Origin: Iphione sp. A-MEVVRFRX5
Lineage: Eukaryota
Assembly: GCA_976226885.1 (NCBI GenBank)
Contig: OZ320319.1
Span: forward strand, 14,880,001 to 14,944,000
DNA: 64,000 bases
Direction of reading: 5' to 3'
The first letter of the stretch is position 1. Every line of letters starts with the position of its first letter. The notes below the pieces were generated by a model, which saw nothing but the letters and a program-made list of their open reading frames with translations, was not told the origin of the DNA and searched no databases. Both the position numbers and the translations under genes were made by a program. Positions 1 to 64,000 of the stretch are shown here, piece after piece.

Positions 1-414
1 ATCTATTCGAGGAGTCTGGTCGCTCTGACTCTCGACACCGACATCTTCTCCATCCTCGTGTACAGGGGGGTCCTCTCCATCCTCATGAACTGAATCCTGC
101 GGCTGCCCATGCCCAGGGACAGGGTCGACATTCTCGTCGATTACCTCTATCACGTCCTCGTCCTCGTCCTCGTCCTCGGACGGTTGGTCGTTCTCCACGT
201 TCACGTCGATCGATATTGTTGGAGGTTGTGGCTCTATCGGCACAGGCTGGTTGTTTTGCGGATTCTGGATAGGTTGCGGCTCGATATTTGGGTCGAGTTC
301 CGGTGGTAGATTCTGGGGGGGACCCTGAGGCGGCTGATCCTGGTTCCCATTCTGGTTCTGGGGAACTCCTTGGTCCTGGTCCGGGTTGATCCCGTTCGCT
401 CCGTTGGCTGCCAT
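1..414 (-). CDS. N-terminal part of a Gag-like ORF of an LTR retrotransposon (runs off the window's left end)
   Basis: ATG at 414 opens 138 stop-free codons: MAANGANGINPDQDQGVPQNQNGNQDQPPQGPP...SEDEDEDEDVIEVID... It lies about 75 nt downstream of the PBS. This frame is missing from the ORF track because it has no stop in the window. No conserved gag motif is visible yet, so the Gag call rests on position. Confidence 0.65.
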   Translation of the reverse strand, partial: MAANGANGINPDQDQGVPQNQNGNQDQPPQGPPQNLPPELDPNIEPQPIQNPQNNQPVPIEPQPPTISIDVNVENDQPSEDEDEDEDVIEVIDENVDPVPGHGQPQDSVHEDGEDPPVHEDGEDVGVESQSDQTPRID

Positions 415-487
415 CACTCATCTAGGCGTAGTTTCGTTTTACTGCTATCAGGAACTCGAAAAGTATGTCTTTTTCTCTCCTTTTCAA

Positions 488-505
488 ATCCCACCGCTGC
501 CACCA
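488..505 (-). promoter_or_regulatory. Primer-binding site complementary to the tRNA-Leu 3' end
   Basis: Plus strand reads ATCCCACCGCTGCCACCA, which I recognise as the 3'-terminal 18 nt of eukaryotic tRNA-Leu including CCA. It lies 3 nt from the LTR end at 509. Confidence 0.9.
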
Positions 506-508
506 AAA

Positions 509-943
509 TGTAACGTGACTAGCGTAGAGAGAAATGAGAAGTCAATGGACCGAGTAAAAATAATCTTGAGAAAAAGTAGAATATAAGTTTCACTCCAATG
601 TACACTAAATCGTTGTGCATGGAATGGTCTCTCTCCTGTGTGCAAAGAGAAAGGGTCTGTTTATTCCAGAAAACATGGGTTTATATAGGACAATGTTACA
701 TAAGAGTCACTAAAAATAGGATGTCTAGACACCTGCTTATGCGCAGTAAATAAACAGTCCGCGAAGTACCCCTACTACGCAGCATTACAATCCGTGAGGT
801 ACCTTTACTACGCAATAACTCTACTGGTCCGGAAGTCGTCACGGACCGCACCCTATCCCGGATCGCGGATTCCATTACGGACCGCTCTCACGGACCAACC
901 ATCCTTCTAGCACTATACGCTCTTATTACATGCATACACTACA
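509..943 (-). mobile_element. LTR of a Ty3/Gypsy-like retrotransposon (upstream boundary approximate)
   Basis: On the minus strand it ends in GTTACA at 509 next to the PBS, with TATATAAA near 680-687, AATAAA near 659-664 and short U3-like repeats at 760-900. Candidate TG starts are at 700, 930 and 943. The partner LTR is outside the window. Confidence 0.7.
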
Positions 944-2689
944 TTCCCATCGGGTCATAAGCCAACATGCGACAAGCCATTGCTACCATCGCAAACACAA
1001 ACAAACACAACAACATCAACATGGCAATCATACATCCCAACACAAGCGGCTCCATTTGGTCCTAGTTCTTCTACAACTCAGCAACTATCCCCCGTAGCTG
1101 CGTTACACCATTACTGTCCCTCCCTCCCAACACCCCTGGTTGCCAGTTGTGGACAGAAATAACTCCCACTCACCGTGACAACGTCGCGAGGCCATTCTGG
1201 CTTCCTGCATCATAGTTCTTTTGTCTTTCAGTTCGTGTTTATCAGTTCAGTTCTCGATCACACTTCTATTCGTAGATCGGCGCCCCTGGTTGCAACTCAG
1301 GTGGCGGTGTCCTGCGGTTGCCTCTCGCCACGCCCATTCGCCACACTATCTGCGCATCTGCCAACGGCATTCGTCCTTCTCGGAGCGCCTGCAGGATCGC
1401 CTCGGTTTTACGCCTTTCGCGACTTAATGCCTCACTCGTCAGCCCCTCGTGTGCTGACGCCTGCGGCCGTCATTCGTTGCCCATGTCTCTCGGCTGTCGC
1501 TTACGTCTGGGGACGGGAACAACAGTCCCTGGTCTCGCCTTTAACCGGCCCTCGGTTGGGTCTGGGGGTACCCTCGCCTGCCGCAGCCGAGACCGTGACG
1601 CGAAGGTCCTCAGCTCCCGCTTCTTCAGCTTCTGTCGTCACCAGCCCCTCGTCAGTCACCTCCACTCTCCTCTGCTTCAACGATGCCGCTACAAGAGACG
1701 CATCAGGATGAGGAGCCACAGCCACCACATCTTGTCTGGGGTCAGACACCCACGGAGGCACCCATCCAGTATGCAAGTGGCGTCCAGGCTGGTCGAAGGT
1801 TTTCGTGACGCACAGATATGATACTGGTGGTGTCGGCAGCAGCCCGTGCCCCTGTCCATGTGGCCTCATCCTACACGCCGGAGTGGAGCGTGTCTGCATG
1901 CCCGCATACGCCACACATCGGTTGGCGGTTTCGGCGACGTCTTCAACGAAAGGGAGATGCGGTGACGCCCACATCCACCTTTCTTTCTAGCAGCACAGAC
2001 GAATCCTGGTCACGGCACCAAAAATATAAACTCAGGTGTAACAAAAGACACCACGAGCAGGTTCTTCAAATCGTCCGGCCTTTATTTCTGAAGCACAGCA
2101 TCACAGGTTACACGGTAGTCTCTGGCGGATCCCGACTAGGGACGCGCACTTCAATCCTTATATACCATCTAGTGACGTAAACAACGCTAACGAAAGTATG
2201 CAAAGCCCGCCACGCTATCACCAGCGGAAGTCTCGTTAGACAGCACACGATTGATCACCCATTGTGTCGACTCCGACCAGCTACAGTATCGCATGCTTTT
2301 ACTGATAATACCTCGTTAATTGTAATGGTCACTTCATTAACAAGATAAGGAACAACCTGTTTACAAGTTAGGCGTCACGTACGCCAAGCGAAAAATTTTA
2401 AACTGCGTTTCCAGTAAAAGGCCCTTCTTGAACTGCGTATATCTGTACACTATATAAACACAGTATGCCCTTTTCTCATGCATACAATCTTAACTCATAT
2501 TAGTACTGTGTTACACATTTACTAACACACTGAGCCAAGTGCACACATAATTGCATGTACATGTATACACCTACAGGTCAAAGCCTCTGGTATCGCATTT
2601 AGACACCCTGCATGCTGTTTGATAGGTTTGCGTGGTCATACATACAGAGGGACTGCAAGTGGAGAATCAGACATGAGAAAGGTCAGAAC

Positions 2690-3967
2690 TGTAGAGGTGT
2701 AAACTGATGAAAGAGCTCTAGAGACTGCAGAGTAGAGGGTCAACTATAATGGTCGCTATTGTAAAGGGAGAGAGAAAGAGACCCCAGAGGAGAGGATCGA
2801 CCATGAGGGGGTCTCTACTGTTGAGGGATAGAGTGATGACAGAGAAACCCCACAGGAGAGGATCAACTATAATGGTCGCTACTGTAGAGGCACAAAGTGA
2901 TGACAGATAGACCCCAAATGAGAGTATTGACCATGAAGCAGATTGCTACTGTACCAGGATAGAGTGATGACAGACAGACTACAGAGGAATGCTGGTTGCA
3001 ATGGCCTGCCCATCTTAATGGCCGATGATCTGGTTGGCCGCCCATGGTTGTATATGGCTGGTATTTTTCCTTAAATATGGCTAACCCTAACCCTAATCCT
3101 AACCCTAACCCTAACCACTACAGGACATACTGACTGACCACCTCGGCCATATAAACCCGGCCATAAGTTACACCGGCTGTTCCAACTGGCACCCCTACAG
3201 AGGAGGGGATTGACCGTGAAGGAGGTTGCTACTGTAGCGGGATAGAGTGATGTCAAGGAGACCACAGAGGAAAGGATTGACCATGCAGAGGTTCGCTACT
3301 GTAGCAGGATAGAGTGATGACAAAGAGATGACAGAGGAAAGGATTGACCATGCAGAGGGTCACTACTGTAGAGGGATAGAGTGATGACAAAGAGACCACA
3401 GAGGAGAGCATCGACCATTAGGGGGTCGCTACTGTAGAGGGATAGAGTGATGACAAAGAGACCACAGAGGAGAGCATCGACTATAAGGGGGGGTCACTAC
3501 TGTAGGGGGATAGAATGATGAGAGAGAGACCACAGAGGAGAGGATCGACCATAATGGTCGCTACTGTAGAGGGACAAAGTGAGGACAAAGAGACACCAAA
3601 GGAGAGGATTGACCATGAAGGGGGTCGCTACTGTAGAGGGATAGAGTGATGATAGAGAGACTACAGAGGAGATTGACCATGAAGGGGGTCGCTACTGTAG
3701 CAGGATAGAGTGATGACAGAGAGAATAAAGAGGAGGGGATTGACCATGAAGGGGGTTGCTACTGTAGCAGGAGAGAATGATGACAGAGAGACCACAGAGA
3801 AGGGGATTGACCATGCGAAGGGATGCTACGTTGCAGGATAGAGTGATGAAAGAGGAGAGGAGTCACCATGGGAATGAATCAAGCATGAGGAGGGTTGTTA
3901 CGGTACAGGGATGGAATCATGATAGAGAGACGACAAGGAGAGGATCAACCACGAACAGAGTTGCTAC

Positions 3968-3968
<1 letters not shown>
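2690..3968. repeat. Degenerate minisatellite, unit about 60-65 bp
   Basis: Repeated unit resembling GAGGAGAGGATTGACCATGAAGGGGGTCGCTACTGTAGAGGGATAGAGTGATGACAAAGAGACCACA. Confidence 0.9.
2989..3194. mobile_element. Small insertion carrying interstitial (CCCTAA)6 telomere-type repeats
   Basis: Interrupts the minisatellite. Flanked by CTACAGAGGA direct repeats (2979-2988 and 3195-3204), with weak subterminal inverted repeats. CTAACC x6 (one variant) at 3081-3116. Confidence 0.55.

Positions 3969-4030
<62 letters not shown>
3969..4030. repeat. (AG)n microsatellite
   Basis: Direct dinucleotide run. Similar runs occur at 9444-9486, 40135-40180 and 40433-40465. Confidence 0.95.
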
Positions 4031-4032
<2 letters not shown>

Positions 4033-7000
4033 GAAGAGAGAGAGTCACGATAGAGAGGGAATTGACTATCAGACCGGTCGCTGCTTTAGGACGATATTGC
4101 AATGAACAAGTGAAGAAAAATGAAAGTAAAGGGACGGAGAGGCAGCCATTTTTGGCGTATTGGTAAACAGAATTGGTAGGAGATCGAGATCAGGTCATTC
4201 ATGAGGGAATGGACTAGCTCACTCAACTCCAAACCTGAGTCACAAAGTAAAGAACCTTTTTCGTAATGATTCCCATGACTAATCCAAACAGAATTTAAAC
4301 CTGTGCTTTTTTCCCGCACTTAGCTCCCGCTCGCAGAGCCTGACATAACGTCGCCGCCTCCCTCTAGATGGCGCCTCCTGTCAGATCGATGCATATTAAT
4401 AAGAGGAGATTTTTTACATCTAGGGTATCGCCGAGCGGATACGGATCTTCGATAAAAGACTAAAAAAAGGATCTTAATGATATCGTGGGGCGTGTGTTGC
4501 ATCATGGGCTTCACGCATCGCGTAATTTCTCCTTTGATTTTTTTTCATATCTCCCGAGTGGAGAGCTCTGCATGTTGAATCATGTTAAAAGATGCGGGTT
4601 GGGAAAGTTCGGAAGTGCACAGGGATTCTAGCCTTGTCGCCAGTAGCGTCGAATTATGCAACATGAGTATGTATGCAGAATCATTTATTATGACTTCAGG
4701 AGGTCTATACATGTTATATGATTGATGTTACAGCTGGAACTATCTGTTAAATATTTTTAAAAGCATTGTTGGCATTACCCATGCATTTCTGATTTGGTAT
4801 AGGCCTATAGAGCGAAGTCCATCGATGCTTTTTGTTGTTTTTTTTAAAACCACAACAACACAAGTTTCTTCAGATTTTGCACTTTATGTAGGAGATATTA
4901 TTATCATGGAGATTATATTATCAAGGTCAAGATCCGCTTTAGAACTACGTTCATGTATACAGGTATCATGCTTTCAATTTTGACCAATTTTCTTCCGTTG
5001 TATTCACTAAAAGTTCGTGCGTCACTCCACCTTGTATTGTGCCAGGTATAAAGCATCATCCATGGAATCAACCACAAAAATCGCTTAAATTACAAAAACA
5101 AAAACATGGAGGGCAAAAGCCTGACAGATTGGAATAAATTGGCCTTGTTATAAATGGGAAGGGTTTGACATTAGATTTTCAAAAGCAGGCCTTCATGGAA
5201 TCACTTAACCGGCTTCAGCGTTTTACCAAAGCAGGGCGGATAGGGCGTGGTCATGGGGAAGAGGACCTTAAAGAACTTCAAATCAACAGAGAGAATACTT
5301 TGCTGCTCAGATTGAACATTTGATTGCTAACTGACAAAAACGTAGCGTTCATTTTATGTGGTAGGGAACAGGGGAAGAAGATGAAACAGGGACATAGTAC
5401 GTAAAGCGGCGTTGAAGAATCATAACTTGAGAGACATTTACACAGAAGTGATCTGAAAGATTTAAATATGTCTAACCAGGGTTATAGGCTTACATATGAG
5501 ACATCTTCAAAGGACTGTAGACCACATACGTAACCTATATTTTTGTAATTTTTAGTTTCATTTTGCAGATACTTTCAAACTACACTTATGTCTTATATTA
5601 CTTCATCTATTATGTACACACAAATTCTTACCTGCTACAAATAATTATGTTCTATCCTACTTGTGCATTCACATGCGTTTCAGTAAAATTGTCAAGCAGT
5701 GCTCAAAAACGACAATGCATGCCAATGCACATGCACCCCAATGCACATCTGGAACACCTCCCAATGACTTCAACCTGTTCTATGAACACACACATATACA
5801 CACACGCTGATGCACACACGACGCACCAGACACAAACACAGATATGGAAACTAGACCTAAACAGGCGAGCTATACAGAGTTTTCTATATGACCAGATTAC
5901 ACGTAAAAGCTAGCTTCAACAGTGCAGTGTATATTATAACGTTTCTAATGACACCGTATTTGGAGGTTTCTTTATTAGAGACTTCTTTTAGTATTTAGCA
6001 GAAGTGTGTACTTCCTAAAACTGTCCTTAATAGCGACATTTATGATAGACCACCACGGCAGAGACAGAACTTTAAGAAACAATGGCCAGGACTCCTTTCA
6101 AGGGGGACAGGAAATGAGAAATATTGCGACTCAAATTCAAAACTCTAACTTCCGAACCAAACGGCCCCTGGACCTAACACAAAAACAGAATGAAAGCTAA
6201 CTGGAGAGGAGTGAGTGAGAGAGAAGCTAGGAAAATGCGAGGTTTCGGAAAGCGATATGCAGTCGAGAAAAGGAAGCGTGCTCTCCAACAAAAAAACTTT
6301 CCGTGAGAAACCGGATACGGTGGAGCGAAAGACAAACCCTCTCCTGATAGCTTCCTCATGATGGCCGGATAGAACCCAGGCCTGAGACTCCCTAGAAAGA
6401 CCCATGGTATGACTCTCTCGTGCAGGTTTCTCATTTTGGGAGTCACCCTAGGGCTCAAACCTCTGCGGAAGGATAGCTGTAAAGGCCGCGCAATTCGTAC
6501 GATTACCGCGGTATTGAAACAATTTTTTTTAAATACTTTATTTTCACTTGACAATATGAAGTACATATAATGTATGAGCTTCCAGTCTTTACTGTTCTTC
6601 GAAATCTATGATCTTTATCATAATGAGATGAACTATTTTCACTGAATAATCTAATGATCGCAACATCATTCTCATGGTCTCATAACTGACTTTTATAACA
6701 ATTAAGTAAGACGACAGTTAAATTCAACATTACCGATTGTTTGAGCCTCTCATTACTTCACGCCCACTGCTTCTTTGTCAATGTTGGCTAACAAGTACAT
6801 GTATTTAGCGAGAAGTTCGATGATGTGATTATTCTATTTGTTCTAATATTTGTATGATTGTTGTGGTAGTGAAAATCGCCAATTAAGGTAAGTCTACAGT
6901 TAAATGCATAATCAAGTTCCCTATTGTTTTGTCAAATCTGCCTTTACTTCACTTTCACTGATTCTTTTTCAATGATGGTTAACAATTACATGTTTCAGTA

Positions 7001-9440
7001 ATGTACAAAGAATGCCATCAATAGAATCCTGTGCATATTCATGGCATTTTAGATAATATTGCAAGAAAAGCTTCGAATAACGCCCGTCGTGCAGTGACAA
7101 TACCTTCATGCATAACGAAGACACATGCACATATCCCATGGACAGTCCTGGGTATTAAAGCAAATTATTGTCTAGTTTCAAATGAACGTGTCAAATTTTA
7201 TGATACACGGAGGGGTTTTCTTCGGTGAAACATGAAATAATTGAAAAAAATGAGCAGAAATGGAAGGTTTGTGAGACATCGACAGTTATTTTTTTCTCCA
7301 TCTGGAGTGAAAGAGGAGGATGCGCGGGTGGAGTATGTGTCACGTGACATAACTCTGCTTGAATGACGGTGAAATAATTTAATGAAACTGTCAGCGGGAT
7401 GGTGAAACCCGTTACAATGATCAATAACTAGGCATGGGCTGTCCCATTCTAACGGAGAGGGGTGGGTGGGAAGGAGGTGCCCCGACCCTAACAAGATGAA
7501 GTATAAATTACTTGGAATTCCAATCAACGCTCGAATCAGAGTGAACTGTAAGCCATTTCAAATAAGGAACCGACAAAGTGCAGACAGCAGCCACGCTTAA
7601 AAAGGACGCATCAAGGAGTCTGGTATTGTTTTCAAATGGCAAATAACTTGGTACAGTCCCATCACTTTGGACGTGAGCACGACTAGGGGACGTCAGTTCT
7701 ATTGCTCACAGTGTGGCAAGTATCAAATTTTCATCTCTCGACGCTCCCCGCGAAGAAGCCCCCCCCCCCCCAGCCATATTTTTACCTAGAGGAAGCAGAA
7801 CCTCCGTATTTTTGCCACCAGATGTCGCTCGGTACTAATGAGCTGAGAGCCTCGGTTTTAAGGAGCCAATAAAAATAGAGAATTTGGTGATTAGGAGGAG
7901 CCTCGATCCGAATAGTATAGAAATTAATGGCGCGCTAGTTGCGCCCCCTTTTAGTCAGCAGTACATTACAGCGGCCTAGACAACCTCGAATTAAAGAAAA
8001 ACTCCTTTCATTTAAAGCGAACATTATAAATTGGGATCCAGAGAAGATCGCTGGGCTTAGCGGGCAGGACATTTCCCAGGCATGGTCGACGGCATGGACA
8101 CACATGTATGAGACTGGTATTAATCAGCACCCATCTGGATCTGGTGGGATGGAAGGAGTCCGCCACTGGGAAACATCCCACTTGTTACTTATTTTTTACA
8201 TGATAAGACACCCTCTAACATAATAGAATAAATAATTGACGAGGCAGGGTGTGAACATATTACCATAATTAGAAAAAGCTAATTTATTAAATATTCGTTT
8301 TTTTCTAGGTAAGGTAAAAAAAGATAAATACGTGTAGTTAAGAAAACATTGGTCGGCTGAAGTTGTGATTCGCCTAAAGTTAGTATACCGAATTTCTGAG
8401 AACATACCATTACAGAACAAATTCCGTCAACACAAACAGAGGAAGTCTTTTAATGTGATTCCCTTTTAGAGTCGGGCTTTACGCTTCCTAGGAAATCACA
8501 GTCAAGCACATTGTCTACAATCCTTGAACCCAGCCTGGGATTCAGCCTGAAGAAATCAAGCAAGGATCGTAAATTTATCTTAATCATCTCTTCTACAATA
8601 ACTCCCATTACATTTCATTGGTGTTTTCCCCGAGGAAAAACCATGTAAGAATGTATTTTGCAGGCCCGCCACATCAAGTACAGCCACCATTGACCACGTG
8701 GTCGTGATTAGGCTTGGAAACACTTGTAACCTACAGATTAGAACCAGTGGCGTCCTCAGGGAGTCGCAAGTCCAGCAGCCAGCAGTTGCAAATAAAACTG
8801 TGCAGGTTGCGAATCATCAGTTACTGCCAGAATCTAGTGGCTCAAACATGAGTTGCCAATTCACTCTTCCTTAAGTCAGAGATGGGCAAAAATTGAGAAA
8901 AAGAGAGGCCTATATGTATACACAATATAAAGAGAGAGACTAGTGGAATCAAAACAAACTCACTGTTTCCAGAACTGTCTTTGTATTCATCAAGCAACTG
9001 CCATTTTACATTCCAAGCTTTCAGGTGAAGTCCTCCCTTCATCAGGGATATGGTGGTTGTGTTCAAGACGCCTCGACTTACAGCCTTTTAAAATAGGCAA
9101 CTACCGTAAGATGAAGTGAATATGTCAAAATTATCATTGGTTTGGTTTTACCGGGCTTTTGAGTTCGCATTAGAATATGCAGGAACTGCCTGATTATATC
9201 CATTCTTCATCTCTGTAACATTTTTCCTGAATTAAAAAATCTAGGAAAAGATTTAAATCTATACACTGATGCGCTACTTTAGATTTTATGACCAACCTAT
9301 GCATTTTTCACAAGGGATTCATATGATACCACTGAAATCTGTATTAAATTAGACTTGTTTACACTTTACTGGCAGCAAGTACCCAGATCTCCCACTTGAA
9401 GAATATGTCTCAAGAGTTCATGTTGTGCTCAAATGTCTTT

Positions 9441-9489
<49 letters not shown>

Positions 9490-9827
9490 AGAGCGTATGG
9501 GATAGGGGTAGTGATATTTATTATTATTATTATTATCTTTATTTCGACTGGTAATTGGTCATACAAACTTAATGTATTTGCTACCAGCATTAATCCGGTT
9601 GTATTACTTAGGCTCTCGTAGGATTATTTACATACGTAACAGTTCATCTCTGCAGCATAACATCCTAGGTGGTTCATCTAGTTCTTAGTGGTCTCATTTC
9701 ATTTTGAGTATGCTCCAATCAAGGAAATTAGGTGTCTGCATTCTTTCCGCATGTTCTTGGAATATGTTGTATATTCTAGTATTTTATAATTGAAATTACA
9801 TCATTTGTGACATTATAACAATTATTA

Positions 9828-10112
9828 GGGTAACACCCATACCATAGCATTCTAACAATTTAACTGTTCTTAGTCTGTCACTGGGTAACACCCATACCGG
9901 CATCACTTAGTAATATTGTATTTAGTAATTATTGGGTAACACCCAGACCAATCGTTCACTAGGTGAATGCAAATATCTCCCATCGGTGGGTAACACCCAC
10001 TCTCAAATCAGCTGATAAAGACTATATTTATTGAGACTGTAATTATTGGGTAACACCCAGACCAATCATACACTAAGTAACTACAAATATCTCCCATCGG
10101 TGGGTAACACCC
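9828..10112 (-). repeat. Six regularly spaced GGGTAACACCC hairpin motifs in the LINE 3' UTR
   Basis: Copies start at 9828, 9883, 9934, 9988, 10048 and 10102 (spacing 51-60 nt). The last four lie within a tandem duplication of about 114 bp. Confidence 0.9.
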
Positions 10113-10341
10113 ACTCATAGTTCAGCAGATAAAGACTATATTAAATTTGTTATTAATTACATAGCAGATCTAAACAAGATTAAATTTAGTAAGGCAGGCT
10201 ACTACTAGGATAACATCCAATTATCAACATATTTTATACCTTGTGTTTTATATTAAGCCACAGTACCATCATGGAGATGGGATACGGTGGGGAGCAAGGT
10301 AATTTTAGTCTCGTCATACATTCTAGTATTTTTTCCAGTTA

Positions 10342-13300
10342 TTAGGGCACATTGAAGTTACAGGTTATCTTCTTATTTCTTCTAATTCGTTTCCATAATG
10401 ACTTCATCTGTTTAGGTGAATAGTTGGTTTCCTCTACCGTTAGCTTTGACCAGAGAGTCTGGAAGTAATACCTGGGTGATTTTTTAAACATTTCCTTTTT
10501 TGGCCAGGTTATGTGAATGGGCCTCTTGTCACTTGTCCTAGTAGCGTACGTATTTTGTCTGAGTGGTTTGATTTTCCTAATTAACTCAGTGCTACTATAA
10601 CCCAGCCTTAGTATTGTTGAGTCTATAGCACCCATTAGCTCCTCTTCGATCTCGTGGCGAGAGGGTACCCTTCCTATTTGTATGACGCACCTATAGTAGG
10701 CCCTCCTCATACTGATCAGTTTCTCGTATTCAGGGCATCTAGTACTTGCTAGGACAAAATTTCCGTATTCGAGCACAGGTAAAAACACTGTTTTCATTAG
10801 AGTCGTAGCCACACTCACATTTATATATTTTCTAATATGTCTAAAGTGCTTCAATTTCGAATAACCTTTGGCTAAAATATCATTCAGATAGGGCTTCCAA
10901 CACAGTTTCGAATCAATTACTATCCCCAGGTATCTAAACACATCTACCTCTTCTATGTCAGTACCCTTCAAATTTATGTTTAGTTTTCCAATATTTTTAT
11001 TTTTCATAAATGTCATTACCTTTGTCTTGTTGGTATTAATAAGAATCTTATTTATGTCAGACCATGCCGCAATGTTTGATAAGTCTGACTGTAGTTGATC
11101 CCTGCTGGCTTGATAGCTATCTCCTGAACTAATGACAGCTACGTCATCCGCATAGATTATACACTGACAGTGTTTCAGTATGACTGGCAAATCATTGATA
11201 AACATTAGAAATAGGAGGGGTCCCATAATGGAACCTTGCGGAACCCCGCAGTCTATTTTTTGTTCTATGGACTCCACACCCTTGTATACAGTTTTCTGAT
11301 GTCTGTCTTTCAGGTAATTTTCAAACCACGGAACAGCTTCTTGTAATCCAAGTCTCTTTAACTTGTCGAGTATAATCATGTGTGATATGGAATCAAATGC
11401 CTTTGAAAAATCTATAAACCCGACACAAATGTATTTACGGGCATTGATTCCACAGTATATGTAGTCAAGTAGTGTATAGATCGCAGTGTCTGTCCCTCGA
11501 TGTGGTCTAAAACCATGTTGACAGTCAGTCAATATCTTACCGGCCTCCAGATAATTCATAATTCGAGAATATAGGATTTTTTCCAAAAGTTTCATAATAA
11601 GTGGCAGTTGACTAATCGGCCTATAGTTATTCATATCACTCGGATTACCTGATTTAAAGAGGGGTGTAACTATTGCTGTTTTCCACGATAATGGTATTAC
11701 ATTGGTCTCAATACTGCAATTAAATAAATGTTCTATTTCAGTTGCCACAACAAAAAATATATCCTTCCATATATAGTTTGGGAGGCTTAGTATCATACTA
11801 GCCTTCTTGTTTGGTATTTTAAAACTATACTCAATAATCTCTAATAGGGTTATAGGTGTCAGTTTAACTCCTTCCTGACCACCATAAATGGTGCAATTTG
11901 AAAGTGTAGCTATGGGTCAATATAGCTTATTCTTCCCTTGCTTTTGGTACAGTACAGAGTTCGTAATGTTATATATCATATGAAAGCCCTTGAATTTTAC
12001 TTCATTTCTAAGCTTATTTTGTTCTATATATTTGGTTACCATGGTAACAAGACAGGGTTCAATGTAAGATATGATCATGAAAATTTACATCAAATTTTCA
12101 CTAATTATCATAAATGGTTGAAAAAAAACAAAAAATATCACTTTTAGAAAAAAATGTTCAATTAAGAAAGTGTTCAGGAAGTGATTTACAGTCTTTTGAT
12201 ATATAATTTGTTACTGTAGATGGAACTGGTCACTTTTTATGACAGTCTGAGATGATGTATGCTTACATCAAAAATGATGTCAATGATGTCACAGATACAT
12301 TTTTCTACAAAATCATGTGGTTACCATGGAAACAGGGTAAACACTAAATTATTACTTTTACCATGGAACACCTTCAAAATGTCATAACTTTCATTTTGAG
12401 GTAAATTTTTTCCGGAGTGAAACAAATAAAGACAATAACTTATGGTATAGAGATATTTTATACCATTAAAAACAAACTTTAGTGTTAGTGTCTAAGTATG
12501 AGCAAGTCTATATCACAAGATATCCAAGGATTGGCAATGTATTTTATATTTTCATAGTAACAAACTAAGAAAACCTATCAAATAAGATTCAAAACAATAT
12601 CTTAAAAGAATATTCTTAAAAATAACCTCACTTAATTATAAAATAATATGTTGTTTGCTGTTATAAAGGGTTATCAAGAGTCAAATTAGCTGATAGTATG
12701 AAAAAACTGCTAATAACGCAATTTAGGGCAAAGTCATGTGACAATCATGGTGATTTTCCATATTGCAAAACAGAAATTTTAGATTCATTCATTTAGTTCA
12801 TACCTTCTTGTACCTGAATCATCTATTTATTTGAGAATAAGTACCTAGATTTTAATGTGGTACTCTTCTTAACGATCCACAGGCTTATGTACCAAATGTG
12901 GTACATAAGCCAATGGGTGGTCAGGAAGGAGTTAAATCGATTAGATACTGTAAGTCCTTGATATGCGTATTCATAGTGTTGCAACCGAGATGCTACCTTA
13001 CTTCCCACTTGGGCAAAATGCTGGTTTAAGTCATTAGCAAGTTTTAGATTATCCTCACAGCCCAGGGACATTTCAGGTTTCTTATTTCCAATTCCCAGGT
13101 CCATTTTTAAATTGTTCCAGACTTTTGATGGGTCATTTCCTGCCTCATCAACCCTACTCATGATACATTGTTTTCTGAGTGCTACCCCCAGTTTACGACA
13201 CCTGTATTTCAGAATTTTTTCTTGTAGCTTATCAAACGGGTTGCCACTTTGCAAATATTTTTTATGTTGATGATGTTTTTCCCTAACCAGGTCTAAATAC

Positions 13301-14259
13301 TCCCCTGATATCCATTTTGGTTTGCCGCTACGTACAGTGGTTTTCTTTTCTGGGCACAACCGATTAATTATTATTGAGATTTTGGCTGTCATTATCTCCC
13401 ATTTCTCACTAATACATTCATTTTCATAGAAGTCTGTCCCGTCTATTCCCATAACCATCCTTGACAGTGCAACAAGATTAAGTTTCGAATAGTTTCTGTA
13501 AGTGATAATTTTTCTCTTTATCTTACTACGCACATTAGTCATTAATAATATCTCAATAGCCTTATGATCACTAATGGCCTTGTCCAGAACCTCACAATTG
13601 ATATTATCTGTGAAATTACTTAAACATAGATCAATTATCATTTTCGTATTACGAGTTATTCTTGTGTAATCCTTTACCAATTGTACAAAGGAATTTTCTC
13701 TACAAAATTCCCTAAGCCTTGATCTAGGATTGTTCCTAACGGCTCAGTTGATATTCAGATCACCGACAATGATAACTTTACTAGAAAGGCCTATACTTTC
13801 CAGTATTGTATTTAATTTTGATATTGCTAATGCAACCTTCCCACTTGGTGGACGATAGCAGACAAGTACATAGTAGACAATATTATTCCAAAGGGTGATT
13901 TTGATTACACAAACTTCTAAGTCTGGACTAGTATCCGTCATTAAAGACATATGTTCATACACGACATCTTCGAGATCTTTTGTATAGATCAGGATACCGC
14001 CACCTATTTTGCCTACCCTGTCATTTCGTATTATACTATAACCTGTTTTCTTTAGCAGTGCTGACGGAAAGTGCACATCCAACCATGTCTCAGTAACAAA
14101 AAGCAAATCTGGGTCCAGGTTATACAGTAGGAGACTAAACTCTTCCATCTTACCTTTGATACTCCTAATATTGATATGGTACATACTCAACGCTCCAGTC
14201 ATCTTAGCCATTTGTGGTTCAACACCACGCCACCATCCATCCATACGAGAGCCGTCCAT
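10342..14259 (-). pseudogene. APE endonuclease-reverse transcriptase ORF, interrupted by one TGA and a MITE
   Basis: APE motifs: HINIRS, FVTETWL, RNDR..GGG, CYRPP, GDLN, IDL, SDH. RT motifs: YRPISQL, QHGFR, FIDFSKAFD, GVPQGSIMGPLLF, YADD, YLG. Track ORFs 13744-14259 and 12823-13680 share a frame separated by TGA at 13744-13746. Removing 1068 nt (MITE plus one TTAA) joins them in frame to 10342-11796, giving 950 codons. Confidence 0.93.
11868..12931. mobile_element. piggyBac-type non-autonomous element (MITE) inserted in the LINE RT ORF
   Basis: Perfect 16-bp TIRs CTCCTTCCTGACCACC (11868-11883) and GGTGGTCAGGAAGGAG (12916-12931). TTAA duplicated at 11864-11867 and 12932-12935. Confidence 0.92.
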
Positions 14260-15305
14260 ACACTATCTGCTACTGAATTTGCAACATATCTTTTATAAAG
14301 TCTTTCTATAATCGGTGTATCAGAGAGCATGCTTATTTAACAACCGGTGGTTTTAGTTATAAGAAACTATAGGAAAGAGAAATTATATATCGTATATTTT
14401 AGACAAATGTACTTGAAAGAAACAGATAATTAATTGTGCACTTATAAATTCAGACTTTGTCTTATTGTCTATTAATATAACAGTATTTCTTTCTTCAATT
14501 GACCACCTACCACATATTGGTTGTCCGCGACGAGGCCGACCCAATAATCCGTTCTTTTTCTTCTATTAAGAATATTTTCAGTGCAACAAATTTGTCACAC
14601 GAGCTACAAAACATCTTAAATTAAAGCATCAACTACATGTGAGAGAGTGAATTGTTTATTAGTATATGTTCAATTTACCAATCTCTAAATAGTATGCAAG
14701 TAAGCATATGGGTGCCAGTGGTAACGACGCAGAGAATTATTTTCTCCTAACGTAAGTGGGTATGTACCCAACAAACATCAAATACATCAAGTTTCAACTC
14801 AAAACTTATAGGTTAATTCTATCTAAATTTCGAACACATAGTATTTAGTCCAAATTAACAACACAATACAGATAAATTTGTGTCATCAGTATCGGAAAAA
14901 CTTACTTCGAATACCAACTATTTAGTATAGTTGGTTGTGTTTACAATCTAGCTTTTGGATAATCATCCAATATAACTTAAATAATTAAACGCAACAAAAG
15001 TAAAACAGAGCAAGGGAATAATAACAGATTATAGCATCCGGGATAAACATCCCCGCCATAAATAAACTCAGTACATACTGTAGCGTATATAACGGTTAGA
15101 CAATAAAGGATAAACATCCTACACTTTCTTACCGTTAACGAGTATGTGTTCATATGGCCCACATTTTGTTATAAAGTCATCAATCTATGATTTGCATTTT
15201 ACAAAGGATAAACATCCTTCCTCGAATTCTATATACGTTAGTCTATAGGTAACAGTGGATATCTTATGGCTCTCGTTGCCTTCACGTCAATGTATTACTA
15301 GTAAG

Positions 15306-15989
15306 CTACCAGCCACTACCATATATCAGTTTTTCGAGAGCCTTGATTATTTTCTTTACGACCTTACGTTTCCAACGTAATCGTAGATGAGTGCCATCCC
15401 TCAGCCTGATCAACCTATGCCGCCACATACCCTGGTTTCTGGAATGCACTACTGCATTTACCCAGGGTGTTGGGACTCCAAATGTTCGGTTTATCATGGT
15501 TATTCGCTGATTGATCAGCGTTATGGCGTGATTGATCAGATCTTGTATTCGACTTGTTGCACCTGTGTTGCCCAGGTAGCCGTTCAAGTAGTAGTTGGTA
15601 ATCCCGTAGTCGACACTAAATATTGTGCACAACATTATTACACTGAACGGGTACCTCATCTGTATTTTCGTTCTACTGTCCCAATACAAACTTTCCATCC
15701 GTTCAGCTGCAGCTATTGAGGAATGAAAACGTGGCACCACATATCTGAGTCTATTTCCTTCTCTGTCCATGCAACGAAACATCCTCGTGACATTATTGCC
15801 CCCGCAGAGGACCACTATAATACTGGGATACGGGTCCCAGTTCCCTGTGACAATATGTTCCGTCAGTTCTTCCATTTTGCAACCTGGAAAATATACCACG
15901 TTCACGAACCAACCTTCTTCATTGAAAAGCTGTTTCATTCCACGTCCGTGGCTACTCGAAAATAGGTAGATGAAGGGCTGTAAAGCCAT
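15306..15989 (-). CDS. SGNH/GDSL-type esterase, stand-alone ORF of the LINE (227 aa from first ATG)
   Basis: Block I-like IYLFSSSHGR, block II-like FPG, block III-like VLCGGNN and block V DGTHL, in the expected order and spacing. The track start at 16055 is a TTG; the first ATG is at 15989. Confidence 0.8.
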   Translation of the reverse strand: MALQPFIYLFSSSHGRGMKQLFNEEGWFVNVVYFPGCKMEELTEHIVTGNWDPYPSIIVVLCGGNNVTRMFRCMDREGNRLRYVVPRFHSSIAAAERMESLYWDSRTKIQMRYPFSVIMLCTIFSVDYGITNYYLNGYLGNTGATSRIQDLINHAITLINQRITMINRTFGVPTPWVNAVVHSRNQGMWRHRLIRLRDGTHLRLRWKRKVVKKIIKALEKLIYGSGW

Positions 15990-16105
15990 TTTCCCAATCT
16001 CACACTGATGTATAGAGCCGCCGGTATCACACTGTACTGACGTTGCCCGGATCAATGGCCCGTTCGTAAAATGCTCTTCCCAGAGGATGACTGATCAAAC
16101 ATGGT

Positions 16106-17905
16106 TTAAGTATCCATTTCTGACTCCTCCTCCTCGTTCAATTCAGCCCTTGTCAGCTCCAATAGCCTACCGAGCCAATTCTCACCTGGATAACTCTTTT
16201 TGGGGATTTGCTTAGAGTTTTTCATCACACCAGCACCCCAGAATCTGTTCATTGTGCCTTTGACCAGTGTCCTTTTCCCAGTTTCTAATAATACTTTTTT
16301 TAACTCAGGATGTTGACTAAATTTGTTCCATAGTAATTCTTTCATGATTTCCTTTTTTTGGTCATCCCAGCCTTTGATATCGGGCAAGTCTCGTCTTAGT
16401 TGTTTCATTTCGCTGTAGCGGGTAGTATGAAGTGATTTCGCAATTTTTGACTGAACATTAGCAGCACAGCTCTTAGCATATGTATAAGCTTGTTCAACAT
16501 GAAGGAATTGTTTTTCATCCCATGTGAAAGGTGCTTCATACAGATTCGACAACGGTGAAGAACTGTCTGCGAAGCTGATTGTATCTTCATTTTGTTCCTC
16601 GCTCTGATTTGTCTTTTTAGAGCCGGTTTTATCTTTCGATCCCGATTCATTTTCTCGACGAGGATTCCGTTTCGACCTTTTATTTCTCTGTATCAGAGCA
16701 CTTGCACCACCATTCCCTTCAACTCGTTGAACACTCGACTGTAACTTCGGTTCACTCAATTCGGGAATGTCCGACAGTTCATCAACCTTGTAAAACATCT
16801 CTCCTATTTGGATACCGTTATGCTTTACAGTGAACTCTAGGTCAGGATTCTCTTTCTTCAGCGTCCTCACAGTTTGTCTGATTTGATATTGCTGGTTCCT
16901 TTCTGTCACTGTCAGATCAGGATTTATCCATATACGTTTGTTTTTTAATTTGTTTTTGTTTCTGAATACCTCGGAATGTTTTGTATTACGAACCAGTTTC
17001 ACAAAGACTGGCGGTGTCGCTGAGGGATCCTTTCTGGGAACTCTATATACTTGGTTAATTTCAGACTCATGGAACTGGATTCCCAGACCTCTAATAAGGT
17101 CAACAACCTTTTTAGTTATATTTTCCTTGTCCTTGTAAGCAAGTCCTTCTATGAAGAAATTGTTTGCTCTGAGTCTCTTGTCAACCTCTTCATTAATCAG
17201 TGGTACCTTGGTAGTTGCAGTATTGGTGCCATCATTGTTGTCGAGCATCTCAGCTACAGACTTCGTGTCCTCACAGAGCTTTCCTACTTTGTTTGTTAGC
17301 TCTTTAATATCGTTGTCTTTAGCAGTAGTCATTGATGCTACGTCCATTCTCAACTTTTCCCTCTCAGATTGCGAGATTTTCAGAGTTTCTTCAATCTCAG
17401 TTAGTTTCTCTGTGTTCGCTTTTATCTGTTTTGTATTCGTATCAAGCCGCGTAATAAGGTTTGATAGTTCAGTGTTTATCTTTTCACATTCCATGTTTAA
17501 ACAGTCACGTATCTCCTTGAGATTTTCTTCACCTTGCTTCTTGATCTCATTAAGTATTGTATAGACAATTGTTGACTCATTCTCCTTGTTTGCGGACCCA
17601 TCCTTATTTACTAGTAATTCCGTGAGCGGACTATTTTCTTTTTTCCGTTTTCTAGCAGCAGCATCCGCATCATTCACGTTTGGGGTGAGTTGTAAACTGT
17701 TTTCATCGATTAAATAGTCCTTTATACTAGCCTGGAACCCTCCTTTAGCTGTTTCCGAACACTCCTCGGTTAGCTTCATTGAGACGACACTCACCTGATC
17801 ACTGTTGGTAATTGGGACGGTATTACGTAATACCTGCTCCCCGCTCTGATTTGCAGTACCCCCGCCCACCTTTTCTGCCACCGTTGTACTGATATTTCCC
17901 TCCAT
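16106..17905 (-). CDS. LINE ORF1 protein: coiled coil, L1-ORF1-like RRM/CTD region, charged linker and C-terminal NADAR (YbiA-like) domain (599 aa)
   Basis: Heptad-rich region, then RANNFFIEGL...VYRV...PPVFVKL...IWINPDLT..ER, typical of L1-type ORF1p (about 16850-17180). The C-terminus PLSNLYEAPF..VEQAYTYAK..W...K.EIMKELLWNKFSQHPELKKVLLETG..LV....RFWGAG...GENWLGRLLELTRAEL matches the NADAR pattern (about 16139-16573). Confidence 0.88.
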   Translation of the reverse strand: MEGNISTTVAEKVGGGTANQSGEQVLRNTVPITNSDQVSVVSMKLTEECSETAKGGFQASIKDYLIDENSLQLTPNVNDADAAARKRKKENSPLTELLVNKDGSANKENESTIVYTILNEIKKQGEENLKEIRDCLNMECEKINTELSNLITRLDTNTKQIKANTEKLTEIEETLKISQSEREKLRMDVASMTTAKDNDIKELTNKVGKLCEDTKSVAEMLDNNDGTNTATTKVPLINEEVDKRLRANNFFIEGLAYKDKENITKKVVDLIRGLGIQFHESEINQVYRVPRKDPSATPPVFVKLVRNTKHSEVFRNKNKLKNKRIWINPDLTVTERNQQYQIRQTVRTLKKENPDLEFTVKHNGIQIGEMFYKVDELSDIPELSEPKLQSSVQRVEGNGGASALIQRNKRSKRNPRRENESGSKDKTGSKKTNQSEEQNEDTISFADSSSPLSNLYEAPFTWDEKQFLHVEQAYTYAKSCAANVQSKIAKSLHTTRYSEMKQLRRDLPDIKGWDDQKKEIMKELLWNKFSQHPELKKVLLETGKRTLVKGTMNRFWGAGVMKNSKQIPKKSYPGENWLGRLLELTRAELNEEEESEMDT

Positions 17906-19194
17906 TATCACTCAAACAGCCCTTTCTATCCCTTATTTACTCCTTTTTGTAGTGACAAATTGTCTATTTAATGCAGACTTTAAACGCACCACTCTCACAT
18001 GTAGGTAGCTATAGAATTAGTTAAAAAATATCACTCACTATACCATGTTTCCGCCGGCCTCACCACGGACGCCCTGTGTGTACGTCTTTACGCACTGGCA
18101 GCCATATAGAACCATTGATAGATAGGCATAGAAGATATATGAAGAGAGAGAGAGAGAGCTAGAGAGAAAGGAGAGAAAGAAAGGTAACAGGAAACGGCAA
18201 GTAAAGGAGAGAGGTAAGGAAATAGATAAACAGAAATGAGGGAGACAAAAACAGGGGTGAACAAACAATAAGACCCAGCGAGACATTTAGATATAGCTAC
18301 AGGGATTTAGAACCCAGAGCAGGGCTTTTCTAATTACCGTGCGATCAGAGTTTAGTCAGCAAAGTGCGCAATATACATCTGCCTTTAGATATATTAAGTA
18401 GTTGTGATTAGCGACTGTGCAAATCAATTCTAATAAAACAACATGTCGTTTGCATGTTCTTGTTACACATTTCGAGGAGAAACGAATCAAATGTTCCAGC
18501 ATGAAGCATAACTACCAGCGCCTCCATCGGCAGCTCTCAACACTAATTCGTTTAGTTTCGGCTTTTTCCACTAGAGAGAGTTGTCAGTCATTCTCACTAT
18601 CCGACAGATGTCAGCACCCGCTATCTACGTGGAAACGTGTCCGCTGCAGCCAGATTCTAACTCAATATATAGACATTTTCATGTTTATCATCAACATAAT
18701 TAACATCATAAACATGATTTCCATAGAGAAAATACATGTACGTTCATTTGCACGCGCAGATGTAACTTGAATAGCATAACTCTGCACTTCAACGCTTTCA
18801 GTGATCATCGGTCGATATTTATTGTCCAATCTTAAGACGTCTATACCAGGTATATCCTATAAAGTTCAAATTAATGACATCACTTATTGTTAGCATATAT
18901 AAGCCGTTTGTTTCACCACAAGACATGTCTTTCTATGAACCACCACCAACATCTACTTTTCTCTGGGTATATCCTCCAGTTGACCCACCACTGAGCACTA
19001 AACGAATCTGTTACTGCCAGACGTTTACAATAAAGTTACAGAAATAGTACAATGCCCACTGTGAAAAGAAAACATAACACACTGTAGCAATGACTGAGTG
19101 ACGTTGAAAAACCATTAGGTTCTGGAGTTTAATATAATTTTGCAACAAATACAGGGAATATTATGAACTAACACATATTGATGTTTAAAAGGCT

Positions 19195-19550
19195 GGGGAG
19201 TTAGCTCAGTGGTAGAGCACCAGTCCACTGATTCAGAGGTCGCAGGTTCAATCCCGGGCTTGGGACTCTTGATCACGATGAGACAGATTTACTGTAGCCC
19301 CAACCCAGAGTGGTCCACAACTCGTAGAAAGGCCATGGGTGTATAGGATTTTGTCCCCTATGCACTAAAAGACCCAAGAAACCTATTCGAAATAAGAGTA
19401 GGAGGCAATCCCGAGTATTCTGGTCTCTCAATTCTCAACAATAGATGGTAGTATGCTACCCCAGGAGGATATGGAAGAGCTCTGTCATGTAATAGAGAAT
19501 ATCTAGTTCCTGGTTAAGATACAATGAAATGAAAAATGAAAATGAAATGA
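19195..19550 (+). mobile_element. tRNA-derived SINE, family A (central region reminiscent of MetaSINE)
   Basis: A box TAGCTCAGTGG, B box GGTTCAATCC, shared body and (AAATG)n tail. Paralogous copies at 41255-41567 (+) and 52062-52200 (-, 3' fragment). Confidence 0.85.
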
Positions 19551-22094
19551 TTGGTGCAGCATTCATTTTCACACCAGAACAAGTAAAACACTGTGTGATA
19601 GCCAGGTGGCTGGCACCTCAGCAATGGGTCCGATGTACAGTCAAATGTCGATTTGCAACCACCTGTCGGCGCTCAAGTGGTCCGATTAACCATATTGGTC
19701 ACAAATTGGTACTTTGGCTGAATTTGCACGAATTTCACTTCTTTTAGCTGAATTTGCATGAATTTAGCTATTTTCTAAACAAATTTGCCTGAATTTCCCT
19801 GGTATTTTGGCCAAATTCGCATCAATTTTGCTGGGTTTTTTTGCTAAATTTGTATGATTTTCACGGTCTAAGACTACTGATTCATGCCCTAAACCTGCCG
19901 ATTGATGGTCTATACCTGCCTTGAGTGGCTGTGTGAATGTTAGAATGTATCATGTAGCAGGCATGGGTGTCATCATCTGTAAACTGCAAGGGTGAGTCGT
20001 TTGAGACAAATAGAAACATGAGCAGCGGTATGAGCAGGTTACAGAACAGGTTGGTGATGATATCAGTGTACAAAGCAGCCGAAAGCAATGATATAAGTTT
20101 GCACGGTAATAGTATACACTATCCTATAGCCTGATGCAAGAACACGCTTCCCTACCTATACAAGCTGTGTGGTGTTTCATAAACTTAATGCTTCTCTATC
20201 TCTTCCTAAACTAATTAAACTGGATCCGACACTTCCACGTGTTCGAGGTGTGGTCGTCGTTTACATGGGCACTGTCTGTTATGGGGATGGGGATGGATTA
20301 TAGTAGAAATTCAGTATACATGAGCTCTAAAAACTGGGTCGGTTAAGCCAGTATTGTCGATTACGTGGTTGTTGGTTACTGAGTAACCAATGCTTACAAC
20401 TTCTGGTCCATTTAAAATTAATGGATAAGAGTCATGCATGGGTCACAAAATTGAATGTATCTTTTAAATAAAAGCGAATAGCACCTTTGTGTAATAGCAT
20501 CTACACATTGACATGTACTATTCACACAACATGTGTCTAATCTATTCTTCACCACATGGTGATCAGCATACACACATCCGTCACGCAGGTGTCGTCTCTT
20601 AAACGCATCCGTTTAAAGGACACGGTAACATGTTGTTGTTTACGCCCATCCAGTCTATTGTGTACGTTTTATAGTTTTATGTGTGTATGTACTTTTAAAC
20701 GAGAGGGGCTACAAGTGAGTCCATAACAAGCCATTTAAATAATCTATGTTAGGCTACGTTACTCCAGATTGTTCATGCTGCCAGTGAGAAGTGTTGTTGC
20801 ATCTTATAAACATCAGAAAAAAATATAATATGTTTATTACAATTCTGAGAAGAATCAATAAATCATCCAATTCAGGCAGTGTCCTTGCTACCTCTAGAAT
20901 GAGAGACATACGTGAGCATTGAAGCACGTTTGTGTCTATGACTGCAACATAGTGTTGCAGAGGAGTGGAGGAGGGAGGGCTAGTGTACATTCAGCAGAGG
21001 GTTTGGGGCAGAGGGACCGAGGATTGTGGAGGGGCAGAGGAAACGTTTTTTTATATAAGGGGGTTTGCATAGGGGTTTTTAGCAGTTGTTGGATTGTACC
21101 ATTGCTTGCTGGATGTTCTTCAGAAATAAAACCACTCGTTAATTGTACTTAATTGTACCAAAAAAGATCCACACAAATGTCAGGTACACAACTGCGCACC
21201 AATGCTTATTCACGTTTTCTACTATTTACATATTTGTGTCCTAGTGGCTGCATCCAATCAGATGATAGTAAAGTTTTTCAACAGATTGCAACGTTGGTAT
21301 TTCACAATAAAAGGCATTTACACAATATGTTGCTTAAATGCTAATTATTGTTATGAAATCTTCATCTGGAATGGGTGATTTCACAACAAGTTTCTACACA
21401 GAAGATGGAACGTTCCTCCATCTTGGCCAGAAGATGGAATAACGATATTGCCAGTATACCACTACATTTACCACATAATAATCTTAATACCTGAGTGAGA
21501 AGGAGTAAGAAAAAGGAGAAAGCGTTTCTTGTGTTTGGACGCATTCATTGGGGTGATAGCACACTTTGCTACGTCTCCATAGCATCCAACATTTTCAAAA
21601 GAAATCAGCAAATCATTAAGGCGGTATCTAGCGCTTACTATGGCACATAATTATGTAGACTCTGCTGTCTAGTTCTAATAATTTGCCGGCTTATCAAACA
21701 TGTAACAAAAAATCAAGACATTTTACTTGTATTTGCAAGACTCATCATTGAATCAATTAAGAATTTTGCCTGGTATCCAAGGATAACCATATAGGATGTA
21801 TATTTGTCAAATATCAAAGTGCCATCTTCATAGTGAATTCGTAGTAAATAGATCCAGAAACGATGAGATATGTACAGGTGGCCCCCCCTACCGCACTCGC
21901 TGTATCCAGAATATCTTCATAACCAGACAGATTTTAACTAACCAAGTGTTTCTCTGTATAAAATGTACTATTTAACCGGATATTCACTTTCCATAACCGG
22001 AGTGCATTTAATGACATTCTTACATGCTTTACTATGGGAAATACAGACAGTTAACCGGACTGGAGAGAACAAAGGAAGCATCAGAGACGTGCAA

Positions 22095-22340
22095 AATTAT
22101 ATAACAGCAGCAAGCAGGCCAGACCCTCCTAAACGTAGAAACAACAGAGCACAGAGCAACTATCAGAGGTTAAAAGTCAAATACAGACGCGCGAAACTAT
22201 TATATAACAGCAATATCCCGGCCAGACCCTCCTAAACATAGATACAACAGAGTGCAGAGTGACTATCAGAGGTTAAAAGTCAAATACAGATGTGCGAAAT
22301 GATTATATAACAGCAATATGCAGGCCAGACTCTCCTAAAA
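22095..22340. repeat. Tandem repeat, unit about 100 bp, about 2.5 copies
   Basis: ATTATATAACAGCA...GGCCAGACCCTCCTAAA...ACTATCAGAGGTTAAAAGTCAAATACAGA repeated. Confidence 0.85.
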
Positions 22341-22809
22341 GAAGAGACAACATGTGGCAGAGAACAAAGAAATGATAGATTCTCCCTGAAATTTGCAGTT
22401 ATTTGTGACTTTCTCCTTGAAATTTGCTGTTTTTGACACTTTCTCCAAGGAATATGCCTCAATCTCCATGAATATCGATTAGGTTCCTATACTTTACTAT
22501 TATGATAGTTTTCCCCATCAGGAGATGTAGGGTGCGCTTTTCCCCACTCCGGAATCTTCGTCATCTGTACAAATTTTCACATTCTGGTACCCCTCCGGAA
22601 AGCGAGTCTCGTCTGTACATGTATACATGCACCAAGTGGCAATAAATGCCATCCTAATGTCCTTTGCACTTCTTGTCTGGTAGTATATGGTCTACTGCAT
22701 AAATCTCTTCATATTCCGTCGTGATATTCTTGCCTACCAGTGAAGAAATGATTCGCCCTTTTGAAAAAGCGGCGCCTTGACCACTATATCATAATACTGG
22801 TCACAGATA

Positions 22810-23343
22810 CAGTAGAGCCTCCCTTAGGAGACCAAGCTTGGGACTGGCTGGTTTTGGTCTCTCCTAGGAGGTAGTTTCTCCCCTGTGAAGCAATTCATAC
22901 CTCTTTCAGATGTGGGGAGTGAGAGTTATGCCTCTCTGCGGTGTTGAAACTCTTTAAATAAACTAGAATTCACCCTCTTCCAGGTGTGGGGACTGAGGAC
23001 TTGCCTATCTAGGGTGTTGAAACCCTTCAAACAAGCCAGAATTCACACCTCTTCCAGGTGTAAGTAGTGAGGTCCTAGGTGTAGGGAACAAGGTAATACC
23101 TTTCCAGGATGTTGAAAACCTTCAAACAAGCATCATGTTGTATATTTGGTCTCTTCTGTGAAGCAATATGGGTCATTTGGGACTGAAAAACTTGGTCTCT
23201 TGCCTGAAATAGTCTTCCCTATGAAGCCTTAATTTACACATAAGAAATGTACATGTACTAAAATTTGATTGACTCTGACCAATTTTGGTGTCTCCCCTGG
23301 TTTGGTCTCCCCTGTGAAATGGTCTTTAACCGAGGCTCCACTG
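22810..23343. mobile_element. Tc1/mariner (pogo/Tigger-like) MITE
   Basis: TA-flanked TIRs CAGTAGAGCCTC and GAGGCTCCACTG (1 mismatch). Related GGAGACC-rich fragments at about 26190-26350, 28800-28970, 29424-29510 and 54770-54880. Confidence 0.8.
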
Positions 23344-24017
23344 TATAGTATCATGCACTTGCGAATTTAGAATTGTGTAACTCCCTTGTATTCCCATCTT
23401 ATATCATCGGCCATAAGGCAAATTAAGGAAGCGTCACTTCGCAAGGTGGCGCTCCTCATGCTAATTATTACCGACCTTTGACCTGCATCTATTCTATAGT
23501 CTTTGCATGGGGGTTCAGATTCAAAATCCGCTCCGTATTCCTCTGTGGACAACTTCTACCCGTCCACACTGAAAAGAGTGGTGTTTTGTTTATCGATTGA
23601 GTTTGAACTTCGTAATTATGTCGTACGTGTTGAGGCCCAGTTGCATTTAGCGGTACGCATTAGGAAAGTAATGAGACTTGACGTCTGGGCCTCCCGTGGT
23701 ACCCCATTATTATCACCCCCGTCCTCTTCTGTAGCTATGGGGTACCAGTATAGGTGGGCGATAATACAGGTATTCAAGTCCGCCGGCCTTGGTCGCCATC
23801 ACTGCCAATGCGTTCTCTTGTTCTACTCGGGCGAAGGAGAGTTCGCCAATCTCTTGCCCCGCCCTCTGGTGGTAGCGAAGGGTATAGGGGGAGTGGCTTT
23901 CCCACGCGTCCACCAGTGTCTCATTGACTTCCTCATTGCACTCTTACTCTCCACTCAATAACCCTCCTCCCCTCCTCTAACCACCCATCACTGGTGTAGG
24001 ACCCTCTATCATTTCAG

Positions 24018-24032
24018 CCGCCGCCCGTCCCG
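24018..24032 (+). other. Candidate 15-nt microexon of an unidentified host gene
   Basis: TCATTTCAG|CCGCCGCCCGTCCCG|GTAAGT, with an upstream pyrimidine-rich tract and a CTAAC branch-point-like site about 40 nt upstream. Confidence 0.45.
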
Positions 24033-24528
24033 GTAAGTAGTATCATTTGTTCATCTTAGGGCATGCTCGGGCTCTTTGTTCACTGCGCGTTCTTCCCGAT
24101 TTCTGTTGATAAAAAATTAAACAATTCCAGACCTAAAGGCAAAACAGATGGTCAAGTCTAATCAACCTTAGAGATAAGATGTACAAAGCAGAGTAAATCT
24201 AACCTCATGTAAATGTCCATAATTATGTGTTGTACGTACAGGGAAATGTAAGGACCGTTTGAATTTATAATAACGTACTGTCCACTCAGGAGGAGCCTCC
24301 TGCTGAATAAATTTTGTACTACTAACAGAGAAAGATGGTAAAATTATGACCACGTTCATGTCACTGCTGGGTGATCCTGGTTACAATGAGAGAATGGTTA
24401 CATTCTCGGGAGTTTATACACATTTACCACTTTATTCTATTACAGGCTATATAGTATTGAGGAGCAGCAAGGCAGGTTATATTCCCTCCGAACCTCATGT
24501 CCCTTACACTGATATTTAATTTGAGTAA

Positions 24529-24723
24529 GCCCTAAACAAAAAATATCTGTGTTTCCAGTAACCCAACTGACCCTATTTTTGGTGCTAATGGAAATTATTT
24601 TATTCTTGTTTTGTGAATTCTCAGCAATGAATAAAGATAGAGACTCATATGACACACCACCGACCTACCGACCCTCTAGTTTTTTCAGCTTGTTACCAGA
24701 AACACAGAACTTTTTTTTAGGCC
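24529..24723. mobile_element. Short MITE with subterminal inverted repeats
   Basis: CTGTGTTTCCAGTAAC and GTTACCAGAAACACAG are inverted, and the element ends in TAGGCCTA. A related fragment lies at about 42980-43020. Confidence 0.6.
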
Positions 24724-24897
24724 TACATTTATTGAAGAGAATGGAAGCCATGAGACTTGAAATACATGTGTTACATCATCAAGCAGGACAGTAAAAGGGG
24801 ATGATGGAGAGTTGGCAATATGGGATAAAGTGGGAATGGTGCAAATTAGTCATTACGTGAATTGTGTAGCAATTGCCCCACACATATGAAACAGGTA

Positions 24898-25074
24898 CAG
24901 CTGAGTCTCTATTTACGACCATATCATTTTGCGACCATTCTCTATTTAAGACCATTTTAGTTGGGAACAAAAATCATAGTTTCTATACATTTAATACTCT
25001 ATTAAAGACCAAATTTGCCATTAAGCCCATTTGAGCTTAATCCTATTTGGTGGTCATAAATAGAGACTCGACTG
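24898..25074. mobile_element. Tc1/mariner-type MITE
   Basis: TA-flanked inverted ends CAGCTGAGTCTCTATTTACGACC and GGTCATAAATAGAGACTCGACTG. A second copy is at 56166-56330. Confidence 0.8.
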
Positions 25075-25440
25075 TATATATATTTATGTTATCATGGAGA
25101 CATGATGGGCTTGCCGTTGGTTACTGTGGACTGGCATGCCCTGTGATCTGTAGTCAGCACTCTTACCAGCTGTGAGCCAGTTCCCCATCCTGCCCTTTCA
25201 GGTTCGCGGAGTTTACCCTAGGTGGCGTCATTCAACATTAATGCTAAACGTCCCTCTTGAGGTGGAAAGAGGAAAAGAGAGGTGATGGGGAGGTGGTAGT
25301 TTACATGCAAGTCTTAAAAACAAGATGTCATGACAGGTTCATTGATGTTACTACATACAATTGAAATCAGTCTATTGTTTATCATTTTACTGTCTCATAC
25401 CTTTTGTCTTTTTTCACCTTTACATATTCTTTATTTGTAG

Positions 25441-25481
25441 GTCTCAGTTACTCTGCTCATTATGAACGCTACAAGGCCCAC
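25441..25481 (+). other. Candidate 41-nt coding exon (xLSYSAHYERYKAH)
   Basis: Long polypyrimidine tract ending TTTGTAG at 25440 and donor CAC|GTACGT. Open frame in phase 1 to 0. Confidence 0.4.
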
Positions 25482-26423
25482 GTACGTGAAAACAAAAGGA
25501 TATTTTCATATGAAACCTTGATATTTGTACAATTCCGCAGGACTTTTTTTACTCCCCTTTCCCCTTAGTTCAAGGGCCTTATGCCAAGTGGAAGAAGCTC
25601 CGTTAGTCCCTCGGTGTTCACACTGACCAGCTACCAAGCAGCCTCACTGTCTTTGCCACGACCCAAACACTCACTTCCCACCTCCACCCAGGACGGCTGG
25701 CCAATATTTAAGGGGTCTGTTTAGCACCTCTGGAAAGGCTGTTTACCCATTACAAAGTCGTCCGGTGACACAGTCGCGTTATGATTGTAACATCTAGGAC
25801 ATTCCGTAGACCTAACCCCGACCACAATGCTAACCATGATACGCTCATGCACCTATCACTGATTGTTTAATAAATGTGTACTGCGGACGTCACTTTTACT
25901 AATTGTAACGTCATAATTAGAATGGACCAAGCAAAATGGCATAGAATTTTGACAATTTTGCGCTAAGTAAAAGTTACCTCAGTAGTACTGGCACTGGGTC
26001 TATTCTGACCCTAACGCTAAGAATCATTGTTATCTGCATGTAACATTGTTCCTGTATGTATGGCTGTCATATAGGGTATATTACCAGCACACAGAATGTC
26101 ACATGCCAGTGCTTGGCTGCCCTGTTGGTATACATGGTGTAGGCATAGTGAATCTCCAATCGTTGGTTCCTCTCGTCATTATACCCATATAGAGTGGACT
26201 CTCAACTAAAGATGAGATCCCAAGGGAGACCAAATTGCAGGGGAGACCACTACACCATTGTCACAAATAGTTAATTTCCTATATAAAAAGAGACCTCAGG
26301 GGAGACCACATCACAGGGGAGACCATATTTCTTCAGTCCCAGAGGTGGTCTCCTAAGCGGGAATCCAGCAATAGCTTGAGGACAAGAGGCCACACCCCTG
26401 TCCTCTTATCTCCATGCAACTAA

Positions 26424-27189
26424 TGGCTGGGTGTTCATTCAAATGTGGGCGGTCACACTCTATAGATAAGACCTATGACTTGAATTTTTGCATGCAGGTT
26501 CCCCTATCTTATCAGTGTGATTTCCGTAGGTGTCTTCAGGAAAATGGGGTGTTCGTTCGCCATTGACACTAGATGAGACTGTGCTTCCTGAGACACCTCC
26601 TGAGGTGTCTTGGGTGTCTCACAAGCCCCTGTACGTTCATGAGAGAAGGGTGTATGTGCTATTATTTCTTTGGAAATGGAGCTGTATGGTGTGTTTGATG
26701 AAATGGAGGAACATGGAAGAGGCAGAGCTGCTGCCAGGAGGAGATTTTACCATGGGTATATTCCCAAACGATTACCAGATTAAAATAATCCCATGGAAAT
26801 GTACTCTGCAGAGGAGGTATGTCAATGTTTTTATTTCTAGCCTTAAACAATACTGGAAATCACTTCATCTATTTCTGCTGCACTGCCTGAGACTAACTCT
26901 ACAGGATACCACATGCCCTGTCTTCTCCCAACATTCATATTTCTCCGTTTTATGGCGACAGGAACATTTCAAAGGGTCATAAATACAATGGACATTCCAT
27001 TTATTTGACATAATTATTACCTGTTCAAAAACTACAGGCATTCACAATCAGTGTGGACAATCTTTCGTAGGTCTTCCGAGGTCCACGGGTCTTCCAGATA
27101 AGAATGAAAATGAACACCCCACAATAAGGTACTATCTGTGGCAAGGTACGACTTGGAAAGATAAGATACGGTAAACCAACACCCGGCCA
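26424..27189. mobile_element. PIF/Harbinger-like MITE with TAA TSD
   Basis: TIRs TGGCTGGGTGTT and AACACCCGGCCA (1 mismatch), with TAA at 26421-26423 and 27190-27192. The paralogous segment at 29424-29716 lacks the insert (empty site). Confidence 0.85.
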
Positions 27190-30100
27190 TAACTGGGACA
27201 TGGGCGCCTCAATGCCCTTATACCAATCTCAGAGTCAAGCGGGTCTTTGCAGCTTCCATGTATGGGGCCAGTCACTCCATTGAAACTGCAACTACTGGCC
27301 TCCCACCTGCTCTGTGGGACTGAAGCCCAGTATCATCAGAATTATTCTGGCCCAAAGCCAAAGAACCTTTGCCCCAAGGAGCACAAACCACAAATGAATC
27401 AATCAGTGCTTTGATTACCCAGATAAAACAGAGATACGTCATGCATGATCAGTTCAGGCCAGTGCTGGGAGGCCAGTCTCAGTTCTAAGTGTCTGCATAA
27501 TTAGTCTATAATATGGCATATCTTTTCCACGGGAACTGGAAAAAAACTATATTACATTTTACCTCCAAGGATCAAATACTGTCTTGAGCGTGTTGACAAC
27601 ACGATACCTATGTTCAAAATTAATAATCAGCCGACCTCGAGAAAGATCAGGACGAAAGAAATAAAAGTAGCCACGTCTATATTATATCTAAATGTCATCT
27701 ATCATTATCCTGTTAAAATCATTTCAGTAAGTGCTGAAAGCCAACTTCGGCCATCTCTTTGATAATTCTATTCGCTCTGTTATTGTCTTGACGTTATTTG
27801 CTGTATCTGTCAGACCTAAGGAGTGGTTGTCTTAATCAGATGTAGTTTTATAGAAAGTTACAGTGTTGAAGGAGACGTCATCCTAATCCTCAGCCTTGTT
27901 GCAGGTTCCTGCTCAATTACACGAGTTGAAACCGAGTCATTATTTTGGACTTTGAATTGGACCCTGTCCTTTTTATCCTAGTCTAAGTGGCAACATAAAC
28001 TGATCATTGGGAGTCTCTCCTTTTTTTTTAGATTCTCGTCTGTAACATACCAGGAAATCAGCCATCTATAAACCTGCAGGTTTTAGTCTGTCTCTGCCTT
28101 GGCCCCGCGCTCCGACTTTCCCACGCTTCGATCTGGATTAAGCCCAGCTTCGCTTTTCGATTCTAATAAACCACCATTATAGTAAAATAACCTCTCCTCT
28201 CTCTCAATCTACTCCCCCCCTCCTCCCAACCCCCCTTAAACATTCTGACAGATCTAAGCGCCTTGGCTACTTATTACCGCTTCCTATACCGTTTTGGCAG
28301 CTAATAAACGGGAATCAACAATCGTTTGGAATTCTCTCTGAAGGTGTCCCCGGAGATCACAAGCGTCAGACGTGGCGCTAATCAGCGTCAACGAGCTGCG
28401 CGTTTTCATTGATCATAACTTGTATTACGGCCAACGGGCCTCGTCGGCTTCGTCTGATGAACCCCCAATTACGACCCACACGTTGGGAACGTCGTGGTAA
28501 TTACTCACTGGGTACCACTCGGCGGCCAAGCTCCATGTCATTTATTTTGTTTTTTTTTATCGCCGTAGGTTCTTCTGTTAGGTATGCGTCCACGTTATGG
28601 CGACAAATCAGGAGAGTTTTTGTTTGTTTGTTTGTTTGTTTGTTTGTTTTTTTTTTTTGGGGGGGGGGGGGTGACAGCACCTGTATATTTTGATGGGAAT
28701 TTATTGTTAAAATTCTGGATGTTATTCAATACACCATTCTCTTGAATATTGCTGTTATATTTCCATAACCAGGCACGAACTTGATTACTATACATGCACT
28801 AGTAACAAATACTCCCGCTTAGGAGACCACCCCTGGGACTGAAGGAATATGGTCTCCCCTGTGATCTGGTCTCCCCTGAGGTCTCTTTTTATATAGGAAA
28901 TATACTGTTTGGTACTATAATATAGTGGTCTCCCCTGCGATCTGGTCTTTAGGTGAGAGCCCACTGTAAATGTAGATAAAACCAGGAGAGTAGATGCACT
29001 TGTTAGTAAAACAGGAACAATTACCTTCCAACAGGTTGTTCCATGCACCTGTAGTAATGGCCCCAGAAGCAATAACTTTTATGTCTGATATCCTTATAGA
29101 TACAATGATCTGATACCAGAAAGCCCACTGACAGAGGATCATTGTCATGGATATGCATCCATATGCATTTATGTGCGGATATATCTGTAAGGACCTTATA
29201 AATGTCTATATAGTTTCACCGCTGAATCGTTGAAAATTTATACAGATCGAAACACGTTTGATGACTTGAACATCGACGTTTTAAGACTTAGTACATAATA
29301 CTTTTCGTGTCTTAATGTGAAATACTCGACTTGTTCCTCAACGTTAGCCAGATTACAGCTTCGTGTATATAATTTGCAATGCTGCATTGGAAAATCACTA
29401 ATATTAATAAAATATATATATCTATTTCCTATATAAAAAGAGACCTCAGGGGAGATCACATCACAGGGGAGAACATATTCCTTCAGTCCCAGAGGTGGTC
29501 TCCTAAGAGGGAACACAGCAATAGCTTGAGGAAAAGAGCCCACAACGCTGTCCGCTTATCTCCATGTGACCACCTGGGACATGGGTGCCTCAATGCCCTT
29601 ATACCAATCTCAGAGTCAAGCAGGTCTCTGCAGCTTCCATGCATAGGGGCCAGGCACTCCATTGAAACTGCGACTACTGGCCTCCAAACTACTCTATGGG
29701 ACTGAAGCCCACTATCTTCGAAACGAGACAAAGTTCAAACCTTCACGCAAAAAAGAAAGAGACGCAGACAGAAACATAAAGCATGTCACACATGGGGAGC
29801 AACAGGTGAATAGACAAGTGTCAGGAATGTATTTATGTAGATACTTTAACACCGCGTGAAACACAGTTACAGAGGAAATCAAGATAGGAGGAAGGTGCTT
29901 TATTGAACAGGGCGCAGGCGCATGATGTACAAACGTTTCGTCAGTGTGTGATTTGATGCTTGTGTGAGTGAAAGTGCATTCTATGCCAGTGTGTGACATG
30001 AATACATTAATTCTGGACTATTTCGACCCCAAAACGTTTTCTAAAGCCTTCTCTAAACGACACCAATATCTTCCCCTGTCTAAGATTGATTTTTATTTGT

Positions 30101-33100
30101 CAATATAAATACATGTGCCAGATTTTTTTTGAAAGAAAGGGTGGAGAGAAAGCGGAAGAAGACAAAGGAAAGAAGGAAGACTTGTGCCATCCATTTACAT
30201 GACTATATACATGTATAAGAGAGGAATGTAGAGAGCTTTAAGAAGTTTGAATAATAGCAGACTTTGGTTAAAGGAGTAGAGAAGGAGTATATCGCAGAGA
30301 GAAAGGGAGAATTGTCTCTGAGACGGGCGCCGGCTCCGGTCAGGCGTGAGGAGATTGAAAGGCCTTCGTTATGTCACGACGGTCGTGCTGCGCGCGGCGC
30401 CGGATCCGGAAATAGATCTCACTGCCCGTTCATACGCAATGAAGCGGAAGCTTATGCTACGGTCGGCTGGGTCTACGCATGCGCATACGCCCATTAAATG
30501 CTCCCCTCCCGCCGCCTACCTGACACCCCCTCCCCACCACCTGCTAATGGGATGGCCTGGTCAATGGCCGTGTTGTACAATTGCTAATTTGCATTTTCAA
30601 TTAAAGTTTAAGTATGTTTCGTGTGTCAGGTCCCATCTGGCCTGATTCCCTAACTCCGATCTTTCATCACGCGGGAGACGGATTGCACTTAAGTACGGTG
30701 CACTCCATGGAAATGAATGAGCTCCTTATCTATAAATTTTTAAAATTGAAGGTCTCGGGACTTGGTTCGCCTACCGGCCTCGGGTATAGTGAATAGAGAG
30801 CGAGAGTCGAGGTATATAAAATAATCAGATAATCAGAAGCTCCTCCCACACGTTTTACGTAATGTTCAGAGTCACCAGTCGCAACAGATACAAGTACCTA
30901 CGTGTTACGTGTTCAGGCTTTCAAACGTATACGTGTAGGACTACGTGCAGGACTACGCGTCAGAACTAAACATGAAGGTTATCTGAGGCTCAGTAACCTT
31001 TTACGTCACTCAACTAAAATTCCCTGAATTTACCATCACTTTTCTTACAAAAGGAGAAATATAATGTCATTACAATGGTCTCTCCAGTGGAGGAGCAGCC
31101 ATGCACTGATAGCCTATCCCGTGCTGGTTATTATACAACCAGCTTCAGTTACGCTATACTTTAATATAAAATGTTGCCCGAAAATAGTACCGTCCATGGT
31201 CATTTCGAAAATCGCACGAGATTTCACGAGATGTAGTATTTTACTAGGCCTGTGCACATGTATATAGATCTCTCTGAATGTGTTGAACCCAAACGGAACT
31301 TGAATAGTGGGGGCGGGGGGAGGGTTCTCCAAAGACGCTTATATTATTTGGAGAAGGAGACGGGAGTAAGGGAAGATAGTAAAGGGAAAAATTCAGAGAG
31401 GAAACGATACATCAAATTCCTTGTATGTTGAATAACCTGTAATCCAGAAGAATTCAGTTCAGAATTCTGCATCTGATTATGATGGTTTCTGTAGATATCT
31501 TGTTAAAATGATTGTTAGAAGCACGTTTCAAAAATGAGTTCAAAATACCTGTATTCTGTTTTTACTTACCTCACCCTCTCACCTTTTCTCCTCGTGAAAT
31601 AAGAGAACAACAGCATACTTATAAAGAAATAACATATCTTTAAAGCCAAGCTTTAAGAATATAAGTGAAGAAAATGGGTGGTAGGTAAATGAACGTCACA
31701 AAATAATGCACTTAGGGAAGGGTTCACTGGTCAAAGACACCAAGAGTTAAGTGTAACGTTGCATGCACTCTTTGTGTTTCGCCCCTCTCCTCCACCGCGA
31801 GAGTGATACAATCTGATACAATTTGATAATTTAACCAATGCATTAGTCTCATTCTACTTAAGGAAAATAATGTAAACCAGGTTTTCCTCATGCTTGTGCA
31901 GTCCTGAATGCTACGCCGATGAGTAATCGCGGCTCTAACGGGGAGACGTGATGCCAGTCCTGAAGGCAGTCTTTCCATGTCTCTGTAGATTATGCACAAT
32001 CTAACCGAGGCTGGGACTGCGGGGGAATCCAATCACACCGTATTTCAATACATCCTGTCCTTGTGTGCATATTTTAAACTCACGGATCCGTGTGCATAGT
32101 CAAAATCGTGTAGGTACCAGTTCCCCTCCCCCCATCTGAAACCATTAACATGATCTGCAATAAATACATTGCATACATTGTTACAGTCGCAACTTAGAAT
32201 TAAGACCACCGATGGGACCAACAAAACTGCCCTTATCTGTCAGTTGCCCTCCTACCTGAGTTGCTATGTTATAGAAAATATACAATTGGGACCAACCGAA
32301 CTTGCTGTTAATCCTGAGTTGCCCTCAGAGTCCAGCTGCCCTCGAAGGTAAGTTGCTACTGTAGTTCTCTGTCGCTCCTTTAGGGCTCTCTCTGTGTACA
32401 TTGTCTCGGTTATGCACACATAGAAATGCCTTGCTTGTGCCCTCCTATGTCGGGATCGTCTGTACTCTCTGCATCCATTCTGAAGTTTTGATACACATGG
32501 AAAGGCCGCCTAAACCTTTGCCCTTCGCTGTCCTTCTCAGGGGCTTCAGATCAATCCTGCTAGTGTAACCAGGGGGCGCTTTATTACATCTATACACCGG
32601 TCCACACTCGTGGATGTATCACTCATCCGAACTGCAAGAACCTGGGGAAGGAATGTTATCACTAGTTAAATGTTTTTTTTTAATAAGATGTGATCTTTTT
32701 TTCCTCTCTATGAAGTACAGATTCCAGCAATGAAGCGTCCGCCCTGGTCTGACTGCCCTCGACAGAAGTCAGCCATTACTTGGCGGGTAAAAACGTGGTG
32801 GCCGCACGTGTATGTGTCGGCGAAGCCTAAATTTCCCTGTATGACTTATGTCTTTCCAATAATTCATATGTCCAAACGTACAACGAGATCGTATCTTGCT
32901 GAAGGCGTGCCCAGGCAACATACTTTCCTCTTTTCATGATCATTTTTTTTCCGAACAATAAAACAACTTTCTTACTAGGAGACTATCCTTTCTAGTTATT
33001 GAATCGAGCATGTCGTTACCACCTCGCGCGAACGTGAAAACTTTGCCCCAACTCATACCGTTGGCGACAAGGAAGAACTTTAAAGACGTTTCTCTTAATA

Positions 33101-33472
33101 GTCACAATTCAGAATGCATAATGAAATATAATATGGTTCGCATTGTAGCAACCCTTTGCAGTAGAACAAACGTTACAACTGTGGGAATCAGTGATGTTAC
33201 AAGTTGGGCATCAGGGGAGTTTCCGGGGTTTGTTACTTATCATGAGAATTGTCCTGGACCTGATTTTAAAATCAAATGTTACCAAACCATGATGTTGAGT
33301 GGTCATTGCTCAGGCAAAGCTACATGGAAATTAAGCCCTTAAGGGAGCTAAAGGGAGACTTAGCACCACAGAAACTTACAGGTGACGTTTGGTACTTGGT
33401 AATGATGTTTACAAAAATAAAAGATAATAAAGAATCAAAGAAAATCTTAACTGGATTTATGAATCTTTGAAA

Positions 33473-33512
33473 GTGCTCTGAAGAAGGCTGTGATCTGCCG
33501 AAACGTTGGGAA
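33473..33512 (+). ncRNA. Degenerate minimal hammerhead-ribozyme motif of the Penelope-like element type
   Basis: CTGAAGA-A-GGCTG-TGAT-CTGCC-GAAA-CGTT: catalytic core boxes, stem II with 4 of 5 pairs and palindromic ACGT stem III. Stem I is poorly paired. Confidence 0.5.
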
Positions 33513-36244
33513 TTTGAATGAAACCAACTAAACACTCAATCTCCGGTGTATTGTTGGTGTGTTTATCACTTTATCGACAATCTTTGAAAGTTATTTGTGA
33601 TGAGCTAGCTTTTCCTCGTAGTTTGTCGGCAGTTTGAAATGTACCCACAGAGCGACTGTAATCAACAAGAAAAATAGCCGCTCATCATGTAATTCATGGT
33701 CGAATCGCCTGAATAAGACTCAGGTGACTTCACACCTTCATGTGATTGCACACCGTGCAGTTTTACACGGTTCATCCATCTGTCAACTGGTTCATTCCAC
33801 AAGAGCAGGACTTTGTCGCTCTCAGCCTCTGCTGCTGTCTGATTTTGTCTATTTACAAGGTCCGCAATACTCCGAGGAAATGAACAAAGAAAAATATCAC
33901 CTTACGAAATGTGTCGCATATTTAAACCATTTTATTCAACACTGAGTAGTTCAGTCAAATGTCTCACACCAATATTTTACATTCTACTGCCCTAAGGATT
34001 CCTTCTCGCTCTTCAAAGACGCTCACCTGTAGTGCCATCTGTTGGTTTGGGTAGGAAGAATCTCTGTCTCTCCCCGCTATGGATACAAGTATACACTCAA
34101 AGCAGGACATACCAATACACCGTTATTTTTAAGCAATTATTGGGTGAATTTTATGAAGGGGAATTCTTAGGGACATTCTATATACCGTTTCGTCTACGAT
34201 TTCCACTCTTTCTAATGGTTATTGAATTGACAGCCCCAAGTTTAACAAAAAGGCGAGTAACTTCTAAAGTGAATCCCATTGATGTCCCAAGCACACGTTC
34301 CCAGTGTTTGAATTATCAATAATTACAATGTGTAGATGAAAACAAATGTCATTTAGATATATGTAATTCATCTTTGAGTCATGGCATCATAATATTGCAG
34401 CATATTCCTAATGGGCTATCTTACTACTAGTAGTCAATTATATGTAATGAAAGAAGTAACACGAACAATTCAAGCTAAGGATACAGACAAAGGAGATCAA
34501 AGCGAAGAGGGATGAAAGGAAGATGACGGATAGGGGGATATGATGCCAGAAACTGTTGAATAAAAACAATAGAATTAAGATAATCTTGTTGTTTAAAGAT
34601 TAATTATTCGATATATCTTCCTCTACTAGCGTGTACCTGGGTGAAAGTGCTGTCGGTGGGGGGGGGGGCAGGGGACCCCAGGATTGATCCTGGGGACTGA
34701 GGAGAATTTAAAGGTGAGGCAGGTATATTCCCACGCTCTATGAAAAGGCAGGGTGATGTCACCTGTCGAAAGATTTAAAACGCCCCACTAAAAATCGTCC
34801 TAATGATTCAAGTGTTTCCTCACCGGTCGTCACTCCACCCTACCAACCTCTGTCACCTTCAACGGCCCCCCAACACACACACTCACACCCACACCCACAC
34901 ACACACACACACACACTCACGCACAGGCCGACTGCTGCGGTGGGACACGTATACCTGAGGCAGGATCAGAACTGGTTATCAATTACGTCAAGAAAAGGAA
35001 GTAAAAGAAAACAAATATCGACGTGCTGGACGTATGAGGCGGAGGTGATGAGAAATTTTAAAAAAACGACGACCATTTTGAAAAGGTCTGACGTCGACAA
35101 TTGAACCATTAGGGGCCGTGGGAGAGTGATACAACCCCGCATTCAATATCCATTCTTGAAGAATTATGACCTAAGAAAAACACGGCAAAAGTGTGATTTA
35201 GATTCATTAACAATCACGTGACGCTACTAAATCCGTTCAAATGACCGTGCTTAGCACTCTTTGACAAAAAGAGAGTCGTACATGCATTCATTTCAGACTC
35301 GAGTTGTGTTTGAAGTACATTGGCAAAGTTCACTCGCGGTCATTAAAGTGTCGTTTCTTTTGATCAATCGAAATTAGACGCCAGCTCATTCAATTACATT
35401 GTTAAGATAAAAGGACATCGGGAAAGGATAAACGGGGAAGCTAATTCCCACGAGAGAAGAAGGGAGGACAATACCCTCCTCAGGAAAGGTAAGAGTGACT
35501 GTGCGAGGAGATATACAGGTTAGAGAAAAAAAACTGAGAGCAACGGGAGGAATAAATTACACGGCCTGCAAGTCAGGTAAGACCATTAGGGGAAGAGACC
35601 GGCAGAAGGAAGGGGGAGCAAAGGGAATATGACGACGTTTGATCTGGATGGACGTTTATGTGGATGGGAGTGTGAGTGTGGAAATTAAAGGGAGAGAGAC
35701 AGCTAAGGAGAGAAGACAGAGGCAGACAGAGATAGAGAGACAGAGATAGAGATAGAGAGAGACAGGCAGAGAATGCAGGTTGGAGAGGAAGAACGACGAG
35801 GAAACACATAAGCAATATAGCAGCAATACTTCTATCTAGGAGTAGGTGTTAGAAGAAAGAAGAGAAGGAAGTGAAGGAAGAGGAGCAGGAGCAGGAGCAG
35901 GAGGAGCAGGATGGAGGCAAGGAGGGCAGACAAGAAGAAGGAGAAAAGAGGAATAAGTTAAAGGACAGGATATCATAACGCTCATTCATTTCTATTCAAT
36001 TACGCCGTCAAATGTTGCCTCCAGGTCCCGCCAGGGGGCACTAGGCGCTGGTCACATGGAAGACGCGTTCAAAATCGCATGTATTCAGGGAGCTAGCGCG
36101 TTTCTCTTGACCATCGGAAAGTGTTTCACATCGTAATCTTTTACACAATATTAACTCGATGTTCGAATCCTCATTTTTAAATGGTCGCAAAAGAAAAAAA
36201 ATGAAAACTATGAAGTATCCTTGGGGAGGACGCGGAGGAGGAGA

Positions 36245-36433
36245 NNNNNNNNNNNNNNNNNNNNNNNNNNNNNNNNNNNNNNNNNNNNNNNNNNNNNNNN
36301 NNNNNNNNNNNNNNNNNNNNNNNNNNNNNNNNNNNNNNNNNNNNNNNNNNNNNNNNNNNNNNNNNNNNNNNNNNNNNNNNNNNNNNNNNNNNNNNNNNNN
36401 NNNNNNNNNNNNNNNNNNNNNNNNNNNNNNNNN
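36245..36433. other. Assembly gap (N run)
   Basis: Run of n characters next to a GA-rich stretch. Confidence 0.98.
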
Positions 36434-37421
36434 CATGTGGCATGGAATGTATTGACGCTAGTCGTCATATACACTGCGCTACACAAGACACACCCACACA
36501 CCCACACACTCTACACAAGGCACTACCCAGGGGGGTCATCTGCCTTGTATGATTAACTTACCTCTGCACACATGCTCCACGCATGCCCGACACAAGTATG
36601 TACCTGGGTGCATAAGATCAGGCCCTCACACACACGCATACACACTAGCAGAGACACCTACCTATACGTACACATTCTACGGGAGGAGGAGGTCCTAGGG
36701 TGATGAGTCAGGCGACTCTTGCACGGCATATCGTTGGTAACCACGTGGTATCCTATGGTATTCCTATGGTAATCATAGGGCACCCCCCTGGTATTCTGCT
36801 GACTATAAGATAGAGACCAAAATAGCCACACGTTCCATTCTAAGGTTGAATAAAAGAAAACAAATCTGCCCCTCGGGGCTTAGTCCCTGCCGTGGCTATA
36901 TTTCCAATACAGCCACGCACTCGTCATGTATCTATCACATGAAAGAAAGAAATCTGAAAGCTTGAATTCGTCTGTACCGCAAGATACCGATACCTTCTTG
37001 CTATCTGGATAGATACTTGCCTGACCACCCTTGGATACCTGGCCGGGTAATACCCCCATGGTGTTTGCCTCTAGAACTGGGTGTGTGAGGGGAGAGAGGG
37101 TCTCTACACGGGTGAGCAACGGACACAGACCCAGATCTCAGGGACTTAGGAGACCAGTGCTCTGAGATATTGTCAGAATATGATGCCACCCTTCCGGTGG
37201 TGAAACATGTATACATGTCTTAGAAGCAACATGTCTCACACTCAAAGTGACAAAGACGAAGAGAACGAACAAGAGAGAGACTACGAGAAGAAAAGGAGGA
37301 CAAGAGGGGAAGAAAATATAACAGTGATACTGATTTGACGTGTTGCAATGGTTGCTCCTAGGGTGCCCTCCTGACCGGCCTCCTTCGTGCCAGGAACTGA
37401 TTTTGGAAACTTCCTGGTTAA

Positions 37422-38069
37422 GGCCAGGTTTCCATGTATGTGTGTAGGTGTGTCTGTGTGTGCATGTTTCTAAACCTGTTTTTTGGGCACAATGGTTAAC
37501 ATGATGAGTGTACCTATGTACACGTGTGTGTGCATGTCTATGTTTGAAAAATGGGAAATGCCCCATTCTTCCATGAAAGATGTGTGTTTGGCACATATAT
37601 TTTGGAAACACTCATGATTACAGGTGTGTAAACATAAAAAAAACATGCATCATGGTGTGTATACAGTGGTAATCAGGTTAACAGAAACACACCCTGATAT
37701 GTATGCATACGTTTTCATATGCACACCCATGCCTACACACATACATGGACATCCAGCCTTAGGCGGTGTACACATGTATCCATTTTTTAAAGAAATGGGT
37801 ACGGACACGTAACCGTAAAAAATCCGGACAGATGCGTCTCCACACCTCTGTACACATATGTCCGTACAAAACGGATACGGACCCATGGACGTTTTCTGAA
37901 ACCGTCGCCGACGGATTTTTCACGGAGACCCGTCCGTTTCCCATTGAGTGCAATGGTAGAAAAACATCTGGTATTGCATGTAGAAGGTCTTAAATAAACA
38001 AAGCAGGAGGTATTTCACGGCTACGGACCTGTGGACGTATTTTATGTACGGATACATGTGTACACGGCC
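37422..38069. mobile_element. Two adjacent PIF/Harbinger-type MITEs sharing a TTA site
   Basis: 37762-38069 has TIRs GGCGGTGTACACATGTATCC and GGATACATGTGTACACGGCC with TTA on both sides. 37422-37758 is an older relative ending at the same TTA (37759-37761). Confidence 0.8.
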
Positions 38070-38798
38070 TTAGTCAAGGAATAGCCTGACAGAGAGGGTG
38101 GGAATTATCAACACTTCAGGCAAAGCAAGCTTCACGTGGTCCAGTCAGCTGCTAACAAACATTAGCCAACTCGATCTGGCACAGAGTGTGAGACTTTTAT
38201 ATATATAAGATATATATATATATGTAGATTCACTGGCATGCTACCAAACCCCCTGTTGAACCTACCCCGGGAGACTTATTCATTACTCCCCTCCCAACCC
38301 CCCCTAGCCTTGCCTTTACATCTTCACCCCTGCCGCCCCCTCATCCCCTTCCCTGCAGCAGTCAAAGGCCGCCCACACCAGCTTGTTTTCCCACACGCGT
38401 CCCCGTCGTGGTTGGCGTGACGTCTCCACCGTCCGTCACGCTTGGCTGAACTCGGGGGTGAAGGGCCGTGAGATGCTGATGCCCTTGTTGCGGAGGCTCG
38501 CTCCCACATTACCCCCCACCCCACCCACCCACCCACCCAACCACCCACCCAGCCATCCACCCGCCCACCCTGGATGACCTCTCATCCACCTGAAAACCTT
38601 TTAGCCCTACCTTCTTCGCCTTTACCCCCAACCCCCCTCCCATCTCCCTACCCGTCAAAGAGTCATCCATCCCGCTAATTGTGTTTTCATATTTTCTTCT
38701 TTTAAAAGTCATATTTTATCTACTCCTAGAATGGACCAGGCAAGGTACCTCGCACTACACCTAAACAAGGTATTTCGTCCTGCATTTTACACAAAGTA

Positions 38799-39572
38799 TC
38801 TAAATGCACTTTTAACAGATACCTAATTTCCACATTGCACCTGATTTGATATCGGAAGGGAGTATGAATATAGGATAACTATACCATCATGTTTACCCGT
38901 TTCGACCAGGGACTGTGTCACAAGCCATTCCATGCACAAAAAAATTCCTTTGTTGATCACTACTTACCCTGAGAACATTTGTATACAACCATGTTATAAT
39001 TACTGGTAATTATACATATGTTCCCACAACTTAAAAATGAGTACGAAGCTAGTCCAGTGCACAACTAGAAAAGATGTGTTCAGAGATGCATGAAAATACT
39101 TTGTGCACTTATTAGAAAGTGTACCAAGGGAGCACAAAGACGGAACAAGTACACGATCTGAAATCTTAAAAGTTCAAATCACTCGTAAATCAATCTTACT
39201 ATACATTACTTACTTAACAATGTATTATTGTGTCCTATATATTTATGTAAATAAAATACCTAAATGCACTTTCAAAAGGCGTCTTTCCACACTGCACCTG
39301 ATTTAATATGGGAAGGGAATATGAATGGGGGGGTACATGTAATTATACCTTTTGTTCATGTTTAGATGTTTTAACCGCGCAGTGACAGTGCCACGAGCCA
39401 TTTCATGCTAAAAACATCCCTCTGTTGATGACTATGTACTCTGTGAATGTTTATAAACAATCATGTTATAATTCCTAATAATTATACATATGTTCACACA
39501 CCTCAAAACGAGTACAAAGCGAGTCCAGTGCAAAAAAATAGACAATGATATGTTCAGAGATGCATTTAAATA
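38799..39572. repeat. Old local duplication of about 300 bp
   Basis: 38799-39100 and 39259-39572 share collinear blocks (CTAAATGCACTTT, TGCACCTGATTT, CATGTTATAATT, AGTCCAGTGCA, GTTCAGAGATGCAT). Confidence 0.75.
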
Positions 39573-40128
39573 CCCAGTGAGTAAAAAAGACGGAATAGGC
39601 CAACAATCTGAGATCTGCACAGGTTCGGATCACTTGGAAATCAATCTTGATTTACTGGGGTCGCTGAGGTGGCGACAGACTTGCCATCTTTAGTATAGAG
39701 AACTCAAGAGATAAGCCATCTCCATTCTCCACTCGTCAGGAGGACAATACCAAGTCGACACGGTCGTATTGTCGACGCCACCTGTCGTCAAAGCTACACA
39801 TTAACAGAGGGCACCTATCAATAGACTCGGAGAGGTTCTTGTCTCTCCGAGTTGTCCCAAACTATTAATATATTGTACCTGAGGTATATGGAAAAATATA
39901 ACGTAAAGAGGTGGACTTAGGAACAACACAGATTTTTCATTCTCTTTTTTCTGCATGTTTCCTCGCGTCCCCTCTCTCTCACACTCCGTCTCTGTGTGTT
40001 TCTCGCACCTTTTCAATCTCTCGCTGTATCTCTCCCCCCCTTACCCGGTTCTCACTCCTCTGTCTCGATCTCTCCCTCTCACTCGTTCAACTATGATTAT
40101 CTCTCTCTGCCTTTTTCTGCGTCTCACG

Positions 40129-40185
<57 letters not shown>

Positions 40186-40427
40186 GTGTCTCCAGCTCTC
40201 GTATCCTCTCTGTATGTGCCTCTCTAGGATTTGGGGTGGCAACCACGTGTTGCGTTGTCTTCTTTTGTGTTGCCTGGTAACGTCTACCCCTTTGTGATCA
40301 CCTTGACAAATTGTAGTGGACCAGTTTTTGTCAGACACTCCGTTTTGCTCTTCTTTTCCCTTTTTCGATCACTTTCTCCTCCTCCTCTTCTTCGTCCTTC
40401 TCTATCTCCTCCCTTTCCCCCTCCTCC

Positions 40428-40467
<40 letters not shown>

Positions 40468-41254
40468 TCCTCCTCCTACTCCTTCTCTCTTATTTCTGTA
40501 AACCCCCTCTGTATAATTTATATCAGAACATATTTAAAAGTCTTCCTGCGAACAATGTAAAGGATTTATATGCCGGACTGGATGGATCAGTGACTCGCAG
40601 GTTCGGACACGGCAGACTGCCTGTGAAACCTGCAGGAATCTGGCGTCATCTCCTTGCGTGCATGCCTTCTTTGTGGTGTAGCCTCTATACCTGTGGCCTG
40701 TTGGATAGCTGTGAGACGGTTGTGATATGCTGGGGTGGTCCCGGTGTCTGGGGAGGGCACTCTCCCTTTATCTCTGATATAATAGGCTTCAGGATTCACA
40801 CGCTCGCACGTTCACATGAGCATATACACGTTCATGTGAGGGGTGCCAACTACAGTTGGCCACATGTATCTGCACCCCGTCCCCCCCCCACAACACACAC
40901 ATACATATACACACACTTATACACACACACACTCAACGCTCTCCTTGAGTACACGGTCCCCTACAGTTGTGCTGGTATAACGGGGTGGGGTGGAGCGGCC
41001 GGCGTGTGGACAAAGGCTTGGCTATATAGAGATGACCGGAGCTCTCCACCACGTTCCACGGCGGCGGTCCGCTTATTTCTGGGATTTGTCTTCACCTGTG
41101 CTGTCATAAAAGTACCTTCCACGGGGCTAAACGTAAAGCTAAAGGGAGTCCTACCCATCCTTTTCTTTTGAAGGGATTATGCTTTTGATCCAATTTCTTC
41201 GTGGCCAGTTATAAATGAACTGGACGTTTCCATTACATCATTAGATAATATGGT

Positions 41255-41567
41255 GGGGAGTTAGCTCAGTGGTACAGCACTGGTGCACTAATTCAGACGT
41301 CACAGCTTTAATCCCAGGCTTGGAACTCTTGATCATGACCAGACAGATTTACTGTAGCCCCAAACCAGAGTAGGCCATTGGTGCATAGGATTTTGTCCTC
41401 TATACACAAAAAGATTGAAAATAAGAGTAGGGAACAACCTCAGATATCGGGTCTCTCAGTTCTCAATAATACATGGTAGTATACTACCCCAGGAAGATAT
41501 GGAAGAGCCCTGTCCTGATGCTCGGTGAATATATTCCTGGTTAAAAATACATTAAAATGAAATGAAA
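41255..41567 (+). mobile_element. tRNA-derived SINE, family A, second copy
   Basis: Collinear with 19195-19550 from GGGGAGTTAGCTCAGTGG to the AAATG tail. The B box is decayed. Confidence 0.85.
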
Positions 41568-44500
41568 CAGATTTGACAGTAGAGGAGCAACTCAACCTGT
41601 GAGCAATTTGACGGGGACCTGACTCAAGGTCACAAGTGGCTCTGGTCTGAGGGGTCTTTTTATACATAAACAATGCGTGCTTATCTTATATAGTGTCATT
41701 TTAAAGATAACAATATTAATTATAATGGTAAATCAAAATGAATGTTGACTACCAGTTCCTCATACCAGCCAAAAAGGCAGACCAACCAGACCCCCTCCCC
41801 CTTATAACCTTCTCACGCCAGTACTTGGGTGGTGAGGCATTACAGACAACTCTATGTAACTGTTTGTTCGCATGCGTGCGTGTTCGTTCGTGCGTGCGTG
41901 GAGGGCGGCGGTGAGGTGCGGCGAGGTCTCTGGCTATGTGTCCAGGGTTCACAGCCTCCGGCGAGGGGGTCCTCCTCTCACCTTGCCCGGGGTCCCACGC
42001 CCCTAAACGGGCGTGACGACGTGTGCGCAACTCCAGGTACCGTTGAAGAATCCAGACGAGAGGAGGCGAGGGGGGCGGGGGGGTGTTGCTGAAGAAGGTT
42101 GGAGAAGGGCCGGAGAAGAAGGGAGGGAGGGGGAGGGGAGGGGAGGGGATAGCGGGGGGGGGAGGACTTCTCTTTCTCTCTCTCTCTGTGCCTCTCTCTG
42201 TCTCTCTTCGCCGATGGCTCCCTGACCTTTTCCTTTCTTCCCACCAAACCCAGTTCTCACTTGCGAGGGTGAAAATAAAGAAGCTATGAACTGTAAACAC
42301 ACCGAAGTCTCGACTAATATGGGCATCCAGCAGGCAATGTAAGGGAAACATGCTGCCTCTGAGCATGGACCACATCACACAGACCAAGGTTCCCCATATC
42401 CCCAGGCCTTTTTGTTTACGATCAATATGTCATAATGTTAAATGGGTGTGTATTTTGATAGGACGTAAATGGTGGAGATAGGGATGGGTTAAATCCTACC
42501 GTAGCCACATCATAAAATGTCAGAATAGGGACACACAATGACACTTAGGCCACATTCCTCCATTAAAATCTCTTTCTTAAACCAAATCACATTCGAAATG
42601 AAGCCGTATTTTGTTTATATTCATGTACAACTTCCCAGCATAATTCAGAATCAACCTCATTGTAGTCAAATGTGAATGAAGAATGGTAAGAGCTGCTGGA
42701 CCTTGTTTTTGTCAGCAACCAAGGTATGTTGTTACTGTGGGTGGTGTGACAAATGGAGCGGACGTAAAGGGCATACAAATGGTAAGGGACACTCCTCTTC
42801 GTTCCTACGTAGGACCCTCTGACAGTGCTGCCCTAAGTGGCCAGTGGTACACACTAATTACCTGACTAGACATTCACGAAGAGATGCAGCCGTATTTGTG
42901 CTCCTTTGTAAGACAATTAATCAAACGTTTTTCCTCCTTTACAAGTATACAAGTATACAATTATTTTAGATTAGGTCTATCAAAAAATATCTGTGTTTCC
43001 GGTAATCCAACCAACCCCAATTATTGACCTGCTGAGACTTAGCCTTGACTAAGGTAACAAACTTATACAATGCATCATATTGTTCATTACATCATTAGTT
43101 TTCATCTGATATTTATAAGCTCCATTATGATCCAAGAGACGGAAGTGTTGACTCCATGATTGTAAAGTATTGTCCAACCTTTTCAAAGGAACATATTTGT
43201 ATGTAATTTTTTGTCCTAACACCTACCTACCAACCAAATTTTTGTTGAACATGTTACAGGTAACACATATATTTTGCAGGCCATATTCTGAGGATGACAA
43301 CTGCATAGACAAACATTTCAATGCTTGTGTTAATATATACATGTATATATGTTTGCATAATAACACACACAGATTATATACTAATATTAATGCGTTTCCA
43401 CACATAATAGAAAATGTGCAAAGAAGTACCAATAGCAGCATAACATAGAGTAGACCTCACTATTGCAGCACTGCATGGGTTCCAAGTGATTATTCCTGCA
43501 GTAGAGAGGTCAATGGAGGGTATTGCGTCGAGGGTGACGGGAGGACAGGAATTGCTGAATATGCTGTAAGGACAGAAGTAGCACATAGATGAGAAGTTGA
43601 AAGGTGAGAGTCTCTCTTCTCTACCTTGATTCATACCTGCAGATACGGACGGACTGATATATTAGATCATTTATAAAGGAAACAGTTGTGTTCCAGGGAA
43701 TTGTGTCTGGAACAGCGAGGGTAGTGGAATACAAAGGTGATGAAATACTTAGGCTTTACTTTATACCAAAATATTGTATTGACTTTCTGGGCAAGGTATA
43801 CAGACAAATATATACGGTTTTCGCTTAAATAATCCAGAGCATGCTCAACTAGATATTTTAGTCACACAGTGTGTAAGTGTATACTACTCTTGCATTTAAA
43901 CTTACTCCTACGTAGACCGACTCCCACTACTTACTCACATGTAATGAGTGACTCCATTTTCTAGGTCATCAGTGCACTAGGAGACCAGACAAGCCCTTAT
44001 TTCATGGTTGGTACCCTAGAGTGTCGCCTCTTATTTTATTCCCCACCCATGCAGTACACTTCTCACAATACCACCCCTTTCTTACTGTGCGTTTCTCTGG
44101 ACTTGCCCTGACCCCCTGACAATACGTATCAGCTAAGGGGCTGTGAAAATTGGGAACTTTCCCCGGTCTGAGAACATGGTGGCATGGCTGTGAAAACATT
44201 TTTGTTGTATTTAAAAATATTTTTTCTCTGTAATCCTGCAAACAGGTCCTTGCAGCCATGTCTCTCTCAAGACATAAATGGTCTAATACTGATTTTGTCG
44301 TGTAACATATGTACAAATCATCATGTTACATGGTACTTGCATAGATTGAGACACTGTTGGTGAAAAACTAGGTGAAAACTAAAGTCGAAAACACGCCAAC
44401 ATGCTCAAGAAAACATGCACATATAGATTTTGGGCCTTATATAACAGTCTATGAGATAACAGTTTGTATGTTTACGCTAATTTATTTCATCCTATATGGT

Positions 44501-45649
44501 ATGGAAAATACGCCCTCCCCCAGATGGACTAATTACGTAATGACAATAACGTTTTAAAACGTCTTAAAATGTTGAAAAGTTATAAAAGCAGTTTTGTTAG
44601 CGTTAGTTAGTTTTGGTTTCTGTTAGGCTTTATGAATGAAAAACACATTTTGTAAAAAGATAAATGGTTTTGGGAAATGTTAAAAACTTATGATAATTAT
44701 TATCACATCGTCATAGCATTATACAAAATTTATCTCCCTTACATAATTTGGGAGGCTTTTGTGAAAGGGTGCTGCGTTTGTTTGGAGTGTAGTGATGTTT
44801 GCAGTAATTAACTGGAGGCTTGGTAGCTGTACCGGTGAATATCCTGGTTGGATTCCTACCTGAGAGATTAGTTCACCTCGAGAATGACACACATGTAATA
44901 GAAGTAGAGGATGGCGGTGGCGGCGGTCAAATACAGTGTGGTCATCCAGGAAACAGTCGCACTTAACTAAAAACGTGAAAAATAAGAGTGCTTTCACAAC
45001 AAATTTCTGGAGATAATTGCATGGGTCGAGAGGGTTTTTGTTCTATAGGAGTGGTGACAGAGATACCAAAGTGACAGCAAAAACTCACAATTACACATGA
45101 AGTCATGTCGCCTTTGTTGATGGTACGACATGGTGGATAATATTTCTGCGTTTTTTCTAAGTGCAATCGGCTCTGTCAGTGTGTGAGAATGTTTAACTGA
45201 TCACGTACACGCATTATTAATACGAATACAGTCACCGTGTACAGTGACGTACATTAGGCCGTGTACACATGCATCCTTAAAAATAAAACGTCTACGGATC
45301 CGTATCCGTTTTGTACGGATACATCTGATCCCTTCAGTCATATTCCCATAGGCTGGATAAAAAACGTCTACGGATCCGTATCCGTTTTCAATTCATACGG
45401 ATGCATGTGTACACCGCCTAATAAGGCGGTGTACACACATGTATCCGTATTTCTTCAAAACGTGTACGGATTCGTAGACGTTTTTTATCAGTCCTATAGG
45501 AATTATACTAACCTGTTCACATGTATCCGCTTCAAAACGTCTACGGATCCGTAGACGTTTTTAGGAACCGTCGCCGACGGATTTTTCACGGATACCCATC
45601 CGTTTTCTCATAGGAAGCAATGGTGGAGAGACATCTGGGATACATATAG

Positions 45650-46643
45650 CCCAACAAACACGAAAACGTTTTTAAAACGTTTTTAAAACGTTTTCCTAAA
45701 TGTCTTGAAAACGTTTTTAAAAAACGTTTTTAAAATGTTAAAGTGAATAGTCTTAATAACGTTTTTAAAATGTTTTCAAAAAACCTTTTTTAGAAAACGT
45801 TTTCAAAACATTTTGGGAAAACGTTTTCAAAACGTTTTGCGAAAACGTTTTCAAAATGTTTCTATATAACATTTAAATTCAAAATTCAAAATGTAAATAA
45901 TCCTTGATTTCTCTTGATATATACTTCCATCCTCCTACAATACTCTTTTCTTGTGTAATTTCACTTTTTATGCAGGTGTGTTTTAGTTTTTCCATGATCT
46001 GAAATGTTGCCTTGATGGGGATTTGAACCCATGTCCTCTGCATCACTGATGGTGTCAGCACTCTTATCCATTTGGCCACTGAGTCTGCCCCTTACTAACT
46101 GTGTAAATATGCTGTCATCACTCCTGACCTCCTTTTGGAGATTCTTAAAACGTTATTAAAACGTTTTAAAAACGTTTTTTTCATAACATTTTATCAAGCT
46201 CTTTTTGAGACCTTTTGAAAATGTTTTAAAAACATTGTAAAAATGTTTTATAATAATGTTTTCTGAAAAACTTTTCAAAACCTTTTCAAAACATTGTGAA
46301 ATGTTGTGAAAATGTTGTAAAAACATTGTAAAAACGTTTTACAATAACATTTTATAAAAACCTTTTCAAAACCTTTTCAAGACATTGTGAAAATGTTGTG
46401 AAAACATTGTAAAAATGTTGTAAAAACATTTTACAATAACATTTTCTTAAAACCTTTTCAAAACATTGTAAAAACGTTGTAAAAACGTTGTAAAAATGTT
46501 TCACAATAACATTTTATAAAAACCTTTTCAAAACCTTTTGAAAACATTTTAAAAACGTTGTAAAAATGTTTTACAATAACATTGTATGATAACCTTTTCA
46601 AAACCTTTTGAAAACGTTGTGAAAACGTTATGTGTTTGCTGGG
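45650..46643. mobile_element. EnSpm/CACTA-like MITE with AAAACGTTTT subterminal repeats
   Basis: TIRs CCCAACAAACAC and GTGTTTGCTGGG (1 mismatch), AG on both flanks (2-bp TSD), dense subterminal AAAACGTT/AAAACATT repeats. Superfamily assignment is tentative. Confidence 0.7.
45875..46085 (-). mobile_element. tRNA-derived SINE, family B, inside the EnSpm-like MITE
   Basis: Minus strand GACTCAG-TGGCCAAATGG (A box) ... GGTTCAAATCC (B box), unrelated body, (TTTTGAA)n tail. Confidence 0.65.
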
Positions 46644-48879
46644 AGGTGGCATATGATAAGGCCTTAAATAAACAGAGCAGGGGGTGTCCTACGTCTATGG
46701 ATCTGTAGATGTTTTTTCTTCACGGATACATGTGTACACCGCCTTAAGGTCTTCTGTAGGCAATACCAGATGTCTTTCTACCACTGGAACCTATGAGAAA
46801 CGGAGGAGTGTCCATAAAAAATCCATTGCCGATAGATGCGAAAACGGATCCAGATCTGTTTTGAAACGGAGGCATGTGAACACCTCAATGTTATGCCAAT
46901 TGACCCGGAAAAAACGTCTACCGATCCATACACGTTTTGAAGAAACATGGTTACATGTAAACACTGCCTTAGGTGCCTTTCACATTTGACATATTTCCAA
47001 TGCAAACGGACACATTTTGGGGTCTGCACTATGACCTATAGGTAGCATATTTATTAGCTTTTTCACATTTCCATGTTTGCATTGCATTTTTGCATTTATA
47101 CACAAAGGGGATTTCTACACAATGCACAATGCACCATGAAAAGACCTTGGATAAATGTGAACAGGGCCTTATACATGTATTCTTGGAGTGGGATAAACGT
47201 CACAGCAGCAGTTTACACTGGTACCCGTACCTATAATATACAGGACAGCATACCTACAGTCGAGGTGAAAGGAAGTGGACTTCTCTCTTTGAGTTTATGT
47301 ACCGTTTAGGCTAATGATAATTATTTGGCATTGATTTCAATGCTCATTCTCATATTATAATGAAATCACATGTCGATGTAACTTTAGATAAGGCGCATAT
47401 GACAAAATTATTAGTATTTTCTTATCATTGGGTCTTAGGGTTCACATGAGAATATGCAGAAACTCCCCTATTGTCATCCACTCTTCACCTCTGCAGTAAT
47501 TTTGCTAAATTAAAACTTATAGACAACGATTTGAATTTATACACTAATATGATCATTTACATTAAGCTTAAATCGATACATCTTCCACAATGGAACCATA
47601 TGAGGCCATTTAAATGTTTAAGAAAGGCCATTAAAATGCAGGTTCCGGGGGTTGGGGGAGAGAAAAGTTGACTCTTGAACTCCACATCCTTCCCATGATA
47701 CCCGTATATGGAGCCCGTGGTCAGGAAGGAGAAATCTCATTAATCTACACGTAATTGCTATACGATGATATCATAATCTCTGTGTATTTTACATCTACCT
47801 TTCATGAAAACTGCCTAAATTCTAATTAAATCTCGGTACAAAGTCTTCGCGGTTTTTCCCGCGCCCAGGCGCAACGCTAATGCCTGTTCTGGGAATTATG
47901 GCAATAGGAAATTGCAGAAGCCGCCTGAACCATTTAGCACTAATGACAGGATCTAAGAGAAGCCTTCGTCAAGTTTCCCACGATCTCTGAAGTTAATTTT
48001 TGACCTAAATTAACACTTAATTAGCACCTTCTGAACATTACCTTTATCAGCAATATGGGAAAATATGGGAACTGAACTTGATTCCTTGCAGTTTATTTTG
48101 CGTCTCATCTTTTCCTTTTATTCCTTGTCTGTAAAGCCATCCGTCCTTCTCTTGATGTCGCCCTGTTTATATCTATCTTCAATCTATCTTTCCCTTTTAG
48201 TTTTTTAAGGAAAGAGGAAGCTCTGACTTGAAAGAGAGAACCTGCTCGAAGATCCATAGAACATAAATATGTACATGAATAAAAGCAAATGGATGGAGCA
48301 AATGGAAATGGTATTTCTTGTATCAGTAGGAGTAAAAGATTAAAAAGAGAAAAAGAAAAAAGAACACAAAGAGAGTACTATAAAAGAATGATCGTTATAC
48401 CTCTAGCAGTAGGAGAGCAAAGTCCATAGATCTATCAATAGCATTTCTGCCGGATATCACTATTTTACTAGACATTTTAGATTATGTTTCGTCCTTAATT
48501 ACTTTCGAACCATGTACCCCAATGACCAGAACTGCACAAACTGTAAAAAAATCTCATCAACTAGGACATCCTGACAGTCTTATATAGATGCTACCAGGTC
48601 TCGCTATAAAAGCGCCTTACGTCTGTCGTAGTCGACGGGATAGAAGCAATACTGGGACCGATGTAGCTATGGTGACAGCAACAATAAAGATAGAATCAGC
48701 TGAGTAGAAGGCATATCGACGGGGAAACAATCGGACATTTTGACAGGGAAAATCTCTGAATCAATCAGGCTCGTATAGGCAGCAATTTGTTGTGGGGTCT
48801 ATCTGAAAGTAGAAAGATGCATTATCTGGCAAGCATTTTAAAGAAGAGTATTATTTAAAGCATAGCAGAGAGAGAGAGG

Positions 48880-48919
<40 letters not shown>

Positions 48920-49049
48920 GGGCTACTTATCACATAGGTAGGTACTCTGTAAAGGACCCATGGGCCTTTGTGGGGGGCATCGGATGAAACCCCCATACCC
49001 TCTTGTCTACGGGCCTGCCGAAGTTTATTGTAAAGATCTTCATGTGGTG

Positions 49050-49280
49050 GTAGTAGACACAGTGGTAGTAGTCACAGTAGGAGTAGTCACAGTGGTAGCC
49101 ACTGTGCTAATAGGCTCAGTGGTAGTAGTTACAGTGGTAGTAATCATAGTACATGTAGTAATAGTCACAGTGGTAGTAGTCACAGTGGAAGTAGTCACCG
49201 TGGTAATTGTAGAAGCATTAGTTGTATTAGTAGTAGTAGTAGTAGCAGTAGTAGTAGTGGTTACAGGGAGTATAGTATAG
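49050..49280. repeat. GTA-rich minisatellite (GTAGTAGTCACAGTG-like)
   Basis: Visible periodicity. It explains the poly-Val ORF at 48960-49280. Confidence 0.85.
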
Positions 49281-49342
49281 TAGTACTAATGGTGGCGTAC
49301 ATGGGAATAATGGCAGAGAATAATCGTCGTTTTCTGTGCTAG

Positions 49343-49556
49343 GAGGGCTCGCATGTCAATGACCATCATAATAACCCGCCGACAAGCCTGCCTCCACCAG
49401 GCTACTCCCCGCGTCCCGTCACCTACAACTACCCATTACAACAGCCCGCACGAACGCGCGCGAGTCGCAAATAGTATCCACAGCCGCCGCCACTGCCGCC
49501 GACGTCGCCCCTGTCAGCATCACGCGGGAACACGCGAGAGGTCCGTGCAGCGCGAG
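49343..49556 (+). other. Candidate Pro-rich exon with an in-frame TAG
   Basis: Acceptor TTTTCTGTGCTAG at 49342. Frame reads EGSHVNDHHNNPPTSLPPPGYSPRPVTYNYPLQQPARTRASRK*YPQPPPLPPTSPLSASRG... Possible donors at 49541, 49557 and 49648. CpG-rich. Confidence 0.35.
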
Positions 49557-52061
49557 GTTTGTATGTCAGGCGATGATGTTGTTGTCACGCAACAGCTCCA
49601 CGTCCGTGACAGCGACGCGTTTCCGCATCAGGTTTACGTGTGTCGGAGTGAGCATGCGTGTGCGTGTGTGTGTGTGTGCGTGTGTGTGCGCGAGAATGTG
49701 TGCATGTTCGGTCAGCATGAACAAAAAGGCCTCTGTCCCCCGTCTGCTTCTATTCATGGAGCTCTTGTTTGTACGTGTCTATTGCTTGTGGTCTGTGGTT
49801 GGAATAAACATACATATACAAATAAGAAAATGTAACATTGATGTAAATCATTTGGTGTCGGTGTAATGACGAAGGTTGTTTCTTAGGTTGTTTAGATATG
49901 CTGTCTGTTTTCATTCCTATATGTCGGTTTGTATACCTGTGTGAATGTAAGTTTGCCTGTGTCTGTGCGTGCGTGCATGAAGGTCCCAGATTCTTTCCAC
50001 AGGTTAAGTCATTGACAGCATAGGTTCCTTATCTGCACGTCGAAACACCTGCACCTGCACATTGCTCTAATCGGATCTGGACATTTACTAGCCTGTTACC
50101 ACGTTTTCTATGAACTTATGCTCAAAACCATTTTTTCCCGAATTAGGATTTGTGCCTTTTAATCAACTTCAGACACTTAGTCCAGTGCCTATTTTCCCCA
50201 TTTTTTGACTTCATGTACTAGGTTGTTGTTCAGTCGTGTGTACATCAGCTGACACATCAACCAGCTCACTCTTTCAAATTTTAGCTGATCCAATTTCCAT
50301 TTTTATATAAATGTACTTGGATACCTGTGCCCTGTGCACCCTTTCCTTAGGCATTATCTCTATGTGTTTTCACAAACATGTTTGAGGCGGTGCTTTCATA
50401 TGATTTTGCATCTATGCCTATGATCTTGAGTGTTCCCATGTGTCCCTTGGCATGAACTGTAACATGGAATAATACAGACCTATACAGACAGATTGGAATG
50501 TCCTAATTTAGTCTCATGTTTCTCCTAGAAGTACATGAAACAGGGCCCAGGCCCAGGCAAGAGAAACCTGTTAAAAGTTTATCAAATGTGTGTATCATTT
50601 GCGAAAAAGCACGCGATTTCCACAGATATGCTTCAATTTCAACACATTTCAACAAAAATAACACAGTTCTCACAGACTGTGTATGCTACACCTAGGGCAA
50701 AGAAAGTCTCATACTCTCACCAAAATTGGTCCTTTCTAACTTGTACATTATCAATATCAAGCTGATGTTGCAGACAATATTAATCTGAGGGTTTGTGTAG
50801 AAATGTAAAGGTGATACTGTGTCAACATTGACACTCAATCCTGGGGCAACATTGATCATATACAATTGAATCTTCTATTCTATTCAAACATTAACACCTT
50901 TTGGTCTAGAACAACTCAATAACACCGCAACTCAGCATCAAGGCTTCTGTTCTAGCTTGCCCTAATTGTAATGCTGACTCCAAATTCTAACTTTAACATT
51001 CAAGTCCGACCCTATACCCTGCTCAGCTTTAGGCTGTCATAGAACTGAGTTGTAGGTCCCTCAGCTGCCATGCTGTTGAGTTGTGATGCTCCCATGCCAT
51101 GCGCACTACGTCTTCCCAATGGTGAAAGAGTGAAAAGAAACCTAATCACATAAAATGGCATTTCTAACTTTAAATACATGTTTGTTCATAGATCATTTTT
51201 ACGTTTCAACTTTTACAATTTCCTCATTGATGCTACTCATTTGGAACAAATATGGAGCAAGCTCGATGTAGTCATGAGTGATTTGAATTATCAGTATTTT
51301 TTATATCAACAACATTGTTTTATCAGTACTTTTGACCACATGTACTCATTGACACCTAATTTGTCACCTAGCTGCACAATGAATCCGTCAGTCGTTGCCA
51401 GTATGATTCATTTCAATCCTGTGAAATCTGCCTGGTTATGGTGACAATTTGAAATAAATCTTTCACATAATCTTTGTAATTAACACCTGATATCAAAGTT
51501 TACTGTTCTTATTCGCATTAGATGTGAATGAAGTGTGCATTCCAGCCATGCAAAGTCATTTGGCTCACATAATCCTTTAAAAGGCTTGAAAATGAAGAAA
51601 ATTCCTTGCAAAGTTATCAAGCCATGCGATGATATACGTAAATAAGCTGATTTATATAAACATATAAGTAATGCTATCATAGCAATAGAGTTTTAAGATC
51701 ATTTCAAATGCCTATAAACTATAAAACCCCAAAGTTTCGTTGTCAATAGTTGAATCTTGTAAATATCTTCTTTAGAACTTGTTCTGTACAAGAATTAAAA
51801 TTTTAAGATCAATTGACATTTTTCACAGCATCAGAATATTGTACCCCACAAAGTGTTGACAAATGTATTTAACATTGAATTCCATATTTTTGAATGAGTG
51901 GTCATGACAGCTTTGGACCGGGATATCTTATAATCTGAGAGGACTATCTGAATAACCTTTGCACTAAACGATGCTTTAGAATGTTCCTTAGTCGTCCTAC
52001 TTTTACACTGTAGTACATTTTTACATTGTTGATTACTGTATGGAACGTTCCCAGTGTGACA

Positions 52062-52200
52062 ATCTCATCTCATCTCATTCTATCTTTAACCAGGAATATA
52101 TTCACCTATGATCAGGGCAGGGTTCTTCCATATCCTCCTGGGGTAGCATACTATCATCTATTATTGAGAACTGAGAGACCAGAATACCCTACTCTTTCAA
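52062..52200 (-). mobile_element. 3' fragment of SINE family A
   Basis: Reverse complement matches the 3' third of 19195-19550. Confidence 0.8.
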
Positions 52201-52761
52201 AACTTTTGGTCCAATGATTCTTCTGACTTTGGGGTGCTTTTTACAGTTTCATTATTCAAGTATGTCTGTTTTCCTACTTTCCCATCTTTTCACGTGTAAA
52301 ATAAATGAGATCTGATGGAAAAGAAGAACATGATGTCATTCAATTCATAATTATGTGGCAGTTCTTTTGAAAGAGAAAACTAAACGCTACTGAGACCTAC
52401 TGTTTACCTTTAAGATAAAGAAAGGACTTAGTTCTCGTACTATTTGTAGCGTCGGAGGAACATTTCTGCGCATGTACTTAGTTCATATTTCCTTTGCTCG
52501 TTAGCAGATAAAAAATCATCCATGGTTAAGTAGACACCGTGAAAAGAAAAAGGCCCCTCCAGAGCTCCGGAGCGTCACGTGACCTACGGTCGAGAGCCGA
52601 CCACAAAGGAGAGGCACGGTACTTGATGGAGGCAGAGGGTACGGGGGGGGGGTGGGCAGACACAATGCAAAACAATACTACGGAATAGAACGGTCAAAAG
52701 GGAACAAAAAATTCCCGTCAGAAATTCGAAAAAAAGAAGAAGGTTCCCCAACGAGGCATGG

Positions 52762-52843
52762 TGACCTTTGATCCCACTAGTCTCCCACCCCTGACGCCGT
52801 CCAACAATGACCTTTGACCCAAGCGGCCAGTAACCTTTGACCC
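52762..52843. promoter_or_regulatory. Cluster of three nuclear-receptor DR1-like sites
   Basis: TGACCTTTGATCC (52762), TGACCTTTGACCC (52808) and TAACCTTTGACCC (52831), separated by unrelated spacers. Confidence 0.55.
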
Positions 52844-53991
52844 GAGCGTTCGCTGACCAGCCTGTTAGGGTATGCCTGTGAGCGTTCTGGGAGCTGTTTA
52901 GGGTCGTGGGGTCAGCTCTGGGTAGTCAAGAGGGGCCTGGAGCTGTGGTCAGTTAGGGGGGGGGGGAACGTGAAAAGGGAGGCCCCAAGGGCAAATAGGT
53001 CTCCTTCTTAGTAACGGCTGACCAGGACTGAGCCTCCTTGACCGTCCACTGCAGGGGTTTCACAGCCTTCCACCTGAGGTGTCAGAAACGACATACATTA
53101 AGGGAGGGGATGAAAGCGAGCCTGAGACTGATCTGACAGACCCCAGTCTAAGATTGAGGGGATAATCACCTGTAAAACGCCCGTTATACGCCCGGCCATG
53201 GTGTCCCCAATCCCCTTAAAGAAACACTTCCGCAGGGGGATTTATAACAACTATGGGGTTATGGTTGTATACAGTTCATTATACCTGACTAGTTATATGA
53301 TGCTTATACTCCCATCTACTCGAGTAACAGACCGAAGTGAAGCTCTGCAGTGTTTATCTAATAGCTTTTAGCATCTATAGACATTCTATTATGTATTTTC
53401 ATGTTCCAATCACATCTTCATTTACCTATCTACCCATCCCTACTCCAGGAGCCAAATTATTCCACTCGATAACTCCATAGAGGTGGACCGACAGATCTTG
53501 CCTGTGTTAGTAGGTTATTACATGTACCTTGCCTTGAAGTATGGAATATCTTCATCCATTTATTTACTCGATCTGAGTTTAGGCGTTAAGTGTGCCACAC
53601 GTGGGCATTCAATTTAAATCAGGATTACATATATACATACATACAGACAGACATACTACCTGTGGATGTTTCAAGGGTTACGAATTATTGTTCTAAAAAT
53701 GTCCAGTTGATATAACAATGATGTCATTATTTGCTGCCTATTCTAAAATATATGCACGTACGTACGCATGCTAATTACCAAGAATGATATAGTGCATGAT
53801 AATAGATAAACGAGTGATTCAATTATAAGAAGAAATATCAAGGAGGAATGGAGGGGGAAACCCCCAAAGAGGCACAGAAGGTGGAAAGAATGTTCGCAAA
53901 GTAAATTTTAGTATTTAATTTCATTTTAAAAGTCAGAATTGATATAAGATCGCAAAAAGCAACTGTTTTAATTTAAGGTTCTTCCCGCTAG

Positions 53992-54081
53992 AGTGGAAAC
54001 ACTGGGCTGGGTTCAGCTGGTACCGGATGTGCGTATGAATATGGTGCGTTGGTCACGCCAACCTTGGAGTTGAATATGAAG
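53992..54081 (+). other. Candidate 90-nt frame-preserving exon (SGNTGLGSAGTGCAYEYGALVTPTLELNMK)
   Basis: TTCTTCCCGCTAG acceptor and AAG|GTGTGT donor. Only phase 0 is open, and the segment is GC-richer than its flanks. Confidence 0.35.
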
Positions 54082-57000
54082 GTGTGTTTACCCTAGCGAG
54101 GTTGCATATAATCAAAGATGTGTCAAAGCTAATTTATAATCAAGTTAAATGGTATCACCTGGATAATGAAGTAATTTTCCACTGTTGCATTGTTATCTAA
54201 AACGAAGACTTCAGTCCATAACTTTCATCCTGTCCCGTAACTTTGCACACAATTAAGAAATACTGCAGACTTGAAGAGTGAGCGATAATTGAGAGATCGT
54301 GTATGTTCATGTGCAATTTCAAAGGCCTGGTATGAATAAACTACTGAGACTTAATTATACACATTTATTCTTGAGGAGAATACATACACTAATTATACTG
54401 TACTGCCTGTCACTAAGAGTAGTCAATGTTACAATAGCTCAAAGAATTTTTAAGGTCCTTTCACCTCCCCACCTGGTACCCTATCCCAGTAACGGGTGAG
54501 ACTACCAGCCCTGTGATGTCATTGCCACTCCCCAAAATATCACTGGAGTGGATTTGCTGTAGGCATTTTAGTGCGACTAACGTGAAAGCAGAACTATGTC
54601 CAAGCTTCCCAGTGTCCCATCAGTTAAAACAAAAGGACAATACCCTCTCAATCTTCTCTATTCTTCCACCTCTGAATGTAAATGATGCACAAAAGCATGA
54701 TTTTGATGTAAAGTCAACTCTTGCTAAGGAGATTACCTCTGGGACTAGAGAAGTTTGGTGTTTGTTGAGGTCTGGCCTCCTCTGAGGTGACTTTTTATAG
54801 AGTTTGGTACTATTAGGATCTGGTCTCTGGTGAGGTGTGGTCTCCCCTGCGATCTGGTCGTTTAGTGAGAGTTGAGTGTATATTGATTTTTTACTAGAAC
54901 AAAAGAAATTCGAATAAGAAATACTGAAGTCCAGAATTTATTATATGGAAATGAACATCAAAGCACAGTAGGATAGAGAATATATCCCTTGTAGCAGGCA
55001 GCTAAAAGCAATGTTCCAAAGTTTTTCTCCCTTTTTACTCAGGTTCCTCACTTTTCCTCATCAATTATGCACATTTATGCACCTATTCACTCCTTTTGAT
55101 ACTTTTTTCAGTGAAATTAGCTGGTTTGTGCTGCTATTCCCATCAAATTTGCCACTTTTGACATTTTTTCAGTGAAATTCGCCGGTTTGCACCACTGTTC
55201 CCATCAAATTTGGCAGTTTTTATACATTTGCCAAACACAGCCTCACAGACACTCCCTGAGGCTGCATTAGGCATTTACGTTACGACGTGTACATTCTGCT
55301 CTCCTCTCGTAATGGGTTCATTTGATATGGATGATATTTATTTATAGGATATCTCACAAAAAAATCTGTATTGCTATGATAAGAGTTTTTCGTGCATTCA
55401 AGTAATTGCCAATATGAAGTATAAATACTTTTTTGTCGCTCTGAATTATTTCGAGGGTATCGGTGCTATGAATATTACGTCAACCATACATTAAATATCA
55501 GGGAAACTGCATACACTTAGTACCAGGCGGACATACAATCGTACATAATACTCTAACAAACATATGAACTTGTATGTGAGTTAGTTTATGTCTGTTTCTG
55601 TATGATAGACGTGTGTGCCTTTCCTGCAACGTATCCACAATGCTGCGTTTGGGGGTTCGTCTGTTTCCAGCACCTCAGTGTGAACCCAAGTGTGTGTGCA
55701 TATCTGTGTGTGTGGGTGTGTTTGTGTGATCCCTGTGTGTATATACGTGATAGGGGAGTGGTGGCCTTCTTCAAGCTGCCACGTGTGCACAGCCAGGGGC
55801 CTCGAAGACAGCCACCGAAAGGTCCACAACAGAGGCCATTATGCCAGAAAAAAACCCTTACAAATGGACATAATGCCTACTACCACCCCGCTCGGCTGCA
55901 CGCGCATACCCCTAGACCCTACGCCCTCTTAACCACTGCACATCTTTAAGAAGGTATACCAAAGAAGTAGAGAGCGCTTCACTTGACAATGATGCAAAAC
56001 CTACAGTAAACCAGGTTTATGGACTACCAATGACCATAAACACTTTTGGATGATGTAAAGAAAGATTAGCATAGCCAGGTTTGATATAAGTTCCTGTTGC
56101 TGAGAAATTCGTGCTGGTCAGCATCTCTGCTCCAGACCCATCAGCGATTGCTTTAAGTACATGTACAGTGGAAACTCTATTTGCTACCAGAGCTATTTGC
56201 GACCATTCTCTATTTGCGACCATCTGAGATGGGTACAAGAATGTTGATTTCTATACATTTGCGACCAAATTTGCCAATGCGACCATTTGAGCTTGGAACA
56301 AAGTAATGGTCGCAAATAGGGTTTCAATTGTATTAGAGAAACACGTCAAAACGTCGCTCCACAGGTCAGACTGTCTCAGTGTTTGTAAACACTGCCATGG
56401 CATCATTTTGCGTGTGGCACTTGGTCAGTTGATTGGTGGACAAGAACCTGTGTTTTAACTATCCGTTTAGAAATATATGAACAAGAATGATACCACTTAA
56501 GGGGAGAGCATACCATTAAGTGTCTGGCTTGAAGATAATGACAACTATTCCAATAAGAATTAATGGACATGTGTACATGCTTGTTCACGATTTCTAGATA
56601 TATCTGTAAGCATTCGCTGAAAGTGTGGCTAGGGTGTCCTTCGTACTTTCCAAGCTGTGAGGGTTCAAAAGTGATTGTGTCAGGCACATTGTGTCAACTG
56701 ACAAATTGTCTCTCCCCTGAACATGTCTGCTACATGAATGATGCGTGGAGTCTTGATGCAAAGATCCAGTGGTCAACAAACTTTATGAGCCAAGGCTGCT
56801 TGGACCAGAGGTAGCCCCACTTATCACATGTGCTGGACACTTCCCTTGCGACGGGCTAACCGATTCCTGGTCAAAGGGTGACTGCCTGCCTGTAATATAA
56901 AACTGAGAGGTTTATACTCTGTGCCCAGAAAATTTGCTTGGAATAGCCAGGTGACTAATTAGTCAGGTGCTGCAAGAGTGTACTGTCTTCTTACTGATTA

Positions 57001-58804
57001 ATGTTAGTTAACACGGAAAGGTTCTGTAGAGCTATGTATTTAATCCAACATGTTACTTCCTTATTGAAAACAGAAGTTGGACCACCATGAACAAGGTAAC
57101 CATCTAGCTACTGGCTCCCAGTAATGATGTCGGGCATGGCAGCATCTGTGAGCACAGTGAACCCTCAGGACATGGTCACCTCTTTAATCATGTCACTCAC
57201 TAATGCGGCAACCTCAGATGAAACAAAAATGTATCATATATACATTTATTTAGCCCAGGGCTGGGCAATCTGTGGCATTTCGCTAAACACGTGCGCCATA
57301 GGCAAAAATTGTGACAACTTTCATTCCTTAACCGCTGATTTAGTGTTGAATTTCGTGGTTTTTTTTTTGGCGACACAGATATTAAAAAAATGTGACACGT
57401 TCTCTTTGGGCTCCCAGCCCTGTAGCCCCGTCACTTATCCAGACATTTCAATATTTCAGCCAAATGAAGGGATTAGGGAGGTTCCACGGTGAATAGTCCG
57501 ACCACCTTTGTACGAAACAAATTACAATTAGTGCTTTAAAAATGCTGGAATCCCTTACTTTTCCTAGTGTTAGCTTCTTGTGAATTTAGGGAACCAGTTA
57601 TTACCGCGCTGCTGGGCTTGAGGTTACCAGTGGTACATTCACTGGGAGGTAAACCTTGTAGAAACAATTCACTCTGATAAATCATGCCTTTTCTTTTTAT
57701 GCACTCTAAAGTAAGGAAAGTCAATGATTATCTGTGCCATAAAAGACATAAATTTATCCAATTATCTGCAGTCAGTGAGATGTTGTAACTTAGCACTCAA
57801 ATACTAAGCCGGTATCACTTTATATTTTGCACTAGAAATATTTACATTTTTATCTCCCCCATGACCTTTGCGCCAGAATTATAATTGTTTTTAGGATCAT
57901 TTTCACAAAACATGGCGCAAATGGTGGGAACACATCCTTTACTTGGGTGACTATGATATCATTCCAGACAAACATACAGAATGCGTCAGAGTCTTTTTAT
58001 CTACATCCTTTGAAGGCCTGTGTCAGTTTTTATAACCTTGAATAATGATAATATATGGCATAATCGTGAAGAACAATTCTTCCTCCAACCGTTTTCTTTA
58101 CTCACTGTAAAGTAGGTGCCCCTCACCTATGTAAGAAGATAATCATTCATGATGTCAGTTTTCAAAGCTTAATATTTTGTCCCCAAGAGTGCCATATACT
58201 ATTACAGGTCCCACATATTGTAATGTATAAATAGTGAATATCCTATTCCCTTATCAAGTCAATTTCCAGTCAATGTTTCTTAAGGAGTGTTCACATGTAC
58301 CCATACGTTACGTGTAACATAATTACGTGTACGAGGCCGTAGCCATAAATTCCCCCTGTAGTCTCTGTATTTTAGTGCTGAAAAGCAGATGTCTCTGCAC
58401 CTTTGAATCCTATACAAATTGTTTGGCAAATATGGATTCGGATCTGCCTCCATACCAAAACACAGGTACGGGCACATGTGAACACTTAACTGAATGATAG
58501 AGGGATGGGTTTGATAAATGTGCCCGTACCTGTAGAAAACTACGGATGCATGTGAACACACCTGATGTATTTTAACTTGTGTTTTCTCCCCCGTGTATTG
58601 ACTACACACCTTTCCCGGTAACTCATACCTGACCAATACATGTGTGTATAGTTGTCTAGTGTTACATATGTATTTTTTATGGGGTAATTATGATTTGTTG
58701 GACATTACATTCATAGTAAGAGGGAATCTGGCCATATAATGGAAAAGCTATTTTGGTTATTGCAAGTTGCTTCCATCTTGTTTAAAATATATTTTATAAT
58801 ATTA

Positions 58805-59387
58805 CAGTGGGATGTCCCCTCGCAGACACGTCTGGGATGCAGACATGTCCCAAATGTGGACGATTTGGAGAAGAACCAAAATGTTTCCTATAGTTAAGCA
58901 TTGTAAGGGGACCTCACTAATGAGGACACCCATTTTAGAGGAGTGTCTCACTGTGGACACCCTCAAAGGGTAGGGTTTTGGTGTGAATTTACACCTTGAA
59001 ATGCGAATTCACACCTTGGAATCAGTCTAAACCAACCTATTCGTGGTCTAAACCCCCCGATTCGGGGTCTAAACCTGCCAGTACCTCACACCTCTGTAAA
59101 CAATTAAACGAGTGGTTGGGGAGATGGGGGGAGTCAACAGTAACCTCTCTAATGTCTCTCACACCTTGAAAGCACTTTTAGGACTCCTACTCGTCAAATT
59201 TAGCACTTTTTTGACTCTTACTTGTCAAATTCAGCATTTTTTGGACTCTTCCTCGTTAAATTCAGCACTTCACAAATACAATTGTCATATGCTACTAATG
59301 TACTAAGTGATCTATAATCAGGACGCTTCTGAAATGCGGACGATTTGAAGCAGAACCAAGGGTGTCCGTAATCAAGACATCCGACTG
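58805..59387. mobile_element. Tc1/mariner-type MITE
   Basis: TA-flanked TIRs CAGTGGGATGTC and GACATCCGACTG (1 mismatch). Confidence 0.7.
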
Positions 59388-61759
59388 TATGTTGATATAG
59401 CTTGTCAGCTCTCTTGTGTAGGAAAACATCATCTCATTTGTATCATAAGTTGTGTTTTTCTTCCATGCAATGTCATTGTGTAATTAAAATATCTTAATAA
59501 AAATGACTGAAAATATCTGAAAAACATAATGTGGAAGTAAGTGGAAGTAAAATTCTTCACAAAACGTGAGACTCCCTGGAACCTTAACTTAAATACTACT
59601 CAAAAATGTTGCATTGTTTTTTTTTCTAAATATCTGCCTCTGTCTCCAGGAAATATTACAATCAATATCCTGATGGTATCCGCAAAATTAGTCCTTCCCA
59701 TTTATAAATTGTACATTGTATTGTTCTTTGTAATCTTTGTACTGCTACAGGTCTTTAAATAGAGGAACTGGCAGGGCTTGTTTCTGGGTCATGGAAATAC
59801 AGAAGTTTCCAACACAAAGAAACATATAGAAGTGGTGAACTCAAAAAAGCAGAGAAATGAATAGACAAGGAGCTAAGTATTTGTACAAAACAAGAACACC
59901 GAAACCTAGGTTCCAGCCCAGAGAATTGCAGCAATGATGAATTACATTGTACATTGATGTTTCTCTATTCAAATGCTCTCTGTTCCTATTCAATGAATAA
60001 TTGCGATATTATTAGATAAATGTACAGAGAAATTATTTTTCCTTAAAAAAATGCATTTCGGTAAGGAGAAAATCTAGGTTATAAGATATCCAATGATGAG
60101 GTTTAGCTGGAATGGAAAAAAAATCTTAAGTAACTAGTATGTTCTGATCTTGTTTAAATTATGAGCACATATCATGGTTCCATGTCTAGCCAAAATAGGG
60201 TTGTGTTCCAGCCGAACATGTCCCCATTCTAAGAGTGTCCTCGTCTCGAAAGTCCCCAGTTTAAGGTTCAGTGAGATGTATAATAAACATCCAAATTCAT
60301 ATCAATGTGTTGTGACACTGTGTTAATATATCTTTAAAATTTCATATTACTGAGTTGTCATGTCACAGATTTGTATCACTGAGTTGTCCGAGATCTACCT
60401 TGGCAAACACATGAATTGCCATTAGTTGCAATGTATCAGTGAGTAAAACTAAAATCCCCTATAGTAGAGTTTTTCATATGACTGAGTTACATCACTTAGT
60501 TGTCTTATCCTTCTGCTGCAGTAGTTTTTGTTATGCCCCTTCCTTTTAATGAGGCACTATGAAGAAGTATATCTACTACCATCTTATGATTACCATCTAC
60601 TGATGCCTCGCACAGTACCTCATATCATGACAGCCGTGCTGGTTGAGAAAAATCGTGTTTTGCGGAGAGTTTGATTATGATTTTATATCAGTTTTACTAC
60701 CGTTTTGTATCTAGTATGAGGCATCATACGTCCTTCTCATGCACGTACTACACTAATAGTTCTTCTCCTTGTTATTTTTCTCTCCAACTTTTATCCTCAT
60801 TGTGAATCTATTTCAATGGTCCTTCTTTATACCAGGTGCTTTTCCATTATATTCATCATGTATTTGCCGCCTTCATTTTCTCCTGGGATTCTATATTTCA
60901 TCTTTGTTCGCTCTTTGACACCATTGAAATGAACTACTGGTCATAGTGTAAAATAATCACAAATAAATATTTTGACACCATGCAGTTAAGGTTCTGGCTT
61001 ATGAAAAAGCTGCATTTGAAAACAACTTAGTAGTCATCAGTTATGATAACTAGTATCAATAATGAACGAACACGGTCCATTACATAGATATTTATACATA
61101 TGATATACACACATATACATATATATATATTACCATCGATGCATACAAACAACACTGATGGATAACACTATAGTTCAAGGGCAACCCCAGCTGCAGGTAC
61201 GCTTGAAAGATTGTGGAATATTTCTTTCTCAGCTCCTTTGGTCCAAGTCTGTTTACCCGTATTGTCAGATCTTCTTGCTCGACCAAACATTTGCCAACCT
61301 TTTCCCCTAAACAGCCCTCTAATACCCCCTGGCGGCGGTTAATGTTTGGGTAACCGGAAACTGGGAGGCTCGGTGAGCATGCGCCGTGAGCGCCGCCGCC
61401 GTCTGCAGCGCCACCTTGTGAGTGTGGCGGGCGGCGCGTGTCGGGGTCAAAGGTCAGGCGCCAACCACTCGCCGGAGCGTGGGAACGAGGTGGAGCACAG
61501 GTAGGGGATTCACCAGACCGTGACAAAGAAGAGGTTCTGGGAGAGGGTTGGGTGGGAGGGGGGGGCATATCAACAAGTAGGAAATGTTTATGGGAGTAAG
61601 ACGACTGTAGAAATTACACACCCACGTAAGGCAGTGAGTTCTAACCACTAAACGATGAAATGGCAAATGTAAGACGTCAACTGCTCCCAGTGAATATATG
61701 AGCAGCGTCGTGGAAGATGTAGAGGAGGACAGAGAGAGGAGTCACGTGCAAATTCAACC

Positions 61760-63130
61760 TCATTCACACATGACTACGGGATGGGGGTTTATAGGTAACC
61801 ATGAGCATGCAGTGGAGATGGTGGTAGCCATGGACACAGTGTGGGGGTTAGAGGTAACCATGACCACAATGTAGGGTTGAAGGCAGCTATGGCCATAGTG
61901 TGGGGAATACAGGTAGCCATGACCACAGTGTGGGGATGGAGGAAGCCATGGACATATATACAATAGTGTCAGGGTTAGATGTAACCATGAGCGTGCAGTG
62001 GACATGGAGGTAGCCATGACCACAGTGTGGGGGTTAGAGATAACCATGACCACAATGTGGGGATGGAGGCAGCTGCAACAATAGGATGGGCATGGAGGTG
62101 ACCATGACCACTGTGTATGGATTGAGGTAGTCCTGACCATAAGGTCGCTGTAGCGGTAGCCATGACCATGGGATGAGGATGGAGGCAGCCATGATCACAG
62201 TGTGGGAATTGAGGTAACACTGACCATAAGGTGGCCACAGAAGTTGCCTTGACCATGGTGTGGACGTGGAGATGGCTCATGACCATGGGGTCAGGATGGA
62301 GGTAGTTTGGACCATAGGGTGGGGGTGGAGGAAACCATGACCATGGGATAAGGGGGTGTTCACATGCATCCGTATTTTCCCAAAATGTCTATGGATCCCT
62401 AGATGTTTTTTTCCCACCCATACCATTTTGACAAGTCTCTATGCATGTATCCATTTCTAAATGGATAGGAACACATATCCAATTTCAGAACTGTCCAGGA
62501 TGGAATTTTAATGGATACAGACCGGTTTTCCATAGGAAACAATGTTGAAGATACATCTGGTATACATATGTAACCATTTCAAATAAGCACAGCAGGAGGT
62601 TTCTTATGGCTCCAAACCTGTTAACCTTTTTTGCCTACAGATGCATGTGAAAAGCACCTAAGGATGGAGGTAGTCATGTCCATGAGATAGGGATGAAGGT
62701 ATAGCTATGACGATGGGACAAGGATGGCTGTAGTCCTGACCATAGTGTGGGTCTGGAGGTGGCCATGATTACAGGCTGGGGATCGAGGTAGTCCTGACCA
62801 TAGGATGGGGATTATGGTAGCTATGACCATCGGACAAGGATGGATGTTGTTTTCACCATAGTGTGGGTATGGAGGTGGCCATGATTACTGGATAGGGATC
62901 AAGGTAGTCCTAACTATGGGTTGGGGATTATGGTAGCTAAGACCATAAGGTGTAGATATAGATAGCTAAGAGCCAAAGGTGGCGATGGAGGTAGCCATAA
63001 GACAGGTCAGCGTCGAAGGTAATCCTGCCCCTGAGGTGGGGATGAAGGTAGCAATAACCATGGGTTGGGGTAGACATAACCATAGGAAGGGGATGGAGGT
63101 AGCCATGACAATTGGGGTTTGGATGAAGAC
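61760..63130. repeat. Degenerate minisatellite, unit about 30 bp, interrupted by a Harbinger-type MITE (62352-62658)
   Basis: CCATGACCACAGTGTGGGGATGGAGGTAG-like unit repeated many times. Confidence 0.85.
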
Positions 63131-64000
63131 AGTCATAGAATGTTAGGGAGTAATTAGCGAAATAAAATGAGGACAAGTGTGGTCTGCTAGTGGGCTACAC
63201 GTCTGTAAGAAAAGAGCGAAGTTATAGAAAAAAAGAAAAAGTAAAAGGAAACAACAAAAACAGGTAAAATGCACACTAGTGTTTCAAATGTATGTAACTC
63301 CACTGCTATACATAATACATGGGGTTCGGAGATTCACTCCAAGTTTCTTCTTGGTGTCACCACAGGTTGCAGATAGATGAGGAGCAAGCAGAAAAGGAGT
63401 GAAAGACAAACGGGGAGAGTAGAAAGACCGAGAAAAGGTGGGAAAGGAGATAGAGAAATGAAGAGACATGGAGTGGGAAGAAAAGGAAAGAAAGACAGAG
63501 ATGATTAGAGAGAGAGATAAAGGAGAGGACAGACCCCTTCCCTTAAGAAGAAGACCCTCCTCCTCATACCAAAGCCTAGTTATTGACCTGTCTAGTGTAC
63601 CTGTCTTAGGTACAGGGGATACGTTCATGTAGCTATCTATAGATGATAACTCACAAAGAAACAGAGAATAGCATCGGCTGAGCACTCGTAGACGTAAGAA
63701 AACCTGTAGAAATATGCTCATAATGTTGCAGGAGGGGGCGGGGGGTATTCTTCAGAACCACATACAGTTTCACAACAAATCCATATACACAATAAAACAT
63801 CATGACAGTTACACATGAGACAAAGGGAAGCTCTGAGACTGGAGCCACTTATGGTTATAACAGCATCATATTTCTGCTATATATTGTATGATCTAGAACG
63901 AGGGACACCCCTTATGTCCCAGTATCCATGTACCCATGTGTGTATGTCCATGGAGGAGAATGGTCAAATGTCTTTCCATGTTGCCATGTATCCTATGTAG

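Follow-up and report, generated by a model that had tools for sequence, protein, structure and literature searches.

The window analysed here, a stretch of 64,000 nucleotides from Iphione sp., raises the question of why a LINE would carry a domain of the NADAR family at the end of its ORF1 protein. An earlier note on this DNA had proposed such a domain at 16139-16573, which corresponds to ORF1 aa 445-589, in frame behind an L1-type ORF1 core. The domain is confirmed by both profile and structure searches. Every motif of the claimed series is present (SNLY, E-x6-K, W..K..M, WGxG and GxNWLGxLL..R), and the Pfam NADAR profile PF08719 matches ORF1 aa 449-591 with an E-value of 2e-27 (96.9 bits, the cut-off being 35.1) and spans positions 8-162 of the 163 in the profile. 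Among PDB sequences, ORF1 matches E. coli YbiA (2b3w, 4.4e-7) and the P. nicotianae NADAR (8bau, 1.5e-4). The AF2 model of aa 236-599 has a pLDDT of 80.8, exceeding 90 over the NADAR domain, and Foldseek aligns it to 8BAU (E 6e-8, TMt 0.69) and to 2b3w (E 1.2e-7, TMt 0.75). The predicted domain thus appears to adopt the YbiA fold, a helical core between small sheets.

The fusion is part of a LINE copy with three ORFs, namely ORF1-NADAR, an SGNH esterase ORF and an APE-RT ORF2, with the following features:

9518..18106 (-): whole LINE copy, ~8.6 kb, of which 1,068 bp are a foreign insertion
17906..18106 (-): 5' UTR, ~200 nt ahead of the ORF1 ATG (17905), also present in the sister copy as far as 18106
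16106..17905 (-): ORF1, 599 aa plus stop, intact; 100% self-match at G000:C15:14896109-14897905
17627..17650 (-): basic/NSP motif KRKKENSP, aa 86-93, in the N-terminal region of ORF1
17243..17581 (-): coiled coil, aa 109-221, a predicted parallel homotrimer (three-copy model)
16751..17200 (-): RRM plus CTD core, aa 236-385, L1 ORF1p-like (AF2 and Foldseek)
16574..16750 (-): linker, aa 386-444, predicted disordered (pLDDT <50), basic, fast-evolving
16130..16573 (-): NADAR domain, aa 445-592, YbiA-type (PF08719; fold matches 8BAU and 2b3w)
16259..16261 (-): codon 549, which reads AAA for Lys where the YbiA family has its catalytic Glu
15306..15989 (-): separate esterase ORF, 227 aa, predicted SGNH/GDSL fold (AF2 and fold search)
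14260..15305 (-): spacer between esterase ORF and ORF2, ~1 kb, containing a group of four short hairpins (14957-15217)
12934..14259 (-): 5' part of ORF2, coding for the APE endonuclease and a linker; a stop interrupts the frame between 13744 and 13680
11866..12933 (.): insertion splitting ORF2, a young high-copy repeat of 1,068 bp
10342..11865 (-): 3' part of ORF2 (reverse transcriptase and C-terminal region), a 484-aa open frame
9518..10341 (-): 3' UTR, containing six hairpin motifs spaced out over 9828-10117 and an (ATA)n tail at ~9518-9537

The 5' limit at 18106 is where homology to the sole close sister copy (L002/L015, 86-88% nucleotide identity) starts. ORF1 measures 599 aa from the ATG, or 601 aa from an upstream GTG, with coding positions 17905..16109 followed by the stop codon at 16108-16106. 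The hairpins of the spacer, which has a similar length in intact copies, belong to repeat family D3/D10 (GGATAAACATCC, four times), and those of the 3' UTR to family D2 (GGGTAACACCC, six times). The two parts of ORF2 are identified by tblastn with the ORF2 of an intact copy (L034): its aa 1-429 align to 14211-12934, and homology resumes beyond the insertion, aa 430-932 aligning to 11865-10345 at 54% identity.

The part of ORF1 that precedes the NADAR domain bears out the second element of the earlier proposal, since a coiled coil, an RRM and a CTD lie with the NADAR domain in one ORF. In the AF2 model the RRM and CTD have a pLDDT of ~90 and the topology beta-alpha-beta-beta-alpha-beta plus CTD, and Foldseek matches them to the human L1 ORF1p trimer (2YKP/2YKO/2YKQ, E 6e-5 to 1e-3), as well as to 2LDY and 2W7A, the trimer and RRM-CTD structures together spanning E 6e-5 to 1.5e-3. 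Pfam Transposase_22 (PF02994) gives no ORF1 match at E<=0.1, and a profile of the core run against PDB sequences returns noise only, so the relationship to L1 ORF1p is visible by fold only. When three copies of aa 105-385 are modelled together, the trimer score is 0.66 against 0.00 for the best control; of proteins with solved structures, 21 of 30 same-chain pairs and none of 23 single chains attain the mark applied to this score. The score expresses model confidence only, and a pass may reflect memory of the solved trimer 2YKP. The model places a/d heptad contacts over aa 109-221, with pLDDT >=75 and agreement between runs in at least 86% of contacts. Upstream of the coiled coil, K86, R87, K89, N91, S92 and P93 are invariant across 17 intact ORF1s. 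Taken together, the models suggest that the ORF1 product is probably a trimeric RNA-binding protein of L1 type.

The window ORF2 fragment matches Pfam Exo_endo_phos, and the ORF2 of intact copies matches Exo_endo_phos_2 plus RVT_1 (E 1e-36 to 1e-38); judged by these domains, the element is an APE-type non-LTR retrotransposon. Its assignment to the Tx1/L1 clade is doubtful, because comparison of ORF2 with the PDB yields no L1 ORF2p match even at E 5, R2 proteins being the best matches, and no Cys-rich region or Cys-His motif is seen at the C-terminus. A word-based protein search with the intact ORF2 gives matches that are all at or below 30% identity, from which no clade can be read. The 227-aa ORF between ORF1 and ORF2 is assigned to the SGNH fold through the fold search, Pfam giving nothing significant for it and only one of 17 members touching Lipase_GDSL (0.0026). 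Its AF2 model (pLDDT 80.6) matches PAF-AH, sialate O-acetylesterases and GDSL lipases with E ~2e-4; within the family no variation is seen at S12/S13, G63-N66 and H201, and almost none at D198. The esterase ORF comes after ORF1 in most sampled copies. Fusion of the esterase to ORF1 in other lineages can be ruled out, as none of 150 representatives matches the esterase profile.

The window copy itself is an inactivated member of its family: ORF2 contains a stop codon and is split by the 1,068-bp repeat, which has at least 40 full-length copies elsewhere in the genome at 94-99% identity (2,687 first-look candidates). Its NADAR domain retains E471, K478, R504, W513, K517 and W556, the Glu/Lys pair and the Arg/Trp ADP-ribose contacts that are conserved in the family, and lacks the hallmark acidic residue of the last strand, a Glu in the YbiA family, which is replaced by Lys (E549K, AAA). 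By phmmer alignment to 8bau together with PMC11543638, residue 549 corresponds to E125 of the P. nicotianae NADAR; the conserved Glu/Lys pair, E43/K50 in 8BAU, is E88/K95 in the E. coli C7 NADAR (PMC11543638). The codon differs by a G>A change at a CpG from the GAA of the sister copy. That K549 marks a lineage is ruled out by this GAA in a copy 88% identical, and Glu occupies the position in all 31 other intact copies of the own genome (16 aligned and 15 of a second clade). Being private to a dead copy and located at a CpG site, K549 is what post-insertion decay would be expected to produce. With ORF2 interrupted and the catalytic Glu changed to Lys, the window copy would no longer perform the role proposed below and cannot itself illustrate function; as a decayed member it adds little on its own.

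All 31 other own-genome copies retain the equivalents of E43, K50, W89, E125 and W133. Of the 140 public representatives with the fusion, 131-136 do so as well (for K50, 127 have K or R), with the catalytic Glu present in 133 and E43 in 135. On this alignment evidence, the ADP-ribose-binding and catalytic residues of solved NADARs are conserved family-wide. Many tandem multi-NADAR proteins show variable catalytic positions; among the 20 public representatives looked up, one is named, a multi-NADAR protein of Haliotis rufescens.

The number and age of these copies can be judged from the own genome and from public sequences. In the own genome ORF1-NADAR gives more than 155 matches (4,412 first-look candidates), including many intact ORF1s of 514-640 aa at 36-46% identity. 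Two intact full elements on different chromosomes are ~99.7% identical over ~7.2 kb, a degree of identity that points to recent activity of the family. The public profile search returned 222 matches at E<=1e-30, and the order core then NADAR is found in 140 of the best 150 cluster representatives; at loci of other assemblies, ORF1-NADAR adjoins an APE-RT ORF2. The word-based protein homology search found no match for either the complete ORF1 or its region 236-599, which reflects a limit of its candidate selection, given that the exhaustive profile search found thousands. The Atlas clusters for the fusion point to annelids. Comparison of these sequences places the fusion at the base of a large, old invertebrate LINE family.

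Selection on the domain is evident from the same comparisons. For NADAR, dN/dS is 0.05 in two pairs (L010/L011 and L020/L021) and 0.06 between the window copy and its sister (L002), and the domain has the lowest pN of the ORF1 regions, making it the most conserved part of the protein; the linker at aa 386-444 is the least conserved, with dN/dS of at least 0.25. Distances in the core and in NADAR correlate with r 0.64, a value reached in none of 300 permutations. These rates argue that NADAR evolves under strong purifying selection, equal in strength to that acting on the RRM-CTD. The earlier note had named a single-copy or neutrally evolving domain as grounds for dropping its proposal, and neither is found.

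The explanation that best accommodates these observations, to which we give a probability of about one in two, is that in active relatives of this inactivated three-ORF LINE the ORF1p-NADAR protein provides a self-carried activity for base-ADP-ribose repair or counter-defence. NADARs, including YbiA-type enzymes and a sponge enzyme, strip ADP-ribose from guanine and cytosine bases of DNA and RNA (PMC11543638, PMC11125620, PMC11833690, PMC12945103). In active members, the ORF1p trimer would coat the element RNA and supply the RNP with three NADAR active sites, which could there hydrolyse ADP-ribose on guanine or cytosine of LINE RNA, of single-stranded target DNA or of nascent cDNA; such adducts might otherwise block translation or reverse transcription. 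NADAR would then act as a repair or counter-defence module carried by the element itself, much as phage orphan NADARs act against DarT1; such a counter-defence role is plausible. A bolder proposal names the adversary: invertebrate hosts would ADP-ribosylate bases with CARP-1/pierisin-type enzymes against retrotransposons, and the LINE family would escape through three NADAR 'eraser' sites per trimer acting on its own RNA/cDNA, as a eukaryotic transposon counterpart of phage anti-DarT1 NADARs. This we regard as unlikely. On the host side, CARP-1 homologues are reported mainly from Bivalvia (PMC12945103), and a search of the own genome for host ARTs with PF22596 (Scabin/pierisin-like) and PF01375 (cholera-toxin-like) gave no match, the controls also remaining without a match and CARP-1 being divergent. 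PARPs, which the earlier note had offered as alternative adversaries, are disfavoured.

The conserved domain could also serve the RNA biology of the element itself, as an N-glycosidase or a processor of ADP-ribose derivatives on LINE RNA or RNP, for example in nuclear RNA handling. A parallel exists in C. elegans, where SNA-3 requires its NADAR domains for its work in the SL1 snRNP, a setting unconnected with defence, and processing of RNA intermediates is what the authors of PMC12477816 suggest for the NADARs of transposable elements. Nidoviruses, which are large RNA viruses, have repeatedly gained NADAR beside RNA-processing enzymes, and in all lineages the LINE domain has been under strong constraint over long times, whatever the host. 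However, no such housekeeping substrate is known for any NADAR, the removal of base ADP-ribose is the sole nucleic-acid activity demonstrated for the family, and most LINEs do without the domain, all of which leaves this role rather unlikely.

The residues at the active site bear on a further possibility, in which NADAR is a non-catalytic module that reads ADP-ribose, NAD-derived groups or nucleotides and recruits, tethers or helps to assemble the RNP. The Lys found at the catalytic Glu position of the window copy, and the variability of the tandem multi-NADAR proteins, would fit such a module; yet the retention of Glu and E43 in nearly all fused representatives, and of Glu in the 31 other own-genome copies, together with the restriction of K549 to a dead copy at a CpG, makes it improbable. 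It is highly improbable that NADAR is simply carried along and contributes nothing to transposition, being a metabolite-repair N-glycosidase of the kind seen in E. coli YbiA, which hydrolyses riboflavin intermediates. The YbiA-type signature (the last-strand Glu) and the closest fold, that of YbiA, agree with this origin, but a dN/dS of 0.05 in frame with ORF1p, across lineages with silent sites at or near saturation, and the co-divergence of NADAR with the RRM-CTD do not, and YbiA-type enzymes de-ADP-ribosylate DNA as well (PMC11125620).

What NADARs do in animal physiology is acknowledged to be an open question (PMC11125620). The LINE NADAR, held at dN/dS ~0.05 through deep divergence, is found fused in 140 or more separate clusters of public sequences and gives a concrete context for seeking a natural NADAR substrate. 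If that substrate is base ADP-ribose on LINE RNA/cDNA, nucleic-acid ADP-ribosylation would be an animal anti-transposon mechanism, and an enzymatic activity would join the accessory functions of ORF1p; with any other substrate, a new step in LINE RNP biology would be indicated.

With respect to known systems, the closest precedent limits the novelty of the fusion, which the earlier note had taken to be undescribed. A brief remark published in 2025 places NADAR in the ORF1 of Crassostrea gigas LINEs, in several families that Repbase lists as Tx1 (PMC12477816, Genome Biol 2025), likewise a YbiA-type domain on a LINE ORF1 protein of a marine invertebrate. That report mentions the domain in passing and does not analyse its selection, active site, distribution or architecture; compared with the published description, the present element has in addition a separate esterase ORF. 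An SGNH-fold esterase upstream of ORF2 is likewise known from CR1/L2 LINEs (type IV ORF1; ZfL2-1 esterase, PMC3905857), where it is part of ORF1, whereas here it is a free-standing second ORF after a type II ORF1-NADAR. Human LINE-1 ORF1p (type II; 2YKP, 2YKO, 2LDY) has the same order of N-terminal region, trimeric coiled coil, RRM and CTD, to which the present protein adds a 60-aa linker and a 150-aa C-terminal NADAR enzyme domain.

In comparison with the solved NADARs 8BAU and YbiA 2B3W, the LINE family shares the fold and keeps E-x6-K, the Arg/Trp phosphate-binding residues and the last-strand Glu, at ~24-27% identity, but its domain is joined to an RNA-binding protein where the solved ones are free-standing; at D130 the LINE domain has Asn or His, and the window copy has Lys for Glu. 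Independent acquisition by RNA-templated parasites is also seen in one Ectocarpus Gypsy lineage, with NADAR at the Pol N-terminus, and in invertebrate nidoviruses (PMC12477816, PMC11848433), in which the domain sits in Pol or replicase, not in ORF1p, and in a different class of element. The orphan NADARs with which T4-like phages neutralise DarTG1 (PMC11825919) likewise belong to a mobile parasite that carries its own NADAR without a cognate toxin; they form a distinct subfamily with His at the hallmark position and a known target ART, whereas the host of the present element is a eukaryote.

The ORF1 frame lies on the minus strand, with a GTG at 17911 and an ATG at 17905 as possible starts and its stop codon at 16108-16106; counted from the ATG it encodes 599 aa. 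The interval 16139-16573 marked in the earlier note corresponds to aa 445-589. NADAR (PF08719) is the sole significant Pfam-A family in ORF1 (E 2e-27; 96.9 bits, gathering score 35.1); the match takes in aa 449-591 of the protein and positions 8-162 of the 163-position profile. Against PDB sequences, ORF1 matches YbiA of E. coli (2b3w) at 4.4e-7 and the NADAR protein of Phytophthora nicotianae (8bau) at 1.5e-4. Modelled by AlphaFold2 with 17 natural paralogues, aa 236-599 reach a mean pLDDT of 80.8 and show two well-folded parts (about 90) with about 55 disordered residues between them. In Foldseek searches of the PDB with this model, 8BAU ranks first (E 6e-8, target TM 0.69) and YbiA second (1.2e-7, TM 0.75), followed by ten chains that belong to the human LINE-1 ORF1p trimer or its RRM-CTD (6e-5 to 1.5e-3). 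Both proposals of the earlier note, a terminal NADAR and an L1-type core upstream of it, are borne out. No sequence match to Pfam Transposase_22 is present in ORF1, and a profile of the core finds nothing among PDB sequences; the kinship to L1 ORF1p is therefore read from fold and domain order.

From the N- to the C-terminus, ORF1 comprises a region with a KRKKENSP-like motif, a coiled coil, the RRM and CTD, a basic disordered linker and the NADAR domain. The three-copy model of aa 105-385 scores 0.66 (best control 0.00), which shows likeness to a trimer and is no demonstration of binding; this level is attained by 21 of 30 one-chain-pair solved proteins and by none of 23 single-chain ones. 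Contacts agree by at least 86% between runs, pLDDT is at least 75, and a/d heptad contacts extend across residues 109-221, as in a parallel three-stranded coiled coil. The human L1 ORF1p trimer is a solved structure, so this score may in part stem from the predictor's prior exposure to it. C135 and C140, close to the N-terminal end of the coiled coil, are both invariant in 17 of 17 intact ORF1s, possibly as an inter-chain disulfide or metal site. The KRKKENSP-like motif may serve in nuclear localisation or be a target of proline-directed phosphorylation.

Features of the window copy
17627-17650 (-): KRKKENSP-like motif, ORF1 N-terminal region, invariant among 17/17 intact ORF1s
15306-15989 (-): esterase ORF, 227 aa, downstream of ORF1 on the same strand
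about 1 kb (-): spacer from esterase ORF to ORF2
11866-12933: 1,068-bp repeat, young and high-copy, inside ORF2 between its two mapped parts
about 9518-9537: (ATA)n run, end of the element 3' UTR

A model of the esterase ORF (pLDDT 80.6) matches SGNH/GDSL hydrolases, namely PAF acetylhydrolase, sialate O-acetylesterases and GDSL lipases (about 2e-4). Across 17 copies the Ser, Gly-Asn and His positions never vary and the Asp hardly does, with a mean column identity of 76%, compared with 43% for ORF1. A conserved 227-aa ORF follows ORF1 in most of the 30 loci fetched from the same genome. In the window ORF2, aa 1-429 of an intact relative map to 14211-12934 and aa 430-932 to 11865-10345, and an in-frame stop breaks the 5' part between frames of 171 and 285 aa. 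The 1,068-bp repeat is a young non-autonomous element, full-length at no fewer than 40 other places in the genome at 94-99% identity (2,687 first-look candidates); its positions 1000-1063, which align with themselves in reverse orientation, make up a palindrome close to one of its ends. Homology with the sole close sister copy starts at 18106. Taken together, the mapped ends and the broken ORF2 indicate that the window copy is full-length but dead. Directly past the (ATA)n tail lies a (GA)n microsatellite (9440-9500). Two hairpin motifs also recur, GGATAAACATCC four times at regular spacing in the esterase-ORF2 spacer (14957-15217) and GGGTAACACCC six times at a spacing of about 54 nt in the 3' UTR (9828-10117); on the element strand both look like a G-rich stem with a TGTT-type loop, and as RNA they may bind protein or have a role in translation.

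Searched in six frames with ORF1, the 1.18-Gb genome gives at least 155 matches out of 4,412 first-look candidates, many of them open frames of 514-640 aa with core and NADAR in one frame. The 17 intact ORF1s are 36-46% identical to that of the window, with NADAR as the densest block of invariant columns. All three ORFs are intact in six elements, and two of these loci on different chromosomes, L031 (G000:C1:3428058-3438057) and L032 (G000:C10:70596083-70606082), share about 99.7% identity across about 7.2 kb and keep every ORF open, a sign that a NADAR-bearing lineage transposed very recently. The window sub-lineage itself is rare, only one other copy exceeding 75% nucleotide identity. An exhaustive HMMER search of 1.84 billion public cluster representatives with the 17-sequence profile returned 28,555 matches at E<=1e-3, of which 222 reach E<=1e-30, and 140 of the best 150 representatives carry the core and then NADAR. 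The fusion is thus multicopy in this genome, also occurs in public data, and is a family trait. In contigs of other assemblies ORF1-NADAR stands directly upstream of an APE-RT ORF2, with the esterase ORF present in L041 (unrelated) and missing from L039 and L040. In the ESM Atlas, annelids are most frequent among NADAR-bearing clusters of 415-489 aa. All 32 own-genome NADAR domains form one clade (support 0.99), and pairwise core and NADAR distances correlate with r 0.64, reached in 0 of 300 permutations, as an old fusion co-diverging since would give.

The top profile match, P0001 (Haliotis rufescens XP_048255699.1, 4,240 aa), contains seven tandem NADARs, and further proteins contain three to five; in this set (P0001, P0002, P0016, P0033, P0035) the catalytic positions are variable, and its members may be host genes akin to the LINE NADAR. 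Many public ORF1-NADAR proteins (P0004, P0007, P0012, P0034, P0036, P0058, P0070, P0124) continue for 150-350 residues beyond NADAR; these extensions match neither Pfam nor the esterase profile, and in other lineages they may form an extra module at the C-terminus.

Between most lineages synonymous change has reached saturation; three pairs are usable for dN/dS, all giving 0.05-0.06 for NADAR.

Divergence of the NADAR domain in three pairs of copies
L010/L011: dN 0.032, dS 0.62, dN/dS 0.05
L020/L021: dN 0.058, dS 1.15, dN/dS 0.05
window/L002 (close sister copy): dN 0.034, dS 0.585, dN/dS 0.06

Elsewhere in ORF1, the window/L002 ratio is 0.06 for the RRM-CTD and 0.25 for the linker. Over all pairs, pN is lowest in NADAR (0.28), followed by the RRM-CTD (0.375) and the linker (0.63).

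The active-site residues described for the P. nicotianae enzyme (PMC11543638) were mapped onto ORF1 and counted among the 140 fused public representatives.

Active-site residues, 8BAU and ORF1
E43, E471: E in 135/140, D in 4
K50, K478: K in 95, R in 32 of 140
R79, R504: R in all sampled own-genome copies; public column mostly G, equivalence there tentative
W89, W513: W in 136/140
R93, K517: own-genome copies K, a few R; public representatives variable (K 70, R 9)
E125, position 549: E in 133/140
D130, N553: N or H in own genome; D in most public representatives
W133, W556: W in 131/140

Glu at the 549-equivalent is the hallmark of the YbiA family; the DarT1-associated enzyme has Asp there and needs it for activity (PMC11543638, PMC11125620). 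Glu occupies position 549 in 31 of 31 other intact own-genome copies, from two clades, and the window copy has Lys (AAA, codon 16259-16261). Since the 88%-identical sister copy reads GAA and the changed G is preceded by C, K549 is attributed to a CpG transition private to the dead window copy. The window therefore holds a decayed copy of the fusion with its catalytic Glu mutated.

Regarding the clade, the ORF2 of intact relatives is 902-946 aa long and contains APE and RVT_1. Its C-terminus is not Cys-rich, and in PDB searches it gives no L1 ORF2p match even at E 5, R2 proteins being the best match. On these grounds, and with the esterase and a microsatellite-like tail taken into account, the LINE is tentatively placed nearer to the CR1/L2 assemblage than to L1/Tx1.

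L1-type ORF1p forms trimers that coat their own RNA. The NADARs characterised so far, which span all four subfamilies and include YbiA-type enzymes and one from a sponge, strip ADP-ribose off guanine (in DNA and RNA) and cytosine (PMC11543638, PMC11125620, PMC11833690, PMC12945103). Considering both points, the most economical reading is that the ORF1p of active family members would equip the RNP with a base-ADP-ribose hydrolase that could clear adducts off template RNA, the target-site single strand or cDNA. Their source may be a dedicated host defence; the PARPs proposed in the earlier note fit known NADAR specificity poorly, and guanine ARTs of the CARP-1 type are reported chiefly from bivalves and to a lesser extent from cnidarians and sponges (PMC12945103); a search of this genome with Scabin-like and enterotoxin Pfam models gave no host ART match, the controls being silent too. 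The main rival is an element-intrinsic role in RNA processing, as suggested for transposon NADARs by the authors of PMC12477816 and paralleled by C. elegans SNA-3, an snRNP protein dependent on its own NADAR domains. A non-catalytic reader is less likely, because the catalytic residues are conserved.

The fusion is real and biologically interesting, and it has been noted before. A study of Ectocarpus transposons (PMC12477816, Genome Biol 2025), which describes a NADAR at the Pol N-terminus of one Gypsy lineage, already mentions NADAR in LINE ORF1, so the fusion, presumed undescribed in the earlier note, is in part already catalogued; full-text searches for NADAR, YbiA or DUF1768 with LINE, ORF1 or reverse transcriptase returned nothing else relevant. 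Beyond that mention, the present analysis places the fusion in an L1-type, probably trimeric context, shows how large and old the family is, how strong selection has been and how well the active site is conserved, and describes the three-ORF layout and the state of the window copy.
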